Below, in pieces: positions 1-64,000 of a DNA stretch of 64,000 bases (position 1 is the first letter of the stretch; the number at the start of each line of letters is the position of its first letter). Position numbers and translations under genes: made by a program. Origin of the DNA: an uncultured Candidatus Rokubacteria bacterium (GTDB lineage Bacteria > Methylomirabilota > Methylomirabilia > Rokubacteriales > DASRDR01); assembly GCA_963826115.1 (NCBI GenBank), contig CAWGVS010000005.1, positions 928,001 through 992,000 of the forward strand, in the 5' to 3' direction. The notes beneath the pieces are model-generated. The model saw only the letters and a program-made list of their open reading frames with translations. It did no database searches and was not told where the DNA came from.

Positions 1-30
1 GGGGAGTCAGCGCGCGGGACGACGCGCTGA

Positions 31-39
31 ATTGTACCA
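31..39 (-). promoter_or_regulatory. Extended -10 (TGgTACAAT) pointing out of the left edge
   Basis: Minus strand reads GTGGTACAAT, followed by inverted repeat TCAGCGCG...CGCGCTGA (7-30). Confidence 0.45.
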
Positions 40-82
40 CCGCGTGCCGACGGGGAAGGCCCGAGCCTCCCTGCGTAGTCCG

Positions 83-205
83 CTAGGGGTTGTCGGCGGT
101 GATGTCGAAGCCCGCGTAGAGGATCTCTTGCTCGAGCTCCTCGGGCGTGAGGACGCGCTCGACGCGCGGACGCTCGTACTCGGGTGCGGCGGGCGCCTCG
201 GTCAT
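83..205 (-). CDS. Putative RiPP precursor peptide, copy 1 (MTEAPAAPEYERPRVERVLTPEELEQEILYAG-FDITADNP)
   Basis: 40-aa ORF, ATG at 205 with GAGG RBS upstream, TAG at 83-85; leader nearly identical to three neighbouring copies; YxxPxV motif. Confidence 0.8.
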   Translation of the reverse strand: MTEAPAAPEYERPRVERVLTPEELEQEILYAGFDITADNP

Positions 206-285
206 GGCGTCATGCCTCAAGGCGTTGCGGAACCGTGCTCTCCGCGAGGCCCCGGACGACCTCACGGAGCAGCCCCATCGGCCGG

Positions 286-408
286 CTACCCCTCACCGTC
301 GACGCTGTTGTCGCCTGCGTAGAGGATCTCCTGCTCGAGCTCCTCGGGCGTGGGGACGCGCTCGACGCGAGGGCGCTCGTACTCGGGTGCGGTGGGCACC
401 TCGGTCAT
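286..408 (-). CDS. Putative RiPP precursor peptide, copy 2 (MTEVPTAPEYERPRVERVPTPEELEQEILYAG-DNSVDGEG)
   Basis: Translated by hand (absent from the ORF track); ATG at 408 with GAGG RBS, TAG at 286-288; same leader with an L19P change. Confidence 0.8.
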   Translation of the reverse strand: MTEVPTAPEYERPRVERVPTPEELEQEILYAGDNSVDGEG

Positions 409-488
409 GGCGTCATGCCTCAAGGCGTGGCGGAACCGTGCTCTTCGTGAGGCCCCGGACGGCCTCGCGGAGCGGCCTCATCGGTCGG

Positions 489-614
489 CTAGCCGTCGCC
501 GTCGATGCTGTTGTCGGTGCCGGCGTAGAGGATCTCTTGCTCGAGTTCCTCGGGCGTGAGGACGCGCTCGACACGCGGGCGCTCGTACTCGGATGCGGCG
601 GGCGTCTCGGCCAT
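489..614 (-). CDS. Putative RiPP precursor peptide, copy 3 (MAETPAASEYERPRVERVLTPEELEQEILYAG-TDNSIDGDG)
   Basis: 41-aa ORF, AGGAGG RBS upstream of ATG at 614, TAG at 489-491. Confidence 0.8.
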   Translation of the reverse strand: MAETPAASEYERPRVERVLTPEELEQEILYAGTDNSIDGDG

Positions 615-694
615 GGCGTCATGCCTCCTGGCGTGGCGGAACCGTCTTGTCCGTGAGACCCCGGGCGACCTCGCGGAGCGGCCCCATCCGCTGG

Positions 695-817
695 CTAGCT
701 GTCGCCGACGACGCTGTTGTCGCCGGCGTAGAGGATCTCCTGCTCGAGTTCTTCGGGCGTGAGGACGCGCTCGACACGCGGGCGCTCGTACTCGGATGCG
801 GCGGGCGTCTCGACCAT
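695..817 (-). CDS. Putative RiPP precursor peptide, copy 4 (MVETPAASEYERPRVERVLTPEELEQEILYAG-DNSVVGDS)
   Basis: 40-aa ORF, AGGAGG RBS upstream of ATG at 817, TAG at 695-697. Confidence 0.8.
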   Translation of the reverse strand: MVETPAASEYERPRVERVLTPEELEQEILYAGDNSVVGDS

Positions 818-876
818 GGCGCAAGACCTCCTGGCGCGAGTGGACCCGGAGTCTCCGTGAACACCAACGACTGCAG

Positions 877-882
877 ATTTTA
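877..882 (-). promoter_or_regulatory. Candidate -10 element (TAAAAT) for the peptide array
   Basis: Only AT-rich patch upstream of copy 4, about 60 nt before its ATG; no clear -35. Confidence 0.45.
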
Positions 883-924
883 CCCCAGGCGCGGGCCCGG
901 TGGCCCGGAAAGATCCGCGCACCG

Positions 925-1314
925 CTAGGGGGTCAAGACTTGCTCCTGTCCGTCCTCGTTCCGGAGCCTGAGCGAGCTCGTCCTGCCCTCGGCCTTCAGC
1001 ACGAGGTACGTGTCCCGCGAGGTGGCGTGTCCGGTGAAGCTGAGCCCGGCGCCCTCATCCGACGCCGCGATCTTGACGGCCGGGCGCCCGTGCGCGTCGA
1101 TCAGGCGGAGGATCACCGTCTCCGGCGTCGCCCCGGCCGGCAGGACCTGGAGGCTCGCCCGCACCCTCCCCTGCTGATCCACGATCTCGAGAGCCTGGGC
1201 CCGGAGCACCGGGGGCGGGCCCTGCGCGCCGCTCGGCCGGCCGTCGGTGAACAGGGCGGTCAGGAGGAGAAGATTCAGGGCCGCGAGGGCCGTGAGCCAT
1301 CGCTCAGTCGTCAC
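925..1314 (-). CDS. Small exported or membrane-anchored hypothetical protein
   Basis: GTG start with GGAGG RBS; N-terminal hydrophobic helix; repeated beta-rich segments (LEIVDQQGRVRASL / LRLIDAHGRPAVKI / LRLRNEDGQ). Confidence 0.75.
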   Translation of the reverse strand: MTTERWLTALAALNLLLLTALFTDGRPSGAQGPPPVLRAQALEIVDQQGRVRASLQVLPAGATPETVILRLIDAHGRPAVKIAASDEGAGLSFTGHATSRDTYLVLKAEGRTSSLRLRNEDGQEQVLTP

Positions 1315-1366
1315 GGGTCCTCCTGCGCTGAGCCGTGGGCCGGCGCCGAGGCCGGCCACGGCGGGC

Positions 1367-2638
1367 CTACGGGTAGAAGCCTCTCAGCTGGAACGCGTCG
1401 GCCACGCGGCGGATGCCCACCATGAGCGCCGCGGTCCGGAGGTCGACGCGCTCTCGCTTCGCCATCGCGCTCACCTGGTTGTACGCGCGGGTCATGAGCT
1501 CCTGGAGCCGCGAGTTGATCTCACTCTCCTTCCAGAAGTGGTACTGGAGCCCCTGCACCCACTCGAAGTACGAGACGATCACGCCGCCCGCGTTGGCGAG
1601 GATGTCCGGGATGACGACGATCCCGCGGTCGGTGAGGATCCCGTCCGCCTCGGGCGTCGTCGGGCCGTTGGCGCCCTCCGCGACGATCTTGGCCCGCACG
1701 CGGTCGGCGTTCTGCTCGGTGATCTGGCCGCCGAGAGCCGCCGGCACGAGAACGTCGCACGGGAGCTCGAGGAGATCGGCGTTCGAGATCGGATCGGCGT
1801 CGGCGAATCCCGCCACCGTGCCGGCCTCCTTGACGTGGAGCGCGAGGGCCCGGATGTCCATGCCGCGCGAGTTGAACACGCCGCCCTTCGCGTCGACCAC
1901 GCCCGTGACCAGCGCCCCTTCCCGCCACAGGACCCGGGCCGTCACCGAGCCTACGTTGCCGAAGCCCTGGATGGCCACGCGCGCGCCGCGGAGCTCGAGC
2001 CGGGCCTCGCGCACGGCCTGGGAGAGGACGTAGACGAGTCCGCGCCCGGTGGCATCCCGGCGTCCGGCGGAGCCGCCGACCAGGATCGGCTTGCCGGTCA
2101 CGACGCCGGGGACCGTGCGCCCCTGGGTCATGGCGTAGGTGTCCATGATCCAGGCCATCGTCTGCTCGTCCGTACCCATGTCAGGGGCCGGGATGTCGAG
2201 GTCCGGTCCGATGAACAGCATCACCTCGGCGGTGTAGCGGCGGGTCATGTGCTCGAGCTCCTGCCGGCTCATCGTCCCGGGGTTGCAGGCGACGCCGCCC
2301 TTGGCCCCGCCGTACGGGAGCTGCATGAGCGCGCATTTCCAGCTCATCAGCATCGCGAGCGCCGACACCTCGGGGAGCGAGACGCCCGGGTGATAGCGGA
2401 TGCCGCCCTTCGTGGGGCCGAGGATCGTGCAGTGGTGGACCCGGTAGCCGAGGAAGACCTCGGTGCGGCCGTCGTCCATGCGCGTGGGGACGCTGACGAC
2501 GAGGGCTCGGCGGGGATACCTCAGGCGCTCGTGGATGCCCGGGTCGAGGGCCAGCCGCTTGGCGACGGCGTCCAGCTGCTGGAGCGCGGTGCGATACGAC
2601 TCCGAGCTCTCGAAGGTGTCCTCTTTGCTCCCGGTCAT
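1367..2638 (-). CDS. gdhA: Glu/Leu/Phe/Val dehydrogenase (glutamate dehydrogenase)
   Basis: GPTKGGIRYHP, GGAKGG, PAPDMGT, GFGNVG, EGANGP, NAGGVIVSYFEW motifs. Confidence 0.93.
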   Translation of the reverse strand: MTGSKEDTFESSESYRTALQQLDAVAKRLALDPGIHERLRYPRRALVVSVPTRMDDGRTEVFLGYRVHHCTILGPTKGGIRYHPGVSLPEVSALAMLMSWKCALMQLPYGGAKGGVACNPGTMSRQELEHMTRRYTAEVMLFIGPDLDIPAPDMGTDEQTMAWIMDTYAMTQGRTVPGVVTGKPILVGGSAGRRDATGRGLVYVLSQAVREARLELRGARVAIQGFGNVGSVTARVLWREGALVTGVVDAKGGVFNSRGMDIRALALHVKEAGTVAGFADADPISNADLLELPCDVLVPAALGGQITEQNADRVRAKIVAEGANGPTTPEADGILTDRGIVVIPDILANAGGVIVSYFEWVQGLQYHFWKESEINSRLQELMTRAYNQVSAMAKRERVDLRTAALMVGIRRVADAFQLRGFYP

Positions 2639-2818
2639 GCGAGACTCCTCCCAGGCGCGCACGATGCGAGCGGCGCTGCCCATGGCATGGTCTCACGACC
2701 GACCGGGAGGCGCCGCAAGGAGGAAACCCGACGGGACGGTCAAAATGCGAGAGGCGGGGTGGTCACCTCAGCGGCACGAAATGCCGCGAGTGACCCTTCC
2801 CCGCCTCTGGCGGAAAAC

Positions 2819-2893
<75 letters not shown>

Positions 2894-2904
2894 GCGATGT
2901 CCGG

Positions 2905-2933
2905 ATTCTAGCAGGGCGCCTCCGGAGGGTCAA
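2905..2933 (-). promoter_or_regulatory. sigma70 promoter of tRNA-Gly
   Basis: TTGACC-N17-TAGAAT just upstream of the tRNA. Confidence 0.75.
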
Positions 2934-2948
2934 CGCGAGCGCGCCGCG

Positions 2949-3962
2949 TCAGCTCCGCGCCGCCTCGGGCGCCGCCCCGGCCCGGCGGAGGAACCGCGCC
3001 GCGTCCTCGGGCGGGGTCGGGTTGATGAAGAACCCGGTGCCGAGCTCGAACCCCGCCAGCCGCGTGAGCTTCGGCATGAGCTCGAGGTGCCAGTGGAAGT
3101 GCTCGGGGTCCGGGTTCCGGAGGGGCGCCGTGTGGAGCGCGAAGTTGTACGGCGGATCGGCGAAGAGCCGCCCGAGCCGAGCGAGCAGCTCCCGGAGGAG
3201 CCGCGCGAGGGCGTCGATCTCGTCCGTCTCGAGGCTCTCGAAGCTCGCCCGGTGAGTGGTCGGGAGCACCCACGTCTCGTACGGGAAGCGGGCAGCGTAG
3301 GGCGTCACCGCGACGAACCCGTCCTCTTCGAGGACCAGGCGGGTGCCGTCCCGCCGCTCCTGGCGGACGACGTCGCACCAGACGCAGCGCTCCTTCATGC
3401 GGAAGTAACGGAGGGCGCCGTCGAGCTCCTCGGCGACCAGCTCGGGCAGGATCGGCGTCGCGATGAGCTGGGAGTGCGGGTGCTCGAGCGACGCGCCCGC
3501 CTGCACGCCGTGGTTCTTGAAGATCAGGACGTACTCGAGGCGCGGGTCCCGGCGGAGCGCGAGGAGCCGCTCCCGGTACGCCACCAGGACCTCGCCGACG
3601 TGGGCGGCCGGCAGGGTCCCGAGGCTCGCCAAGTGGTCGGGGCTCTCGATCACGACCTCGTGGGCCCCCACCCCGTCGATCCGGTCGTAGATCCCGTCGC
3701 CCGCCGCGTGGACCTCGCCTCCGTCCGCGTGGAGCGCGGGGAACTTGTTGGGCACCACGCGGACCGACCACGGCCCGTCCTCCGAGCCGCCGGACCGGTA
3801 GACCTCGGGCGGCGTGCGGTCCTCGTGCCCCGGGCAGAAGGGGCAGCCCTCGGGCCCCCGCGTCGGCACGATCTCGGGCGCGAAGTCCATCGGCCGCCGC
3901 GCGCGCTCGGTGGCGATGATGACCCAGCGCTCCACCACGGGGTCCTTCCGGAGCTCAGGCAT
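2949..3962 (-). CDS. galT: Galactose-1-phosphate uridylyltransferase
   Basis: ELRKDP, CPFCPG, VPNKFPAL, GASLEHPHSQ (HPH active site). Confidence 0.92.
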   Translation of the reverse strand: MPELRKDPVVERWVIIATERARRPMDFAPEIVPTRGPEGCPFCPGHEDRTPPEVYRSGGSEDGPWSVRVVPNKFPALHADGGEVHAAGDGIYDRIDGVGAHEVVIESPDHLASLGTLPAAHVGEVLVAYRERLLALRRDPRLEYVLIFKNHGVQAGASLEHPHSQLIATPILPELVAEELDGALRYFRMKERCVWCDVVRQERRDGTRLVLEEDGFVAVTPYAARFPYETWVLPTTHRASFESLETDEIDALARLLRELLARLGRLFADPPYNFALHTAPLRNPDPEHFHWHLELMPKLTRLAGFELGTGFFINPTPPEDAARFLRRAGAAPEAARS

Positions 3963-4995
3963 CGTCCGCTCCCCCGAGGTCGTAGGGCTCCTCCTCGGGG
4001 CGGGTCGAGCGTGACAGGAGCGCGAGGAGCGCCTCGCGGGGCGCCTTCCGCTCGAAGAGCACGGCGGCGACCTCCTCGATCACCGGCGTGGTCACGCCGG
4101 CGCGCCGCGCGAGGGCGACCCCCGCCTGGGCCGTGCGCACGCCCTCGGCGACCGAGCGCGTCCCGGCCTGCCACTCGGCGAGGGACTGCCCGCGGGCGAG
4201 GGCCAGACCGAGCCGGCGGTTCCGCGAGAGCTCCCCCGTGCACGTGAGGATCAGGTCGCCGAGGCCCGCGAGCCCGGCGAACGTGCGCGGCCGCGCGCCG
4301 AGGGCGACGCCGAGGCGCGTGATCTCGGCCAGCCCCCGGGTCAGGAGCGCCGCGCGGGCGTTGTAGCCGAGCTCGAGGCCGTCCGCGATGCCGGTGGCGA
4401 TCGCGATCGCGTTCTTGAGCGCGCCGCCGAGCTCCACGCCCGGCACGTCCGCCTGCGTGTAGAGACGGAACGTGGGCGTCGTCAGGGCGCCCTGGAGCTC
4501 CGTCGCGAGCTCACGGTCGGCCGACGCGAGGACCGCCGCGGTGGGCCGACCGTGGCCGACCTCCAGCGCGAACGTGGGTCCCGACAGCACCGCGACGCGG
4601 CCACGCGCGGCCGGAGGCAGCACCTCGGCGAGGATCTCCGACATCCGCGCGAGACGGTCTTCCTCGATGCCCTTCGCCGCCGACAGCACGCGGGCACCCG
4701 GGCTCAGGTGGGGGACCATCGCGGACGCCACCTGCCGGAAGACGTGTGACGGGACGGCGATCACCACCGTCTCCGCGTCGCCGACGACGGTCGCGAGGTC
4801 CCCGTGCGGCTCGATCGCCTCGGGGAGCCGCACCCCCGGAAGGAACCACGGGTTCTCCGAGGACGCGCGGATGATCGCGAGGAGCTCGGGCTCGAAGACC
4901 CAGAGCCGCGGCGCGAACCCCGCGCGGACCGCCTGGACCGCGAGCGCGGTGCCCCAGGCGCCGGCGCCGACGACCGCGAGCCGCCCGGCCGTCAT
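3955..4995 (-). CDS. gpsA: NAD(P)H-dependent glycerol-3-phosphate dehydrogenase
   Basis: GAGAWGTALA, LSGPTFA, ELGGALKN, GLGDLILTC, SRNRRLG; ATG overlaps the plsY stop. Confidence 0.95.
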   Translation of the reverse strand: MTAGRLAVVGAGAWGTALAVQAVRAGFAPRLWVFEPELLAIIRASSENPWFLPGVRLPEAIEPHGDLATVVGDAETVVIAVPSHVFRQVASAMVPHLSPGARVLSAAKGIEEDRLARMSEILAEVLPPAARGRVAVLSGPTFALEVGHGRPTAAVLASADRELATELQGALTTPTFRLYTQADVPGVELGGALKNAIAIATGIADGLELGYNARAALLTRGLAEITRLGVALGARPRTFAGLAGLGDLILTCTGELSRNRRLGLALARGQSLAEWQAGTRSVAEGVRTAQAGVALARRAGVTTPVIEEVAAVLFERKAPREALLALLSRSTRPEEEPYDLGGADDA

Positions 4996-5612
4996 CGGGG
5001 GCCGCTCGCCGGCGGTGGCGCGGGGGCCGTTACCCGCTCGCCGAACCGAGCCTCCGTGCCCGCCAGGAGCCGCCGGATGTTCTCGTGGTGGCGGGCGATC
5101 ACGATGGCCGCGACGGCAAGGCCGGCGGCCGCGAGCGCCGGCGGGTAGCCGAGGGCCAGGATCGCGATCGGCAGCCCCAGCACCGCGCAGATGGACGCCA
5201 GCGAGACGAACCGGAAGGAGGCGACGAGGACCCCCCACACGACCGCGGCGGGGACCAGCGCCCAGGGCGTGATGCGGAGGAACGCGCCGAGCGCCGTTGC
5301 CACGCCCTTGCCGCCCCGGAAGCCGAGGAACACGGGCCAGCAGTTCCCGACGACCGCGAGCACCGCCCCGGCCGCGGCCCAGGACGGCCCCGGACCCGCG
5401 TGGCCGCCGATCCACGTCGCCGCGTAGCCCTTGGCGACGTCACCGAACAGCGTGGCGAGGGCGGGCGTCCAGCCGGCGGTGCGGAGAACGTTCGTCGCCC
5501 CGATGTTGCCGCTGCCGCGGCGGCGGATGTCGACTCCGAAGATGCGCGCGACGACGAAGCCGACGGGGATGGCGCCCACGAGGTAGGCGCCCAGGAGCCA
5601 GAGGGCGCTCAG
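4992..5612 (-). CDS. plsY: Glycerol-3-phosphate acyltransferase PlsY
   Basis: GSGNIGATNVLR, FRGGKGVAT, RHHENIRRL; start uncertain (CTG at 5612 overlapping the pgsA stop, or GTG at 5579). Confidence 0.92.
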   Translation of the reverse strand: MSALWLLGAYLVGAIPVGFVVARIFGVDIRRRGSGNIGATNVLRTAGWTPALATLFGDVAKGYAATWIGGHAGPGPSWAAAGAVLAVVGNCWPVFLGFRGGKGVATALGAFLRITPWALVPAAVVWGVLVASFRFVSLASICAVLGLPIAILALGYPPALAAAGLAVAAIVIARHHENIRRLLAGTEARFGERVTAPAPPPASGPR

Positions 5613-6187
5613 CGCCAGCGATCCTGTTCCCGGACCAGGGCGTCGACGTCCGAGGCGCGGTAGAAGCGGACGAAGTAGTCGATGCCGGAGAAGACCGTCA
5701 GCGTCAGCGCCGCCCAGAGCATGCCCCGGGACAGGTACACGAACTCCGCGTCGAAGCCGGTGGGGACGCTGCGCTCGAGGATGAGGAGCGTGATCGCCAG
5801 GTACTGGGAGAAGGTCTTGTACTTCCCGAGGTCCGACGCCTCGATCACCATGCCCTGGGCCGCGGACACGCTCCGGAGCCCCGTCACCGCGAACTCCCGC
5901 CCGATCACGATCACGACCATCCAGGCCTCGACCGTGCCGACCTGGACGAGCGAGATGAGGGCGGCCGACACGAGCACCTTGTCGGCGACGGGGTCGAGGA
6001 GCTTCCCGAGCGTGGTGACCTGGCCGCGACGGCGGGCGATCAGCCCGTCCAGCCAGTCGGTGAGGGCGGCGCCGGCGAACAGGAAGGCGGCCACGAGCGC
6101 GTGCGTGGACTCGTTCGAGATCAGGAAGGCGACGACGAGCGGGACGAGGCAGATGCGGCCGACCGTGAGCTGGGTCGGCAGGTTCAC
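5609..6187 (-). CDS. pgsA: CDP-diacylglycerol--glycerol-3-phosphate 3-phosphatidyltransferase
   Basis: MNLPTQLT, TDWLDGLIARR...GKLLDPVADK CDP-alcohol phosphotransferase motif. Confidence 0.93.
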   Translation of the reverse strand: MNLPTQLTVGRICLVPLVVAFLISNESTHALVAAFLFAGAALTDWLDGLIARRRGQVTTLGKLLDPVADKVLVSAALISLVQVGTVEAWMVVIVIGREFAVTGLRSVSAAQGMVIEASDLGKYKTFSQYLAITLLILERSVPTGFDAEFVYLSRGMLWAALTLTVFSGIDYFVRFYRASDVDALVREQDRWR

Positions 6188-6966
6188 GCGCGGCCTCCGT
6201 GCGTGCCCGTCACCGGATCATTATGGCGGGCCGCCCCGAGGGGGGTCAAGTTAACGGCGGCTGGCCGGAGGGCGCCGTCCCGGAGCACCGGGACGACGTC
6301 GTGGACGTCCAGGGCCACGCAGAGGGGCAGGTCGCCCCCCCGCCCCTGCCCCACGAGCGCCTGCGCCCATGCCGCGTCGGCCAGCATAGCGCCCAGGTCG
6401 TCCGCGTAGCGCTCCCAGAGGACCCGCGCCGCCCGCGCGGCGTCGGTCAGCTGGCCGCCCCGCGTCGCGAGCCGCGACACCAGGAGCCCCGCGCAGACCG
6501 CGTCCTCGAGACAGAAGCGGCCTTTCTCTCCGCTGCAGACCAGGAGCACGTCGCCGGGCTCCGAGGCCGCCCAGCGGACGACCGCCCCGGCGTTGGTGAA
6601 TCCTCCCACGGCGACGCGCCGCGCCCCGTGGACGGCCAGGAGAGCCCGGGTGCCGTTGGTGGTGGTGAAGACGACCGTGCGGCCACGGACCCGGTCCGGC
6701 GTGTACTCGGCGGGCGAGTTGCCGTGGTGGAACCCCGGCGGGGGCGCCCCGCCCCGCTCGCCCCCGACGAGGACCGGCCCGCCCTCGACCTCGCGGCCGC
6801 GCGCCCGCGCCTCGTCGGGCGTCGCGACGGGGATCACGGCGGACGCCCCGCCCGCGAGCGCGGCGACGATGGTCGTGGAGGCCCGCACCGCGTCCAGGAC
6901 GATGGCGCTCACGCCGGCGAGCGGGATCCCGCGCACCTCCTCGAGCGTGAGGGCGACGTCGATCAC
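6184..6966 (-). CDS. comB: 2-phosphosulfolactate phosphatase family protein
   Basis: [34 protein letters not shown]; GTG overlaps the argG stop. Confidence 0.88.
6220..6249 (-). promoter_or_regulatory. Internal sigma70 promoter for pgsA-plsY-gpsA-galT
   Basis: TTGACC-N18-CATAAT within the 3' end of comB. Confidence 0.55.
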
Positions 6967-8183
6967 GAGGAGCCGGTGGCGCGGTCCTGGTCGCGGAGGG
7001 CGCGGATCCGGAGGCGGAGCGCGTTCAGGCGGATGAAGCCCTCGGCATCCTTCTGGCGGTACACCGAGTCGGCCTCGAAGGTCACCACGTCCTGGCGGTA
7101 GAGCGAGCGCGCCGAGCGGCGGCCGGCGACCGTCACGTTCCCCTTGTAGAGCTTGAGGCGCACGGTGCCGGTAACGTCGCGCTGGGCGTGGTCCATGAGG
7201 ACCTGGAGGGTCTCGCGCTCCGGCGCGTACCAGAAGCCGTAGTAGACCATCTCGGCGTAGCGCGGGACCAGGGAGTCCCGCAGGTGGAGGAGCTCCCGGT
7301 CCATCGTGATGGACTCGAGCGCCCGGTGCGCCGCGTGGAGGATCGTCCCGCCCGGCGTCTCGTAGACGCCGCGAGACTTCATCCCGACGTACCGGTTCTC
7401 CACGAGGTCGACGCGCCCCACCCCGTTCTCGCCGCCGATCCGGTTGAGGCGCTCGAGCAGCGCCACGGGGCCGAGCCTCTGTCCGTCCACGGCGACCGGG
7501 TTTCCGGCCTCGAACTCGATCTCGATCACGGTCGGGAAGTCCGGGGCCTCCTCGGGCGATCGGGTCAGCAGGAACATCTTGTCCGGCGGCTCGACCCACG
7601 GATCCTCGAGGACCCCGCCCTCGTAGGAGATGTGGAAGAGGTTCCGGTCCATCGAGTACGGCCGGGCCGGCGTCGTCGGCACCGGGATCCCGTGGCGCTC
7701 GGCGTAGGCCATGAGGTCCGTGCGCGAGCGGAGGTCCCAGTCCCGCCACGGGGCGACGATCCGGAGGTCCGGCGCGAGCGCCGCGTAGGTGAGCTCGAAC
7801 CGCACCTGGTCGTTCCCCTTGCCGGTCGCGCCGTGGGCCACGGCGTCCGCGCCCTCGGCGCGCGCGACCGCCACCTGCGCCTTCGCGATGAGGGGGCGCG
7901 CGAAGGACGTGCCCAGGAGGTAGCCAGCCTCGTAGGTCGCGTTGGCGCGGAGCACGGGGAAGACGAAGTCCCGGACGAACTCCTCGCGGAGGTCGATGAT
8001 GTGGACGGAGCTGGCGCCGGTCCGGAGCGCCTTCTCGCGGACGGGGATGAGCTCCTCGGCCTGGCCCAGGTCGGCGGTGTAGGCGACGATCTCGGCGCCG
8101 TAGGTCTCCTTCAGCCAGGCCAGGATGACCGAGGTGTCGAGGCCGCCGGAGTACGCCAGGACGATCTTCTTGGGTGCGCTCAT
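6963..8183 (-). CDS. argG: Argininosuccinate synthase
   Basis: [36 protein letters not shown]. Confidence 0.97.
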
Positions 8184-8199
8184 GTGATGGGCTCCCGGC

Positions 8200-9111
8200 C
8201 TAGCCCTTGCCCAGGAGCCGGAGCAGGACGGCCTTTTGCACGTGTAGCCGGTTCTCGGACTGGTCGAGCACGACGCTCCGCGGCCCATCCAGAACCGCGT
8301 CGGTGATCTCCTCGCCGCGGTGCGCCGGCAGGCAGTGCATGACGACCGCCCCCGGCTTGGCGAAGCCCATCACCCGGTCGTTCACCTGATAGCGGGAGAA
8401 GGCCTCGAGCCGGCGCTCGCGCTCGGCCTCCTGTCCCATGCTGATCCACACGTCGGTGTAGATGGCGTCGGCGCCGCGGGCCGCCGCCGGCACGTCGTCG
8501 GTGACCGTGATGCGCCCGCCCCAGCTGCGGGCGGTCTCGAGAACGCGCGGATCGGGCTCGTAGCCCGGCGGCACCGCCAGGGCCACCTCCGTGCCCACGA
8601 GCGCCGCGAGGAGCATCAGCGAGTGGGACACGTTGTTGCCGTCGCCGATCCAGCCCAGCCTGAGGCGCCGGAGGTCCTGGCCGCGCTCCCACAGCGTGAA
8701 GAAGTCGGCGAGCGCCTGGCACGGATGCTCGTGGTCGGAGAGCGCGTTCACCACGGGAATCCCGGCGTGACGCGCGAGCTCGTCCACGGTGGCCTGCGCG
8801 AACGTCCTGGCCACCACCACGTCGACCCACCGTCCGAGGTTCCTCGCCACGTCCCGGATCGATTCCCGCTTCCCGAGGCCGATGTCCTGGCCGGCGAGGT
8901 AGACGGACGCGCCGCCGAGCTGAGCCATGCCCACCTCGAAGGTCACGCGGGTCCGGAGCGAGGGCTTCTCGAACACCAATGCCTGCGAGTAGCCGGCCAG
9001 CGGGGTCTGCACCTCGCGCGCCTTGGTCCGCCGCTTCCACTCGGCGGCGAGGCGGAACAGCTCCTCGACGTCCTCGGCGGACAGGTCGGCGATCGAGAGG
9101 AAGTGCTTCAT
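8200..9111 (-). CDS. argF: Ornithine carbamoyltransferase
   Basis: [31 protein letters not shown]. Confidence 0.96.
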
Positions 9112-10310
9112 GGCTTGGGTTGTTTGAGGACGTCTCCGACGATCGCCACCGCGCGGTCGGCGTCGTTCTCGTCGATGATGAGCGGCGGCGTCATCCGGAG
9201 GATCTTCTCCCCCGCGGTGAGGACGAGGAGACCCCGGTCGCGGCAGGCGTCCACGACGCCGCCGGCCGGGCGGTCGAGATCCATCCCGATCAGGAGTCCC
9301 TTGCCCCGGACCTCCTTGATCGCCGGCACGGTCGACGCGAGCGCGCGCAGCCGTCCGATCAGATGGGCGCCCACCCGGCCCGCGCGCTCCGGGAGCTTGT
9401 CCTCGAGCATCGTGGTGAACGTGGCCACCCCGACGGTGGTCGCGAACGGGTTCCCGCCGAAGGTGGTGCCGTGGGTGCCGGCCATCATCACGCGGGCGAC
9501 GTTGTCCCGGGCCACCATCGCGCCGATCGGGATGCCACTGGCCAGCGCCTTGGCGAGCGTCATCACGTCCGGCTCGACGCCCCAGTGCTGGTAGCCCCAC
9601 ATGCGCCCCGTCCGGCCCATGCCCGTCTGGATCTCGTCGAAGACGAGGAGCGCCCCGGTCTCGTCGCACAGCCGGCGGAGGACGGCCAGGTAGCCGTCGG
9701 GCGCGACGTTGACCCCGCCCTCGCCCTGGATCGGCTCGACCAGGATCGCGGCCGTGCGGTTGTCCACCGCGCGCTCCACCGCCTTCACGTCGCCGAACGC
9801 GACGTACTTGAAGCCGGGGACCAGCGGCTCGAAGCCGTGCTGGTACTTCTCGTTCGGGGTGGCCGAGAGCGCGCCGAGCGTCCGCCCGTGAAAGGCCCCC
9901 CGCATCGTGATGATGTCGACCACGTCCGTGGCGCGGGTCTCCTTCGCGTACTTCCGGACGAGCTTGATCGCGGCCTCGTTGGCCTCCGTGCCCGAGTTGC
10001 AGAAGAAGGCGCGGTCGCCGAACGAGTGGTCGACCAGGAGCTTCGCCAGGTGGATCTGCGACGGGATCTGATAGAGGTTCGACACCTGGAGCAGCGCGGT
10101 GGCCTGCTCGCGGATCGCGCCGACGATCTTCGGGTGGGAGTGGCCGAGGGCGTCCACGGCGATCCCGCCGACGAAGTCGAGGTACTCCTTGCCGTCGGTG
10201 TCCCAGACCCGCGCGCCCTCGCCGCGGATCAAGCAGAGCGGCGCCCGCCCGTAGTTCTGGAAGAGGTACTTGTTACTCCACTCGAGAAGGGTTTTCGTGT
10301 CCTGGCTCAT
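9108..10310 (-). CDS. argD: Acetylornithine aminotransferase
   Basis: NSGTEANEAA, FHGRT, EPIQGEGG, DEIQTGMGRTG, LAKAL; in the arg operon. Confidence 0.93.
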   Translation of the reverse strand: MSQDTKTLLEWSNKYLFQNYGRAPLCLIRGEGARVWDTDGKEYLDFVGGIAVDALGHSHPKIVGAIREQATALLQVSNLYQIPSQIHLAKLLVDHSFGDRAFFCNSGTEANEAAIKLVRKYAKETRATDVVDIITMRGAFHGRTLGALSATPNEKYQHGFEPLVPGFKYVAFGDVKAVERAVDNRTAAILVEPIQGEGGVNVAPDGYLAVLRRLCDETGALLVFDEIQTGMGRTGRMWGYQHWGVEPDVMTLAKALASGIPIGAMVARDNVARVMMAGTHGTTFGGNPFATTVGVATFTTMLEDKLPERAGRVGAHLIGRLRALASTVPAIKEVRGKGLLIGMDLDRPAGGVVDACRDRGLLVLTAGEKILRMTPPLIIDENDADRAVAIVGDVLKQPKP

Positions 10311-10592
10311 CGAGGCCTCCGGAAGCGGCGGTTCGCCGCGTGTGTTCTTGGGTGACGCCAGCGGGGCCGCGCGGCGGATTGCTAGCGGGCGGCCCGGTCC
10401 ACGTCGGGAGCCCCGGGGCAACGGCGGCGGGCAGAGCCCGGCCACAGCCCGGGGCCTGGCCTCATCCGGAGGGAGGGCTGCAACATGGCCCCGCCATTGT
10501 ACCAAAAGACCGGCCGCGCAAGCGCGCCCCGTGGCCGATCCCCGGCCGGGCCGGGCCGCGGCCGGCATCGGGGCCCTGGGTATTGATTCTGC

Positions 10593-11552
10593 ATGGTGAG
10601 ACCCCGATTGCCGGAAGGTGGTCGCGAGCGGGGGCGGCGGCCGCGCGATGTCCCGGGTGCGGCGTGGCGTCTCTCCTGGGAGGTCGTCGTGAAGTTCCTC
10701 GGCGATTCCCCGTTCGAGATGGCCGCGGCCCTGTCGTTCTACACGGTCCTTTCACTATCCCCCCTCGTCCTGATCGTGGTGTCGGCGGCGGGTCTCGTGT
10801 GGGCAGAGGCGTCGGTGCGCGCCGAAATCCTGAACCAGATGGGGGCGCTGATAGGGCCCGCGGGGGCGGATGCCGTGCGCACGGTCCTGGACCACTCGGC
10901 CTTCTCGGCCCACACGGCGATGTCGATGGCGATGGGCATCATCACCCTGCTCTTCGGCGCCACCACGGTGTTCGCCGAGCTCCAGTCCGCCCTGAATCGT
11001 ATCTGGAGCGTGGAGACGTCCCCGCAGGCCACCGTGCGGCCGGCCCTCCTGTGGAGCCTCGTCCGGACGCGGCTCCTGGCGCTGGCGCTCATCTTCGTTG
11101 TGGGATTCCTCCTGCTCGTCTCCCTGGTGGTGAGCGCGGGACTCGCCGCGCTCCACGGGTATCTGGCTCGCGCTCTCCCGGGCGGCGCGCTCGTGTGGGA
11201 GGCGGTCAACTTCCTCGTGTCGCTCGCCGTCATCTCGTTCCTCATCGCCATGGTGTACCGCGTCCTCCCCGACGTCCGGCTGGGCTGGGGCGACGTATGG
11301 GGCGGTGCGGTCGTGACCGCGATCCTGTTCGGCATCGGGAAGCTCCTCATCGGTCTCTATCTCGGCCAGACCAGCGTGGCGTCCGCGTACGGGGCGGCCG
11401 GGTCGCTCGTGGTGCTCCTGCTGTGGGTCTACTACTCCTCGCTCATCATGTTCCTGGGCGCCGAGATCACCGCGGTGCACGCGAGGCACCGCCACCGGGT
11501 CCGTCCGGCGAAATACGCCGTCCCGGTCGCGGCAAGCGGTGCGACGGGATGA
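10593..11552 (+). CDS. YihY/virulence factor BrkB family membrane protein
   Basis: MAAALSFYTVLSLSP, LQSALNRIW, YGAAGSLVVLLLWVYYSS; start uncertain. Confidence 0.9.
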   Translation: MVRPRLPEGGRERGRRPRDVPGAAWRLSWEVVVKFLGDSPFEMAAALSFYTVLSLSPLVLIVVSAAGLVWAEASVRAEILNQMGALIGPAGADAVRTVLDHSAFSAHTAMSMAMGIITLLFGATTVFAELQSALNRIWSVETSPQATVRPALLWSLVRTRLLALALIFVVGFLLLVSLVVSAGLAALHGYLARALPGGALVWEAVNFLVSLAVISFLIAMVYRVLPDVRLGWGDVWGGAVVTAILFGIGKLLIGLYLGQTSVASAYGAAGSLVVLLLWVYYSSLIMFLGAEITAVHARHRHRVRPAKYAVPVAASGATG

Positions 11553-11710
11553 CGTCGGGGTGACAGGTCGACGCGGGTCGGGCGGAGCCTACTGCTGAAC
11601 GGCAGCATCCCGGAACGCCGTCGGCGAACGGCGTTGACAGGGCCGCCTTCGTCCACTGTAGTGAGCCTGGCGCGGACGGCTGGAACCACCCGCCGCGCCG
11701 GGGAGATCCG

Positions 11711-12226
11711 ATGCGAATTCCAGCGATCCTCGTCGTGTCCCTGCTCGCCCTCACGTCCGTCGCGGCGGCCCAGCAGTTCTCGACGTGCGCGCTCCTGACG
11801 CCCGGCGACATCGAGGCGGCAACCGGCACGAAGCCCGGGCCGTCTCAGCCCGGTCAGATGGACGCCGGAGCCGGGAGGAGTGGAACCGTCTACACGTGCA
11901 TCTGGCCGGCCGGCCAGACAGCCCAGCTGATGGCCAGTACGGCGCGCATCCCTCCGGGCATGGACGTGAAGGCCGTCGCGAAGAACAACGTCGGGATGGA
12001 CGCCCTGCGGGCCCAGCACTACACGGCGGAGGAGAAGGACTTCGGCAATGCCTTCTGCAGCGTCATGACGCCGCCCGCCAGCAAGAAGGACGGCATGATG
12101 CTGTCGTCCTGCGCCACCGGGGCCAAGGGCACCCTGCTCTCGCTCTCGTACATGAGCCAAACGAAGAAGCTCACGCTCGAGCAGACCAAGGCGCTCCTGG
12201 ACAAGGCCGTCGCGCGCCTCCCGTGA
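11711..12226 (+). CDS. Secreted hypothetical protein with four Cys
   Basis: Signal peptide ending AAA-Q; CALLTPGDI...CIW; GGGAG RBS; TTGACA upstream; strong GC3 bias. Confidence 0.8.
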   Translation: MRIPAILVVSLLALTSVAAAQQFSTCALLTPGDIEAATGTKPGPSQPGQMDAGAGRSGTVYTCIWPAGQTAQLMASTARIPPGMDVKAVAKNNVGMDALRAQHYTAEEKDFGNAFCSVMTPPASKKDGMMLSSCATGAKGTLLSLSYMSQTKKLTLEQTKALLDKAVARLP

Positions 12227-12343
12227 TGTGGAGGCGCGGCCCCGGGCGCCCGCCCGGTCGGCTCTCGCCTCTCAGAGGGCCTGACGTCGACAGGACCGAC
12301 TCCCGGCGCGGCGATCCGCTCGGAGGACGGCGCGGGGGGCGCG

Positions 12344-13242
12344 CTACAGCACGATCTCGGTGCCGATGCCTTCCTTCGTGAAGATCTCGAGCAGGATCGC
12401 GTGGGGGATGCGGCCGTCCAGGATGTGGGCCTTGGCGGTTCCCGCCTCCAGCGCCCGGAGGGCCGACTCGACCTTGGGGAGCATGCCGCCGTCGATCACC
12501 CCGGCGCCGACCAGCCGGCGGGCCTCGCCCTGCGAGAGGGTGGAGATCAGCTCGCCGCCCGGGCCCTTGATGCCCTCGACGTCCGTCAGGTGGATGAGCT
12601 TCTCGGCCTGGAGCGCGGCGGCGACCTCCCCGGCGACGAGGTCGGCGTTGATGTTGTAGCTTTCCCCGCCGTCCCCCACCCCGACCGGCGCGATGACCGG
12701 GATGAAGCCGTGCTCGTCGAGGAGCCGGATCGGCTCCGGGTTGACGTGGGTGACGTCCCCCACGAGGCCCAGGTCGAGCTCCTCGCCCGCGGGCGTCCGA
12801 TGGACCCGCCGCCGGGCGCGGATCAGGGTGCCGTCCTTGCCGGAGAGCCCCACGGCCTTCCCGCCGTGGTGGTTGATCAGGCCCACGATCTCCTTGTTGA
12901 TCCGGCCGACGAGGACCATCTCGACGATCTCCATCGTCTCCTCGTCCGTGACGCGCATGCCGCCCACGAACCGCGGCTCCTTGCCGAGCCGCTTCATGAG
13001 GGCGCCGATCTGGGGGCCGCCGCCGTGCACGATCACCGGGTTCATCCCGACGTACTTCAGGAGGACGACGTCGCGGGCGAAGCCCTCCGCCAGCTGCGGG
13101 GACTCCATGGCGTGCCCGCCGTACTTGATGACGAGGGTCTTCCCCCAGAACGCCCGGATGTACGGGAGCGCGTCCATCAGGGTGCCGGCCTTCTCGATCA
13201 TCTTCTCCATGGCGCTCGTCACGGGATCCCCCTCGCCTGCCG

Positions 13243-13246
<4 letters not shown>
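12344..13246 (-). CDS. argB: Acetylglutamate kinase
   Basis: [29 protein letters not shown]. Confidence 0.96.
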
Positions 13247-14612
<1,366 letters not shown>

Positions 14613-14616
<4 letters not shown>

Positions 14617-15155
14617 AGCTCCTCCACGGTCACCTGGTCGTTCGTGTAGACGCAGATCCCGGCCGCCACGCGCATCGCCTCGACCGCGATGGCCTTGGCG
14701 TCGAGCGCGGAATGGGCGACGAGGGCGCGCGCCGCCGCCAGCGCGTATGGCCCGCCCGAGCCGATGCCGATCAGCCCGTCGTCCGGCTCGATCACCTCGC
14801 CCGTCCCCGACACGATGAACGACGCCTCGGCGTCCGCCACCGCCAGGAGCGCCTCGAGGCGTCGCAGGACCCGGTCGCTCCGCCACTCCTTGGCGAGCTC
14901 CACCGCGGCCCGCCGGAGATTGCCCCGGTGCTCCTCGAGCCGCCCCTCGAACCGCTCGAACAGGGTGAAGGCGTCGGCCGCCGCGCCGGCGAACCCGGCG
15001 AGCACCCGGTCGTGGTGGACGCGCCGGACCTTGCGGGCGGTGTGCTTCACGATCGTCGGGCCGAGGCTCACCTGCCCGTCCCCCGCCATCGCCACCCGGC
15101 CGCGATGCCGGACGCAGACGACCGTCGTCGCGTGGAACGACGCCGGCGACGTCAC
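14613..15155 (-). CDS. hslV: ATP-dependent protease subunit HslV
   Basis: HA-TTV (N-terminal Thr nucleophile), [21 protein letters not shown]. Confidence 0.97.
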
Positions 15156-16051
15156 GCGCGCGCCCGGGGATGAGCCGCGTCGTAGACCTTGGCGAGCCGC
15201 GCCGCGCTCACGTGCGTGTAGCGCTGCGTCGTGGTCAGCCGCGCGTGCCCGAGGAGCTCCTGGATGAGCCGGAGGTCTGCGCCCGCGTCCAGGAGGTGCG
15301 TCGCGAAGGTGTGCCGGAGCGTGTGGGGCGTCACCCGGCCCGCCAGCCCCGCGGCCCGCGCCCGCGCCCGGACGATCCGATGGAGGCTCCGCACCGTCAG
15401 GCGCCCCCCGCGCGGATTCCGGAAGAGCGGGCCGCGCCCGCTCTCGCGGGGGCCGAGATAGGCGCGGAGCGCGTCGATGGCCTTCGTCCCCAGCGGGACC
15501 ACGCGCTCCTTGCGTCCCTTGCCGAGGACCCGCACGGCGCCGTCACGGAGGTCGACGTCCTCGACGTCGAGCCCGGAAAGCTCGGCGACCCGGACACCCG
15601 CAGCGTAGAGCACCTCGAGGATCGCCCGGTCCCGGCGGTCGGACTCCGCGTCACCGGCCTGCGGCCGGAAGAGCGCCTCGCTCTGGTCGATCGGGAGGTG
15701 CGAGGGAAGGCGGCCCGGGAGGCTCGGCGTCTTCACTTCCCGGGCCGGGTTCACCCGGGCCCGGCCGCGCCGGATCAGGAACCGGAAGAAGCTCCGGAGG
15801 GTCGCGAGGCGGCGGGCGATGGACGTCCGCGCGAGGCCTCGGGCGTGGAGGTCCGCCAGGTAGCCACGCACGACGCGCGCGTCTGCGTCCACCAGGGCCC
15901 CGAGGTCCCGGCGCTCGAGGAAGGCGACGCAGTCGGCGAGGTCGGCGCGGTAGCCGCGCAGCGTGTGGGGCGAGGCCCCCCGCTCGGCCGACAGGTACCG
16001 GAGGAACGCGGCCACCGCCGGCCCGCCCTGCTCACCGCCGGCCGGCTTCAC
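15152..16051 (-). CDS. xerC: Tyrosine recombinase XerC
   Basis: [49 protein letters not shown]; canonical topA-xerC-hslVU context. Confidence 0.9.
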
Positions 16052-18306
16052 GCGCTCTCGGTCTCGCGCCGGTAGTCGCAGCCCTCGCGCCAGCACGCGA
16101 GCCATCGCTTGCCCCGGCCGCCGCGCTGGGTCAGGAAGGGCGCGCCGCACTTGGGGCACGGCACGGTGACGGGGCGCTGCCACACCACGAAGCGGCACGT
16201 CGGGTAGTTCGAGCAGCCGAAGTAGGACCGGCCGCGCTTCGAGCGGCCCTCGGTCAGCTCACCCACGCAGCCCTCCTGGGGGCACGGGATGCCGAGCGTG
16301 ATCTTCTTGATGTTCTTGCACTCGGGATACCCCGAGCAGCCGATGAACCGGCCGAAACGGCTCTGCTTGTAGACCATCGGCTTGCCGCAGAGGTTGCAGT
16401 CCACTCCCGCCGGCTCGGGCTCGGCCTGTGCGCTGTCCCCAGGGTTCCGCGTGTACTTGCAGTCCGGGTAGCGCTCGCACGCCAGGAACCGCCCGTAGCG
16501 ACCCCACTTCTCGAGAAGGTTCCCCTCGCCGCACTTGGGGCAGGCCTCGTCGGTGCGCTTGCCGACCTTGAGGTCCTCCGCCTGGATGCCGGCCTCCTTG
16601 AGGTCCTTCTCGAGCGGCGTGTAGAACTCGCGGACCGTCTCGACCCACTTCCGATCCCCATCCTCGATCTCGTCGAGCGACTCCTCCATCTGCGCGGTGA
16701 ACGCCACCTCGAAGATGTCGGGGAAGTGCTTGACGAGGAGGTTGTTCACCGTCTCGCCCAGGTCGGTCGGCGACAGGGACCCGCGGTCCTTCTGGACGTA
16801 CTCGCGCTTCTGGATGGTGGTCAGGATCTGGGCGTAGGTCGACGGCCGCCCGATGCCCTTCTCCTCGAGCTCCTTCACGAGCGACGCCTCGGTATAGCGC
16901 GGTGGCGGCTGCGTGAAGTGCTGCTTCGGGTCGAGCCGGACCAGGCCGAGGCGCTGGCCCACCTCGAGCGGCGGCATGCCCGACACCTCGGCCTCGACGT
17001 CCTCCGGGGCGACCGTCGGCGCGGACTCGTCGGGCGCCTCGATGTAGACGGCCATGAACCCGGGGGCCCGCAGCTGGGAGCCCAGCGCCCGGAAGAGGTA
17101 CGGCCCGGCCGTCACGTCCACCGTGAGCGTGTCGTAGAGGGCGGGCCGCATCTGGCTCGCCAGGAACCGCTCCCAGACCAGCCGGTAGAGCGCCAGCTGG
17201 TCGCGGCTGAGATGCCGGGCCAGGCGCTCCGGCGGATGGTCGAGCAGGGTCGGCCGGATCGCCTCGTGCGCCTCCTGCGCCGTCTTGCGGGCCCGGTAGA
17301 ACGGCGGCCGGTCGGGCAGCGTGTCGGCGCCGTACCGGGCGGCGATGACGTCGCGCGCCGCGGCCTGGGCCTCGGCGGCCACCCGGGGCGAGTCGGTCCG
17401 CATGTACGTGATGAGGCCGACCGGGCCGCCGTTGCCGATCTCGACGCCCTCGTAGAGCTGCTGGGCGACCATCATCGTCTTCGACGCGGAGAAGCGGAGC
17501 TTCCGCCCGGCGTCCTGCTGGAGCGTCGACGTGATGAACGGCGGCGACGGGTTCTTCCGCCGCTCTCCCCGATCGACCGTCTTGACGACGAACTGGACGC
17601 CTTCCAGATCGGCGACGATGGCCTGGGTCTCGGCCGCGCTCGCGGGGACGAGCTTCTCGCCCGCCTTTTCCCGGAGGCTCGCCACGAACTCGGGGGGAAC
17701 CGCCGCCGCCAGGTGGGCGTGGAGGCTCCAGTACTCCTGGGACACGAAGGCCCGGATCTCCTGCTCGCGCTCGCAGATGAGGCGGACCGCGACGGACTGG
17801 ACCCGGCCCGCCGACAGGCCCCGGCGGATCTTCTGCCAGAGGAACGGGCTGATCTTGTAGCCGACCAGGCGGTCGAGCACGCGCCGCGCCTGCTGGGCGT
17901 CGACCCGCTTCTGGTCGATGCGTCCGGGCGTCTTGAACGCGGCCTTGACCGCCTTCTCGGTGATCTCGTTGAACGCCACCCGGTAGACACGGTCCGCCGG
18001 GATCTTGAGCTCCTGGGCGATGTGCCAGCCGATCGCCTCGCCCTCGCGGTCGGGGTCGGTCGCGATGTAGAGGGCCTTGGCCTTCTTGCCGGCCTTCTTC
18101 AGATCCTCGAGCGTCTTGGCCTTCGCGCGGACGGGCACGTACTGGGGCGCGAAGCCCTTCTTCACGTCGATCCCGAGCTTGCTCTTCGGGAGGTCCTTCA
18201 GGTGGCCGAGCGAGGCCTTCACGACGTACCCGCGGTCGAGATACTTCTGGATGGTCTTCACCTTGGTCGGTGACTCGACCACGACCAGGGACGTCCGTTC
18301 CGCCAC
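16048..18306 (-). CDS. topA: DNA topoisomerase I with C-terminal zinc ribbons
   Basis: VVVESPTK, ATDPDREGE, SAGRVQS, ITYMRTDS, GIGRPSTY; repeated CPxC/GC..YP.C ribbons. Confidence 0.97.
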   Translation of the reverse strand: MAERTSLVVVESPTKVKTIQKYLDRGYVVKASLGHLKDLPKSKLGIDVKKGFAPQYVPVRAKAKTLEDLKKAGKKAKALYIATDPDREGEAIGWHIAQELKIPADRVYRVAFNEITEKAVKAAFKTPGRIDQKRVDAQQARRVLDRLVGYKISPFLWQKIRRGLSAGRVQSVAVRLICEREQEIRAFVSQEYWSLHAHLAAAVPPEFVASLREKAGEKLVPASAAETQAIVADLEGVQFVVKTVDRGERRKNPSPPFITSTLQQDAGRKLRFSASKTMMVAQQLYEGVEIGNGGPVGLITYMRTDSPRVAAEAQAAARDVIAARYGADTLPDRPPFYRARKTAQEAHEAIRPTLLDHPPERLARHLSRDQLALYRLVWERFLASQMRPALYDTLTVDVTAGPYLFRALGSQLRAPGFMAVYIEAPDESAPTVAPEDVEAEVSGMPPLEVGQRLGLVRLDPKQHFTQPPPRYTEASLVKELEEKGIGRPSTYAQILTTIQKREYVQKDRGSLSPTDLGETVNNLLVKHFPDIFEVAFTAQMEESLDEIEDGDRKWVETVREFYTPLEKDLKEAGIQAEDLKVGKRTDEACPKCGEGNLLEKWGRYGRFLACERYPDCKYTRNPGDSAQAEPEPAGVDCNLCGKPMVYKQSRFGRFIGCSGYPECKNIKKITLGIPCPQEGCVGELTEGRSKRGRSYFGCSNYPTCRFVVWQRPVTVPCPKCGAPFLTQRGGRGKRWLACWREGCDYRRETESA

Positions 18307-18316
18307 GCTGCCTCCT

Positions 18317-19447
18317 CTAGCTCCGCACGTACCGCTGGCCGGCGGTGCGGCGCACCAGCCCGCGCAGCTCGAGCGCCATGAGGCCCGCCGACACCTGGCC
18401 CGACGGCAGCCGGATCTGCTCGACCATCGTGTCGATGGCGACCGGCTCGTTCCCGAGGATGGCCAGGATCGCCAGCTCCCCCGGCTCGGCCGCCTCCGCC
18501 GGAACCGCCCGGTCGGCCGGCCGTGCCGCCGGCCCGCCGAGAGCGCGGCGCCACTCCGCGGGCCACTCCGCCACGACGTCCTCCCACCCTTGGACGAGCT
18601 TGGCGCCGTCCTGGATCAGACCGTTCGTGCCCTGGCTGGCCGGGGCCAGCGCGTTGCCCGGCACCGCGTAGACCTCGCGGCCGAGCTCACCGGCCAGCCG
18701 CGCCGTGATCAGCGCCCCGCTTCGCTCCGCCGCCTCGACGACCACGGTACCCATCGAGAGACCGGCGATAAGACGGTTCCGCGCCGGGAAGTGATGCGCC
18801 AGCGGGGGCGTTCCCATGGGGAACTGCGAGACGAGGGCTCCGGTTTCGACGATGTCAGCCGCCAGACGACGGTTCTCGGATGGATACACCACGTCCACGC
18901 CCGAGCCCAGGACGGCGAGCGTCCGCCCGCCGACGTCGAGCGCCCCCTGGTGGGCAGCGGTGTCGATTCCTCGGGCCAGACCGCTCACCACCGTCACGCC
19001 CCGGGCGGCGAGGTCGGCCCCGAGGCGCTCCGCCACCCGGAGCCCGTACGGGGTTGCCTTGCGTGAGCCGACGATGGCCGTGGCCAGTGCATCCTCTCGG
19101 CGGAGACTTCCGCGGACGAGCAGAAATGGCGGCGGCAGGTCGATCGGCCGGAGCGCGACCGGGTAGTCCGGGTCCCCCAGGAGGACGAGGCGGGCGTCGC
19201 AACGCGCCGCGGCAACAGCCTGCTGCCGGGCGGCACGCCGCCAGTCGAGGCTCGCGACCTCGCGGGCCGCCACGCTGCTGAGGGCGTCCGTCAGTTCGGG
19301 GGACGAGGCCTCGAGGACCTCGGCCGGCGGTCCGAGGCGGAGGAGGTCGTGGTAGCGCCGCAGACTCCCCCCAATCTCGGGGATCAGGGCGAGCGCCACC
19401 CACGCCCACCGCTCGTCGTCGGCGGTCGAACTGCCGAGCGTCGTCAC
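18317..19447 (-). CDS. dprA: DNA-processing protein DprA
   Basis: AIVGSRKATPYG, VSGLARGID, FPARNRLIAGLS, VEAAERSGALITA; start uncertain. Confidence 0.95.
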   Translation of the reverse strand: MTTLGSSTADDERWAWVALALIPEIGGSLRRYHDLLRLGPPAEVLEASSPELTDALSSVAAREVASLDWRRAARQQAVAAARCDARLVLLGDPDYPVALRPIDLPPPFLLVRGSLRREDALATAIVGSRKATPYGLRVAERLGADLAARGVTVVSGLARGIDTAAHQGALDVGGRTLAVLGSGVDVVYPSENRRLAADIVETGALVSQFPMGTPPLAHHFPARNRLIAGLSMGTVVVEAAERSGALITARLAGELGREVYAVPGNALAPASQGTNGLIQDGAKLVQGWEDVVAEWPAEWRRALGGPAARPADRAVPAEAAEPGELAILAILGNEPVAIDTMVEQIRLPSGQVSAGLMALELRGLVRRTAGQRYVRS

Positions 19448-19472
19448 ATCAAGCTCAATACCACTAAACATG

Positions 19473-19488
19473 TGCAAAGCAAGCGCCA
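19473..19488 (-). promoter_or_regulatory. sigma54 (-24/-12) promoter motif
   Basis: Minus strand TGGCGCTTGCTTTGCA = GG-N10-GC with TTGCA, in an AT-rich gap upstream of dprA. Confidence 0.6.
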
Positions 19489-19517
19489 TGATATACACCC
19501 GCCGCGAGACACGTCAA
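19488..19517 (-). promoter_or_regulatory. sigma70 promoter motif for the dprA-topA operon
   Basis: TTGACG-N18-TATCAT. Confidence 0.55.
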
Positions 19518-19593
19518 GAAAACGGACGGCGGGTCTTGCCTCTCTCGAGGGGGGATTCGCGTTCTGCGACGATGAGTTGAAGGTGATTCGCTG

Positions 19594-20463
19594 CTACCGG
19601 GGCTCCGCCGGCCGGCCGGAGCGGCCCGGCTGACGGAGCACCGCGCGGGCACGGATCGCGGCGTCGCTGTCCGGGAAGTCTCGGACCAGCTGTGCCCACA
19701 CCTCACGGGCCCGATCCTCGCGCCGGAGCGACCGGAGGGCGAGGCCGAGGCGGAGCAGCGCGTCGGGGGCCCGCTCGCCAGTCGGGGCGAGGTCGATGGC
19801 TTTCTGGTACTTGCTGGCCGCCTGGTCGAAGTCGCGGCTCCGGAAGTAGGCCTCCCCGATCCAGAACTGGGCGCTCGGTTCGAGGGGGTGCCCGGGGTTC
19901 TTGTCGGCGAACTCCTCGAAGTCGAGGACGGCCTGGCCCAGCTCGCCGGCCCGGAAGCTCTCCATCCCGCGGTCGAAGAGCTCCTCGGCGGAGATCGGCG
20001 GGCCGGGCCGCCGGGGCCCCACCGGACGGGACCGTGGCAGGTTCACGGTGCCGGCGCTGCCCGCCTCGAGCCGAGCGAACTGCTCGGCCAGGGTGGCGAC
20101 CCCCGCCTCCACGCCGGCGACCACCTCGGTCAGGTCCTCGACGCGGCGCTCGACCGTGGCGACCCGGTCGTCGACGGCCGTCTGGGCCTCGCGCGCCCGG
20201 GCCTCCTCGGTCTCGCGAGCCGCCACCGACCGGCGGGCCTCGGTCTCGAGGGCGACGCGGAGCGCCGCGGTGTCGGCGCGGAGCGCCTGGAGGTCGGCCC
20301 GGAGCCCGTCCACGCTCGTCCGGAGCTCCGCCAGGGCGGCGTCCTGCCGCGCCACCTGCTCCTGGAGGCCCGCGCAGCCAGGGAGACCCGCCAGGGCGCC
20401 GAGGGCCAGCGCGACGACGCCCGCCCGGGACCCCCGGCGGAACGCGGGTCCGCCCGGCCTCAC
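19594..20463 (-). CDS. cpoB: Tol-Pal system protein YbgF/CpoB (lipoprotein, coiled coil plus TPR)
   Basis: LPG-C lipobox, heptad coiled coil, AQFWIGEAY and PDALLRLG TPRs, FPDS. Confidence 0.85.
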   Translation of the reverse strand: MRPGGPAFRRGSRAGVVALALGALAGLPGCAGLQEQVARQDAALAELRTSVDGLRADLQALRADTAALRVALETEARRSVAARETEEARAREAQTAVDDRVATVERRVEDLTEVVAGVEAGVATLAEQFARLEAGSAGTVNLPRSRPVGPRRPGPPISAEELFDRGMESFRAGELGQAVLDFEEFADKNPGHPLEPSAQFWIGEAYFRSRDFDQAASKYQKAIDLAPTGERAPDALLRLGLALRSLRREDRAREVWAQLVRDFPDSDAAIRARAVLRQPGRSGRPAEPR

Positions 20464-21173
20464 GAGCCCGCCACCGCCTCGACGCGGCGGGTCAGGCCGG
20501 CCGACATGCGCCGCTCGAGGGCGCGGCTCCCGAGCGACATGGAGTACGTCAGGACCCAGTACACGACCGCGATGAACAGGTAGAGCTCGAACGGCCGGAT
20601 CTCCCGCTGGTTCACCGTCTGGGCCGCCTTCGTCAGGTCCATGTACCCGATGATGGACGCGAGCGACGTGTCCTTCACCAGGATAATGAACTGGGTCACC
20701 AGGGACGGCAGCATGTTCCGTACGGCCTGCGGCAGGATCACCTGGCGCATGGTGGTGCCGTACCGGAGCCCGGTGGCCTCGGCCGCCTCCACCTGCCCGC
20801 GCGGTACCGACTGGATCCCGGCCCGGATGATCTCGCCGAAGTACGCGGCCTCGAAGACGACGAACGCGACGAGGGCGACCCAGTACTGGGGGAGCGACAC
20901 CCCGGTCGCGATCGGGATGAAGAACCAGAACCAGAACACCACCATGACCAGCGGCACGCCCCGGATCAGCTGGACGTAGAGCGACGCGGGATAGTGGAGC
21001 CAGGGGCGGACCGACAGCCGGCCCAGCGCGACGAGGATTCCCAGCAGGAACCCGAGGACGATCGTGGGGACCGCCAGCGCGACGGTTCCGCCCCCGAACG
21101 GCCCGATGCCGAAGAGCCCCTGCAGGAGGAGAAAGCGCCAGTTCTCGGCGATGACGGCGAAGTCCAGGCTCAA
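20460..21173 (-). CDS. Polar amino acid ABC transporter permease
   Basis: IRGVPLV, EIIRAGIQSVPRGQVEAA, KDTSL; TTG start overlaps upstream stop. Confidence 0.93.
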   Translation of the reverse strand: MSLDFAVIAENWRFLLLQGLFGIGPFGGGTVALAVPTIVLGFLLGILVALGRLSVRPWLHYPASLYVQLIRGVPLVMVVFWFWFFIPIATGVSLPQYWVALVAFVVFEAAYFGEIIRAGIQSVPRGQVEAAEATGLRYGTTMRQVILPQAVRNMLPSLVTQFIILVKDTSLASIIGYMDLTKAAQTVNQREIRPFELYLFIAVVYWVLTYSMSLGSRALERRMSAGLTRRVEAVAGS

Positions 21174-21916
21174 TGCGCGACTCCCCCACCCCGCACGATG
21201 AGCCCCGGGATCGCCCACCGCCGCTCGGCGCGCGCCATCGCCGCGGCCACGACGAGGCACAGCGCGAGGTAGATGAGCGTGCCCGCGGTGATCGCCTCGA
21301 AGCCCCTCGCGGTGTAGCTCTCGATCTGCCGCGTCATGAAGGTCGTCTCCGCGACGCTGATCGTGAGGGCGAGCGAGGAGTTCTTGAGGAGGTTGAGCGA
21401 GTCGTTGGTGAGCGGGGGCACGATGAGCCGGAGGGCGATCGGCACCAGGACCAGGCGATAGGCCTGGCGGAGCGTGAGCCCGGTAGCCAGGGCCGCCTCC
21501 AGCTGGGCCGGCGGCACCGACTGGATGCCCGCCCGCACGATCTCGGCGAACCGGGCGCCGTGATACACGCCGAGCGCCGCCACCGCCGCCACGAACTCCC
21601 CGTGGTGCCGGTTCAGCCAGTCCTGGGCAGTCTCGGGCAGGAGCTCCGGCACGCCGAAGTACCACAGGAACATCCAGACCAGCAGCGGCACGTTCCGGAA
21701 GAACTCGACGTACGTGGCGCCGAGCCCGCGCAGGAAGCGAGACGGCACGGTCCGGATGGCGCCGAAGACGGCGCCGAGCCCCGCGGCCAGCACCCAGGCG
21801 AGGGCTGCCAGGGCGAGCGTCGTGAGGACGCCCTGGAGGAGCCAGCCGAGGTACGGGCTCGTCCAGAGGACGCTCCACTGGAACTGGTAGGCCAGGGCAA
21901 GAAACGGGCGCGGCAC
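21170..21916 (-). CDS. Polar amino acid ABC transporter permease
   Basis: FRNVPLLV, EIVRAGIQSVP..QLEAA, KNSSL. Confidence 0.93.
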   Translation of the reverse strand: MPRPFLALAYQFQWSVLWTSPYLGWLLQGVLTTLALAALAWVLAAGLGAVFGAIRTVPSRFLRGLGATYVEFFRNVPLLVWMFLWYFGVPELLPETAQDWLNRHHGEFVAAVAALGVYHGARFAEIVRAGIQSVPPAQLEAALATGLTLRQAYRLVLVPIALRLIVPPLTNDSLNLLKNSSLALTISVAETTFMTRQIESYTARGFEAITAGTLIYLALCLVVAAAMARAERRWAIPGLIVRGGGVAH

Positions 21917-21940
21917 CGTTCGGGCTCGGGAAGACCCCGG

Positions 21941-21970
21941 CGGGGTCCGGGCCGGGTGACCCGGACCCCG
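21941..21970. other. Stem-loop between binding-protein and permease genes
   Basis: CGGGGTCCGG-N10-CCGGACCCCG perfect 10-bp inverted repeat. Confidence 0.6.
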
Positions 21971-21983
21971 CGACGGGACGGTT

Positions 21984-22850
21984 CTAGTGCGGGATGACCT
22001 GCATCTGCAGGAAGATTCGCGCCGTCTCGGAAAGGGGGTACGGGACCTCGCCCTGCGGCCCGAACCACTTGTCGTAGAGCTTCTGGTACTCGCCGGTCTC
22101 GATGGCGTCCATCAGCGCGAAGTCGACCAGGTTGCGGAAGTCGGCCTCGTTCTTCCGCATCGCCATGCCGTACGGCTCGTAGGTGTAGAACTCACCCACC
22201 ACGTCCCACTCGCCCGGGTTCGGCGCCTTCGCCTTGAGCCCGGCCAGCTGGACGCCGTCGTTCGTGTACGCGTCGATCTTGCCCTGGACGAGCGCGGTGA
22301 ACGCCGCCGCCTGGTCCGGGAAGACGACGAGCTGGGCCTGCGGGTACTTCTCGCGGATCACCTTCTCGTTGGTCGACCCCTGCTGGGCGCCGATGCGCTT
22401 GCCGGCGACGCTCTGGACCCCTCGGATCGGGCTGCCCTTCTTCACCAGGAACTGCGCGCCGGTCACGAAGAAGACCGCGCTGAAGTCCAGGCTGTCGCGC
22501 CGGGCGCGAGTGATGGTCATCGTGCCCGCGATCAGGTCGACGGCGCCGCTGGTGAGCAGCGGGATCCGCGTCGCCGGCGTGGACTCCTTGAGCTCGAACT
22601 TGATCTGCTTGCCGAGCTTCTTCTCGACGTTCGCGTGGACGAACTTCGCGAGGTCCACCGAGAAGCCGCCCCAGTTGTTCTGCTTGTCGATGAAGCCGAA
22701 CGGCGGCGAGGCCGTCCGCGTCCCGACGACCATGGTGCCCGTGCGGGCGATCTTCTCGAGGGTGGTCTCCGCGAAGGCCGGTGCCGCGCCCGCGAGGAGG
22801 ACGGCCAGGGCGAGCCCCACCGCCGCGATCCGCCGTGTCAGTGTCCGCAT
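21984..22850 (-). CDS. Amino acid ABC transporter substrate-binding protein (GltI-like, family 3)
   Basis: Signal peptide AFA-E, SPPFGF, RIPLL...VDL, EPYGMAMRK. Confidence 0.92.
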   Translation of the reverse strand: MRTLTRRIAAVGLALAVLLAGAAPAFAETTLEKIARTGTMVVGTRTASPPFGFIDKQNNWGGFSVDLAKFVHANVEKKLGKQIKFELKESTPATRIPLLTSGAVDLIAGTMTITRARRDSLDFSAVFFVTGAQFLVKKGSPIRGVQSVAGKRIGAQQGSTNEKVIREKYPQAQLVVFPDQAAAFTALVQGKIDAYTNDGVQLAGLKAKAPNPGEWDVVGEFYTYEPYGMAMRKNEADFRNLVDFALMDAIETGEYQKLYDKWFGPQGEVPYPLSETARIFLQMQVIPH

Positions 22851-22872
22851 GTGTCGCTCCTTTGGCTCGCCG

Positions 22873-23646
<774 letters not shown>

Positions 23647-23877
23647 CCCTCTCCTCGCCCCGCCGCGCTCGGGGGCGCGCTGGGCCGCTCTACCGTCCGT
23701 CGGCCCGGCTCGCGCAGACGGCGGGCCACGGCCGGATGCTCCACGATGGCCTGCGGAGGCGGGCGGGCACACCCGGCAAGGCGCCGCGGGGGCTCGGCCC
23801 GGCCACTCAGGCGACACCCCGATCGGGCCCGAGCGGTCCACGCTGACCGCGAGCGACGAGGGACGCCGCTCGGCCGG

Positions 23878-23906
23878 AGTATATCCGCGCGAGCGACCGC
23901 TCACAA
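23878..23906 (-). promoter_or_regulatory. sigma70 promoter of the amino acid ABC operon
   Basis: TTGTGA-N17-TATACT. Confidence 0.55.
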
Positions 23907-24040
23907 GTCGTCGGCGCTCGCTGCCCGACTGTCCGGCCTCGGTCGGAAGGGCCAGGGAGGCGGGCGGCCCGGCTCGTCCGGGGCGAGGCGCGACGGCGCT
24001 CGCTTGCCGCCACCGTGTGACGGCGGCTAAGATCGCGGCC

Positions 24041-24520
24041 GTGGACACGCCCGCGCTCGTCTCCACGGCGACCGCGCTCCTGGCGGGGCTCGCCTTCGGC
24101 TACTGCGCGCAGCGCGGCGGCTTCTGTCTCACGCGGGCGCTGTCGAACTGGGTCGTCATGGGCGACACGGCGATCATGCGCGCCTACGTGCTCGCGCTGC
24201 TGGTCGCGATCGTCGGGGTGCACGTGCTCGAGCTCGGCCTGGTGGAGTCCATCCCCGTCCGCCCGTTCCGCTGGCTCGCCAACCTGACGGGCGGCTTCGT
24301 GTTCGGGGTGGGCATGATCCTCGGTGGCGGGTGCGCGGGAAGCTCCTGGTACCGCCTGGGCGAGGGCGCGCTGGGCGCGTGGGTCGTCCTGGCGGGCTTC
24401 GCGATGGGGGCCAGCGCAGCCAGCGTCGGCGCGCTTCAATCGATCCGGACGATGCTCCAGGACTTCGAGTACGCGACCGCATCTGGTAGGACACCCAGGG
24501 GCGGCCGTTGGCGGGTGTGA
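24041..24520 (+). pseudogene. YeeE/YedE sulfur-transporter family protein, C-terminally truncated
   Basis: [14 protein letters not shown] and FGVGMILGGGCAG motifs (one repeat only); homology ends near 24470 where it runs into the antisense of a SoxY-like gene. Confidence 0.7.
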
Positions 24521-24790
24521 AGAGGAACTTGCCCTTGGCGGGGACCGGATCGCGCTCGATCGACACCTCGATCGACTGGATGTAGTGGTCGGGCTCCATG
24601 GGATGGTCGAGCCCACCCGGATCGGCACCGCGGCCGGGTCCTCGGAGATGATCGGCACGTCCAGGTCGATGCGGTGCTCGTGGTCGCTCCGTGGCTGAGC
24701 CAGGCCCGGACGCGATGCGACGAGACCAGTGAGACAGGCGGCGCCGGCCATCCGCATCACGTCGCGTCGCGCCAGTCCTTCAAACTTCAA
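24470..24790 (-). pseudogene. SoxY/SoxYZ-like sulfur carrier, frameshifted and truncated
   Basis: Tat-like RRDVMR signal, IDLDVPIISEDPAAVPIRV, frameshift near 24612, then LDHPMEPDHYIQSIEV..DPVP..F.FTPANG...YQMR; no C-terminal GGC. Confidence 0.6.
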
Positions 24791-26009
24791 GACTTAGACC
24801 ATCGTCACTCATGAGAAGGATGACATCGACCTCGCCGCCCGTCGGGATCGTCGTGTCCCCGGGCACGACCGCCAGGCCGTCGGCCAGAAGCATCGAGCGT
24901 AGGATCGCCGATCCCTGCCCCCCGGTCGGCCGGGCGCCGAGCCCCACCGCCCCGCGCTCGATCTGTACGCGGAGGTATCCAGGACGGCTGCCGGGGTTAT
25001 CGATGGGCGCGAGGGCCCGAGCCCGGATCCTCGGCCGCTGGAGCTCCCGGCGGCCCGCCAGTCGTCGCAGGAGGGGCCGGACGAAGAGCTCGAAGGTCAC
25101 CATCGAGGAGACCGGGTTGCCCGGCAGCCCGAAGAAGAAGCGCTCGCCGATCCTCCCGAACGTGAGGGGTTTCCCGGGGCGCATGTTGACCTTCCAGAAG
25201 TCCAGGCGCGCGCCCAGCTCTTCCACGGCCTCACGGACGAAGTCGCGGTCCCCGACCGAGACACCGGCCGACGACACGATCACGTCCGCCCGGAGGCCGT
25301 GGCGGAGCCTCTCGACCAGCACGTCGCGGCGGTCGGGGGCGATCCCGAGGCTCAGGGGGACGCCGCCCGCCTCGCGCACGAGCGCGGAGATCGTGTACGA
25401 GTTCGAGTCCGGGATCTGTCCGGGTCCGAGCGGCGCGTCCGGCGGCACCAGCTCGTCGCCGGTCGAGAGGACGGCCACGCCCGGGCGCACGTAGACCTCC
25501 ACGCGAGCGCGTCCGAGCGAGGCCAGCACGCCAAGCGCCGCCGGACGGAGCACGACTCCGGGCTCGAGCAGCCGGTCCCCGGTCCGGACGTCCTCGCCCC
25601 GTGGGCGCACGAACGCGCCCCGCTCGGCGGGTCGATCGATCGTGACCGTCGCGCCGTCTCGCCGGACGTTCTCCTGCGGGATCACGGCGTCGCTCCCCTC
25701 GGGAAGCGGCGCGCCGGTGAGGATGCGGTAGGCCTGACCGGGCGCGAGCCCTCGCGTCGCCATGCGGCCGGCGCTCACCTCGCCCACGATCGGCAGGACC
25801 ACCGGGTGGCTTCCCGTCGCGCCTGCCGTGTCGGCGGCCCGGACCGCGTAGCCGTCCATCGAGGAATTGTCCCAGGGTGGCACCTCGCGCGCCGAGACGA
25901 TGGGCTCGGCCAGGACCCGCCCGAGGGCGTCGTCCAGCGGCAGCCGCTCCGTGCCCAGGACCGGGACGTCCGCGAGCACGCGCTCCAGGGCCTCGGCTAC
26001 CGAAAGCAC
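24780..26009 (-). CDS. moeA: Molybdopterin molybdenumtransferase
   Basis: PPWDNSSMDGYA, ILTGAPLP, STGDEL, SAGVSVGDRD, PGKPL, LPGNPVS. Confidence 0.95.
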   Translation of the reverse strand: MLSVAEALERVLADVPVLGTERLPLDDALGRVLAEPIVSAREVPPWDNSSMDGYAVRAADTAGATGSHPVVLPIVGEVSAGRMATRGLAPGQAYRILTGAPLPEGSDAVIPQENVRRDGATVTIDRPAERGAFVRPRGEDVRTGDRLLEPGVVLRPAALGVLASLGRARVEVYVRPGVAVLSTGDELVPPDAPLGPGQIPDSNSYTISALVREAGGVPLSLGIAPDRRDVLVERLRHGLRADVIVSSAGVSVGDRDFVREAVEELGARLDFWKVNMRPGKPLTFGRIGERFFFGLPGNPVSSMVTFELFVRPLLRRLAGRRELQRPRIRARALAPIDNPGSRPGYLRVQIERGAVGLGARPTGGQGSAILRSMLLADGLAVVPGDTTIPTGGEVDVILLMSDDGLSLEV

Positions 26010-26117
26010 GATGGTGCGCTCCTGTGGTCAGGGGACGGGCCCGACACCCTCGCCAGTGTAGAGCCTATTCCGCGACTTGGGGAGACCGCGGCGCATCGCT
26101 GCGCGCGGACTGCCGGG

Positions 26118-27647
26118 TTACCAATAGGGCCGCTTCCACTCGAACCGGTACATCTCGCGGATCGGCTCGGAGGGGCAGCGGCCGAGGTCCATGCCGGCGT
26201 CGACGAGGAACAGCTTGCGCTCCCGGTCGTCCCCCGCGTACAGCGCGCGCTGCATGTCAAAGCACGGCGCGAGCCACCGGTCGTTTCCCAGGAGCCACCG
26301 GCCGGGCGCCTCACGGAGCCACGTCAGCGCCTGACCCACCTCCTCGGGTCCCTCGCGGTACCCCCAGTGCACGATCGGATTGCGCGCGAACAGCCACTGC
26401 CCGTCTCGCCACTGGATGAGTCCCAGCTCGCGCCCGGGCCCGATCCGGCGAGCGATGTCCTCCATGATGGCCCGGCGCGGGTAGCTCGACCCCTGCACCC
26501 GGGGCTCGACGAATCCCCAGGCGATCATGACGCCGAACCAGGCGGCCGCAACGGCGACGATCAGCCGCCGGCGTCCCGGGGTCGTCCCGAGGCGCGCGAC
26601 AAGCCCGACGACGACCGGCGCCGCCGCGAGCGCCAGCGCCGGCATCGCCGGGTAGACGTACAGGCTCCGCTTGCCGGTGCTGAGGCTGAAGAACAGGACG
26701 ACGAGCGCCACCCACCCGAGGAGCAGGAGGAGCCGGCCGTCTCCGCGACGGAGGCGACGTCGCCACGCCGGGACCAGCCACGGGAGCCCCAGCACGACCG
26801 GCAGCCACATGAGCGGAATGACCTCGACGACGAAGTACCAGAACGGCTCGCGGTGCTGCCACGCCGCGACCATCCGCTCCACGGTCTGCCTCACGAGGAG
26901 GCCCCGGACGTAGGCGTGAAGCGCGGGGTCGCTGGATCGGGCCGCGAGGACGAGGAGCGGGCCGAGCCAGGCCGCGACGGTGGCGAGCAGCACGAGCGGG
27001 CCGCCGAGCCACCGCCAGTCGCGTCGCGCGAGTGGAGCGAGGCCGTGGTACCCGCGCCAGCGGCCGTAGACGTACGGGGCCAGCGCGAGGAGCGGGAGGA
27101 AGCCCACGCCCTTCGTCACGACCCCGAGCCCCATGGCCGCGCACCCGACGGCGTACCATCCCCAGGCCGGGCCGGTCACCAGATGGCGGAGGACCCCGTA
27201 GAGGCCGAGCGTCGTCCAGAGGATGAGGACCGCGTCGGTCTGCCCAGCCTTGAGCACGAGGAGGCTCTGGACGGTGCCGAGGAAGAGGAGGCCCGCCGCG
27301 AGGCCCACCCGCCGGCTCCAGAGGCGGCGGCCCAGGTCGTAGATCAGGAGCGTCACCAGGACGCTGGACAGGAGGCCCGGCAAGCGGAAGGCGACCCTCA
27401 TGGACCCGGTCGCCTGGTACGCGAGCGCCACGGCCCACGGGAAGAGCGGAGGCTTGTCCGAATAGGGCTCACCGGCCCGGTGCAGGACGAGCCACGAGCC
27501 GTCCTGGAGCGTCTCGAGGGCGACCCCGAGAAACCGCTCCTCGTCGACGCCCCAGGGGTCGCGGAGCCCGATCCCGGCTCCGACCACCAGCAGGGCGAGG
27601 GCCGCCAGGAGCCAGACGTGCCGACGGGCGCGCGCATGCGCCGTCAT
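26118..27647 (-). CDS. ArnT/GT39-GT83-like membrane glycosyltransferase
   Basis: DEERF, YSDKPPLF, TKGVG, HREPFWYF, STGKRSLYVYP; many TM helices. Confidence 0.88.
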   Translation of the reverse strand: MTAHARARRHVWLLAALALLVVGAGIGLRDPWGVDEERFLGVALETLQDGSWLVLHRAGEPYSDKPPLFPWAVALAYQATGSMRVAFRLPGLLSSVLVTLLIYDLGRRLWSRRVGLAAGLLFLGTVQSLLVLKAGQTDAVLILWTTLGLYGVLRHLVTGPAWGWYAVGCAAMGLGVVTKGVGFLPLLALAPYVYGRWRGYHGLAPLARRDWRWLGGPLVLLATVAAWLGPLLVLAARSSDPALHAYVRGLLVRQTVERMVAAWQHREPFWYFVVEVIPLMWLPVVLGLPWLVPAWRRRLRRGDGRLLLLLGWVALVVLFFSLSTGKRSLYVYPAMPALALAAAPVVVGLVARLGTTPGRRRLIVAVAAAWFGVMIAWGFVEPRVQGSSYPRRAIMEDIARRIGPGRELGLIQWRDGQWLFARNPIVHWGYREGPEEVGQALTWLREAPGRWLLGNDRWLAPCFDMQRALYAGDDRERKLFLVDAGMDLGRCPSEPIREMYRFEWKRPYW

Positions 27648-27718
27648 GGGAGCGGACCCAGGCTACTCGCCGTTCCCGGGCGTCGCAAGCGCAGGGACGA
27701 TGCGGCGCGGCTCGGCCG

Positions 27719-28864
27719 CTAAGCCCCCCCGCGAGGCGCGAGACCGAAGCGCGGCACGAACACCCGGAAGGAGAGAATGAAGAGCGCGCCGAATCCGGCG
27801 GTCATCAGAACCGTGAGCAGGACGTCGACCGCGCCGTACCCGCCGCCGCCCGGGTGCATCGTCGACGGGAGCACCAGCACGATCCGCTCGAGGAAGATCG
27901 CCAGGAGCGAGAAGCACGAGACCGTGATCAGCACGCGGTGCCCATCCGGCGGGCGCCCGGTGAGGCGCACCAGGCCGTACGAGAACGGGATCACCCACCC
28001 GAGGAAGAAGGCGCAGATGGCGACCGACCGCCAGGGGTCCGAGAAGAACCGCTGGACGACGTACCGGGTCTCGACCGGGACGTTGCCGTACCAGATGACG
28101 ATGTACTGCGACCAGAAGAAGTAGATCCACACGATGCTGGTGGCGAAGACGAGCTTCGCGAGGTCCTGCATCTCCTTCGGGGGCATCACCCACCCCGGGC
28201 GCCCGTAGCTGTGGACGCCGGTGAGCACCACCAGGAACGCCAGCCCGGAGTAGATCATCCCGACCACCACGTACCCGCCGAGGAGGCCGCTGAACCAGTG
28301 GGGGTCGAGGGACATGACGAGGTCGTACCCGAGGAGCGAGCCCACGATGACGAAGAGGAACAGGAGCCACACGGCAAGCCGCGCCCGATCCGAGCGCCCC
28401 GGCTCCTCGCCGGCGCCGGCCGCCGAGCCGTGGACGGCCTTGGCGAACCGGACGCTGACCCAGTACAGGGCGCCCACGCCGACGATCGTCCGGAGCGCGA
28501 AGAACGGGACGTTCAGCCAGGCCTGCTTCGAGGGGACCGGAGTCGTCACCCACGGGTAGAGGACGCGCATGCCGAGCATGAGCAGCAGGAACAGCACGAA
28601 CGACACCGGCATGAACGCGACCGTCGTCGTGGCGATGCGGCGGAGCCGGACCGTCCACCGGGCGTCGGTAAGCTCGAAGATGCCCGCCATCGCCGGTCCG
28701 GCCGCCGAGAGACCGGACCAGAAGATGACGTTCACCAGGAACACGGCCCACGCGTGGGAGGCTGACCCGCTCGCGAGGGCGACCACGAAGCTCAGCGCCC
28801 CTAGGGCGACCAGGCCGCCGAGGATGGGTCCCGTCCGCCCGGAGCTCACGCCCGACCCACTCAT
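27719..28864 (-). CDS. actF: Alternative complex III membrane subunit ActF
   Basis: ~10 TM; DLVMSLDPHWFS, DLAKL, YFFWSQYIVIWYGNVPVE. Confidence 0.85.
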   Translation of the reverse strand: MSGSGVSSGRTGPILGGLVALGALSFVVALASGSASHAWAVFLVNVIFWSGLSAAGPAMAGIFELTDARWTVRLRRIATTTVAFMPVSFVLFLLLMLGMRVLYPWVTTPVPSKQAWLNVPFFALRTIVGVGALYWVSVRFAKAVHGSAAGAGEEPGRSDRARLAVWLLFLFVIVGSLLGYDLVMSLDPHWFSGLLGGYVVVGMIYSGLAFLVVLTGVHSYGRPGWVMPPKEMQDLAKLVFATSIVWIYFFWSQYIVIWYGNVPVETRYVVQRFFSDPWRSVAICAFFLGWVIPFSYGLVRLTGRPPDGHRVLITVSCFSLLAIFLERIVLVLPSTMHPGGGGYGAVDVLLTVLMTAGFGALFILSFRVFVPRFGLAPRGGA

Positions 28865-29355
28865 CCCTTCTTCGCCAGCGCCCGGAGGTGGTTCACGATG
28901 TCCCACCGGTCCTGGACCGACAGCGCCTCGCCGTAGGCGGGCATGATCGCTCCGCCGAAGCCGATGTAATACGAGAAGTGCCCGTCGGTCTTCGCCTGGA
29001 CCGGCTGGCTCGTCAGGTCGGGGGGCGGGATGAACCGCGGGGTCACCAGGCCGTCACCCTTGCCCGCGGGCCCGTGGCACGGGGTGCAGTAGATGTCGAA
29101 GAGCTTCTTGCCGCGGGCGAGCGACTGGGCGTCGGCCGGCACCGGGTTCTTCCGCAGGGCGTACGCCTCGCGCGTCACCACGAGCTCCGACCCCTCGTGC
29201 GGCACGGTGCCGGGCGGCTGCCCCATCGTGACCTGGCCCGGGACCAGCTTCACGTCGTTCTGCATGCTGGTCATCCAGCGATAGACGACCAGGCCGCCCA
29301 TGACCGCCGCCACGCCGCCGACGACCAGGAGGCAGAGGAGGAACACCCACTTCAT
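28861..29355 (-). CDS. actE: Alternative complex III monoheme cytochrome c ActE
   Basis: PPGTVP, CTPCHG..GKGDG, MPAY, DRWDIVNHLR. Confidence 0.85.
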   Translation of the reverse strand: MKWVFLLCLLVVGGVAAVMGGLVVYRWMTSMQNDVKLVPGQVTMGQPPGTVPHEGSELVVTREAYALRKNPVPADAQSLARGKKLFDIYCTPCHGPAGKGDGLVTPRFIPPPDLTSQPVQAKTDGHFSYYIGFGGAIMPAYGEALSVQDRWDIVNHLRALAKKG

Positions 29356-29861
29356 CCCCGGACCTCCTCGGCGCCCGAGGTCCGGAGCACCTGCTCGACC
29401 GCCGCGCGGTCACCGGCGTCGCACGTCACCTCGATCCCGAAGCGGTCCGCGCTGAACCGGGGATCGTACTGGGGCGGCATCTTGAGGCTCGGCAGCCGCG
29501 CGGTCACGAGGAGACCGAGCAGGGTGCAGAGGCCGCCGAGCAGGATGGTCATCTCGAAGGCGATGATGACGAACGGCGGGATCGAGACCACGGGCTTGCC
29601 GCCGGTGATCAAGTTCCACTTGAGGGCCGTCCAGATCGTGAGCGCGAACCCGCACGCGGTCCCGGTCAGCCCGCCGACGAGCGTGAAGAGGCGCACCGGG
29701 CTCCGCGGGAGCCCGTGCCCGGTGAGTGCCTCCTCGAACTCGTCGAGCGGCACCGGGCTGTACGTGGCGATGGACCGAAGCCCCCGAGCCCGGAGCTCGC
29801 GGATGGCCCGGGTCGCCGTGTCCACGTGGGCGAAGACGCCGAGGACGGTCGTGGCCGCCAT
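29352..29861 (-). CDS. actD: Alternative complex III subunit ActD (DUF3341)
   Basis: YSPVP, GGKP, IAFEMTIL, DPRFSADRF. Confidence 0.85.
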   Translation of the reverse strand: MAATTVLGVFAHVDTATRAIRELRARGLRSIATYSPVPLDEFEEALTGHGLPRSPVRLFTLVGGLTGTACGFALTIWTALKWNLITGGKPVVSIPPFVIIAFEMTILLGGLCTLLGLLVTARLPSLKMPPQYDPRFSADRFGIEVTCDAGDRAAVEQVLRTSGAEEVRG

Positions 29862-31237
29862 CAGTGCGCGTGACCGTCCCGCACCGGATGCGGGATGGTC
29901 TCCTTGACCTCGACGATCGACATCGAGGGCATCACCTTGATGAAGCCGAGGAACAGGATGAAGAACCAGGCGAAGCTCCCGATGATGATGCCGGTGTCGA
30001 CGACCGTCGGGACGTAGGTGCCGAAGGTGTACGGGTAGAAGCCGTGGGCGAGGCCGGGGACGATGATGTTGAAGCGCTCGAACCACATCCCGATCAGCAC
30101 GAGGATCGACACCACGTAGAGCGTCGGGATGTGCGTCCGCGCGCGCCGCGAGAAGAAGACGAGCGGCGCGACGCTGTTGCAGAAGATCTGGAGCCACCAC
30201 CACGGGGCATACGTGCCGACCCACTTGAAGAGGTAGGACGCCCGCTCCATGGGCTCGCCGCTGTACCACGCGGTGAAGCCCTCGCACGCGTAGAAGTAGG
30301 TCAGCACGAGGCCGGTCACCAGGATCAGCTTGGCCATGTTGTCCAGGTGCCGGTCCGTGATGTAGGCGTACAGATTGAAGTATTTCCGCATCGGGATGAG
30401 CAGCACGAGCACCATGGCGAAGCCGGAGAAGATGGCCCCGTCGACGAAGAACGGCGCGAAGAGCGTCGAGTGCCACCCCGGGACCAGCGCCATCGCGAAG
30501 TCCCACGACACCACGCTGTGGACCGACACGACCAGTGGCGTCGCCAGGGCCGCGAAGAGGCCGTACGCCCGCCGGTAGTGCCGCCACTGGCGATCGCTCC
30601 CCTGCCAGCCCAGGGACATGGCGCCGTAGATCGTGCGCTTCCAGCCGGTGTTGGCGTCTCGCAGGGCCGCGATGTCGGGCACCAGGCCGACGATGAAGAA
30701 GACCATGCTGATCGTGAGGTACGTCGAGATCGCGAAGACGTCCCACACCAGCGGGGAGCGGAAGTTCGGCCAGAGGAAGCGCTCGTTCGGATACGGCACG
30801 AGCCAGTACGCGTACCACATGCGTCCGGCGTGGATGATCGGGAACAGGCCCGCGGTCATGACCGCGAAGATGGTCATGGCCTCGGACCCGCGGTAGATCG
30901 ACGTGCGCCACTTCGCCCGGAACAGGTACAGGATCGCGGAGATGAGCGTCCCCGCGTGTCCGATGCCGATCCAGAAGACGAAGGTGGTGATGTACATCGC
31001 CCACATCTGGGGATTGCGCTTCCCCGCCATCCCCATGCCGAAGTAGACCTGCAGCAGCCAGCAGGTGATCCCCCCGGCCAGGATCAGGGCGACGAGCGAC
31101 ATCCAGCCGAAGTAGGCCGAGCCGGGGAAGCTGAGCGTCTTCAGGACGTCCCGGTTGACGTCGCCGAAGGTCGGCGCCGCGGCGGCGCCCCCGGAGATCG
31201 GACGGACCGGCCGGTCGCTCGGGCTCGGCGCGCTCAC
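29861..31237 (-). CDS. actC: Alternative complex III NrfD/PsrC-type subunit ActC
   Basis: FVFWIGIGHAGTLISAIL, WPNFRSPLVWDVFAISTY, SVHSVVSWDFA, GWHST, GMWFER. Confidence 0.92.
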   Translation of the reverse strand: MSAPSPSDRPVRPISGGAAAAPTFGDVNRDVLKTLSFPGSAYFGWMSLVALILAGGITCWLLQVYFGMGMAGKRNPQMWAMYITTFVFWIGIGHAGTLISAILYLFRAKWRTSIYRGSEAMTIFAVMTAGLFPIIHAGRMWYAYWLVPYPNERFLWPNFRSPLVWDVFAISTYLTISMVFFIVGLVPDIAALRDANTGWKRTIYGAMSLGWQGSDRQWRHYRRAYGLFAALATPLVVSVHSVVSWDFAMALVPGWHSTLFAPFFVDGAIFSGFAMVLVLLIPMRKYFNLYAYITDRHLDNMAKLILVTGLVLTYFYACEGFTAWYSGEPMERASYLFKWVGTYAPWWWLQIFCNSVAPLVFFSRRARTHIPTLYVVSILVLIGMWFERFNIIVPGLAHGFYPYTFGTYVPTVVDTGIIIGSFAWFFILFLGFIKVMPSMSIVEVKETIPHPVRDGHAH

Positions 31238-34200
31238 GCGTGCTCCTCCCGGAGGATCTTCTTCAGGTACGTCACCGCCGGGCGCGTGCCGAGCTCGCCC
31301 AGGACGTGGTAACCGCGCGGCGACGTCGAGAGGTGGGAGACGCGGCTGTTCCCGTCCTTGAGGTCGCCGAACGTGATCGCCTGGGTGGGGCACGTCTGCT
31401 GGCAGGCGGTCAGGATCTCGCCGTCGCGCGGCTGGCGGCCCTCGTCCTTCGCCCGGTCGCGCCCGGCGACGATTCGCTGGACGCACATGGTGCACTTCTC
31501 CATGATGCCGCGGTCGCGGACCGCGACGTCCGGGTTCAGCTGGAGGTTCATCGGCGCCGGCCACTCGTAGCGGTACCAGTTGAACCGGCGGACCATGTAC
31601 GGGCAGTTGTTCCCGCAGTACCGGGTCCCGACGCAGCGGTTGTAGATCTGCGCGTTGAGCCCGTCGGCGGTGTGGTACGCCGCGAAGACCGGGCAGACGG
31701 GCTCGCAGGGCGCCACCTCGCAGTGCTGGCAGAGCATCGGGAGGAATCGCGCGCTGGGCTGCCGGGGCGGCGGCGCCTCGGCGGCGTGGGCGGTCCCGAC
31801 CAATCCCGACCCCGCGTGCCCGGCCGGCGCCTCGTGGCCTCCGCGGTCCCACCACCGCTCGACGCGAAGCCACTGGATGCTCCGGCCGTAGTCGATGTCG
31901 CCCTTGCCCACCGAGGGGACGTTGTTCTCGGCCTGGCACGCGACGACGCACGCCTGGCAGCCGGTGCACGCATCGAGGTCGATGGCCATGCCCCAGCGGT
32001 TCTGGGGGTACTTGAGGTCGGGGTACATCGACGGGAGGTTCGCGTGCTCCGGCGCCTTGCCGCCGCGCTCGAGCTTCACCGCCTCCGAGAGCCCCACCGT
32101 CTCGAAGATCTCGCGCGAGTGGTCGATCTCGGTCACGCCAGCGGGCGAGGCGAGCTTCTCGCGGCGGCCCGTCTTCTGGAGCTTGACGCGCACGCCGAGC
32201 CACCGGGGCCCGCCCGACGACGCGGTCGCGTCCCCCGGCAGGAGTCCGTACGGGCTCTGACCGACGCCTCGCGCGAAGCGCCCGTACGCCGTGTGACCGA
32301 GCCCGGTCGGCATCGCCACCGTCCCGGGGGCCAGCGTGTCGGACACGTACGCCGGGGCCTCCACCGCCCCGTGGGGCGACTCCACCTTCAGCACGTCCCC
32401 GTTCTGGACACCGAGGGACTGCGCCGTGGCCGCCGGGACCTCGACCCAGCTCGCGTAGACCACCTGGGTCATCGGGTCGGGCGCCTCGTGGAGCCACACC
32501 TTGTTCGCGCCGCGCCCGTCGAGGTAGCGCGAGGACGGCACGACGAGGAGGACGGGATCGCCGGCGCCGCCGTCGAGCGTCGCCGCCTGGCCCGACACCT
32601 TCACGCCCGAACGGAGCGCGACCTTCGCGGCCGGCACGTCCGTCCAGTACCCGCCACGGCGCAGCGCCGCCTCCCAGAACTCGTCCCACCCCGTCTTCGG
32701 GGCTGCGGTCTTGGCCATCGCGCGCCACGCGTCGCGGAGGTAGTCGGCGAACGTCTTCGCCTGGAAGACCGTCTTCTCCGAGCCGGGGACCAGGGCGCGG
32801 CCCACGTCGAGGAGGAGGTCGCCGGTCGCCTTGGTGTCGACCCCGGGGAACGTCTCGGGCGCCTTCTTGCCCAGCGCATCGCGGACCGCGTGGAGCTGCG
32901 GGAGGTCGAGGGCGTCGAGGTTCGTCGGTCCGACCTTCGGCACCGGCCCCATCGACGGCTGGATGAGCCCGACGACGCCGTCGCGCGGCGAGTAGTCGCC
33001 CCACGACTCGAGCGGGGTGAGGTCGGGGATGACGAGGTGCGCCCGGGCGGTGGTCTCGTCCATGTGGCTCGACAGGCTCACGACGAACGGGACCTTCGCG
33101 AGCGCCTCCGCGAAACCGGCCTTCGCCGGCAGCGTGAAGGCGGGGTTCGCGTCCTTCACGATGAGGACGGCGATCTCGCCCCGCGCCATGGCCTGCGTGA
33201 GCGCGACCACGTCCGCGTACCGGCTGGCCCGGGCCAGGGTCGATCCCGGCCCGAAGCGGACCGTCCGTCCCACGTTCCCGAGCGCGTAGTTCAGGAGATT
33301 CACCGCCACTGCCGCCTCGGCGCCGCTCCCGCCGCTCGACGCGACTCCGCCCGCGAGGACGAGGCTCGGCGCGCCCTTGACCAGCGTCTCGGCGAGGTGC
33401 TTCAGCTTGGCTGCCGGCACGCCGCTCTGCTTGGCGACGGCCTCCACCTCGACGGAGCGGGCGGCCGCGGTCAGGGCCTCGAGCTCCTTCGCCGGGAGCG
33501 CCGGCACCTGACGCGCCTCCAGGACCAGCCGGAGGAGGGCGAGCGCGATCGCCGCCTCGCTGCCCGGGAGGCTCATCACCCACTCGTCCGCGTTGGCCGC
33601 CGTCATCGAGTACCGCGGCTCGACGTGGATGACGCGCGCGGCGTGCTCGTCGCGAAGGGCGTGCGCCCGCCGGAACGCGCCCGCGTAGCCGACCGGCGAG
33701 ATCCACGTCTCGAGGAAGTCCGCGCCCAGGGACAGGATCGTCTTCGCGTCCTCGAAGGCGTGGTACGGGATGGCGTCGACGCCGAAGACCGTCTGGCTCG
33801 CCGCTCGGAGGTCCTCGTGGGCGAAGGTCTCGTAGGCGACGCGCGGCCGCCCGCCCACCGTCTTGAGCCACTCGTCGGCCAGGCGCCCGAGGCTGCCCGT
33901 CTCGAGCCGCGTGATCATCGCCACCCGGCCCGCGCCGGCCTGCTTCGCCGCCGCGAGCTTGTCGACGAGGAGCTTCTGCGCGTCGGCGACCGCCAGCGCC
34001 TTCCAGGCCTCGCCCTCGCGGACCCGCGGCGCCGGGATGCGATCGGGGTCGTAGGTCGAGAGGAGGCTCGCCTGCCCCGAGGCGCAGAGGGCGCCCCGGT
34101 TCACGGGATGCTCCGGGTTGCCCTCGAGCTTGACGATGCGGCCCTCGCGGCTCTTCGCCAGGACGCCGCAGCCCGCCGGGCACTCCCGGCAGACCGTCGC

Positions 34201-34371
34201 GAACCAGGTCGCCACGCCGGGCACCAGGTGCTCGGGCGGGATGACGTACGGCAGGATCGCCTCGGTCGTCTTGCCGCAGCCCGCCGCGGCGGCGGCCGCG
34301 CCGCTCACCCCGACGATCCGGAAGAAGCCCCGGCGGTCCATCCCGTCTCCCCCGCGCCGTCCGTCCGCCAT
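31234..34371 (-). CDS. actB: Alternative complex III subunit ActB (molybdopterin-oxidoreductase-like plus Fe-S domain)
   Basis: Tat MDRRGFF and AAAG-C; KLEGNPEHP; LESWGD; CTGCQACVVAC, CQHC..PCEPVCP, RCVGTRYCGNNCPY, EKCTMCVQR, ACQQTCP. Confidence 0.9.
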   Translation of the reverse strand: MADGRRGGDGMDRRGFFRIVGVSGAAAAAAGCGKTTEAILPYVIPPEHLVPGVATWFATVCRECPAGCGVLAKSREGRIVKLEGNPEHPVNRGALCASGQASLLSTYDPDRIPAPRVREGEAWKALAVADAQKLLVDKLAAAKQAGAGRVAMITRLETGSLGRLADEWLKTVGGRPRVAYETFAHEDLRAASQTVFGVDAIPYHAFEDAKTILSLGADFLETWISPVGYAGAFRRAHALRDEHAARVIHVEPRYSMTAANADEWVMSLPGSEAAIALALLRLVLEARQVPALPAKELEALTAAARSVEVEAVAKQSGVPAAKLKHLAETLVKGAPSLVLAGGVASSGGSGAEAAVAVNLLNYALGNVGRTVRFGPGSTLARASRYADVVALTQAMARGEIAVLIVKDANPAFTLPAKAGFAEALAKVPFVVSLSSHMDETTARAHLVIPDLTPLESWGDYSPRDGVVGLIQPSMGPVPKVGPTNLDALDLPQLHAVRDALGKKAPETFPGVDTKATGDLLLDVGRALVPGSEKTVFQAKTFADYLRDAWRAMAKTAAPKTGWDEFWEAALRRGGYWTDVPAAKVALRSGVKVSGQAATLDGGAGDPVLLVVPSSRYLDGRGANKVWLHEAPDPMTQVVYASWVEVPAATAQSLGVQNGDVLKVESPHGAVEAPAYVSDTLAPGTVAMPTGLGHTAYGRFARGVGQSPYGLLPGDATASSGGPRWLGVRVKLQKTGRREKLASPAGVTEIDHSREIFETVGLSEAVKLERGGKAPEHANLPSMYPDLKYPQNRWGMAIDLDACTGCQACVVACQAENNVPSVGKGDIDYGRSIQWLRVERWWDRGGHEAPAGHAGSGLVGTAHAAEAPPPRQPSARFLPMLCQHCEVAPCEPVCPVFAAYHTADGLNAQIYNRCVGTRYCGNNCPYMVRRFNWYRYEWPAPMNLQLNPDVAVRDRGIMEKCTMCVQRIVAGRDRAKDEGRQPRDGEILTACQQTCPTQAITFGDLKDGNSRVSHLSTSPRGYHVLGELGTRPAVTYLKKILREEHA

Positions 34372-34382
34372 CCCCTGCTCCG

Positions 34383-34919
34383 TCAGTGGTGGCACGTCAC
34401 GCACTCGAGCGGGCCCTTGCGCTCGGCGTGGCACGACACGCACCAGCCCATCGTGAGGGGAGCCACCTGCGCGACCTCGGTCATCCCCTGCACCTCGCCG
34501 TGGCACTGCTGGCACGCCAGGCCCGTCTGCACGTGGCGCTTGTGGGGAAAGTACACGAAGCCGGCGACCTTGTGAACGCGCACCCACTCCACGGGCTTGC
34601 CGTCCTTCCAGAGGGCGCGCAGCTTCTCGACCTCCTTCTGGAGCTCCGCGTCCTTGGAGGCGACGATCTGGTGGCAGCCCATGCACCGCTTCACCGACGG
34701 GATCCCGGCGAAGGTCGAGCGCCGGGCGTCCGCGTGGCAGTACTGGCAGTCGATCTTGAAGTCCCCGGCGTGGATCTTGTGGCTGAAGAGGATCGGCTGC
34801 TTGACGGGCGCCGCGATGGGCGCCTGCGCCTCGGCGGGCGCGAAGGCGATGGCTTGCAGGAGCGTCGCGGCGATGGAGACGGTCAGGCCGGCGAGCACTT
34901 CTCGCACGCGGACCTGCAT
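34383..34919 (-). CDS. actA: Alternative complex III pentaheme cytochrome c ActA
   Basis: Five CxxCH motifs (CQYCH, CMGCH, CQQCH, CVSCH, CVTCH); QPILFSHKIHAG; LTMGWC. Confidence 0.9.
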   Translation of the reverse strand: MQVRVREVLAGLTVSIAATLLQAIAFAPAEAQAPIAAPVKQPILFSHKIHAGDFKIDCQYCHADARRSTFAGIPSVKRCMGCHQIVASKDAELQKEVEKLRALWKDGKPVEWVRVHKVAGFVYFPHKRHVQTGLACQQCHGEVQGMTEVAQVAPLTMGWCVSCHAERKGPLECVTCHH

Positions 34920-35017
34920 CCGCCCCGTCCTCGTCTGGCTCGGCCTCAGCCGGTAACGCCCGCGCCCGGTCAGGGCGGGCTAAGAAGGCAAGTACGCTCT
35001 TTCACAAGGGCACGCGG

Positions 35018-35046
35018 ATGATAGCAGCGGCCTCCGGACCCGTCAA
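35018..35046 (-). promoter_or_regulatory. sigma70 promoter of the act operon
   Basis: TTGACG-N17-TATCAT with TG extension. Confidence 0.65.
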
Positions 35047-35546
35047 CGGCTTTCTGCCCGGGCGGTCGCCTCGCCCACGACGAGCGGGACCTCGACGAAG
35101 TCCTGGCGGTCCGCGCTGAACCGGTGGGCGCGCGTCTCCGCCACGCGGCCCTCGGTCACCGCGACCACGACGTAGGTCGCCTGCGGGTACGCGGGCGCGC
35201 CGTCGACCATCGCGTTCCGGCGGTCGGTCTCGGAGAAGTACGCGCCGACGTCGACGTGCGAGTGATAGATCGCCCGCACGTCGAAGCCCTCGCCTTCCCG
35301 CCGGCCGATCTCGAGGAGATCCGCGTGAGCGATGTAGTACGCGGTGCGCGAGGTCCGCGGGAAGCGCTCGGGGTCCTTCGCGTGCAGCTCGTCCTGGATG
35401 TTCCGGCAGGCGAGGAGCCGCCGCTCGTCGGCCTGGCCCGAGGCGCCCGGCCGGACCAGCAGGACGCCGCAGCACTCCGCGGGGTAGTCCGCGCGGGCGT
35501 GCCGCTCGATCGTCTCGAGCTCGGCCGGGGTGAGGAGAGGCCTCAC
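35043..35546 (-). CDS. JAB/M67 family metallopeptidase (Mec-like)
   Basis: YPAECCG and YHSHVDVGAYFSETD (JAMM motif E...HxHx7SxxD). Confidence 0.9.
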   Translation of the reverse strand: MRPLLTPAELETIERHARADYPAECCGVLLVRPGASGQADERRLLACRNIQDELHAKDPERFPRTSRTAYYIAHADLLEIGRREGEGFDVRAIYHSHVDVGAYFSETDRRNAMVDGAPAYPQATYVVVAVTEGRVAETRAHRFSADRQDFVEVPLVVGEATARAESR

Positions 35547-35821
35547 GCGCCGCCCGCGAGGGCCGGGATGATCGACACCTCGTCCCCGGCCTTGAGCGGC
35601 GTGGCCGGGCCCTGCAGCGCGCCGATCTCCTCCCCGTTCACGTACAGGTTCACGTGGTGGTGCAGCTGCCCGGTCGCGTCGCGCACCAGGCCGCGGAGGC
35701 CCTCGAAGCGCTCCTCCAGGGTATCCAGGAGCTCCTTGACGTCGGCGGCGTCCACCTCGACGCGCGCCGCGTTCCCCGTTGCCCGCCGGAATGGTGTCGG
35801 GATGTACACGCTCACTGCCAT
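35543..35821 (-). CDS. MoaD/ThiS/CysO-type ubiquitin-like sulfur carrier ending GG-A
   Basis: VYIPTPFR...VNLYVNGEEI...GDEVSIIPALAGGA. Confidence 0.92.
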   Translation of the reverse strand: MAVSVYIPTPFRRATGNAARVEVDAADVKELLDTLEERFEGLRGLVRDATGQLHHHVNLYVNGEEIGALQGPATPLKAGDEVSIIPALAGGA

Positions 35822-35843
35822 GGCTCTGTCTCCTCCGGGTTCC

Positions 35844-36782
35844 CTAGCGTTCCGCGCCCTCGAGCGGGACGCTCAGGTACCGCTCGCCGGTGTCGCAGAG
35901 GACCGTCACGACCGTCCGCCCGGCGCCGAGCCGCTCGGCGACGCCGAGGGCCGCCCACACGTTCGCGCCGGCCGAGACGCCCACGAGGAGCCCCTCCTCG
36001 CGCGCCAGCCGGAGCGACATGGCCATCGCATCCTCGTCCTTCACCTGGACGATCTCGTCGACCACCGAGCGGTTGAAGATCCCGGGCACGAACGAGGCGC
36101 CGATGCCCTGGATCCCGTGGACGCCGAACTTCCCGCCCGAGAGCACGGGCGAGCGGGCCGGCTCCACCGCGACGATGCGGATCCGCGGAATCCGCTCGCG
36201 CAGGACCTCCCCGACCCCGGTGATCGTCCCGCCGGTGCCGACGCCCGCCACGAAGCCGTCCACCTTCCCGCCGGTGGCCTCCAGGATCTCGAGGGCCGTC
36301 GTGCGGCGGTGGGCGTCCGGGTTCGCCGGGTTCTCGAACTGCTGCAGCATCACGTAGTCGGGGTGCGTCCGGCAGAGCTCCTGCGCCGCGAAGACCGCCC
36401 CCGTCATCCCCTCGATCGCCGGCGTGAGGACGAGCTCCGCGCCGAGCCGCGCCAGGAGGCGCCGCCGCTCGAGGCTCATGTCCTCGGGCATCGTCAGGAT
36501 GAGGCGGTACCCCTTGACCGCCGAGACCAGCGCCAGGCCGATCCCGGTGTTCCCGCTGGTCGGCTCGACGAGGGTCGACCCGGCCCGGAGGACCCCGCGG
36601 CGCTCCGCGTCCTCGATCATGGCCCGTGCGATCCGGTCCTTGACGCTGCCGCCGGGGTTCTGGGACTCGACCTTGGCCAGGACCGTGGCGCTTCCCGCCG
36701 CGGGGACCCGGTTCAGCCGGACCAGCGGCGTGTTGCCGATCAGATCGAGCACGCTCTCCGCCACCCGCGATCGCCCGGCCAT
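35844..36782 (-). CDS. cysK: Cysteine synthase
   Basis: IGNTPLVRL, NPGGSVKDR, EPTSGNTG, QQFENPANP, GVGTGGT, IQGIG. Confidence 0.95.
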   Translation of the reverse strand: MAGRSRVAESVLDLIGNTPLVRLNRVPAAGSATVLAKVESQNPGGSVKDRIARAMIEDAERRGVLRAGSTLVEPTSGNTGIGLALVSAVKGYRLILTMPEDMSLERRRLLARLGAELVLTPAIEGMTGAVFAAQELCRTHPDYVMLQQFENPANPDAHRRTTALEILEATGGKVDGFVAGVGTGGTITGVGEVLRERIPRIRIVAVEPARSPVLSGGKFGVHGIQGIGASFVPGIFNRSVVDEIVQVKDEDAMAMSLRLAREEGLLVGVSAGANVWAALGVAERLGAGRTVVTVLCDTGERYLSVPLEGAER

Positions 36783-36807
36783 GCGCGTCCCCCCGCGGCT
36801 CACCGAC

Positions 36808-37254
36808 TCAGATGTGATAGATCGTGCGTCCGGGCGAGCGGCGCGCCTTGACCTGCTCCGCGAGGTCGCCGAACGTCGTGCGGTCGATCACCGCGGCCAC
36901 CGCCCCCGCGATCTCCCGCCAGAGCGGCGCCAGGTCGGACGCGCCCGCGTCGCTCGTCTTGCTCGGATGACGGCCCGCGACGTCCAGCGCGGTGACGCGC
37001 CCCTCGACGGCCCGCAGGACCTCCCCCACCGAGATCCCCGCCGGCGGCCGCACCAGCTGGTATCCGCCCGCGGAGCCGCGCTTGGACTCGAGCAGGCCCG
37101 CGCGCTTCAGGAGGAGGAGGACCTGCTCCAGGTAGCGCTGGGGGATGCCCTGGCGGCGGGCCACCTCCTGGATGGGTACGAGGCCCTCGCCGTGGTGGAC
37201 GGCGAGGTCGAGGAGGGCCCGGATCGCGTACTCACCCTTCGCCGAAATTCGCAT
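36808..37254 (-). CDS. Rrf2 family regulator (CymR-like, no Fe-S cysteines)
   Basis: MRISAKGEYAIRAL, YLEQVL, SKRGSAGGY; no Cys; directly upstream of cysK. Confidence 0.9.
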   Translation of the reverse strand: MRISAKGEYAIRALLDLAVHHGEGLVPIQEVARRQGIPQRYLEQVLLLLKRAGLLESKRGSAGGYQLVRPPAGISVGEVLRAVEGRVTALDVAGRHPSKTSDAGASDLAPLWREIAGAVAAVIDRTTFGDLAEQVKARRSPGRTIYHI

Positions 37255-37342
37255 ATCCGGTCAAGAATGGAGTGTACCGACCGGATCTGGGGAGCGTCAA
37301 GGACGGGGCGGACGTCTCCGGCCGCCGTCGCGGCGAGGCCCG

Positions 37343-38221
37343 TCAGTCGTTCCGGAGGCGGGGGTTCAGCATGTCCTGGAGGCCGTCACCCAGGAAGTTG
37401 AACCCGAGGACGACCGACAGGATCGCGAGTCCCGGAAAGGTCGCCGCCCACCAGTACTCGAACTTGCTCTGGCCGGCCGCGATCATCGCGCCCCACTCCG
37501 GGGCGGGCGGGATCGCGCCGAGCCCGATGAACGACAGGGCGGCGGTCAGGACGATCGCGTTCCCGATGTCGAGGGTCCCCTTGACCACGATCGGCGGGAA
37601 CGCGTTCGGGAGGATGTGGGTCAGGACGACGCGCGACCCTGTCGCTCCGAGCGCCCGCGCCGCGACCACGTAGTCGTTCTCCTTGATCGACAGGACTTGT
37701 GCGCGCATCAGACGGCTGAACTCCGGCCACGAGACCAGGAGGATGGCGAACATCGCGTTGCGGAGCCCGGCACCGAGGCTCGCCGTGATCGCCATGGCCA
37801 GCACGATCGGCGGGAATGCCAGGACGACGTCCACGACGCGCATGAGGACCTCGTCGACGCGGCCGCCGGCGTAGCCGGCGACCGCCCCGACACTCGCGCC
37901 GAAGAGACTCGCCAGCACGATCACCACGAAGGCGACTGGGATCGTGACCCGCGCCCCGTACAGGACCCGGGAGAAATTGTCCCGGCCCGCCTCATCGGTG
38001 CCGAACAGGTGGCCCGCCTGGGGAGGCTCCAGCCGGCTCATGACGTCGAGATCCGTCGGACTGTGCGGGGCGAGCCACGGCACGAACGCCGCCACGAATG
38101 CCCACAGGCCGACGACGATGACGCCCACGATGAGCGCCGTGTTCCGGCGTCTGCGCGTCCGGGGCGCCTCGCGGGCGAGGAGGAGGAGCTGGGAGTCGGC
38201 GACCGGCTGGGCGGCAGGCAT
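37343..38221 (-). CDS. Peptide/nickel ABC transporter permease (DppC-like)
   Basis: HLFGTDEAGRD, HILPN, LSFIGLG, PEWGAMI, NFLGDGLQD. Confidence 0.93.
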   Translation of the reverse strand: MPAAQPVADSQLLLLAREAPRTRRRRNTALIVGVIVVGLWAFVAAFVPWLAPHSPTDLDVMSRLEPPQAGHLFGTDEAGRDNFSRVLYGARVTIPVAFVVIVLASLFGASVGAVAGYAGGRVDEVLMRVVDVVLAFPPIVLAMAITASLGAGLRNAMFAILLVSWPEFSRLMRAQVLSIKENDYVVAARALGATGSRVVLTHILPNAFPPIVVKGTLDIGNAIVLTAALSFIGLGAIPPAPEWGAMIAAGQSKFEYWWAATFPGLAILSVVLGFNFLGDGLQDMLNPRLRND

Positions 38222-38230
38222 CCCGGTCGT

Positions 38231-39247
38231 CTATCGAACCCGGATGCGGGGATCCAGCACCCCGTAGATCAGGTCGACGATGAGATTGACGACGATGTAG
38301 ATCACGGCGGTCAGCATCGTCACGCCCAGGATCGCCGGATAGTCGAGTCGCGTCGAGGCGGTCACGGCGTAGCGTCCGATCCCCGGCCACGCGAAGACCG
38401 TCTCGGTCAGCACGGCCCCCGACAGCAGGCTCGCGAAGGTCAGGCCGATCACGGTCACCACCGGGATCAGGGCATTCCGCAGAGCGTGGAATCCGACCAC
38501 GAAGCCTTCTCGGAGCCCCTTCGACCGAGCGGTGCGAACGTAATCGGCCGCCAGCACCTCGAGCAAGGAGGATCGGGTGGTCCGGGCGATCAGCCCCATG
38601 ATGAACCATCCGAGCACGAGGGCCGGAAGGACGAGGTGGCGGACGGCCGCACCGAACAGCTCCCAGTCCCCGATGACGAGGCTGTCCACGAGCAGGAACC
38701 CGGTGGTGCGGGGCGGCATCGTTTGGTGACTGTCGAGTCGCCCGGGTCCCGGCGCGAGCTCGAGCCGGTAGTAGAAGACGTACAGGGCGATCAGGCCCGT
38801 CCAGAAGATTGGCGATGCGGATCCCACCAGGGACACGGCGCGGGCGACGTGGTCGGCCAGGTGGTTGTGGCGCACGGCGGCCCACACCCCCAGCGGCACG
38901 CCGACGCAGATCGCCACGGCGAGGGCGGCAAACGAGAGCTCGATGGTCGCCGGAAGGAACTGCCTCAAGTCCTGAAGGACCGGGCGGCGCGTCGTGAAGG
39001 ACTCCCCGAGATCCCCGTGCAGCACGTTGGTCAGGTAGGTGACGAACTGCTCGGGCAAGGACCGATCGAGGCCCCAGCGCTTGATGAACGCGGCGCGGAT
39101 CGTGGGGTCCTTCGTGGCCTGTTCCGAGAGCACCATGGCGAGCGGGTCGGCGGGCACGCTGTGGGCGACGAGAAACGCGGTGAGGATGACGCCGAACAGG
39201 GCGATGACGGCGAGGATCAGCCGGCGCCCGAGATAGGTCAGCAGCAT
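38231..39247 (-). CDS. Peptide/nickel ABC transporter permease (DppB-like)
   Basis: GDLGES, LPATIEL, DYVRTARSKGL, ETVFAWPGIG, LDPRIR. Confidence 0.93.
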   Translation of the reverse strand: MLLTYLGRRLILAVIALFGVILTAFLVAHSVPADPLAMVLSEQATKDPTIRAAFIKRWGLDRSLPEQFVTYLTNVLHGDLGESFTTRRPVLQDLRQFLPATIELSFAALAVAICVGVPLGVWAAVRHNHLADHVARAVSLVGSASPIFWTGLIALYVFYYRLELAPGPGRLDSHQTMPPRTTGFLLVDSLVIGDWELFGAAVRHLVLPALVLGWFIMGLIARTTRSSLLEVLAADYVRTARSKGLREGFVVGFHALRNALIPVVTVIGLTFASLLSGAVLTETVFAWPGIGRYAVTASTRLDYPAILGVTMLTAVIYIVVNLIVDLIYGVLDPRIRVR

Positions 39248-39251
39248 GGCA

Positions 39252-39298
39252 GCGGCTTGCCGGGGGCGCCCCCGGCGGCAGGACCCCCGGCAAGCCGC
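39252..39298. other. Strong stem-loop between binding-protein and permease genes
   Basis: GCGGCTTGCCGGGGG...CCCCCGGCAAGCCGC perfect 15-bp inverted repeat. Confidence 0.7.
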
Positions 39299-39310
39299 GT
39301 CACGTGGTCG

Positions 39311-40900
39311 TTACCGGCTCAGGTTCGCGACGGTGACCCACCAGATCGGGTGGATGGCGTAGCCCTTGATCGCGGGATTCACCCCGACGAAGTTCTTGGG
39401 CTGGATCAGCATGATCTCCGGAACGTCCTCGAGCGCGATCTTGTTCATCTCCATGTACAGCGCCTCGCGCTTCTTGACGTCCTGCTCCTTCTTCGCGGTC
39501 GCGATGATGTCGTTGATCTTCGGGTTCGAGTACTTCACCCGCTTCGGCACCGGTCCGGCGCCGTAGAAGGCGTCAGCGTACGGGTCGGGGTCGAGGTAGT
39601 CCGGCGACCACGAGGCCAGCATGAGCTGGATCTTGCCGGCCCGGTACTCGGCGATCGCCACCGAGCGCTCCTTCGCGTCGAGCGTGACCTTGATGCCGGC
39701 CTGCGCCAGGTCGGCCTGGAGCTTGGCGGCCAGCGGCTCGGAGGGCACGCCGAGGAGCGGCGCGGTCCAGTACATGAGCTTCAGCTCGATGCCGTTCGGG
39801 TACCCGGCCTCGGTGAGAAGCTGCTTCGCCTTCGCCACGTCGCGCTTGCGCGCCAGCGTCTTGTCGCCGCCGAGGATCCCGAGCGGGATCATGGTCGAGG
39901 GCCGTTCCCCCGCGCCACGCACGATGCCCTTGATGATCCCATCGTAGTCGATCGCGTAGGCGACCGCCTGGCGGACCCGCTTGTCGCCGAGCTCCTTGCT
40001 CTGCTCGGCGCTGTTGGTCACGCCCAGGTACACCTGGTTCATCGACAGGCCCTCGAGCACCTTGATCTTCGGGCCCTGGGTGATCTTGTTCACGATGTCG
40101 ACGTCGAAGTCGTGGGCGATATCCGCGTCGCCCCGCTCGATCATCTCGCGCTGGGTCGTGCCGTTCGGGACGTGCTTGAAGATGATCTTCGCGAAGTAGG
40201 GCTTCTTGCCCCAGTAGTTCGGATTCCGCTCGAGCACCGCCTCGACGTTCTTCGTGAACGCCACCAGCTTGTACGGGCCGGAGCCCTCGGACTGGTTGTT
40301 CAGGTGCTCGGTGGCCTTGTCCTTGTCCTTCGCGTCGTCGGCGTCCGTGCCGCCCTTCGCCATGATCACCTTCGAGTCCGCGGTGCCGCACGGCACGGCC
40401 GCGAGCGCGGCGAGGAACGAGGCGTCGGGTGCCGCCAGGACGATCCGGATGGTCAGGTCGTCGACCACCTGGATGTCCTTGACCGGGTCCATGAAGAAGG
40501 ACGGGTTGTCCTTCAGGTTCTTGAGGCGGCGGAGCGAGAACCGCACGTCGTTCGCCGTCAGCGGGTTGCCGGAGGTGAACTTCACCCCGGGACGAATCTT
40601 GAACGTGTACGTCGTCCCGTCGGGCGACACGGTCCAGGAGCTCGCCAGCCGCGGCTGGATCTTCGTGAAGTCCGGCGCGTCCACCGTGACGAGCGTGTCG
40701 TATGCGGCGGTGTCCAGGATCTGCGAGGTGTACTCGTAGGTCCGGTGGACGTCGTTGGTGACGTAGTCGTCGATGTTCCGGGCGATGATGAGCGTCTCCT
40801 GCCGGCTTTGGGCCTGGACGGGACCGCCCAGGGCGACCAGGACCGCGAGGGCCGCGGCCCCGAGGGCCAGGACCTTCGTGATTGTTCGCGTGCTGCGCAT
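39311..40900 (-). CDS. Family 5 ABC substrate-binding protein (DppA-like)
   Basis: Signal peptide, YDTLV, LASSW..SPDG..YTFKIR.GVKF, GSGPYKL, VRQAVAYAID. Confidence 0.93.
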   Translation of the reverse strand: MRSTRTITKVLALGAAALAVLVALGGPVQAQSRQETLIIARNIDDYVTNDVHRTYEYTSQILDTAAYDTLVTVDAPDFTKIQPRLASSWTVSPDGTTYTFKIRPGVKFTSGNPLTANDVRFSLRRLKNLKDNPSFFMDPVKDIQVVDDLTIRIVLAAPDASFLAALAAVPCGTADSKVIMAKGGTDADDAKDKDKATEHLNNQSEGSGPYKLVAFTKNVEAVLERNPNYWGKKPYFAKIIFKHVPNGTTQREMIERGDADIAHDFDVDIVNKITQGPKIKVLEGLSMNQVYLGVTNSAEQSKELGDKRVRQAVAYAIDYDGIIKGIVRGAGERPSTMIPLGILGGDKTLARKRDVAKAKQLLTEAGYPNGIELKLMYWTAPLLGVPSEPLAAKLQADLAQAGIKVTLDAKERSVAIAEYRAGKIQLMLASWSPDYLDPDPYADAFYGAGPVPKRVKYSNPKINDIIATAKKEQDVKKREALYMEMNKIALEDVPEIMLIQPKNFVGVNPAIKGYAIHPIWWVTVANLSR

Positions 40901-40947
40901 CGTAGGATCTCCTCCGGGTGAAGGTTGGACGGCCAGAGCGGCGCCCG

Positions 40948-41178
40948 TCACGAGTTCGGGCGCACCACCAGGGTCTCGGTGACCGTCACGCCGTCGATGG
41001 CCCGGATGCGGCCCACCACCTCGGAGGCCGCGTGCAGGTCCAGGGAGCGGATGAGCGCCACCATGTCATAGCGGCCAAACAGCTGGTACACGTAGGAGAG
41101 CCCCTCGATCTTGCGGAGGGCATCGAGCACCTCCGTCTCCTGCTGGGGCCGGCACCGGATCAGAACGCCCGCGACCAT
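40948..41178 (-). CDS. Stand-alone Lrp/AsnC ligand-binding (RAM) domain protein
   Basis: 76 aa; LFGRYDMVA, IRAIDGVTVTET; AGGAGG RBS; no HTH. Confidence 0.82.
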   Translation of the reverse strand: MVAGVLIRCRPQQETEVLDALRKIEGLSYVYQLFGRYDMVALIRSLDLHAASEVVGRIRAIDGVTVTETLVVRPNS

Positions 41179-41208
41179 CGGATTCCTCCTTGGCGGCCCG
41201 GAGGGCCT

Positions 41209-42271
41209 CTACCGCCTCGTCCCGTCCCCCCGCCCCGCGCCGGGCGACGCCTCGCTCCCGGCTACCGAGAGGATGGCCTTCACGCCCTGGCGCGACAGCA
41301 CGAACTCGAACGCCTCCTGAGCTTGGTCGAGCGGGAACACGTGGGCCGTGAGCGGCTCGACGTCCACGCCGTCCCTGGGCCAGAAGGCCCAGGGCGCGCT
41401 GATACTCCCGGTACGAGTAACAGATCGCCCCCATCAGGTGCAACTCCCCCCGGACGGCGGGCTCGAGATCGACCTGGACCTGCTTGTGGACGGTCAGCAG
41501 CACCACCGAGCCGCCCTTCCGCGCCATGCCGATGGCCTGCCCGAGCGCCTCGGCGTTGCCGGCGGCCTCGTAGACGAAGTCCGCCCCCCCGTCCGTCAGC
41601 TCGCGGACGGCGGCCACCGCGTCGCGCTGGCGCAGGTTGACGACCTCGTCGGCCCCCATGGCCCGGGCCAGCGCCAGCCGGTCGTCGCGGGTCCCGATGA
41701 CGACCACCCGGGCCCGGAGGATGCGCTTGATCACCTGGGTCGCAAAGAGCCCCATCTGGCCGGGACCCAGGACGGCCACCCACGACCCGGAGGTGACCGT
41801 GATCATCTCGAGGCCACGGATGACGCAGGCGAGCGGGTCCGCCAGCACGGCCGCCTCGTAGGATAGCCCCGGCGGCAGCAGGTGGACGTTGCGCGCCGGG
41901 ACGGCGACGAATTCGGTCATGCCCCCGTCGACGGTGACCCCGAGCTCCTCGAGTTTCTCGCAAAGGTTCACCCGGCCGACCTTGCAGTGGCGGCAGATGC
42001 CGCACCCGATGCAGATCTCGACCGCCACCGGCACGCCGAGCGGGATATCGGTGACCCGCTCCCCCACCGCGACGACGTCGCCGGCGATCTCGTGACCGAT
42101 GACGAAGCGGCGGCGCCGCGCCAGGTTCACCTCGGTGTAGATGCGCTGGTCGCTCCCGCAGATGCCGGCCATCCGCACGCGCACGAGCACCTCCCACGGC
42201 CCCACCGTGGGGACGGGGACGTCCTCGAGCACGATGCCGCGCTTGGCCGGATCCTTGACGACGGCGAGCAT
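41209..42271 (-). CDS. Zinc-dependent (MDR) dehydrogenase with apparent +1 frameshift near 41372
   Basis: GICGSD, GHE, CGICRHC...NLC, GPGQMG; the typical C-terminus (VDVEPLTAHVFPLDQAQEAFE...VKAIL) continues in another frame. Confidence 0.85.
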
Positions 42272-42284
42272 GCGGCGCAGTCCC

Positions 42285-43280
42285 CTAGAGCGAGCTCGCG
42301 TACCGCTGCCGCTCGAGCAGCCGCGCCGCCTCGCGCGCGAAGTAGGTGATGATCAGGTCCGCGCCGGCGCGCCGGATCGCCGTGAGGGCTTCCAGCATGC
42401 AGCGCTCCTCGTCGAGCCAGCCGAGGCGGGCGGCGGCCTTGATCATCGCGTACTCCCCCGACACCGAGTACGCCGCCAGCGGGAGCCCGAACTCCTGGCG
42501 CACGCGGGCGATGACATCGAGATACGGCAAGGCCGGCTTGACCATGACGATGTCGGCGCCCTCGTCGACGTCGAGTCCGACCTCGCGCAGGGCTTCCGAT
42601 GCGTTCGCGGGGTCCATCTGGTACGACCGACGGTCGCCGAACTGCGGCGCGGACTCGGCGGCCTCGCGGAAGGGGCCGTAGAAGGCCGACGCGTACTTCG
42701 CCGAGTACGCCATGATGGGCGTCTCGGTGTAGCCGGCCTCGTCGAGGGCCTCCCGGATCGCGCCGACGCGCCCGTCCATCATGTCGGACGGCGCGACCAC
42801 GTCCGCCCCCGATTCCATGTGCGAGAGCGCGACCCGCGCCAGGAGCTCCACGCTGGCGTCGTTCTTGACCCGGCCGTCCTCGACGAGACCGCAGTGCCCG
42901 TGGCTCGTGTACTGGCAGAGGCACACGTCGGTGATGACCAAGAGGTCCGGGATCGTCTCCTTCACCGCGCGGGCGGCCTGCTGGACGATGCCGTCCTCCG
43001 CGTAGGCCTCGGAGCCCCGGGGGTCCTTGCTCTGGGGCACGCCGAACAGCAGCACCGCGGGGATGCCCATGCTGGCCGCGTCCTTGGCTTCCTTCAGGAG
43101 CTCGTCGAGGGACAGGCGGGCCACGCCCGGCATCGACTCGACCGGGTCCCGCACGCCGCGGCCGTGGACCGCGAAGAGGGGCAGGATGAGGTTGTCGACG
43201 CCGAGTCTCGTCTCGCGCACCATGCGGCGGATCAGCGGCGACTCGCGGAGCCGTCGCGGGCGATACAGGGGATGGGCCAT
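42285..43280 (-). CDS. hemB: Porphobilinogen synthase
   Basis: [41 protein letters not shown]. Confidence 0.97.
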
Positions 43281-43304
43281 GGAGTCCTCCTGCCTGGTCC
43301 CGGG

Positions 43305-44111
43305 TCAGTGCCGCAGCGCGGCCGGTGGTGACGTCGCGAAGTATCCGGCAATCGCGTCGGCGAGCGCCGGGACCGTGTATTCGTGGGGGATGACGCTGAC
43401 GTGGAGGCCGTGCTCGGCGGCGGTCTCGGCCGTGATCGGACCGATGGCGGCCACGACGACGCCGGCCAGCAGCCGGCCGGCGTCGCCCCGAGGAAGCTGG
43501 GCGAGGAGCCCGCGGACGGTCGAGGAGCTCGTGAAGGTCACGGCGTCGATCCGCCGCGCCTCGAGGAGCGCCACGACACGGCCCGCGTCCTCCCGCGCCG
43601 GCTCGGTGCGATACGCGGGCGCCACCGTGACCGGGACGCCCCCGGCCTCGAGCTCCCGGGGCAGCACGTCCCGGGCCTCGGCGGCTCGCACCAGGAGCAC
43701 CGTCTCGCCTGGCTGAACCCGCGAGAGCAGCTCGGCGACCAGGCCCTCGGCCCGATACTCCGCCGGGACCAGGTCGGGCTCCACGCCGTGCCGGCGGAGC
43801 GTCTCGCCGGTCTCGGGGCCGATCGCCGCCACCCGGATGCCCGCGAGGCTCCGCGCGTCGAGCCCCGCGTGCGTGAGGCGCTCCCAGAACGCCGCCACGC
43901 CGTTGACGCTCGTGAAGACGACCCAGCGGTAGGCGCCAAGCGATCCCACCGCGCGGTCGAGCGGTCCCCAGTCCTCGGGGGCCCGGAGCTCGATGGCGGG
44001 AAGCGTGACCGTCTCGGCGCCGTGGGCCTCCAGGAGCGCGGCGAGCCGGCTCGCCTGCGCCCGGGGGCGGGTCACGAGGATCCGGCGCCCTTCGAGCGCC
44101 CGCGCGCTCAG
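43305..44111 (-). CDS. hemD: Uroporphyrinogen-III synthase
   Basis: LEGRRILVTRP, VFTSVNGV, AIGPET, FTSSSTV; start uncertain (CTG 44111 or GTG 44075). Confidence 0.9.
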   Translation of the reverse strand: MSARALEGRRILVTRPRAQASRLAALLEAHGAETVTLPAIELRAPEDWGPLDRAVGSLGAYRWVVFTSVNGVAAFWERLTHAGLDARSLAGIRVAAIGPETGETLRRHGVEPDLVPAEYRAEGLVAELLSRVQPGETVLLVRAAEARDVLPRELEAGGVPVTVAPAYRTEPAREDAGRVVALLEARRIDAVTFTSSSTVRGLLAQLPRGDAGRLLAGVVVAAIGPITAETAAEHGLHVSVIPHEYTVPALADAIAGYFATSPPAALRH

Positions 44112-45034
44112 GCGACCCTCCCGGTCCGGACGATGTCCGCGGCTCCGGCGTCGAGGAGTCGCGCCGCGAGACGGCGGCCGAGGGCCTCGGGCTCGTCGGG
44201 GCTCCCCACCTCGCCATCGCGGAGCGCCCGGGCCCCGTCGGCCGTCGCGATGAACGCGTCGAGGCTCAGCCCACGCTCGACCCGGCGTGCGTACCCCGCC
44301 AGCGGCGTCGTGCAGGTTCCGCCGATCGCCTCGAGGAACGCGCGCTCGGCCAGCGTGGCCGTCCGGGTCTCGGCGTCGGTCAGCACCGCGGCCATCGCGA
44401 GGATCTCCGCGGCGTCCTCGCGCGCCTCGACGCCGAGGGTCCCCTGCCCTACGGCGGGCAGCATCTCCTCGGGCTCGAGCACCGTCGCGCTGGCATCCAG
44501 GAGCCCGAGACGGCGGAGCCCGGCCGCGGCCAGGACGATCGCGTCGTACTCGCCCGCCCGAAGCTTCCGGAGTCGCGTGTCGACGTTGCCCCGGATCGGC
44601 GCCGCCACGACGTCCGGCCGGCGCGCCAGGAGCTGGACGCTCCGTCGCGGGCTCGACGTGCCCACGCGCGCTCCCGGCGGGAGCGACGCGATGCCGGTCG
44701 GACGGCCGGCGACCAGCACGTCGCGCGGATCCGCGCGCCGAGGGAACGCGGCCAGGACGACGCCCTTCGGCCGCTCGGCCGGGAGGTCCTTCAGACTGTG
44801 GACGGCGAGGTCCACGCGACCCTCCCGCAACGCCTCGTCGATCTCCTGGACGAACAGCCCCTTGCCGCCGACCTCCGCCAGGGGCGCGGTGGCGAGACGA
44901 TCGCCGGAGGTCCGGATCGGCACCAGCTCCACGACGAGACCGGGCCAGGCGCGCCGGAGGCCCGCCGCGACCTCCTCGGCCTGTCGCAGCGCCAGCTGGC
45001 TGCCGCGCGTGCCGATGCGCACACGCTCGGTCAC
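44108..45034 (-). CDS. hemC: Hydroxymethylbilane synthase
   Basis: IGTRGSQLALRQ, GGKGLF, AVHSLKDLP, RGNVDTRL, GGTC. Confidence 0.96.
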   Translation of the reverse strand: MTERVRIGTRGSQLALRQAEEVAAGLRRAWPGLVVELVPIRTSGDRLATAPLAEVGGKGLFVQEIDEALREGRVDLAVHSLKDLPAERPKGVVLAAFPRRADPRDVLVAGRPTGIASLPPGARVGTSSPRRSVQLLARRPDVVAAPIRGNVDTRLRKLRAGEYDAIVLAAAGLRRLGLLDASATVLEPEEMLPAVGQGTLGVEAREDAAEILAMAAVLTDAETRTATLAERAFLEAIGGTCTTPLAGYARRVERGLSLDAFIATADGARALRDGEVGSPDEPEALGRRLAARLLDAGAADIVRTGRVA

Positions 45035-45876
45035 CGTGCCCCGTCCACCGCGGGGACCGCGCCGGCGAGCGCCCGGCCCGCGAGTCCGGCCAGGAGCGGC
45101 AGTGGATCGCCCGGGCGCACGCCGCGTCGGGTCGGGATCGGCAGCGACCCGAGATCGACCCGCCCCAGGGCGCCCAGGAGGCTCCGCTTCAGGCCGGGGT
45201 GCGTCCGCTCGAGCTCGCGGAGGAGCCGCTTCATGCGGTGGCGCTGGAGCGTCGGGTCCTTGCACCCGGGGCACGCGCAGCACACCACCGGGAACGCCCG
45301 CTCCCGGACATACTCCGCGATGTCCTCCTCCCACGCGTACACGAGTGGGCGGATGACGGTGTGGCGGCCGTTGGTGGCGCGAAGCCGGGCATGCATGCCC
45401 TTGATCTGTCCGTTGAAGAACAGGTTCAGGAGCAGGGTCTCGATGAAGTCGTCCGCGTGGTGGCCGAGGGCGATCTTGTTGCAGCCGAGCTCGTCCGCGT
45501 ACTTGTAGAGCGCCCCCCGACGGAGCCGCGCGCAGAGCGAGCAGAACGTCTCGCCCGGCTGGATCTTCTCCTTGACCGTCAGGTTGATGCGGGCGCTCCG
45601 CATCTCGTAGGGGTACCCCTCGCGGGCGAGGTAGTCCTCGATCAGGTCCGCCCGGAACCCCGGGAAGCCCTGGTCCACGTTGAGCGCCAGCAGGTCGAAG
45701 CGCACGGGCGCCCGCCGCTGGGTCATCCGGAGGAGGTGGAGGAGCGCCCAGGAGTCCTTGCCGCCCGACACGCCGACCAGGATCCTGTCGCCGGGCTCGA
45801 TGAGGCCAAAATCGCCGATCGCTTCGCCGAACCGGCTCGAAAGGCGCCGCTCGAGCCGCTGCTGGTCTTCGCTCAC
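45031..45876 (-). CDS. ttcA: tRNA 2-thiocytidine(32) synthetase
   Basis: SGGKDS PP-loop, CSLCARLRRG, LGHHADD, IRPL, CCACPGC. Confidence 0.9.
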   Translation of the reverse strand: MSEDQQRLERRLSSRFGEAIGDFGLIEPGDRILVGVSGGKDSWALLHLLRMTQRRAPVRFDLLALNVDQGFPGFRADLIEDYLAREGYPYEMRSARINLTVKEKIQPGETFCSLCARLRRGALYKYADELGCNKIALGHHADDFIETLLLNLFFNGQIKGMHARLRATNGRHTVIRPLVYAWEEDIAEYVRERAFPVVCCACPGCKDPTLQRHRMKRLLRELERTHPGLKRSLLGALGRVDLGSLPIPTRRGVRPGDPLPLLAGLAGRALAGAVPAVDGAR

Positions 45877-45908
45877 GCTGGTCGTCACCCTCCCGGCAGG
45901 ATTGAAGA

Positions 45909-45938
45909 ATTGTAGCGCCCCCCGTCCGGGCACTTCAA
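45909..45938 (-). promoter_or_regulatory. sigma70 promoter of ttcA-hemCDB
   Basis: TTGAAG-N18-TACAAT. Confidence 0.55.
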
Positions 45939-46054
45939 CCGACGTTCCCCGCCCGCGGCGCCAGGGGGCCGGACCCTCACCGCCTTGGCGGCCTGGCCCG
46001 GCGGCCACTTCGAGCGTGGGACTCCGGTTGACAGCCGGGGCCGCCTCGACCTAA

Positions 46055-46828
46055 ATGGCGGGCGTGATGGATCCGACGTTCCGGCTCGACGGCCGGGTGG
46101 CGGTCGTGACAGGCGGGAGCCGCGGCATCGGCCGCGCGGTGGCCCTCGGCCTAGCCCGGGCTGGCGCGGACGTGGTCGTGGCGGCCCGGAAGGTGGCCGA
46201 CCTCGAGCCGGTCGCGGAGGAGGTCCGGGCCCTTGGCCGTCGCGCCCTGGCGGTGCCGGCCCACCTCGGGCGGCGCCCGGACGTCGACCGGCTGTTCGAC
46301 GCGACCCTCGAGGCGTTCGGGCGGCTCGACGTCCTGGTCAACAACGCGGCCACGAATCCGGTGTTCGGCCCGCTACTCGACATCGAGGAGGAGGCGTGGG
46401 ACCGGATCATGGCGCTGAACGTGAAGGGGTACCTCCTCGCCGCGCAGCGGGCCGCGCGCGCAATGGCGCCCCGCGGCGGCGGCGCGATCGTCAACGTGGC
46501 CTCCACCGCCGGGCTGCGCGCGAGCGCCGGACTCGGAGCCTACTCGGTCTCGAAGGCCGCGGTCATCATGCTGACCCGCGTCCTGGGCCGGGAACTGGCG
46601 CCGCTCGGGATCCGGGTGAACGGCGTCGCGCCCGCGCTCATCGAGACGCGCTTCAGCGAGGCCCTGTGGAAGAACCCGGAGATCCTGTCGACCTACCTCA
46701 AGAGCACGCCGCTCGGCCGAGCCGGGCAGCCCGAGGAGGTGGCGGGCGCCGTCGTGTACCTCTGCTCGGACGCGGCCAGCTACGTGACCGGGCAGACGCT
46801 CCTCTTGGACGGCGGCCACCTGGCCTGA
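46055..46828 (+). CDS. Short-chain dehydrogenase/reductase
   Basis: [29 protein letters not shown]. Confidence 0.93.
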
Positions 46829-46842
46829 CCCCGGGGCCCTCC

Positions 46843-48518
46843 CTACCCGCCGACCGTCCCCAGCGCCCGTCGCTCCGGGCAGGTTGCGGCGACCAGGCGA
46901 ATCGTCCCGGCGGAGCCCTGCCACACGATCTCGTGCGGGCCCGGCGTGAGCGGGAGCCAGCCCCGCGTCGCCGGCGTCCCGTCGATCGTGACCTCGAGCC
47001 CCGGCGAGAAGAACAGGAGGTAGGGGCCGTCGGCCAGGAGGTCCGCCACCATGCGGCCGCCTCCCTCCTCCGCCGTCACTCTCCGCGCCGGCCACCAGGA
47101 GACCCGTCGGGGCCGGCGACGTAGTGCTTCCGGAGGAGATCCGCCACCGGGCCGACCATCCCGCGGATCCGGAAGTCGACGTGCGCGATCGGCGCGCGCG
47201 CTTGGCGCATGTCGCCCGCGATCAGTTCCTCGGGGATGACGCCCCGCGCAACCCACTCGCGCACGCCGCGGATCAGGGCGCCGTACCGGTAGGCGGCCGG
47301 ACGGAAGACGTACAGCGCCGTCCCGTCCAGCACGGCGTCGCCCGGACACGCCAGACGCAGCTCGCGCCGCATGAGCCGGAGGTCGGCGCCGTTCTGGTTG
47401 CGCACGGCGAACACGAGGGTCTCGCCGGCGGGCACCACGACGGCCAGGGCGATCGCCGCCACCGCGAGGGTTCGCCGCAAGCGCGTGGGCTCCCGGCGGG
47501 CCCATTCCACCAGCGTGGCGAGGGTGAGGCCGGCGTACACCGCCACGATTGGAAGCAGCGGCAGCCAGGCGTGCTGGTAGACGGCCGGAGTCCGGGGCCA
47601 GAACAGGACGAGCACGCTGGTCAGGGTCGGCAGGAGGAGGACGCCGTGCACGGGGTGAGCGAGGATCCCCACCCTCCGCACCCGGACCACGAGGGCGAGC
47701 CCCAGCGCGGCGGCCACGAACGCGCCGATCTCGCTCCCGAACACGGGCCACGTCTTGCCGAAGTCCACGAAGCCGACCGAGTCCCGCACCACGTTCTGGT
47801 AGAGCCCCCGGAGCGCCGGCAGACCGCCGCCCACCGCGAAGGCGCCGAAGAGCAGCGCCAGCACCGCGAGAAGTCCGGCCCCGACCGTCGCGATCGCTTT
47901 CACCGCCCCCGTCCACCCCCGGGCGCGCCACGTCGGACCGCTCAGCACCACGATCGCGATCCCGGGGAGGGCGAAGACCGCCTTCAGCGACAGCGCCACC
48001 GCGGCGCCCTGCCACGCGCCGGCCGCCCACAGCCACCGAGCCGCTCCTTCCTCGCGCCACCGCACCAGGGCGATCAGGCTCGCGAGGTGCGCGACGAGGG
48101 CCAGGACGTCGGGACGGGTCTCCGTCGAGGTCTCGGCGAACTGCGGGAGGAACAGGAGGACCAGCACCGTCCACACCGCGCCCTGGGCCGACAGGCGCCG
48201 CGCGAGACGCCAGGTCAGGACGACCGCCCCCGCCGCGGCGAGCGTCATGAGCGCGCGCGCCGCGAAGTAGACCTCGGGCCGCTCGGCGAGCGCCGCCGTC
48301 AACGGCGCCATGAGGTAGTAGAAGAACGGAAGGTGATGCTCCCAGAAGTCGCGGTAGGGCACCTGGCCCTGGGAGATCAGCCAGGCCACGTGGAGGTGCT
48401 GGCTCTCGTCCGGGTCGATCCGGCGGTTCAGGACGACGCCGGCCCGGAGGACCACCGCCAGGGCCGCGAGGGTGATCAGGACCCCGGGGGCGAGCCGACG
48501 CATGGCGAGGCGCATCAT
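46843..48518 (-). CDS. Membrane glycosyltransferase-like (GT-C fold) protein with apparent frameshifts near 47102 and 47080
   Basis: DESQHLH, PYRDFWEHHLP, ETRPD, many TM; reading continues DG/LLVAGAE/VTAEEGGGRMVADLL across two frame changes. Confidence 0.7.
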
Positions 48519-48566
48519 ACCGCGGCCGGCCGCGTGAACCACGCGGCGCGTCCTGTGTGACGCGTT

Positions 48567-49685
48567 CTACGGCACCACGGCAAGGAAGAGAAACGCCGCG
48601 AAGATCACGAGCTGCACCACCCCGAGCATGATGCTCGTCCGAGCTCCCGAGCCGATCCCGATCGTGCCGACGACGAAGGTCAGCGCGAGGAGCGCCATGT
48701 CCTTCGCGTCCAGGCCCAGGACGAGCGGGGTGCCCAGGACGAGGCACACCGCCACCACCACCGGGATGGTGAGGCCGATGCTCGCGAGCGCGGAGCCCAG
48801 GGCGAGGTTCATGCTCGTCTGCAGGCGATCGGCGAGGGCGGAGCGGATGGCCGCGAGGGACTCGGGCATGAGGACCAGCAGCGCGATCGCGACACCGACC
48901 ACCGCGGGTGGCGCCCCCGCGCGGCGCACCGCGGCCTCGATCACCGGCGACAGCACCTTCGCCAGTCCGACCACCGCCACCAGCGCCGCCAGCAGGAGCC
49001 CGACGCTCGCCCAGGCCTGCCCGGTGGTGGGCGGAGCCGCATGGGCGGACTCGTCGGCGACGGCGCTGTCCGGCGGCAGGAAATAGTCGCGGTGCCGGAC
49101 CGTCTGGAAGAACACGAACACGCACCACATGACGAGCGACGAGACCGCCACGAAGCCGAGCTGCGCTGACGTGTAGCGGGGACCCTCCGCGCTGACGGTG
49201 AAGGCCGGCAGCACCAGCACCAGGGTCACGAGCGTGGCGAGCGCGGCCAGCGCCGGGCCGGCGCCCTCGATCCGGAAGCTCTGCTCCCGGTGGCGCAGCG
49301 CGCCGAGCAGCACGCAGGCGCCGACCACGCCGTTCGTGATGATCATGACGGTGGCGTACATCGTGTCGCGCGCCAGCTCGGCCTTGCCCTCGCCCCCGGC
49401 GAGCATCACCGACACGATCAGCGACGACTCGATGGCGGTCACCGCCAGCGCGAGCACCAGCGTGCCGAACGGCTCGCCGACCCGGTGAGCCACGAGCTCC
49501 GCATGATGCACGGCGGCCACGACCGCGCTCACGAGCGCGAGGCCGCAGGCGAGGCCCAGGGCCACTCCCAGCGGCTGCTTCAGCGACACGACGAGCAGCG
49601 CCACGGCAAGGACCGGCACGATCACCGGCCAGCGGCGGAGAAGCGCGCCTGTCCCTCGGCGGCCTGGATCGACGGCGGCGGTCAC
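48567..49685 (-). CDS. chaA: Ca2+/H+ antiporter (ChaA-like)
   Basis: AVHHAELVAHRVGEPFGTLVLALAVT, LARDT, NLALGSALASIGLTIP. Confidence 0.9.
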   Translation of the reverse strand: MTAAVDPGRRGTGALLRRWPVIVPVLAVALLVVSLKQPLGVALGLACGLALVSAVVAAVHHAELVAHRVGEPFGTLVLALAVTAIESSLIVSVMLAGGEGKAELARDTMYATVMIITNGVVGACVLLGALRHREQSFRIEGAGPALAALATLVTLVLVLPAFTVSAEGPRYTSAQLGFVAVSSLVMWCVFVFFQTVRHRDYFLPPDSAVADESAHAAPPTTGQAWASVGLLLAALVAVVGLAKVLSPVIEAAVRRAGAPPAVVGVAIALLVLMPESLAAIRSALADRLQTSMNLALGSALASIGLTIPVVVAVCLVLGTPLVLGLDAKDMALLALTFVVGTIGIGSGARTSIMLGVVQLVIFAAFLFLAVVP

Positions 49686-50500
49686 GGGGCGGCCCGCGCC
49701 GAGCCAGCCCGCGCGTGGCGGCCGCCAGGGAAGAGCCTCCAGGGGTAGAGCACGCGCAGGAGGTAGAGCCCGTGGGCTTCAGCCGTGGGTCCGGCCGCCC
49801 GGCGGTCGCGCCCGGCCAAGACCTCCCCCACCCATTCGGGCGGGCGCCGCCCGAGCCCGACCTCGACCAGCGTGCCGACGATGTTCCGCACCATGTGGTG
49901 GAGGAAGGCGTCGGCCGAGATCAGGACGCCGATCCTCCCGACCCCCGCCGCCACGACCCGTGCGGCGCGAACCGTGCAGACCGGGTCGCGCTCGCGGCCC
50001 GGCGCCGCGCAGAAGGCGGAGAAGTCGCGCTTCCCGCGGACCGGTGCGAGGGCGCGAGCCATCGCCGATCGATCGAGGGTCCGTCCCACGTGGAGCGCGA
50101 GCCCGCGGAGGAACGGCGACGGCACGGACGTCGTGTCCAGGAGGTACCCATAGCGCTTCAGGCGGGCGGCCCGGCGGGCGTTGAAGCCCTCCGGCGCGCC
50201 GCGCGCGGCCAGGACGCGGACATCCCGGGGGAGCGTCGCGTTGAGGGCCGCCATCGCGACACGCGGCAGGATGGGACGGGCGCTCTCCACGCTCGCGACC
50301 TGGCCGAGCGCGTGGACGCCCGCGTCGGTCCGGCTCGCGCCGACCACCCGGACGTCGTCGCCGGCGAGCGGCCGGAGCGCCTCGGCGACCAGGCCCTGCA
50401 CGGTCGGCGCGCCGGGCTGGACCTGCCAGCCGTGGTAGGCCGTGCCGTCGTAGGCGAGCAGGAGGGCGAGGCGGGCGGACGGCGCGCCGGGGTCGATCGC
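49682..50500 (-). CDS. truA: tRNA pseudouridine(38-40) synthase
   Basis: LAYDGTAYHGWQ, GASRTDAGVHA, FLHHMVRNIVG, HGLYL; start codon unresolved. Confidence 0.93.
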   Translation of the reverse strand, partial: AIDPGAPSARLALLLAYDGTAYHGWQVQPGAPTVQGLVAEALRPLAGDDVRVVGASRTDAGVHALGQVASVESARPILPRVAMAALNATLPRDVRVLAARGAPEGFNARRAARLKRYGYLLDTTSVPSPFLRGLALHVGRTLDRSAMARALAPVRGKRDFSAFCAAPGRERDPVCTVRAARVVAAGVGRIGVLISADAFLHHMVRNIVGTLVEVGLGRRPPEWVGEVLAGRDRRAAGPTAEAHGLYLLRVLYPWRLFPGGRHARAGSARAAP

Positions 50501-51517
50501 CTACCGGCTCGGGGTCACGCCGCCGAGCAGCTCCGCGATCTGCACGGCGTTGGTCGCCGCGCCCTTGCGGAGCTGGTCGCCCACGACCCAGAAGCTGAGC
50601 CCACGGTCGTGGGAGAGATCCTCTCGGATCCGCCCCACCACGCAGTCGTCCTGTCCCTCGACCGTCACCGGCATCGGGTACCGCGCCTGGTCCGGATCGT
50701 CCAGGACCCGGAGGCCCGGGAACCGTCCGAACAGCTCGCGCGCCCGCTCGACCGTGACCTTCTCCTCGGTCTCGACGGTGACCGCCACGGAGTGCGCGGT
50801 GAACACCGGCACCCGGACGGTGGTGGGCGAGATCCGCATGGCGGGCGCCTCGAGGATCTTGCGGGCCTCGTGGACCAGCTTCCACTCCTCGCCGGTGTAG
50901 CCGCCCGGGCCGAACTTGTCGATGTGCGGGATGAGGTTGAAGGCGATCTGGTGCTGGAAGAAGCTCGGGACGATCGCCTCGCCGCGCGCCCACGCGAGCG
51001 TCTGCTCGCGGAGCTCCTCGACGCCGCGGACGCCCGCGCCCGAAACCGCCTGGTAGCTGGTCGCCACCGCCCGCGTGACCCGGGCGGCGCGGTGGAGCGG
51101 CGCGAGCGCCATCACCGTGACCACGGTCGTGCAGTTCGGGCTCGCCACGATGCCCTGGTGCCCCTTGATGGCGTGCGCGTTGATCTCCGGGACGACGAGC
51201 GGCACCGCCGGGTCCATCCGGAACGCGTTCGACTTGTCCACCACCATGGCGCCCGCGCGGACGGCCAGCGGCGCGTGCTCCTTCGACTGCGAGGTCCCGG
51301 CCGAGAAGAAGGCGATCTCCACGCCGCGGAAGGCCTCCGGCGTCACCTTCTCGACGCGCACGGAGTCCCCCGCGAAGGTGACCGTCTTGCCCACCGAGCG
51401 CTCCGACGCGAACGCCCGGAGCTCGCGCACCGGGAACTTCCGCTCCTCGAGGATCCGGAGCGTCATCTCCCCTGCCGCGCCCGTCGCTCCTACCACCGCA
51501 ATCCGATGCCCTGCCAT
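50501..51517 (-). CDS. asd: Aspartate-semialdehyde dehydrogenase
   Basis: VVGATGAAG, VPLVVPEIN, SPNCTT, SYQAVSGAG, RVPVF, LRKGAATNAVQI. Confidence 0.96.
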   Translation of the reverse strand: MAGHRIAVVGATGAAGEMTLRILEERKFPVRELRAFASERSVGKTVTFAGDSVRVEKVTPEAFRGVEIAFFSAGTSQSKEHAPLAVRAGAMVVDKSNAFRMDPAVPLVVPEINAHAIKGHQGIVASPNCTTVVTVMALAPLHRAARVTRAVATSYQAVSGAGVRGVEELREQTLAWARGEAIVPSFFQHQIAFNLIPHIDKFGPGGYTGEEWKLVHEARKILEAPAMRISPTTVRVPVFTAHSVAVTVETEEKVTVERARELFGRFPGLRVLDDPDQARYPMPVTVEGQDDCVVGRIREDLSHDRGLSFWVVGDQLRKGAATNAVQIAELLGGVTPSR

Positions 51518-51563
51518 TCCCGTCCTCCGGTCGCCGCCTGGCGGCGGACCCCGCGCTCCCGCC

Positions 51564-52664
51564 TCAGCGGTAGAGCGCTTCCAGCTCCTGGATCACCCGG
51601 TCGGCCATCGCGGTCGTGCCGACCAGCGAGGTCCCGGGAGTGTGGATGTCCTTGGTCCGGTGCCCGGCTGCGAGCGTGCGCTCCACGGCCTGCTCCACGC
51701 GTTCCGCGTCGGTCGGGCGGCCGAGGGAGTAGCGCAGCAGCATCCCGACCGACAGGATCGCGGCCAGCGGGTTGGCGATCCCCCGACCCGCGATGTCGGG
51801 CGCCGTGCCGTGGATTGGCTCGTAGAGCCCCACCGGGCGCTCCCCTCGCGCCTCGCCGAGGCTCGCCGACGGCAGCATGCCCATCGAGCCCGCGATGATC
51901 GCCGCCTCGTCCGACAGGATGTCGCCGAACGTGTTCTCGGTCACGATCGTGTCGAACCGCCGCGGGTCGGCCACGAGTGCCATCGCGCAGTTGTCCACCA
52001 GCAGATGGTCGAGCTGGACGTCCGGGTATCCGCGCCCGACGTCCGTGACGATCTCGCGCCAGAGCTGCGACACCACCAGCACGTTCGACTTGTCGACCGA
52101 GGTCAGCTTGCGCCGCCGGCCGCGGGCGACCCGGAACGCGAGCTCCGCGATCCGCTGGATCTCCCGCGCGGTGTACACCATCGTGTTGACCCCGCGCCGG
52201 GCGTCCCCGCTGCCCTCGATGCCTCGCGGCTCGCCGAAGTAGAGGCCCCCGGTCAGCTCGCGGATCACGAGAAGGTCCGCGCCCTCGACGATCGAGCGCT
52301 TGAGCGGCGAGCTGTCCACCAGCATCGGGTAGAGGCGGGCGGGGCGCAGGTTCGCGTAAAGGTCCAGCTCCTTGCGGATGAGCAGGATGCCGCGCTCGGG
52401 TCGCTGCTCGGGGCGGAGGTGGTCCCACTTGGGCCCGCCCACCGCGCCGAACAGGATCGCGCTCGCGTCCCGGCAGATCCGGAGGGTCGCCGGCGGGAGC
52501 GGCGTCCCCTGGGCGTCGATCGCCGCGCCGCCGATCAGGCCCTCCTCGAGCTCGAGCTCGAGCCCGCTCTCCTTGGCCACCACGCCGAGCACCCGCGAGG
52601 CCTCGGCGGTGACCTCCACGCCGATGCCGTCGCCCGGCAGGACCGCGATCCGATGCGTCGTCAT
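51564..52664 (-). CDS. leuB: 3-isopropylmalate dehydrogenase
   Basis: LPGDGIG, NLRP, RELTGGLYFG, FGDILSD, YEPIHGTAPDIAG. Confidence 0.96.
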   Translation of the reverse strand: MTTHRIAVLPGDGIGVEVTAEASRVLGVVAKESGLELELEEGLIGGAAIDAQGTPLPPATLRICRDASAILFGAVGGPKWDHLRPEQRPERGILLIRKELDLYANLRPARLYPMLVDSSPLKRSIVEGADLLVIRELTGGLYFGEPRGIEGSGDARRGVNTMVYTAREIQRIAELAFRVARGRRRKLTSVDKSNVLVVSQLWREIVTDVGRGYPDVQLDHLLVDNCAMALVADPRRFDTIVTENTFGDILSDEAAIIAGSMGMLPSASLGEARGERPVGLYEPIHGTAPDIAGRGIANPLAAILSVGMLLRYSLGRPTDAERVEQAVERTLAAGHRTKDIHTPGTSLVGTTAMADRVIQELEALYR

Positions 52665-53477
52665 CTACGTTCCTTCCGGGCCCGGGCCCCGCACGGCCTC
52701 TCGCAGCACCATCGGGGGCGCCGGCTCGCGCTGCCGCAGCAGCAGCCAGCGCACGGGTCCCGAGGCGGCGTACGCGGAGAACAGCACGAACACCGCGACG
52801 TCGGGCTGCGCGAACACGATCAGGATGCCGAGCGCCACGACCAGCAGCACGCCGAAGGGGTGCCGCTTGGCGAAGTTCAGGTCCTTGAACGAGTAGTAGC
52901 GGATGTTGGAGATCATCAGGAACGCGATCACGTATGTGGCGCAGGCGATCGCGAAGAGCTCCGAGCGCCCGAAGTTCCGCTCGTCGAGGAACACGACGGT
53001 CGACGCGACCACCCCCGCCGCGCCGGGGATCGGCAGGCCGATGAAGTACCGCCGGTCGGTGACGCCCGTCAGGACGTTGAACCGCGCGAGCCGGAGCGCC
53101 CCGCAGATCACGTACAGGAACGCCGCGCCCGCGCCTACCCGCCCCAGCGGCTGGAGCGCCCACGAGTACAGAAGGAGGCCCGGGGCCACCCCGAACGACA
53201 CGACGTCGGCCAGGGAGTCGAACTCCACGCCGAACTGGGTGGTGGTGCGCGTGAGGCGCGCGACCTTCCCGTCCAGCATGTCGAGCACCATGCCGATGAA
53301 GAGCGCGAGCGCCGCCCACTGGTGCCGGCCGTCGAACGTCAGCACGATCGAGTAGAACCCGCAGAGCAGGTTCCCCGTCGTGAGGAGCCCCGGCAGGAGG
53401 AAGATCGTCTGGCGCCGGCGCTCCCGCAGCTCCGACCACCGTCGCCGGCGAAGCGCCGACGGCGGCCGCCGCCTCAC
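52665..53477 (-). CDS. pssA: CDP-diacylglycerol--serine O-phosphatidyltransferase
   Basis: DMLDGKVAR, FDSLADVVSFGVAP, ALRLARFN, FIGLPIP. Confidence 0.93.
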   Translation of the reverse strand: MRRRPPSALRRRRWSELRERRRQTIFLLPGLLTTGNLLCGFYSIVLTFDGRHQWAALALFIGMVLDMLDGKVARLTRTTTQFGVEFDSLADVVSFGVAPGLLLYSWALQPLGRVGAGAAFLYVICGALRLARFNVLTGVTDRRYFIGLPIPGAAGVVASTVVFLDERNFGRSELFAIACATYVIAFLMISNIRYYSFKDLNFAKRHPFGVLLVVALGILIVFAQPDVAVFVLFSAYAASGPVRWLLLRQREPAPPMVLREAVRGPGPEGT

Positions 53478-54112
53478 GGCAGCACTCCCATGACGGTCTC
53501 GCCCCCGCGCACCCGGTCGCCGACCTTGACGGAGAGGCGAGCGGAGGCGGGAACGATGAGGTCCGTGCGCGAGCCGAACTTGATGAGGCCGAACCGCTCC
53601 CCCGAACCGAGCTTGTCCCCGGGCCGGACCCGGCAGACGATCCGGCGAGCGAGCACCCCCGCGATCTGGCGCACGACGACACGGGCGGACTCGCCCTGGA
53701 TCGAGATCGTCGTGCGCTCGTTCCGCTCGGAGGCCTCCGCCCGGTAGGCGGCCATCTTCTCCCCCGGACGGTGCTCCACGCCGACCACGAGACCCGCCAG
53801 GGGCGACCGGTTCACGTGGACGTCGAGCGGCGACAGGAAGATCGACACCGCCTGGGCCGGCCCGACGAACGGATCGTCGAGCGAGGCCCGGACGTCCGTC
53901 ACTCGGCCGTCCGCGGGCGCCAGGATCACGCCCGGCCCGCCTGGCGCGGTGCGCTCCGGGTCACGGAAGAAGAACGCCATGAAGACGGTGACCACGCCCA
54001 AAACGACCGCCGCCTTCATCCATCCGGCCCACGCCAGGAGGAGCGCCAGCGCCAGCGGGACGAGGATGAACGCCCACCCCTCCGCGGCGATCGGCAGCAT
54101 CCGTTCCGACAT
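53474..54112 (-). CDS. psd: Phosphatidylserine decarboxylase
   Basis: FFRDPER, APADG, IFLSPLDVHVNR, KFGSRTD. Confidence 0.93.
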   Translation of the reverse strand: MSERMLPIAAEGWAFILVPLALALLLAWAGWMKAAVVLGVVTVFMAFFFRDPERTAPGGPGVILAPADGRVTDVRASLDDPFVGPAQAVSIFLSPLDVHVNRSPLAGLVVGVEHRPGEKMAAYRAEASERNERTTISIQGESARVVVRQIAGVLARRIVCRVRPGDKLGSGERFGLIKFGSRTDLIVPASARLSVKVGDRVRGGETVMGVLP

Positions 54113-54124
54113 CCGCGACAGCCG

Positions 54125-55132
<1,008 letters not shown>

Positions 55133-55164
55133 CCCTCTGGTCTCCTCGGACGCATCCCGTCCGG

Positions 55165-55773
55165 CTAGTCGGCGAACCCGGTCACGCGCGGGTCCTGGCT
55201 GGGCTCGCTGTCGCGGCGGCGCCGCTGGGCGTCGGCGGCCTTGCCGAGCGGCTCTTCCGCCCGCCGGCGCGCGGTCTTCGAGCCTCGCGCGATGGCCACC
55301 TTGCCCGTGCGAACCAGCTCCTGGATCCCCATGGGCCTCAGGAGCTCGATGATGGCGGTGAGCTTGGACTCTTCTCCGGTGGCCTCGAGCGTGTACGTGG
55401 TGGGCGTCACGTCCACCACCTTCGCCCGGAAGATGTCGGCCACCCGGAGGATCTCGGCCCGATGCTGGGCCTCGGCGTTCACGCGCACCAGCACGAGCTC
55501 GCGCTCGACGTGGTTCTCCTGCGTGAGGTCGGTCACCTTGATGACGTCGATCAGCTTGTGCAGCTGCTTCACGACCTGCTCGAGCACGAACTCGTCACCC
55601 CGCACCACGAGCGTCATGCGGGAGACGGTCGGGTCCAGGGTCTCTCCGACGGACAGGGACTCGATGTTGTAGCCCCGCGCGCTGAAGAGGCCGGCCACCC
55701 GGGACAGGACGCCGAACTTGTTCTCGACGAGGACCGCGATCGTGTGCTTCCGGATGCCGTGGCCGTTCTGCAC
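55165..55773 (-). CDS. ilvN: Acetolactate synthase small subunit
   Basis: [39 protein letters not shown]. Confidence 0.96.
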
Positions 55774-55782
55774 CGCGGCCTC

Positions 55783-57561
55783 CTAGAAGCCCGTCTGGGA
55801 CTTGGCGGCCTTCGCCTTGACGTCCTTGTTGGGGCGCTCGAGGAGCATGTCCTTGTTCGCCCCGCCTGCCGGCACCATCGGGAAGCAGAACTCGTTCTTG
55901 TCGACCATCACGTCGACCAGGACGGGCCCGGGGATCGCGAACGCCTTCTCCAGCGCCGGCACCACCTCGTTCGGCTTCGACGCGCGGATGCCGACCGCCC
56001 CGTACGCCTCGGCCAGCTTGACGAAGTCGGGGCTCGCCGACAGGTCGATCGAGTGGAACCGGCCGCCGTAGATGATGTCCTGCCACTGGCGGACCATCCC
56101 GTGGCCGCCGTTGTTGATCACCACCGTCTTGATCGGGAGCTGGTTCTCGACGATCGTCGCGAGCTCCTGGGAGCTCATCACGAAGCTCCCGTCGCCGTCG
56201 ACGAGCACCACGAGCCGGTCCGGCCGTCCCACCTGAGCGCCGATGGCCGCCGGGAGCCCGTAGCCCATCGTCCCGAGCCCGCCAGAGGTCAGCCAGTGCC
56301 TCGGGTGGCGGAAGCGATAGTGCTGGGCCGCCCACATCTGGTGCTGCCCCACCCCGGTGACGATGATCGCCTCGCCCTTGGTGAGGTTGGAGATCTCCTC
56401 CACGACGTACTGGGGCTTGATCAGCTCGTCGTCCCAGTCGTAGCGGAACGGGTGCTTCTGGAGCCACTGGCCAAGCTGCCGAAGCCACTGCTCGCGCGCG
56501 TCCCGGACCGCGGCCCCGGCGGGGCCGGCGCTCTCCTGGCGGACGGCCTCGACCAGCTGGGCCAGCACCCTTCGGGCGTCGCCCACGATCGGCACGTGCA
56601 CCTTGATGTTCTTGGAGATCGAGGACGGGTCGACGTCGATGTGGATGATCTCCGCCTGCGGCGCGAACTGGTCGACCTTCCCGGTCACGCGGTCGTCGAA
56701 CCGGGCCCCCACGGCGATCAGGCAGTCCGCGTTGTAGACGGCCATGTTCGGCGCGTAGCCGCCGTGCATGCCGAGCATGCCGAGCGACAGCGGGTGGTCC
56801 GACGGGAACGCGCCCAGCCCCATGAGCGTGGTCGTCACGGGGATCCGCGTCATCTCGGCGAGCTCCCGGAGCTCTTTGGACGCGTCCGCCCCGATGACCC
56901 CGCCGCCGACGTACAGGACCGCGCGGCGCGCGCGCATCATCGCCTTCGCCGCCTTCTTCACTTGGCCCGGGTGCCCCTCGAACGTCGGGTTGTACGACCG
57001 GAGGTGGACTTTATCCGGGTACTCGAAGTCGGCCTGCTTCATCAGGACGTCCTTCGGCAGGTCGACGTGCACGGGACCGGGGCGGCCGGTGGCCGCGATG
57101 TGGAACGCCTCGCGGATCACCGGCGCGATGTCCTTGATGTCCTTCACGAGGTAGTTGTGCTTGGTGCACGGGCGCGTGATGCCGACGTTGTCGGCCTCCT
57201 GGAAGGCGTCGTTGCCGATGAGGTGCGTCGGCACCTGCCCCGTGAAGGCGACGATGGGCATCGAGTCCATGTACGCGTCCTGGAGGGCCGTGACCAGGTT
57301 GGTCGCCGCCGGACCGGACGTCACCATGCACACGCCCACCTTGCCGGTCACGCGGGCGTAGGCCTCGGCGGCATGGCCCGCCGCGGCCTCCTGACGGACC
57401 AGCACGTGGCGGAGGGGCCCCGGGAAGTCGTACAGGGCATCGTAGAGGGGAAGGACCGCCCCGCCGGGCAGCCCGAACACGACGTCCACACCCTCACGCT
57501 GAAGCGATTCCAGGACGATGCGCGCGCCTGACATCTTCATGGCCGGTCTCCTACTCTCCAT
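55783..57561 (-). CDS. ilvB: Acetolactate synthase large subunit
   Basis: FGLPGGA, TSGPAATN, GRPGPV.VDLPKD, GQHQMW, GDGSF, GMVRQWQ; start may be 57540. Confidence 0.96.
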   Translation of the reverse strand: MESRRPAMKMSGARIVLESLQREGVDVVFGLPGGAVLPLYDALYDFPGPLRHVLVRQEAAAGHAAEAYARVTGKVGVCMVTSGPAATNLVTALQDAYMDSMPIVAFTGQVPTHLIGNDAFQEADNVGITRPCTKHNYLVKDIKDIAPVIREAFHIAATGRPGPVHVDLPKDVLMKQADFEYPDKVHLRSYNPTFEGHPGQVKKAAKAMMRARRAVLYVGGGVIGADASKELRELAEMTRIPVTTTLMGLGAFPSDHPLSLGMLGMHGGYAPNMAVYNADCLIAVGARFDDRVTGKVDQFAPQAEIIHIDVDPSSISKNIKVHVPIVGDARRVLAQLVEAVRQESAGPAGAAVRDAREQWLRQLGQWLQKHPFRYDWDDELIKPQYVVEEISNLTKGEAIIVTGVGQHQMWAAQHYRFRHPRHWLTSGGLGTMGYGLPAAIGAQVGRPDRLVVLVDGDGSFVMSSQELATIVENQLPIKTVVINNGGHGMVRQWQDIIYGGRFHSIDLSASPDFVKLAEAYGAVGIRASKPNEVVPALEKAFAIPGPVLVDVMVDKNEFCFPMVPAGGANKDMLLERPNKDVKAKAAKSQTGF

Positions 57562-57677
57562 GCGGCGTTACCCAACCCCTCGCCGTCGTGCTCGTCGGTT
57601 CCCGTGCCGCCGTCCGTGAAGTATCGGGCGGCGGTCGGCCTCCGCGTGGCGTCGCCGGCAGGTCGCAAAGTCTGATC

Positions 57678-57707
57678 AGGATAGCACCTAAACCCTGATC
57701 GGGTCAA
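57678..57707 (-). promoter_or_regulatory. sigma70 promoter of the ilvB operon
   Basis: TTGACC-N18-TATCCT. Confidence 0.55.
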
Positions 57708-57747
57708 TCCGAAACGGGCTTGATGGGAAACGCGGGAGACCGGGCGG

Positions 57748-58512
57748 TCAGCGAGAGGGCCGGCGGGGGCGCCGCTCGGGGGGCGCGTCGGCGCGCCCCA
57801 CGACCAGGCGCTCGACGCCGACCAGGTGCGCCAGCATCGCCTGCTCGGCCTTGCGCGGGTCGCCGGACTCGACGGCCGTCAGGATGTGGCGGTGGTCGCC
57901 GTGCGAGCGCACGGGTCGGCCTGGCTGGGACAGGGACTCCTCCCGGCTCTGGGCGAGGAGGTCCATGAGGGTGGTGACGATCCGGGTGATCGCCCGGTTG
58001 TGGGTCGAGTGGGCAAGCGCGGTGTGGAACGCCGCGTCCTGGGTGAGTCCGGTCCGTCCCGCGGCGACCTCGGCCCCCTGCTGCTCGAGGATGCGGGCCA
58101 TGTCGGCCACCTCCTCGGAGCTCGCCCGGCGCGCGGCCAGGGCGGCGATGGGCGGTTCGAGGAGCCGGCGCGCCTCGTAGAGGTCGGCGATCGTCTCGCG
58201 CTGCGCGAGGATCACGAGGGCGAGCGGCTCGACCAGGGACTCCACCGAGACCTCCCGGACGAACGCGCCCTCCCCGGGGCGGATCCCGATGAGGCCACGG
58301 CTCTCGAGGGCCCGCATCGCTTCCCGCACCGAGGTCCGGCTGACCCGGAACCGCTCCGCCAGGTCGCGCTCCGGCGGGAGCCGGTCCCCGGACTTCAGGT
58401 GCCCGTCCGCGATCAGGAGACGGATCTGGCGGACGATCTCCTCGTAGATGCGGGTGCTTCGGACGGGCTCGAGGCTGGGCCAGTCGACGTCGGAGCTGCG
58501 ACGGCGCGCCAC
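57748..58512 (-). CDS. FadR/GntR family transcriptional regulator
   Basis: GDRLPPERDLAERFRVSRTSVREA HTH; FCD domain (DAAFH, THN). Confidence 0.93.
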   Translation of the reverse strand: MARRRSSDVDWPSLEPVRSTRIYEEIVRQIRLLIADGHLKSGDRLPPERDLAERFRVSRTSVREAMRALESRGLIGIRPGEGAFVREVSVESLVEPLALVILAQRETIADLYEARRLLEPPIAALAARRASSEEVADMARILEQQGAEVAAGRTGLTQDAAFHTALAHSTHNRAITRIVTTLMDLLAQSREESLSQPGRPVRSHGDHRHILTAVESGDPRKAEQAMLAHLVGVERLVVGRADAPPERRPRRPSR

Positions 58513-58528
58513 GATTCGGCCTCCCCGA

Positions 58529-59260
58529 TCAGCGGCTGGTTCCGGCGCGGACGGCGACCGCCGCTCGGCCGCGGCGCCGGGCCCACGCGCGCCCGACGAC
58601 GATGACGAGGATGGCCAGGGCCCCCTGGCACCCGCGCGTCACGACCGCGTTCGGATGGCCGCCGAGCCATCCCTGCACCATGCGGTCTCCGAGGATCATC
58701 TCGGCGGCCACCCAGCCGAGGATCGCGGCGCCGACGTCCACGATCCACCAGAAGCGCGCCATGAGACGCGCGAGCAGCCCGCTCCCCCAGATGACCAGCG
58801 GGATGGAGAGCCCCACGCCGAAGATGACCAGGACCATGTCCCCGTGCGCCGCACCGGAGATGGCGAGCACGTTGTCGAGGCTCATGATCACGTCGGCCAG
58901 CACGATGATCCAGATGGCCTCGAGGAGCGTGGTGCCGGACCGGACCGACTGGTGCTCCTCCGACTCGCCGTGGCCTTCCTGCGACAGCAGCTTCACCGCG
59001 ATCCAGACGAGGACCAGCCCTCCCACCGCCTGGAGGAGCGGGATCCGGAGGAGCACGCTGATGATCGCGATGAAGACGATGCGGAGCCCGACCGCGCCGA
59101 CCGTTCCCCACAGACGCCCCTGCCACTGCTGGTGCTTCGGGAGCTTCCGGACCGCCAGCGCGATCACGAGGGCGTTGTCGCCGGCGAGCGTGAGGTCGAG
59201 GATCACGATCTGGATCCAGCGGAACCAGAACTCGGTGGTGAGAAGCTCCGCCCAGTTCAC
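58529..59260 (-). CDS. TerC/YjbE family membrane protein
   Basis: DLTLAGDNALVIALA, ADVIMSLDNVLA. Confidence 0.9.
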   Translation of the reverse strand: MNWAELLTTEFWFRWIQIVILDLTLAGDNALVIALAVRKLPKHQQWQGRLWGTVGAVGLRIVFIAIISVLLRIPLLQAVGGLVLVWIAVKLLSQEGHGESEEHQSVRSGTTLLEAIWIIVLADVIMSLDNVLAISGAAHGDMVLVIFGVGLSIPLVIWGSGLLARLMARFWWIVDVGAAILGWVAAEMILGDRMVQGWLGGHPNAVVTRGCQGALAILVIVVGRAWARRRGRAAVAVRAGTSR

Positions 59261-60069
59261 CGGACAGGCCTCCGGAACACGCGGATCTCGTCCGACAGCC
59301 CCGCCACGCCCGGCACCTCGCGCGAGATGGCCAAGGCGGCCGCCCGTTCCCCTTCCGACGCCACGATGCCCACCAGCCGCACCTGTCCTTCCGTCGCGTG
59401 CACGTCGAGGTCCACCTGGGCCGTCAGCGGCGTCGCCTTCATGGTCGCGCGGACGCGCGCGGCAAGCGTGCGGTCGGCCAGCGCCTGCCGCGACGCCGTC
59501 GTGGCCCGGAACTCTGCCGCGTCGACCAGGTCCAGGACCTGTCGGACGGCCGTCGCCACACCGACGGTCTCCGTGTTGACGACGAGATCGTACAGGAGGG
59601 GGTCCGTCCAGTCGACATCGAACATCTGCCGCATGCGCGCCCGCACGCCGTCGTCGTACGCGGCGATGCGGCGCGCGGCCTCGTCGGCGTCGATGCCGTG
59701 GCGCTCCATCACCCGGCGCGCCCGCACGGCCGGCGGCGCGCAGACACGCACCCGCACCGCGTGCTGGATGCCGCGCAGGAACAAGGTCGACCAGCGGCCG
59801 ACCAGGACGACGCGATCCACCAGTGCCGCCTCGAGCACCGCCGCCTCGAGGTAGGCCCGGTACCGGAGCCGCGGCCGCCGGAAGCGCTCGACGAATCCCG
59901 GCGCCTCCTCGACCATCCCCACGAGGCGGGACTCCCGCACCCGGTACTCCCGCGCCGCGTCCCGCAGGATGTCGTTCCGCAGGAACTCGTAGCCGAGCCG
60001 CCGGGCCACCTCCTGGGCGATGGGCGAGCCGAGGCTCCCCATCTCCCGCGTCATCGCGACCACCGGCAT
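59257..60069 (-). CDS. Cytidylate-kinase-like protein with C-terminal BON domain
   Basis: VAMTREMGSLG, VLVGR, YDLVVNT; BON-like tail (LDVHATEGQVRLVG...VPGV..L.DEI). Confidence 0.82.
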   Translation of the reverse strand: MPVVAMTREMGSLGSPIAQEVARRLGYEFLRNDILRDAAREYRVRESRLVGMVEEAPGFVERFRRPRLRYRAYLEAAVLEAALVDRVVLVGRWSTLFLRGIQHAVRVRVCAPPAVRARRVMERHGIDADEAARRIAAYDDGVRARMRQMFDVDWTDPLLYDLVVNTETVGVATAVRQVLDLVDAAEFRATTASRQALADRTLAARVRATMKATPLTAQVDLDVHATEGQVRLVGIVASEGERAAALAISREVPGVAGLSDEIRVFRRPVR

Positions 60070-60081
60070 GGCGGGCGTCCC

Positions 60082-61596
60082 TCAGCCGCGAGTGGCCTCG
60101 GACGGGCGGAGCCGAGGACGCCGCATCAGGGGACCGATGACGGGCAGGAGGAACAGCACGAGGGCCGCCAGGGTGATGGCCCCCGCGATCGGGCGGGTCG
60201 CGAAGATGAGCACCGACCCTTGGGACATGATGAGGCTCTGCCGGAGCGCGTTCTCGGCCAGGTCCCCCAGCACGAGCGCGAGCACGAGGGGCGCCAGCGG
60301 GTAGTCGAGCTTCTTGAACACGTACCCGAGAACGCCGAACCCGAGCATGTACCAGATGTCGAGCATGCTGTTGCTGACGGTGTACGCGCCGATCGCGCAG
60401 ACGAAGACGATCAGGGGCACGAGGACCGCGAACGGGATGCGGAGGATGGCGGCAAACGCCGGCACGAAGAAGAGGACCATCACGACGCCGATGACGTTGC
60501 CCGTGTACATGCTGGCGATCAGGCCCCACACGAACTCGGGCTTCTCCACGAAGAGCATCGGACCGGGCTGGAGGCCCCAGATCAGGAGGCCTCCCAGCAT
60601 GACCGCCGCGGTCGGGGACCCCGGAATGCCGAGGGTGATCATGGGCAGCATCGCCGCGACCCCCGCCGCGTGCGCGGCGGTCTCGGGAGCGACCACGCCC
60701 TCCAGGACCCCCGTGCCGAACTTCTCGGGGTGACGCGAGAACCGGCGCGCGAAGCCGTAGCTCATGAACGAGGCCGGAGTGGCGCCCCCTGGCTTGAACC
60801 CCATCCAGAAGCCGATCATCGCGCTGCGGATGAACGTCCGCCAGTAGCCGGCCAGCTCCCGCCACGTCGCCAGGATGTCCCGAAAGCGCACCCGCGGCGT
60901 GACGCCCCGGAAGTGGAGCCCTTCCTCCACGGTGAGGAAGATCTCGCCGAGGCCGAACAGTCCGATGACGGCCACGATGAACGAGACCCCGCGCATGAGC
61001 TCGACCGAGCCGAACGTCAGCCGGAGGCTGCCGGTGACCACGTCGAGACCGATCGCGCCCAGGATGAAGCCGAGGACGATGGACGCGAATGACTTGATCG
61101 GGCTGCCCCCGCCGAGCCCAATGAAGCTCGAGAAGGTCAGGAGCTGGATGGCGAAGAACTCGGGGGGACCGAACTTCAGCGCGATCTCGGCCAGCGGCTG
61201 GGCGAAGAATGACACGAGCAGGATGGCGAACAGCGCCCCGATGAACGACGAGGTGAAGGCGGCGGTGAGCGCCTGCGCCCCTTTCCCCTGCTTCGCCATC
61301 GGGTAGCCGTCCAGCGTCGTGGCGACGGACCACGGCTCGCCGGGGATGTTGAAGAGGATCGACGTGATGGCTCCGCCGAAGAGCGCCCCCCAGTAGATGG
61401 ACGTCAGCAGGATGATCGCCGACGTCGGCGGCATGGTGAACGTGAGGGGCAGGAGGATCGCCACCCCGTTCGCGCCTCCCAGCCCCGGGAGCACGCCGAT
61501 GATGGTCCCCAGCACGATCCCGATCACCGCCATGACGAGGTTGAACGGCGTGACGGCGATCTGGAAGCCGAGGAGGAGGTGCTCGATCCCGCTCAT
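60082..61596 (-). CDS. tctA: Tripartite tricarboxylate transporter large subunit
   Basis: IGVLPGLG, ILFNIPGEP, DGYPMAKQG, APETAA, LGIPGS. Confidence 0.95.
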   Translation of the reverse strand: MSGIEHLLLGFQIAVTPFNLVMAVIGIVLGTIIGVLPGLGGANGVAILLPLTFTMPPTSAIILLTSIYWGALFGGAITSILFNIPGEPWSVATTLDGYPMAKQGKGAQALTAAFTSSFIGALFAILLVSFFAQPLAEIALKFGPPEFFAIQLLTFSSFIGLGGGSPIKSFASIVLGFILGAIGLDVVTGSLRLTFGSVELMRGVSFIVAVIGLFGLGEIFLTVEEGLHFRGVTPRVRFRDILATWRELAGYWRTFIRSAMIGFWMGFKPGGATPASFMSYGFARRFSRHPEKFGTGVLEGVVAPETAAHAAGVAAMLPMITLGIPGSPTAAVMLGGLLIWGLQPGPMLFVEKPEFVWGLIASMYTGNVIGVVMVLFFVPAFAAILRIPFAVLVPLIVFVCAIGAYTVSNSMLDIWYMLGFGVLGYVFKKLDYPLAPLVLALVLGDLAENALRQSLIMSQGSVLIFATRPIAGAITLAALVLFLLPVIGPLMRRPRLRPSEATRG

Positions 61597-61603
61597 CGCC
61601 CCC

Positions 61604-62068
61604 TCAGTACCCGAGCCGCGTCTCGAGCGGCCCCTTCGGCAACGGGACCAGGAACCACACCTCGAAGATCAGGAAGGTCACCACCGGGATCCCGATCGCG
61701 ACCAGCAGGGTCGTGATCCACCGGTGCCGGCCGATCCATCGCATGTAGCTGGCGAGGTAGAGCGCGCCGCTCACGTACAGCCCGAGGACGTGGGTGAGGA
61801 TCACCATGCCCACGGCGGGAAAGAAGACCGTGGCCACCGAGCGCATCTGCGGGCCGGTCACGAACCGCGCGGTCGGCGAGCCGCGCCGGACCGCTCCGAC
61901 CACCACGATGGCCGCGGAGGCGAGGAGGGCCGCGCCCAGGTAGAAGACGAAGAATCCGGGGCGCGGCCCGTCGGTGCTCCAGCGGATGCCGAGCCCGAGG
62001 CCCTCGACCATCACGACGGCCGCGACGACCGCCAGGACCACGCCGCAGACGATGTCAGCCGTGCGCAC
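61604..62068 (-). CDS. tctB: Tripartite tricarboxylate transporter small subunit
   Basis: GPRPGFF, four TM helices, FEVWFLVPLPKG. Confidence 0.9.
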   Translation of the reverse strand: MRTADIVCGVVLAVVAAVVMVEGLGLGIRWSTDGPRPGFFVFYLGAALLASAAIVVVGAVRRGSPTARFVTGPQMRSVATVFFPAVGMVILTHVLGLYVSGALYLASYMRWIGRHRWITTLLVAIGIPVVTFLIFEVWFLVPLPKGPLETRLGY

Positions 62069-62140
62069 GCGGCATCTCTCCTTGAGGGTCGTCAGGATCG
62101 CGGCGCCCCGCCGCGGGGACGAGGCGCCGCTTCGGTGCGA

Positions 62141-63142
62141 CTACTTGAGGAGACCTCCCTTGCCCATGAGGTCCTTGTGCAGGGCCTCCGCGCCTTCCAG
62201 CCACTTCACCAGCTCCGGCCCGGTCTGCCACGCGGGGTTGAGCGCGCCCTGCGCCAGGTACTCCTTGAACTCCGGGGTCCCGTAGACCTTCTGCAGCATG
62301 CCCTGGTAGAACGCGACGGCGTCCGCCGGCATGCTGGGCGCTCCGAAGATCCCCCGGAGCATGAGGTAGCTGATGTCCGCGCCGAGCGCTTCCTTGATCG
62401 TCGGGATGTCACCCCAGCCGGGCGCGGCCAGGCGCTTGGTGTCGAAGACGGCGAGCGGGCGCACGCGTCCGGCCTTGAGGTGGCCGGCGCACTCGATCGG
62501 GTTGTTCACGGTCGAGTCCACGTGGTTGCCCACGAGGTTCACGCACACCTCGCCTCCGCCCTTGAAGGGCACGTAGATGAACTTCACGCCGAGCGCCTGC
62601 TCGAGCAGGATCGTGATGATCTGGTCTTCCTGGGCGGCCCCGGTCCCGCCCATCTTCATCCTGCCGTCGCCGCCCGAGACCTCCTTGGCCGCCGCGATGT
62701 AGTCCTTGGCGATCTTGAAGTCCTTCTTGTCGGGCCGATCCGTGTTGACCCACAGGATGAACTCGTCGAGCGCGAGCCGCGCGACGGGCGTCAGATCCTT
62801 CCAGTTGAAGGGCACGCCGGTGTGGAGCGGCGTCGTGAAGAGGTTCGACAGCGTGATGATGATCGTGTGGGCGTCGCCCGACTTCGCCTTGACGTACGTG
62901 AAGCCCTCGGCGCCCGCGCCGCCGGCCTTGTTCACGACGACCAGGGGCCGGGGCGACAGCTTGTACTTGTCCACCAGGGGCGCGATCAGGCGCGCCATCT
63001 GGTCCGCGCCGCCACCCGTCCCCGCGGGGACGATGAACTCGACCGGCTTGGTCGGCTCCCACGCCTCCGCGGGCGCGACGCCACCCCCGACCAGAGCGAG
63101 TCCTAGGAGAGCCGCGGCGGCTGCCATCAGTCGCTGAACCAT
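62141..63142 (-). CDS. tctC: Tripartite tricarboxylate transporter substrate-binding protein
   Basis: Signal peptide, EPTKPVEFIVPAGTGGGAD, VNKAGGAG, YVPFKGGG. Confidence 0.93.
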   Translation of the reverse strand: MVQRLMAAAAALLGLALVGGGVAPAEAWEPTKPVEFIVPAGTGGGADQMARLIAPLVDKYKLSPRPLVVVNKAGGAGAEGFTYVKAKSGDAHTIIITLSNLFTTPLHTGVPFNWKDLTPVARLALDEFILWVNTDRPDKKDFKIAKDYIAAAKEVSGGDGRMKMGGTGAAQEDQIITILLEQALGVKFIYVPFKGGGEVCVNLVGNHVDSTVNNPIECAGHLKAGRVRPLAVFDTKRLAAPGWGDIPTIKEALGADISYLMLRGIFGAPSMPADAVAFYQGMLQKVYGTPEFKEYLAQGALNPAWQTGPELVKWLEGAEALHKDLMGKGGLLK

Positions 63143-63186
63143 GGAGCCTCCTTCGTTCGAGCGTTGGGACGCTTGGCCGGGCCCGG

Positions 63187-63224
63187 AACAACGAAAGGGG
63201 CCGCCAGCAGCCTGGCAGCCCCTT
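63187..63224 (-). terminator. Rho-independent terminator-like hairpin after the oxidoreductase beta gene
   Basis: AAGGGGCTGCCAG-GCTG-CTGGCGGCCCCTT followed by TCGTTGTT on the minus strand. Confidence 0.6.
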
Positions 63225-63276
63225 CCGTCGCTACGACGACCGCAGTGTCATCGTCTCGATGTCGCGCGGTGCCGGT

Positions 63277-64000
63277 TCAGGTCGGCATGGGGATCTCCGC
63301 GGGCGCCTTGCGGAACGACACCACGCCCGGGATGTCCCAGTTCTCCCACATCTCGTCGACCTTGGCCTGGAAGTACGCGAGGTCCTCCTCGTTGAAGTGC
63401 GCGAAGCGGCCCTGCTTGAGGAGGTACTCGCGGACGGGCTTCCGCTTCCGGCCCTCCACGATGGCCTTGGTCTTGCCGTAGTACTTCACGACGCCGTCCT
63501 CGACCTCGTAGAGGGGGAAGATCCCGGTCTCGACCGCCAGCTCTCCGAGCTCGTGGGAGAGCATCGGGTCGTAGTCCCAGCCCTTCGGGCACGGGTCGAG
63601 GGAGTGGATGAAGGTTGGCCCACCGATGCTCAGCGCCCGGCGGACCTTGTTCATCATCTCCACGGCGTAGGATGCGCAGACCGTGGCCACGTAGCGGCAC
63701 TCCGGATGCCCGGCGGCCAGCATCCCCGCCATGTTCTTCTTCCAGCGCGTGTGGATGATCCGCTTGACGGCGCCGGGAGGGCTGAACGTCGTGTGGGCGC
63801 CGTACGGCGTCATCCCCGACAACTGGATGTCGGTGTTGGCGTAGGACTCGTTGTCGTAGAGCAGGATCAAGGAGTTGTACTCCTTGTGGGTCAGGGTGGC
63901 CGAGATGGCCCCGAGCCCCATGTCGGCTCCGCCGCCGTCTCCGCAGAACGCGATGACGTTGATGGGCTCGGCCTTCATCTTGCCCTTCTTCATGAGCGCC
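63277..64000 (-). CDS. 2-oxoacid:ferredoxin oxidoreductase beta subunit (PorB/oxalate oxidoreductase-like), 5' end outside the window
   Basis: TPP motif CGDGG...YDNESYANT, PCPKGW, AVETGIFPLYE, QGRFAH. Confidence 0.88.
   Translation of the reverse strand, partial: ALMKKGKMKAEPINVIAFCGDGGGADMGLGAISATLTHKEYNSLILLYDNESYANTDIQLSGMTPYGAHTTFSPPGAVKRIIHTRWKKNMAGMLAAGHPECRYVATVCASYAVEMMNKVRRALSIGGPTFIHSLDPCPKGWDYDPMLSHELGELAVETGIFPLYEVEDGVVKYYGKTKAIVEGRKRKPVREYLLKQGRFAHFNEEDLAYFQAKVDEMWENWDIPGVVSFRKAPAEIPMPT

Follow-up and report, generated by a model that had tools for sequence, protein, structure and literature searches.

A tandem array of four putative RiPP precursor genes in a Candidatus Rokubacteria genome and a distant PqqD, kinase and radical SAM cassette that may process their products

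Four small genes in tandem

The window analyzed in this study is a stretch of 64,000 nucleotides (C5:928001-992000) from a Candidatus Rokubacteria genome. On its minus strand lie four tandem ORFs of 40, 40, 41 and 40 aa at positions 83-205, 286-408, 489-614 and 695-817. A sequence-only reading of this DNA had described four ORFs of 40-41 aa, each with a ribosome-binding site, a constant leader and its own tail, and we saw them as described. The front common to the four peptides is EYERPRVERV[L/P]TPEELEQEILYAG. They are near-identical over 32 residues up to YAG, after which each continues into a differing acidic tail of 8-9 residues, and Cys, Trp and Tyr are absent from all four tails. The features of the array are as follows.

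83..205, minus strand: precursor copy 1, 40 aa, tail FDITADNP (family profile, E 1.3e-21)
83..85 and 203..205, minus strand: stop codon TAG and start codon ATG of copy 1 (read from the sequence)
206..285, minus strand: spacer from copy 2 to copy 1, 72 of 80 bases the same as in the next spacer (unit alignment)
215..218, minus strand: GAGG ribosome-binding site of copy 1, 9 nt before the ATG (read from the sequence)
286..408, minus strand: precursor copy 2, 40 aa, tail DNSVDGEG, carrying Leu19Pro (ORF translation)
418..421, minus strand: GAGG ribosome-binding site of copy 2, nine bases before the ATG (read from the sequence)
489..614, minus strand: precursor copy 3, 41 aa, tail TDNSIDGDG (ORF translation and family profile)
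624..629, minus strand: AGGAGG ribosome-binding site of copy 3, nine bases before the ATG (read from the sequence)
695..817, minus strand: precursor copy 4, 40 aa, tail DNSVVGDS, first gene of the array (best family score, E 1.4e-22)
827..832, minus strand: AGGAGG ribosome-binding site of copy 4, nine bases before the ATG (read from the sequence)
818..924, minus strand: unique upstream region of the array, unlike the internal spacers (sequence and unit alignment)

The remark that the automatic ORF track misses copy 2 and over-extends the others was also accurate: from its furthest start copy 2 is 45 aa long, and over-extension brings copies 1, 3 and 4 to 60, 111 and 75 aa, respectively. The promoter of the array probably lies in 818..924, where the sole AT-rich hexamer is TAAAAT at 877-882. 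A consensus scan of positions 1-1400 returned no sigma-70 promoter and no intrinsic terminator, which says little for this phylum. Hairpins in the spacers were considered as a feature and rejected, as they fold no better than shuffled sequences (z -1.6, -0.2 and +0.4).

The array is real and under selection

When aligned, the four units of roughly 203-206 bp had a mean column identity of 87%. Across codons 9-32 of the four copies there were 8 variable codons, 7 with synonymous changes only and 1 non-synonymous, giving a pS of 0.12-0.35 against a pN of 0-0.018. That all but one of the eight codons varying in the conserved block do so silently shows selection on these genes at the protein level.

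With its repeat period of about 203 bp, the array could be misassembled from short reads, and none of the matched public contigs covers it in full, so that it might be taken for a tandem repeat without coding function or for an artefact of assembly. However, short contigs of 100% identity from other public soil and rhizosphere runs, one of which may be the sample of origin, cross the junctions between copies 1 and 2 (53-315) and between copies 2 and 3 (286-537), that is, two of the three internal junctions. The substitutions are also codon-aware, the family has 783 members in public data, and six sister genomes carry tandem arrays of 3-6 copies. We find the artefact explanation hardly credible, and the four-gene array is confirmed as a real feature. 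A single 217-nt contig from an RNA library covers positions 415-616; at about 93% identity it derives from a relative and is no proof that the array is transcribed, and RNA libraries can hold DNA. Stretches of the array that no matching contig covers carry no weight either way.

The peptide family

A profile search of public data returned 783 proteins at E <= 0.01. Each of the best 120 of these is named 'hypothetical protein' and lacks any Pfam domain. The four window peptides and six paralogues likewise matched no Pfam or NCBIfam family, even with the E-value limit relaxed to 10 or 1. Within the same genome, tblastn located paralogues at C5:241 kb (4-5 copies), C5:625 kb and C12:700 kb. The last two are single strays whose neighbors include no cassette-type modifying enzyme, and they were rejected as cassette sites.

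Ten residues (Y10, E11, P13, R14, E16, T20, E27, Y30, A31 and G32) are invariant in all ten members from this genome. In a comparison of 56 members, E26, A30 and G31 are invariant, and the Y, the P and the hydrophobic position of the YxxPxV motif are invariant or nearly so. All four window copies contain YERPRV, which fits the leader motif [Y/W]xxPx[L/V/I]. The residue that is Pro19 in copy 2 is Leu or another hydrophobic residue elsewhere, and Pro occurs there in none of the best 120 of the 783 homologues. Identity between the window leaders and those adjacent to the enzyme cassette described below is only 49-59%. Because conservation extends to YAG, the boundaries that we give to 'leader' and 'core' are presumptive.

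The tails behave differently. Among the best 120 homologues there are 114 distinct tails, which bears out the earlier description of a constant leader followed by a hypervariable tail. These tails are 4-16 residues long (median 8), and all 120 contain Ser or Thr, the first one falling at tail positions 1-5 in 119. Asp makes up 19% of their residues, Lys and Arg are rare, most aromatics are avoided, and Cys occurs once in total. The window tails likewise have no Cys, and the view that the peptides fit neither lanthipeptides nor sactipeptides was upheld.

An enzyme cassette 683 kb away

A genome-wide search for four families found no PqqD, HprK-related kinase A, NTP_transf_5 or Radical_SAM hit in C5:928001-992000, so the claim that no maturase is visible in the 64 kb holds for these families. 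The maturase had been expected either past the left edge or elsewhere in the genome; the second place proved right (C5:241 kb), and the first did not, with none in 20 kb. Those 20 kb, whose contents were judged not to be a maturase, hold a TPR protein, DUF1989, an alcohol dehydrogenase, DUF1007/NicO, a cyclase and a two-component pair, as well as a bufferin-type set (DUF2282, MbnB-DUF692 and DUF2063) with its own precursor. The closest radical SAM gene lies 22 kb to the left and was set aside, being of the B12-binding type with no RRE nearby. Neither the left 20 kb nor the genome-wide PqqD search yielded a PqqD or RRE gene linked to the array itself.

The cassette spans C5:241371-245604 on the same contig, about 683 kb from the array. 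Four to five paralogous precursors are followed by a PqqD-type protein (PF05402, E 8e-15), an HprK-like P-loop kinase with an intact Walker A motif, and a 740-aa fusion in which Radical_SAM and NTP_transf_5 lie in one frame and CxxxCxxC is present. A comparison of 23 fusion proteins (45-80% identity) showed no variation in the three radical SAM Cys, in four other Cys or in the transferase DxD. We found no studied example of a radical SAM-nucleotidyltransferase fusion in the literature.

The best solved relative of the radical SAM half is YydG/EpeE (E 1e-27), with YydG aligned over its whole length, including the auxiliary-cluster region; PqqE is also among the solved relatives (E 1.5e-9). The fusion scores 76.3 bits against the YydG-family model TIGR04078, whose cut-off is 300, and the curated NCBIfam matches of all three cassette enzymes fall below their cut-offs. 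The second Cys of the YydG Cys-Cys pair aligns with Asn in 19 of the 23 fusion sequences (Asn232), and the fusion family conserves another Cys at position 217/218. In EpeE the H-atom donor is Cys223, according to the available text of PMC13012085; it may correspond to the Cys aligned with Asn232, subject to the tag offset in the deposited chain.

Within the genus, the flanks of the cassette are syntenic and about 82-94% identical. They comprise an aminotransferase, a polysaccharide deacetylase, an SDR, an ECF sigma factor and a carboxyltransferase. As they are missing from distant contigs, we treated them as neighborhood and rejected them as parts of the pathway. The Pfam hits of flanking genes in its own genome, sister genomes and distant contigs included no peptidase or exporter conserved beside the cassette, and in the same three settings the cassette has neither a lasso B2 peptidase nor an asparagine-synthase-like cyclase.

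This is not the only PqqD locus in the genome. The genome-wide search gave 8 hits at about seven loci. One is the cassette at C5:241 kb and one a canonical lasso cluster; the others include about five more PqqD clusters, and in most of them an HprK-like gene adjoins glycosyltransferase or NTP_transf_5 genes. Leader similarity suggests that the window peptides belong to the C5:241 kb cassette.

The conserved block itself, and not the tail, could be the part that is modified, given the conservation up to YAG. By analogy with PqqE and MftC, whose targets are conserved Glu/Tyr or Val/Tyr pairs, the radical SAM domain would act on the invariant Glu27 and/or Tyr30, which shortly precede Ala-Gly, to give a small cofactor-like or signaling product, and the tail would be a disposable follower. 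The invariance of E27, Y30, A31 and G32 in the ten own-genome members, and of E26, A30 and G31 in the 56, agrees with this idea. The PqqD partner with a radical SAM enzyme is the layout of the PQQ and mycofactocin pathways, a PqqE relationship is detectable at E 1.5e-9, and the lack of a conserved peptidase or exporter is shared with intracellular cofactor pathways. However, multi-copy precursors with 114 distinct tails in 120 are unusual for a cofactor, and the tails are constrained, with Ser or Thr in every one and Lys, Arg, Cys and most aromatics avoided. The spacing here is E-x-x-Y, whereas the PqqA motif is E-x-x-x-Y, and the E-value of the epimerase YydG is better than those of the other solved relatives by at least twelve orders of magnitude. 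We therefore regard modification of the conserved block as unlikely and keep the tail as the probable substrate.

Linkage between the peptides and the cassette

Twelve metagenome contigs were examined, of which eight were informative, having DNA upstream of the cassette, and seven distinct (L054 and L055 are near-identical). One or two family peptides lay directly upstream of the cassette in all eight informative contigs. The fusion enzyme was 44-55% identical in five of the seven distinct contigs, and GC content of the distant cassette contigs ranged from 51% to 72%. A full-length fusion of 50% identity is also listed under the name of a cultured Synechococcus strain. A PqqD gene followed the family members in seven of the eight (tblastn missed one in L059), as it follows the paralogous array at C5:241 kb. 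The earlier identification of the leader motif as one of the type bound by PqqD-like recognition elements was also upheld. A PF05402 gene also follows the peptides in L036, L037, L041, L042 and L043.

Among 14 other genomes of the genus, the fusion was present in 8, all of which also carried the peptides, and both were absent from 4. The remaining 2 had a peptide hit without the fusion; one of these genomes is 68% complete, and in the other the hit covers 15 residues (E 1.6e-4). As the genomes of the genus are closely related, co-occurrence within it does not count as independent evidence. Taken with the distant contigs, a consistent association with modifying enzymes, on which the sequence-only reading had staked its RiPP interpretation, was found in 8/8 informative contigs and 8/8 fusion-bearing sister genomes.

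The lasso cluster at C6:115 kb, with a PqqD B1 protein, a transglutaminase-like B2 and an asparagine-synthase-like cyclase, offers another possible route, in which the window peptides would be lasso precursors. The genome does contain this cluster, the leader has the YxxPxV motif, and taking Gly32 as the first core residue would place an Asp or Glu 7-9 residues further on in all four copies. The nearest named ESM Atlas clusters are also lasso leader families, although a score of 0.85 makes this a lead only. However, a ring of 7-9 residues leaves 0-3 residues, too few for a threaded tail; Thr is missing at position -2, where the leader ends in Tyr-Ala; and in 8/8 informative distant contigs the family adjoins the cassette with no cyclase or B2 seen. 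Because the cassette has no cyclase or B2 peptidase, the window peptides do not fit lasso peptides either, and we consider maturation by the lasso cluster very improbable.

Precursors separated from the cassette are not peculiar to this genome. Stray copies were found in G238, G243 and G244, and the one in G244 lies about 1.1 kb from an orthologue of the glutamate dehydrogenase gene that neighbors the window array. G242 has only a leaderless remnant beside its cassette and five peptide matches elsewhere, four of which read as intact precursors. This bears on whether the window copies might be duplication relics that the cassette does not process, either drifting paralogues or decoys that titrate the recognition protein. 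The 683 kb between array and cassette with no local enzyme, the Leu19Pro change at a conserved site of copy 2, and the difference between window and cassette-adjacent leaders would all suit relics. Against this, purifying selection on the copies is strong (pN 0-0.018 versus pS 0.12-0.35), and start codons, ribosome-binding sites and the ten invariant residues are intact in 4/4 copies. Intact strays are common in sister genomes, and in G242 they are the only intact precursors found. Relics thus seem quite improbable, more so than modification of the conserved block.

Proposed pathway

We believe that the window genes are genuine, translated RiPP precursors served in trans by the cassette 683 kb away, and we put the probability of this at roughly three in four. 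In the pathway that we propose, the PqqD protein would first bind the invariant YExPR[VI]E of the leader and hand the peptide to the enzymes. A Ser or Thr of the short acidic tail would next be phosphorylated by the kinase, and the nucleotidyltransferase domain would then add onto the tail phosphate. Finally, the radical SAM domain may make a radical change, either an epimerization or a cross-link. The window array would enlarge the set of tails processed in trans by a single cassette. The genes, the selection on them, the family and its conserved linkage to the cassette are established, whereas binding in trans, the order of these steps, the residues modified and the chemistry of the product are inferences.

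The first step was modeled by co-folding the cassette PqqD protein with window copy 3. The score was 0.60 (runs 0.60, 0.57 and 0.60), compared with 0.01 for the best of three controls, with a partner pLDDT of at least 59 and contact agreement between runs of at least 89%. Of 157 solved complexes 116 reach the mark used, as do 2 of 215 mismatches; a score of 0.60 or lower was seen for only 18 of the 157 solved complexes and for both passing mismatches. As complexes of recognition proteins with leaders have already been solved (TbiB1; LppB in the available text of PMC13381572), the score may reflect likeness alone. The co-fold lends weak support to the binding in trans that we propose.

Several points count against the trans pathway. 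Copy 2 carries Pro where other members conserve a hydrophobic residue. Identity between the window leaders and those beside the cassette is no more than 49-59%, in a genome with several other PqqD clusters. Since the genes around the cassette include no conserved peptidase or exporter, the release of the core is not accounted for; for the same reason, the product might remain attached to the leader or act inside the cell.

Genes of 40 aa escape automatic annotation, and cluster finders confined to the neighborhoods of enzymes would never tie this array to a pathway 683 kb off. One enzyme set may serve scattered precursors, and one sister genome appears to keep none intact beside its enzymes. 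The pathway is present in several bacterial groups, and its product is unstudied. The cross-phylum cassette, with its three enzyme genes and short substrates, gives a testable system.

Comparison with known systems

The closest published systems are LPP (2026) and the phosphorylated lasso peptides. LPP is the lppA-K-B-S-D-N cluster of Paenibacillus alginolyticus (Popov et al., Nat Commun 2026, PMC13381572), in which, as far as the available text describes it, LppK attaches multiple phosphates to a single Ser of a linear peptide. Both LPP and our cassette have a discrete PqqD-type protein, an HprK-like kinase and an uncharacterized NTP transferase, and a lasso cyclase is found in neither. Both also have one to several precursors with a conserved YxxPxV N-terminal part and highly variable C termini. 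In contrast to that account of LPP, the transferase here is the C-terminal half of a fusion with a YydG-like radical SAM domain, and counterparts of the SpI-type peptidase (LppS) and the MsbA-like exporter (LppD) were not found among the genes flanking the cassettes. The LPP leader reads YxxPxVLxHQxIxFETxxS, whereas ours shares YxxPxV only and continues with E-R-V-L-T-P...L-x-R-E-I-L-Y-A-G; the tails here have 4-16 residues and the LPP core has 45.

In the available text of PMC9266682, the phosphorylated lasso peptides paeninodin and pseudomycoidin also combine an HprK-like kinase with a nucleotidyltransferase-like enzyme (PsmK and PsmN in pseudomycoidin). PsmK phosphorylates the peptide and PsmN adds hexoses to the phospho-Ser. 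There, as proposed here, a PqqD-type B1 protein recruits the peptide via a [Y/W]xxP leader motif and the enzymes target a Ser of the peptide. Unlike these systems, our cassette lacks both a B2 peptidase and a macrolactam cyclase and has an added radical SAM domain, and its tails are too short to form a lasso. The radical SAM half of the fusion resembles the enzyme of the epipeptides YydF/YydG, also called EpeX/EpeE (PDB 8ai1-8ai6; available text of PMC13012085 and PMC5682303), but here the domain is fused to a nucleotidyltransferase and partnered by a PqqD protein and a kinase, and the precursors are unrelated to YydF.

The pairing of PqqD with an HprK-like protein is also known from two NCBIfam systems, HPr-rel-A (TIGR04352 kinase and TIGR04353 PqqD) and the SynChlorMet cassette (TIGR04248 and TIGR04249). 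Their models are the best or near-best curated matches, at 33.3 bits for the PqqD protein and 58.6 bits for the kinase; these scores lie under the cut-offs of 35 and 200, which places both proteins outside those equivalogs. A full-text search found no paper joining 'TIGR04352' and 'HprK-related kinase'. The available text of PMC7470986, PMC12710340 and bioRxiv 10.1101/2023.03.08.531785 holds no description of the cassette or the leader, and the supplement of PMC13381572 might list related clusters.

The suggestion that the array belongs to an undescribed RiPP class must be narrowed, as the toolkit has precedents in the phosphorylated lasso peptides and in LPP as far as PMC13381572 describes it; what stands is that the leader differs and that a radical SAM fusion is present. 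It is about an even call whether the cassette represents an undescribed, multi-phylum class, in which the fused enzyme, the kinase and the PqqD protein would make small radical-modified phospho-(nucleotidyl or glycosyl) peptides and stray libraries would be matured in trans. The substrates of such a class would be acidic Ser/Thr tails of 4-16 residues on an almost invariant 24-residue leader. Unlike LPP as described in that source, the hosts here are Methylomirabilota and other non-Bacillota phyla, and a peptide-phosphorylation toolkit first characterized outside lasso peptides in 2026 thus reaches non-Bacillota soil phyla.

Precursor genes in the window

The source genome is 6.24 Mb in 12 contigs, and the window (C5:928001-992000) carries four tandem precursor genes at its left end.

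Precursor genes of the window array
83-205, minus strand: copy 1, ORF of 40 aa, tail FDITADNP
286-408, minus strand: copy 2, ORF of 40 aa, tail DNSVDGEG
489-614, minus strand: copy 3, ORF of 41 aa, tail TDNSIDGDG
695-817, minus strand: copy 4, ORF of 40 aa, tail DNSVVGDS

The four peptides share EYERPRVERV[L/P]TPEELEQEILYAG, and GAGG or AGGAGG can be read 9 bases 5' of the ATG in every copy. The array units are approximately 203-206 bp long, with a mean column identity of 87% in the alignment of the four units; because the region upstream of copy 4 is unique, copy 4 is the head of the array. When codons 9-32 of the four copies were compared, eight codons were variable, seven of them by synonymous changes only and one by Leu19 to Pro in copy 2 (pairwise pS 0.12-0.35, pN 0-0.018). 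Such synonymous-biased variation is the pattern of translated, constrained genes and not of a non-coding repeat. Codon 19 of copy 2 (within 286-408) encodes Pro; at this position Leu or a different hydrophobic residue is found in copies 1, 3 and 4 and in the 120 homologues listed, and the substitution may weaken the binding of the recognition protein. That the window copies are decaying or decoy copies is, in our opinion, improbable. The chance that the array is an artefact is negligible: the junctions of copies 1/2 and 2/3 were bridged at 100% by contigs of other public soil or rhizosphere runs, one of which may be the source sample of the genome.

Upstream of copy 4 the sequence is GC-rich, and its one AT-rich hexamer is TAAAAT (877-882, minus strand), approximately 60 nt before the ATG of copy 4. 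This hexamer is a possible -10 element, not called in the consensus promoter scan. Positions 415-616 of the window are covered by a 217-nt contig of a soil RNA library, approximately 93% identical; three bases are missing from the contig, so that it lacks the extra codon of copy 3. The contig represents a copy from a relative, and as a hint of transcription it is weak at most.

The peptide family

Searches of Pfam and NCBIfam with the peptides found no family. In the same genome, tblastn detected paralogues in three places: C5:241371-242159, with four clear copies in tandem plus a fifth, weak one; C5:625 kb; and C12:700 kb. Y10, E11, P13, R14, E16, T20, E27, Y30, A31 and G32 were invariant in all ten own-genome copies, and a profile built from these ten matched 783 proteins at E <= 0.01 among 2284 candidates. 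The 120 listed of these 783 matches were all unnamed or "hypothetical protein", none with a Pfam domain, and their consensus was YEPPR[VI]ERVLTPxxLEREILYAG followed by a tail. Among these 120, the tails were 4-16 residues long (median 8), 114 of them distinct, and composed of 19% Asp, 12% Thr, 11% Ser and 10% Pro; Cys occurred once in total, and Lys or Arg in 14 tails. Every one of the 120 tails contained Ser or Thr, the first lying at tail positions 1-5 in 119.

The candidate modifying-enzyme cassette

The sequence-only reading had found no maturase in the window, and this was borne out for the four enzyme families searched: PqqD, HprK-like kinase, NTP_transf_5 and Radical_SAM gave zero matches inside it. 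The same reading placed the maturase past the left edge or elsewhere in the genome. The 20 kb left of the window contained no candidate, which speaks against the first location; the second is supported by three enzyme genes that come directly after the C5:241 kb paralogous array in the same orientation, approximately 683 kb from the window array on the same contig.

Enzymes of the cassette at C5:241 kb
3' of the array, same strand: PqqD protein, 96 aa (PF05402, E 8e-15)
Same strand: HprK-like protein with an intact Walker A motif
Same strand: fusion protein, 740 aa, radical SAM domain (CxxxCxxC) plus NTP_transf_5 (PF14907, E 2.5e-27)

The radical SAM half aligned over the full length of YydG/EpeE, a peptide epimerase (8ai1-8ai6), auxiliary-cluster region included, at E 1e-27, but it fell below the curated YydG cut-off (76 vs 300 bits). 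The cassette proteins also matched the curated HPr-rel-A and SynChlorMet models, but under their cut-offs. Among 23 fusion proteins with 45-80% identity, the conserved positions comprised the transferase Asp-x-Asp, all three radical SAM Cys, four more Cys and an additional one located at 217 or 218.

Several other loci were recorded. About five more PqqD clusters are present in this genome (C1:41-45 kb, C9:31-35 kb, C12:797 kb, C6:833 kb and C12:369 kb), most with an HprK-like gene adjoining GT2 glycosyltransferase or NTP_transf_5 genes; no obvious YxxP small ORF was seen in these clusters. Two pairs of NTP_transf_5 matches, at the end of contig C9 (C9:33730-35603) and the start of C12 (C12:649-2522), have identical scores, lengths and spacing, and are probably the same DNA assembled twice or a contig overlap. 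Left of the window, L001:4893-6847 (window -15107 to -13153) encodes a DUF2282 small protein, an MbnB/TglH/ChrH (DUF692) enzyme and a DUF2063 partner, near CopD-cytochrome c, CusF, a two-component pair and a peroxiredoxin fragment. We take this copper-linked RiPP set to be of the bufferin type; the set includes a precursor of its own and does not seem related to the window peptides.

One canonical lasso cluster (PqqD, transglutaminase-like B2 and asparagine-synthase-like cyclase) lies at C6:115 kb. It is highly improbable that the window peptides are lasso precursors for this separate cluster, as their tails are too short, the leader has no Thr at -2 and a cyclase is missing from the cassette.

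Linkage of the peptides to the cassette

The family was found in 12 of 251 genomes of the phylum, source genome included: in 10 of 14 other genomes of the genus and one of three in another genus. The fusion enzyme occurred in eight of the 14 sister genomes, all eight with peptides, and four sisters (71-98% complete) lacked both. G233 (68% complete) had one peptide and no detected enzyme, and the sole peptide match in G239 was 15 residues long (E 1.6e-4). Tandem precursors, 3-6 in number, lay just upstream of PqqD, kinase and fusion in six of the eight (G235, G237, G238, G240, G243, G244). The G240 fusion gene (C9:83804-85918) falls into four frame pieces and contains one TGA, as a result of either pseudogenisation or assembly error, and in G234 the contig ends within the kinase gene. 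Because these genomes are close kin, the counts overstate independence, and the test outside the genus is stronger.

When metagenome contigs were scanned with the alignment of fusion proteins, 80 loci were obtained, 13 of which (L053-L065) matched the fusion itself; the other 67 matched only the radical SAM N-terminal part at 24-41% identity. Twelve of the 13 were examined, leaving out L062, which starts inside the fusion. Four contigs (L053, L056, L060, L065) end short of the expected precursor position, and all eight others (L054, L055, L057, L058, L059, L061, L063, L064) carry one or two family peptides directly upstream. Since L054 and L055 are near-identical, the eight represent seven distinct loci, five of which have a fusion only 44-55% identical to that of the source genome; the GC content of the distant contigs ranges from 51% to 72%. 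A PqqD gene was detected by tblastn in seven of the eight contigs. In the eighth (L059:799-2132), two precursors in overlapping frames lead straight on to the HprK-like gene. The recognition domain of this locus may be part of a fusion, may have diverged beyond detection, or may be encoded elsewhere. Named full-length fusions of 46-52% identity came from Binatia, Vicinamibacterales, a Synechococcus strain, Sumerlaeaceae and Abditibacteriaceae.

The flanks vary among the distant contigs (beta-lactamase-like gene, cupin, aldolase, ArsR, DinB); given the linkage, the conserved unit is therefore precursor(s), PqqD, kinase and fusion. No conserved peptidase or exporter was found among the flanking genes compared. 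This absence, together with the invariant Glu27 and Tyr30-Ala-Gly, is consistent with a PQQ- or mycofactocin-like pathway, where the conserved block would be the modified part and the tail a follower. We consider this unlikely, because the tails are constrained, Ser/Thr-bearing and multi-copy.

Precursors away from the cassette

Stray precursors are normal in the genus. Copies away from the cassette occur in G238, G243 and G244, the G244 copy approximately 1.1 kb from an orthologue of the glutamate dehydrogenase gene neighbouring the window array. The G242 cassette (L133:5147-5305, contig C13) retains only a leaderless remnant, a leader end with a DNS-type tail, between aminotransferase and PqqD genes. 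The five peptide matches of G242 are on other contigs or far away, and the four that were read are intact. This arrangement is the best indirect evidence that the cassette enzymes act in trans.

Proposed pathway and comparison with known systems

The data show that the genes exist, that selection acts on them, that they belong to a family and that this family is linked to the cassette. The steps of the pathway are inferred, with the tail as the probable site of modification. The PqqD protein would bind the YExPR[VI]E motif. Co-folding of the cassette PqqD with window copy 3 (alignments of 11 and 56 rows) scored 0.60, 0.57 and 0.60 against 0.01 for the best control, a verdict of weak support, although these scores may reflect likeness only, because such complexes have been solved (TbiB1; LppB, PMC13381572). 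The partner had a pLDDT of 59 or higher, and contact agreement between runs was 89% or higher. Of 157 solved complexes, 116 passed the mark, as did 2 of 215 mismatches; only 18 of the 157, and both of these mismatches, did so with scores <= 0.60.

The kinase would then phosphorylate Ser or Thr of the tail. As a precedent, LppK phosphorylates a single Ser several times in a linear peptide (PMC13381572), and PsmK is a second kinase precedent (PMC9266682). The transferase domain may build on the phosphate; a precedent is hexose addition by PsmN (PMC9266682), but LppN was inactive in the heterologous host (PMC13381572). The radical SAM domain may epimerise or cross-link.

Full-text searches of the literature turned up no account of this leader, nor of any peptide pathway with a radical SAM / NTP_transf_5 fusion. 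The closest published system is the family of linear polyphosphorylated peptides (LPP) of Bacillota (PMC13381572). Both LPP and the cassette have a recognition protein, an HprK-like kinase and an NTP transferase, without a cyclase. In contrast to the cassette, LPP has an SpI peptidase and an exporter, its leader motif is different and its cores are long; a radical SAM enzyme is absent from LPP, whereas the cassette encodes one.
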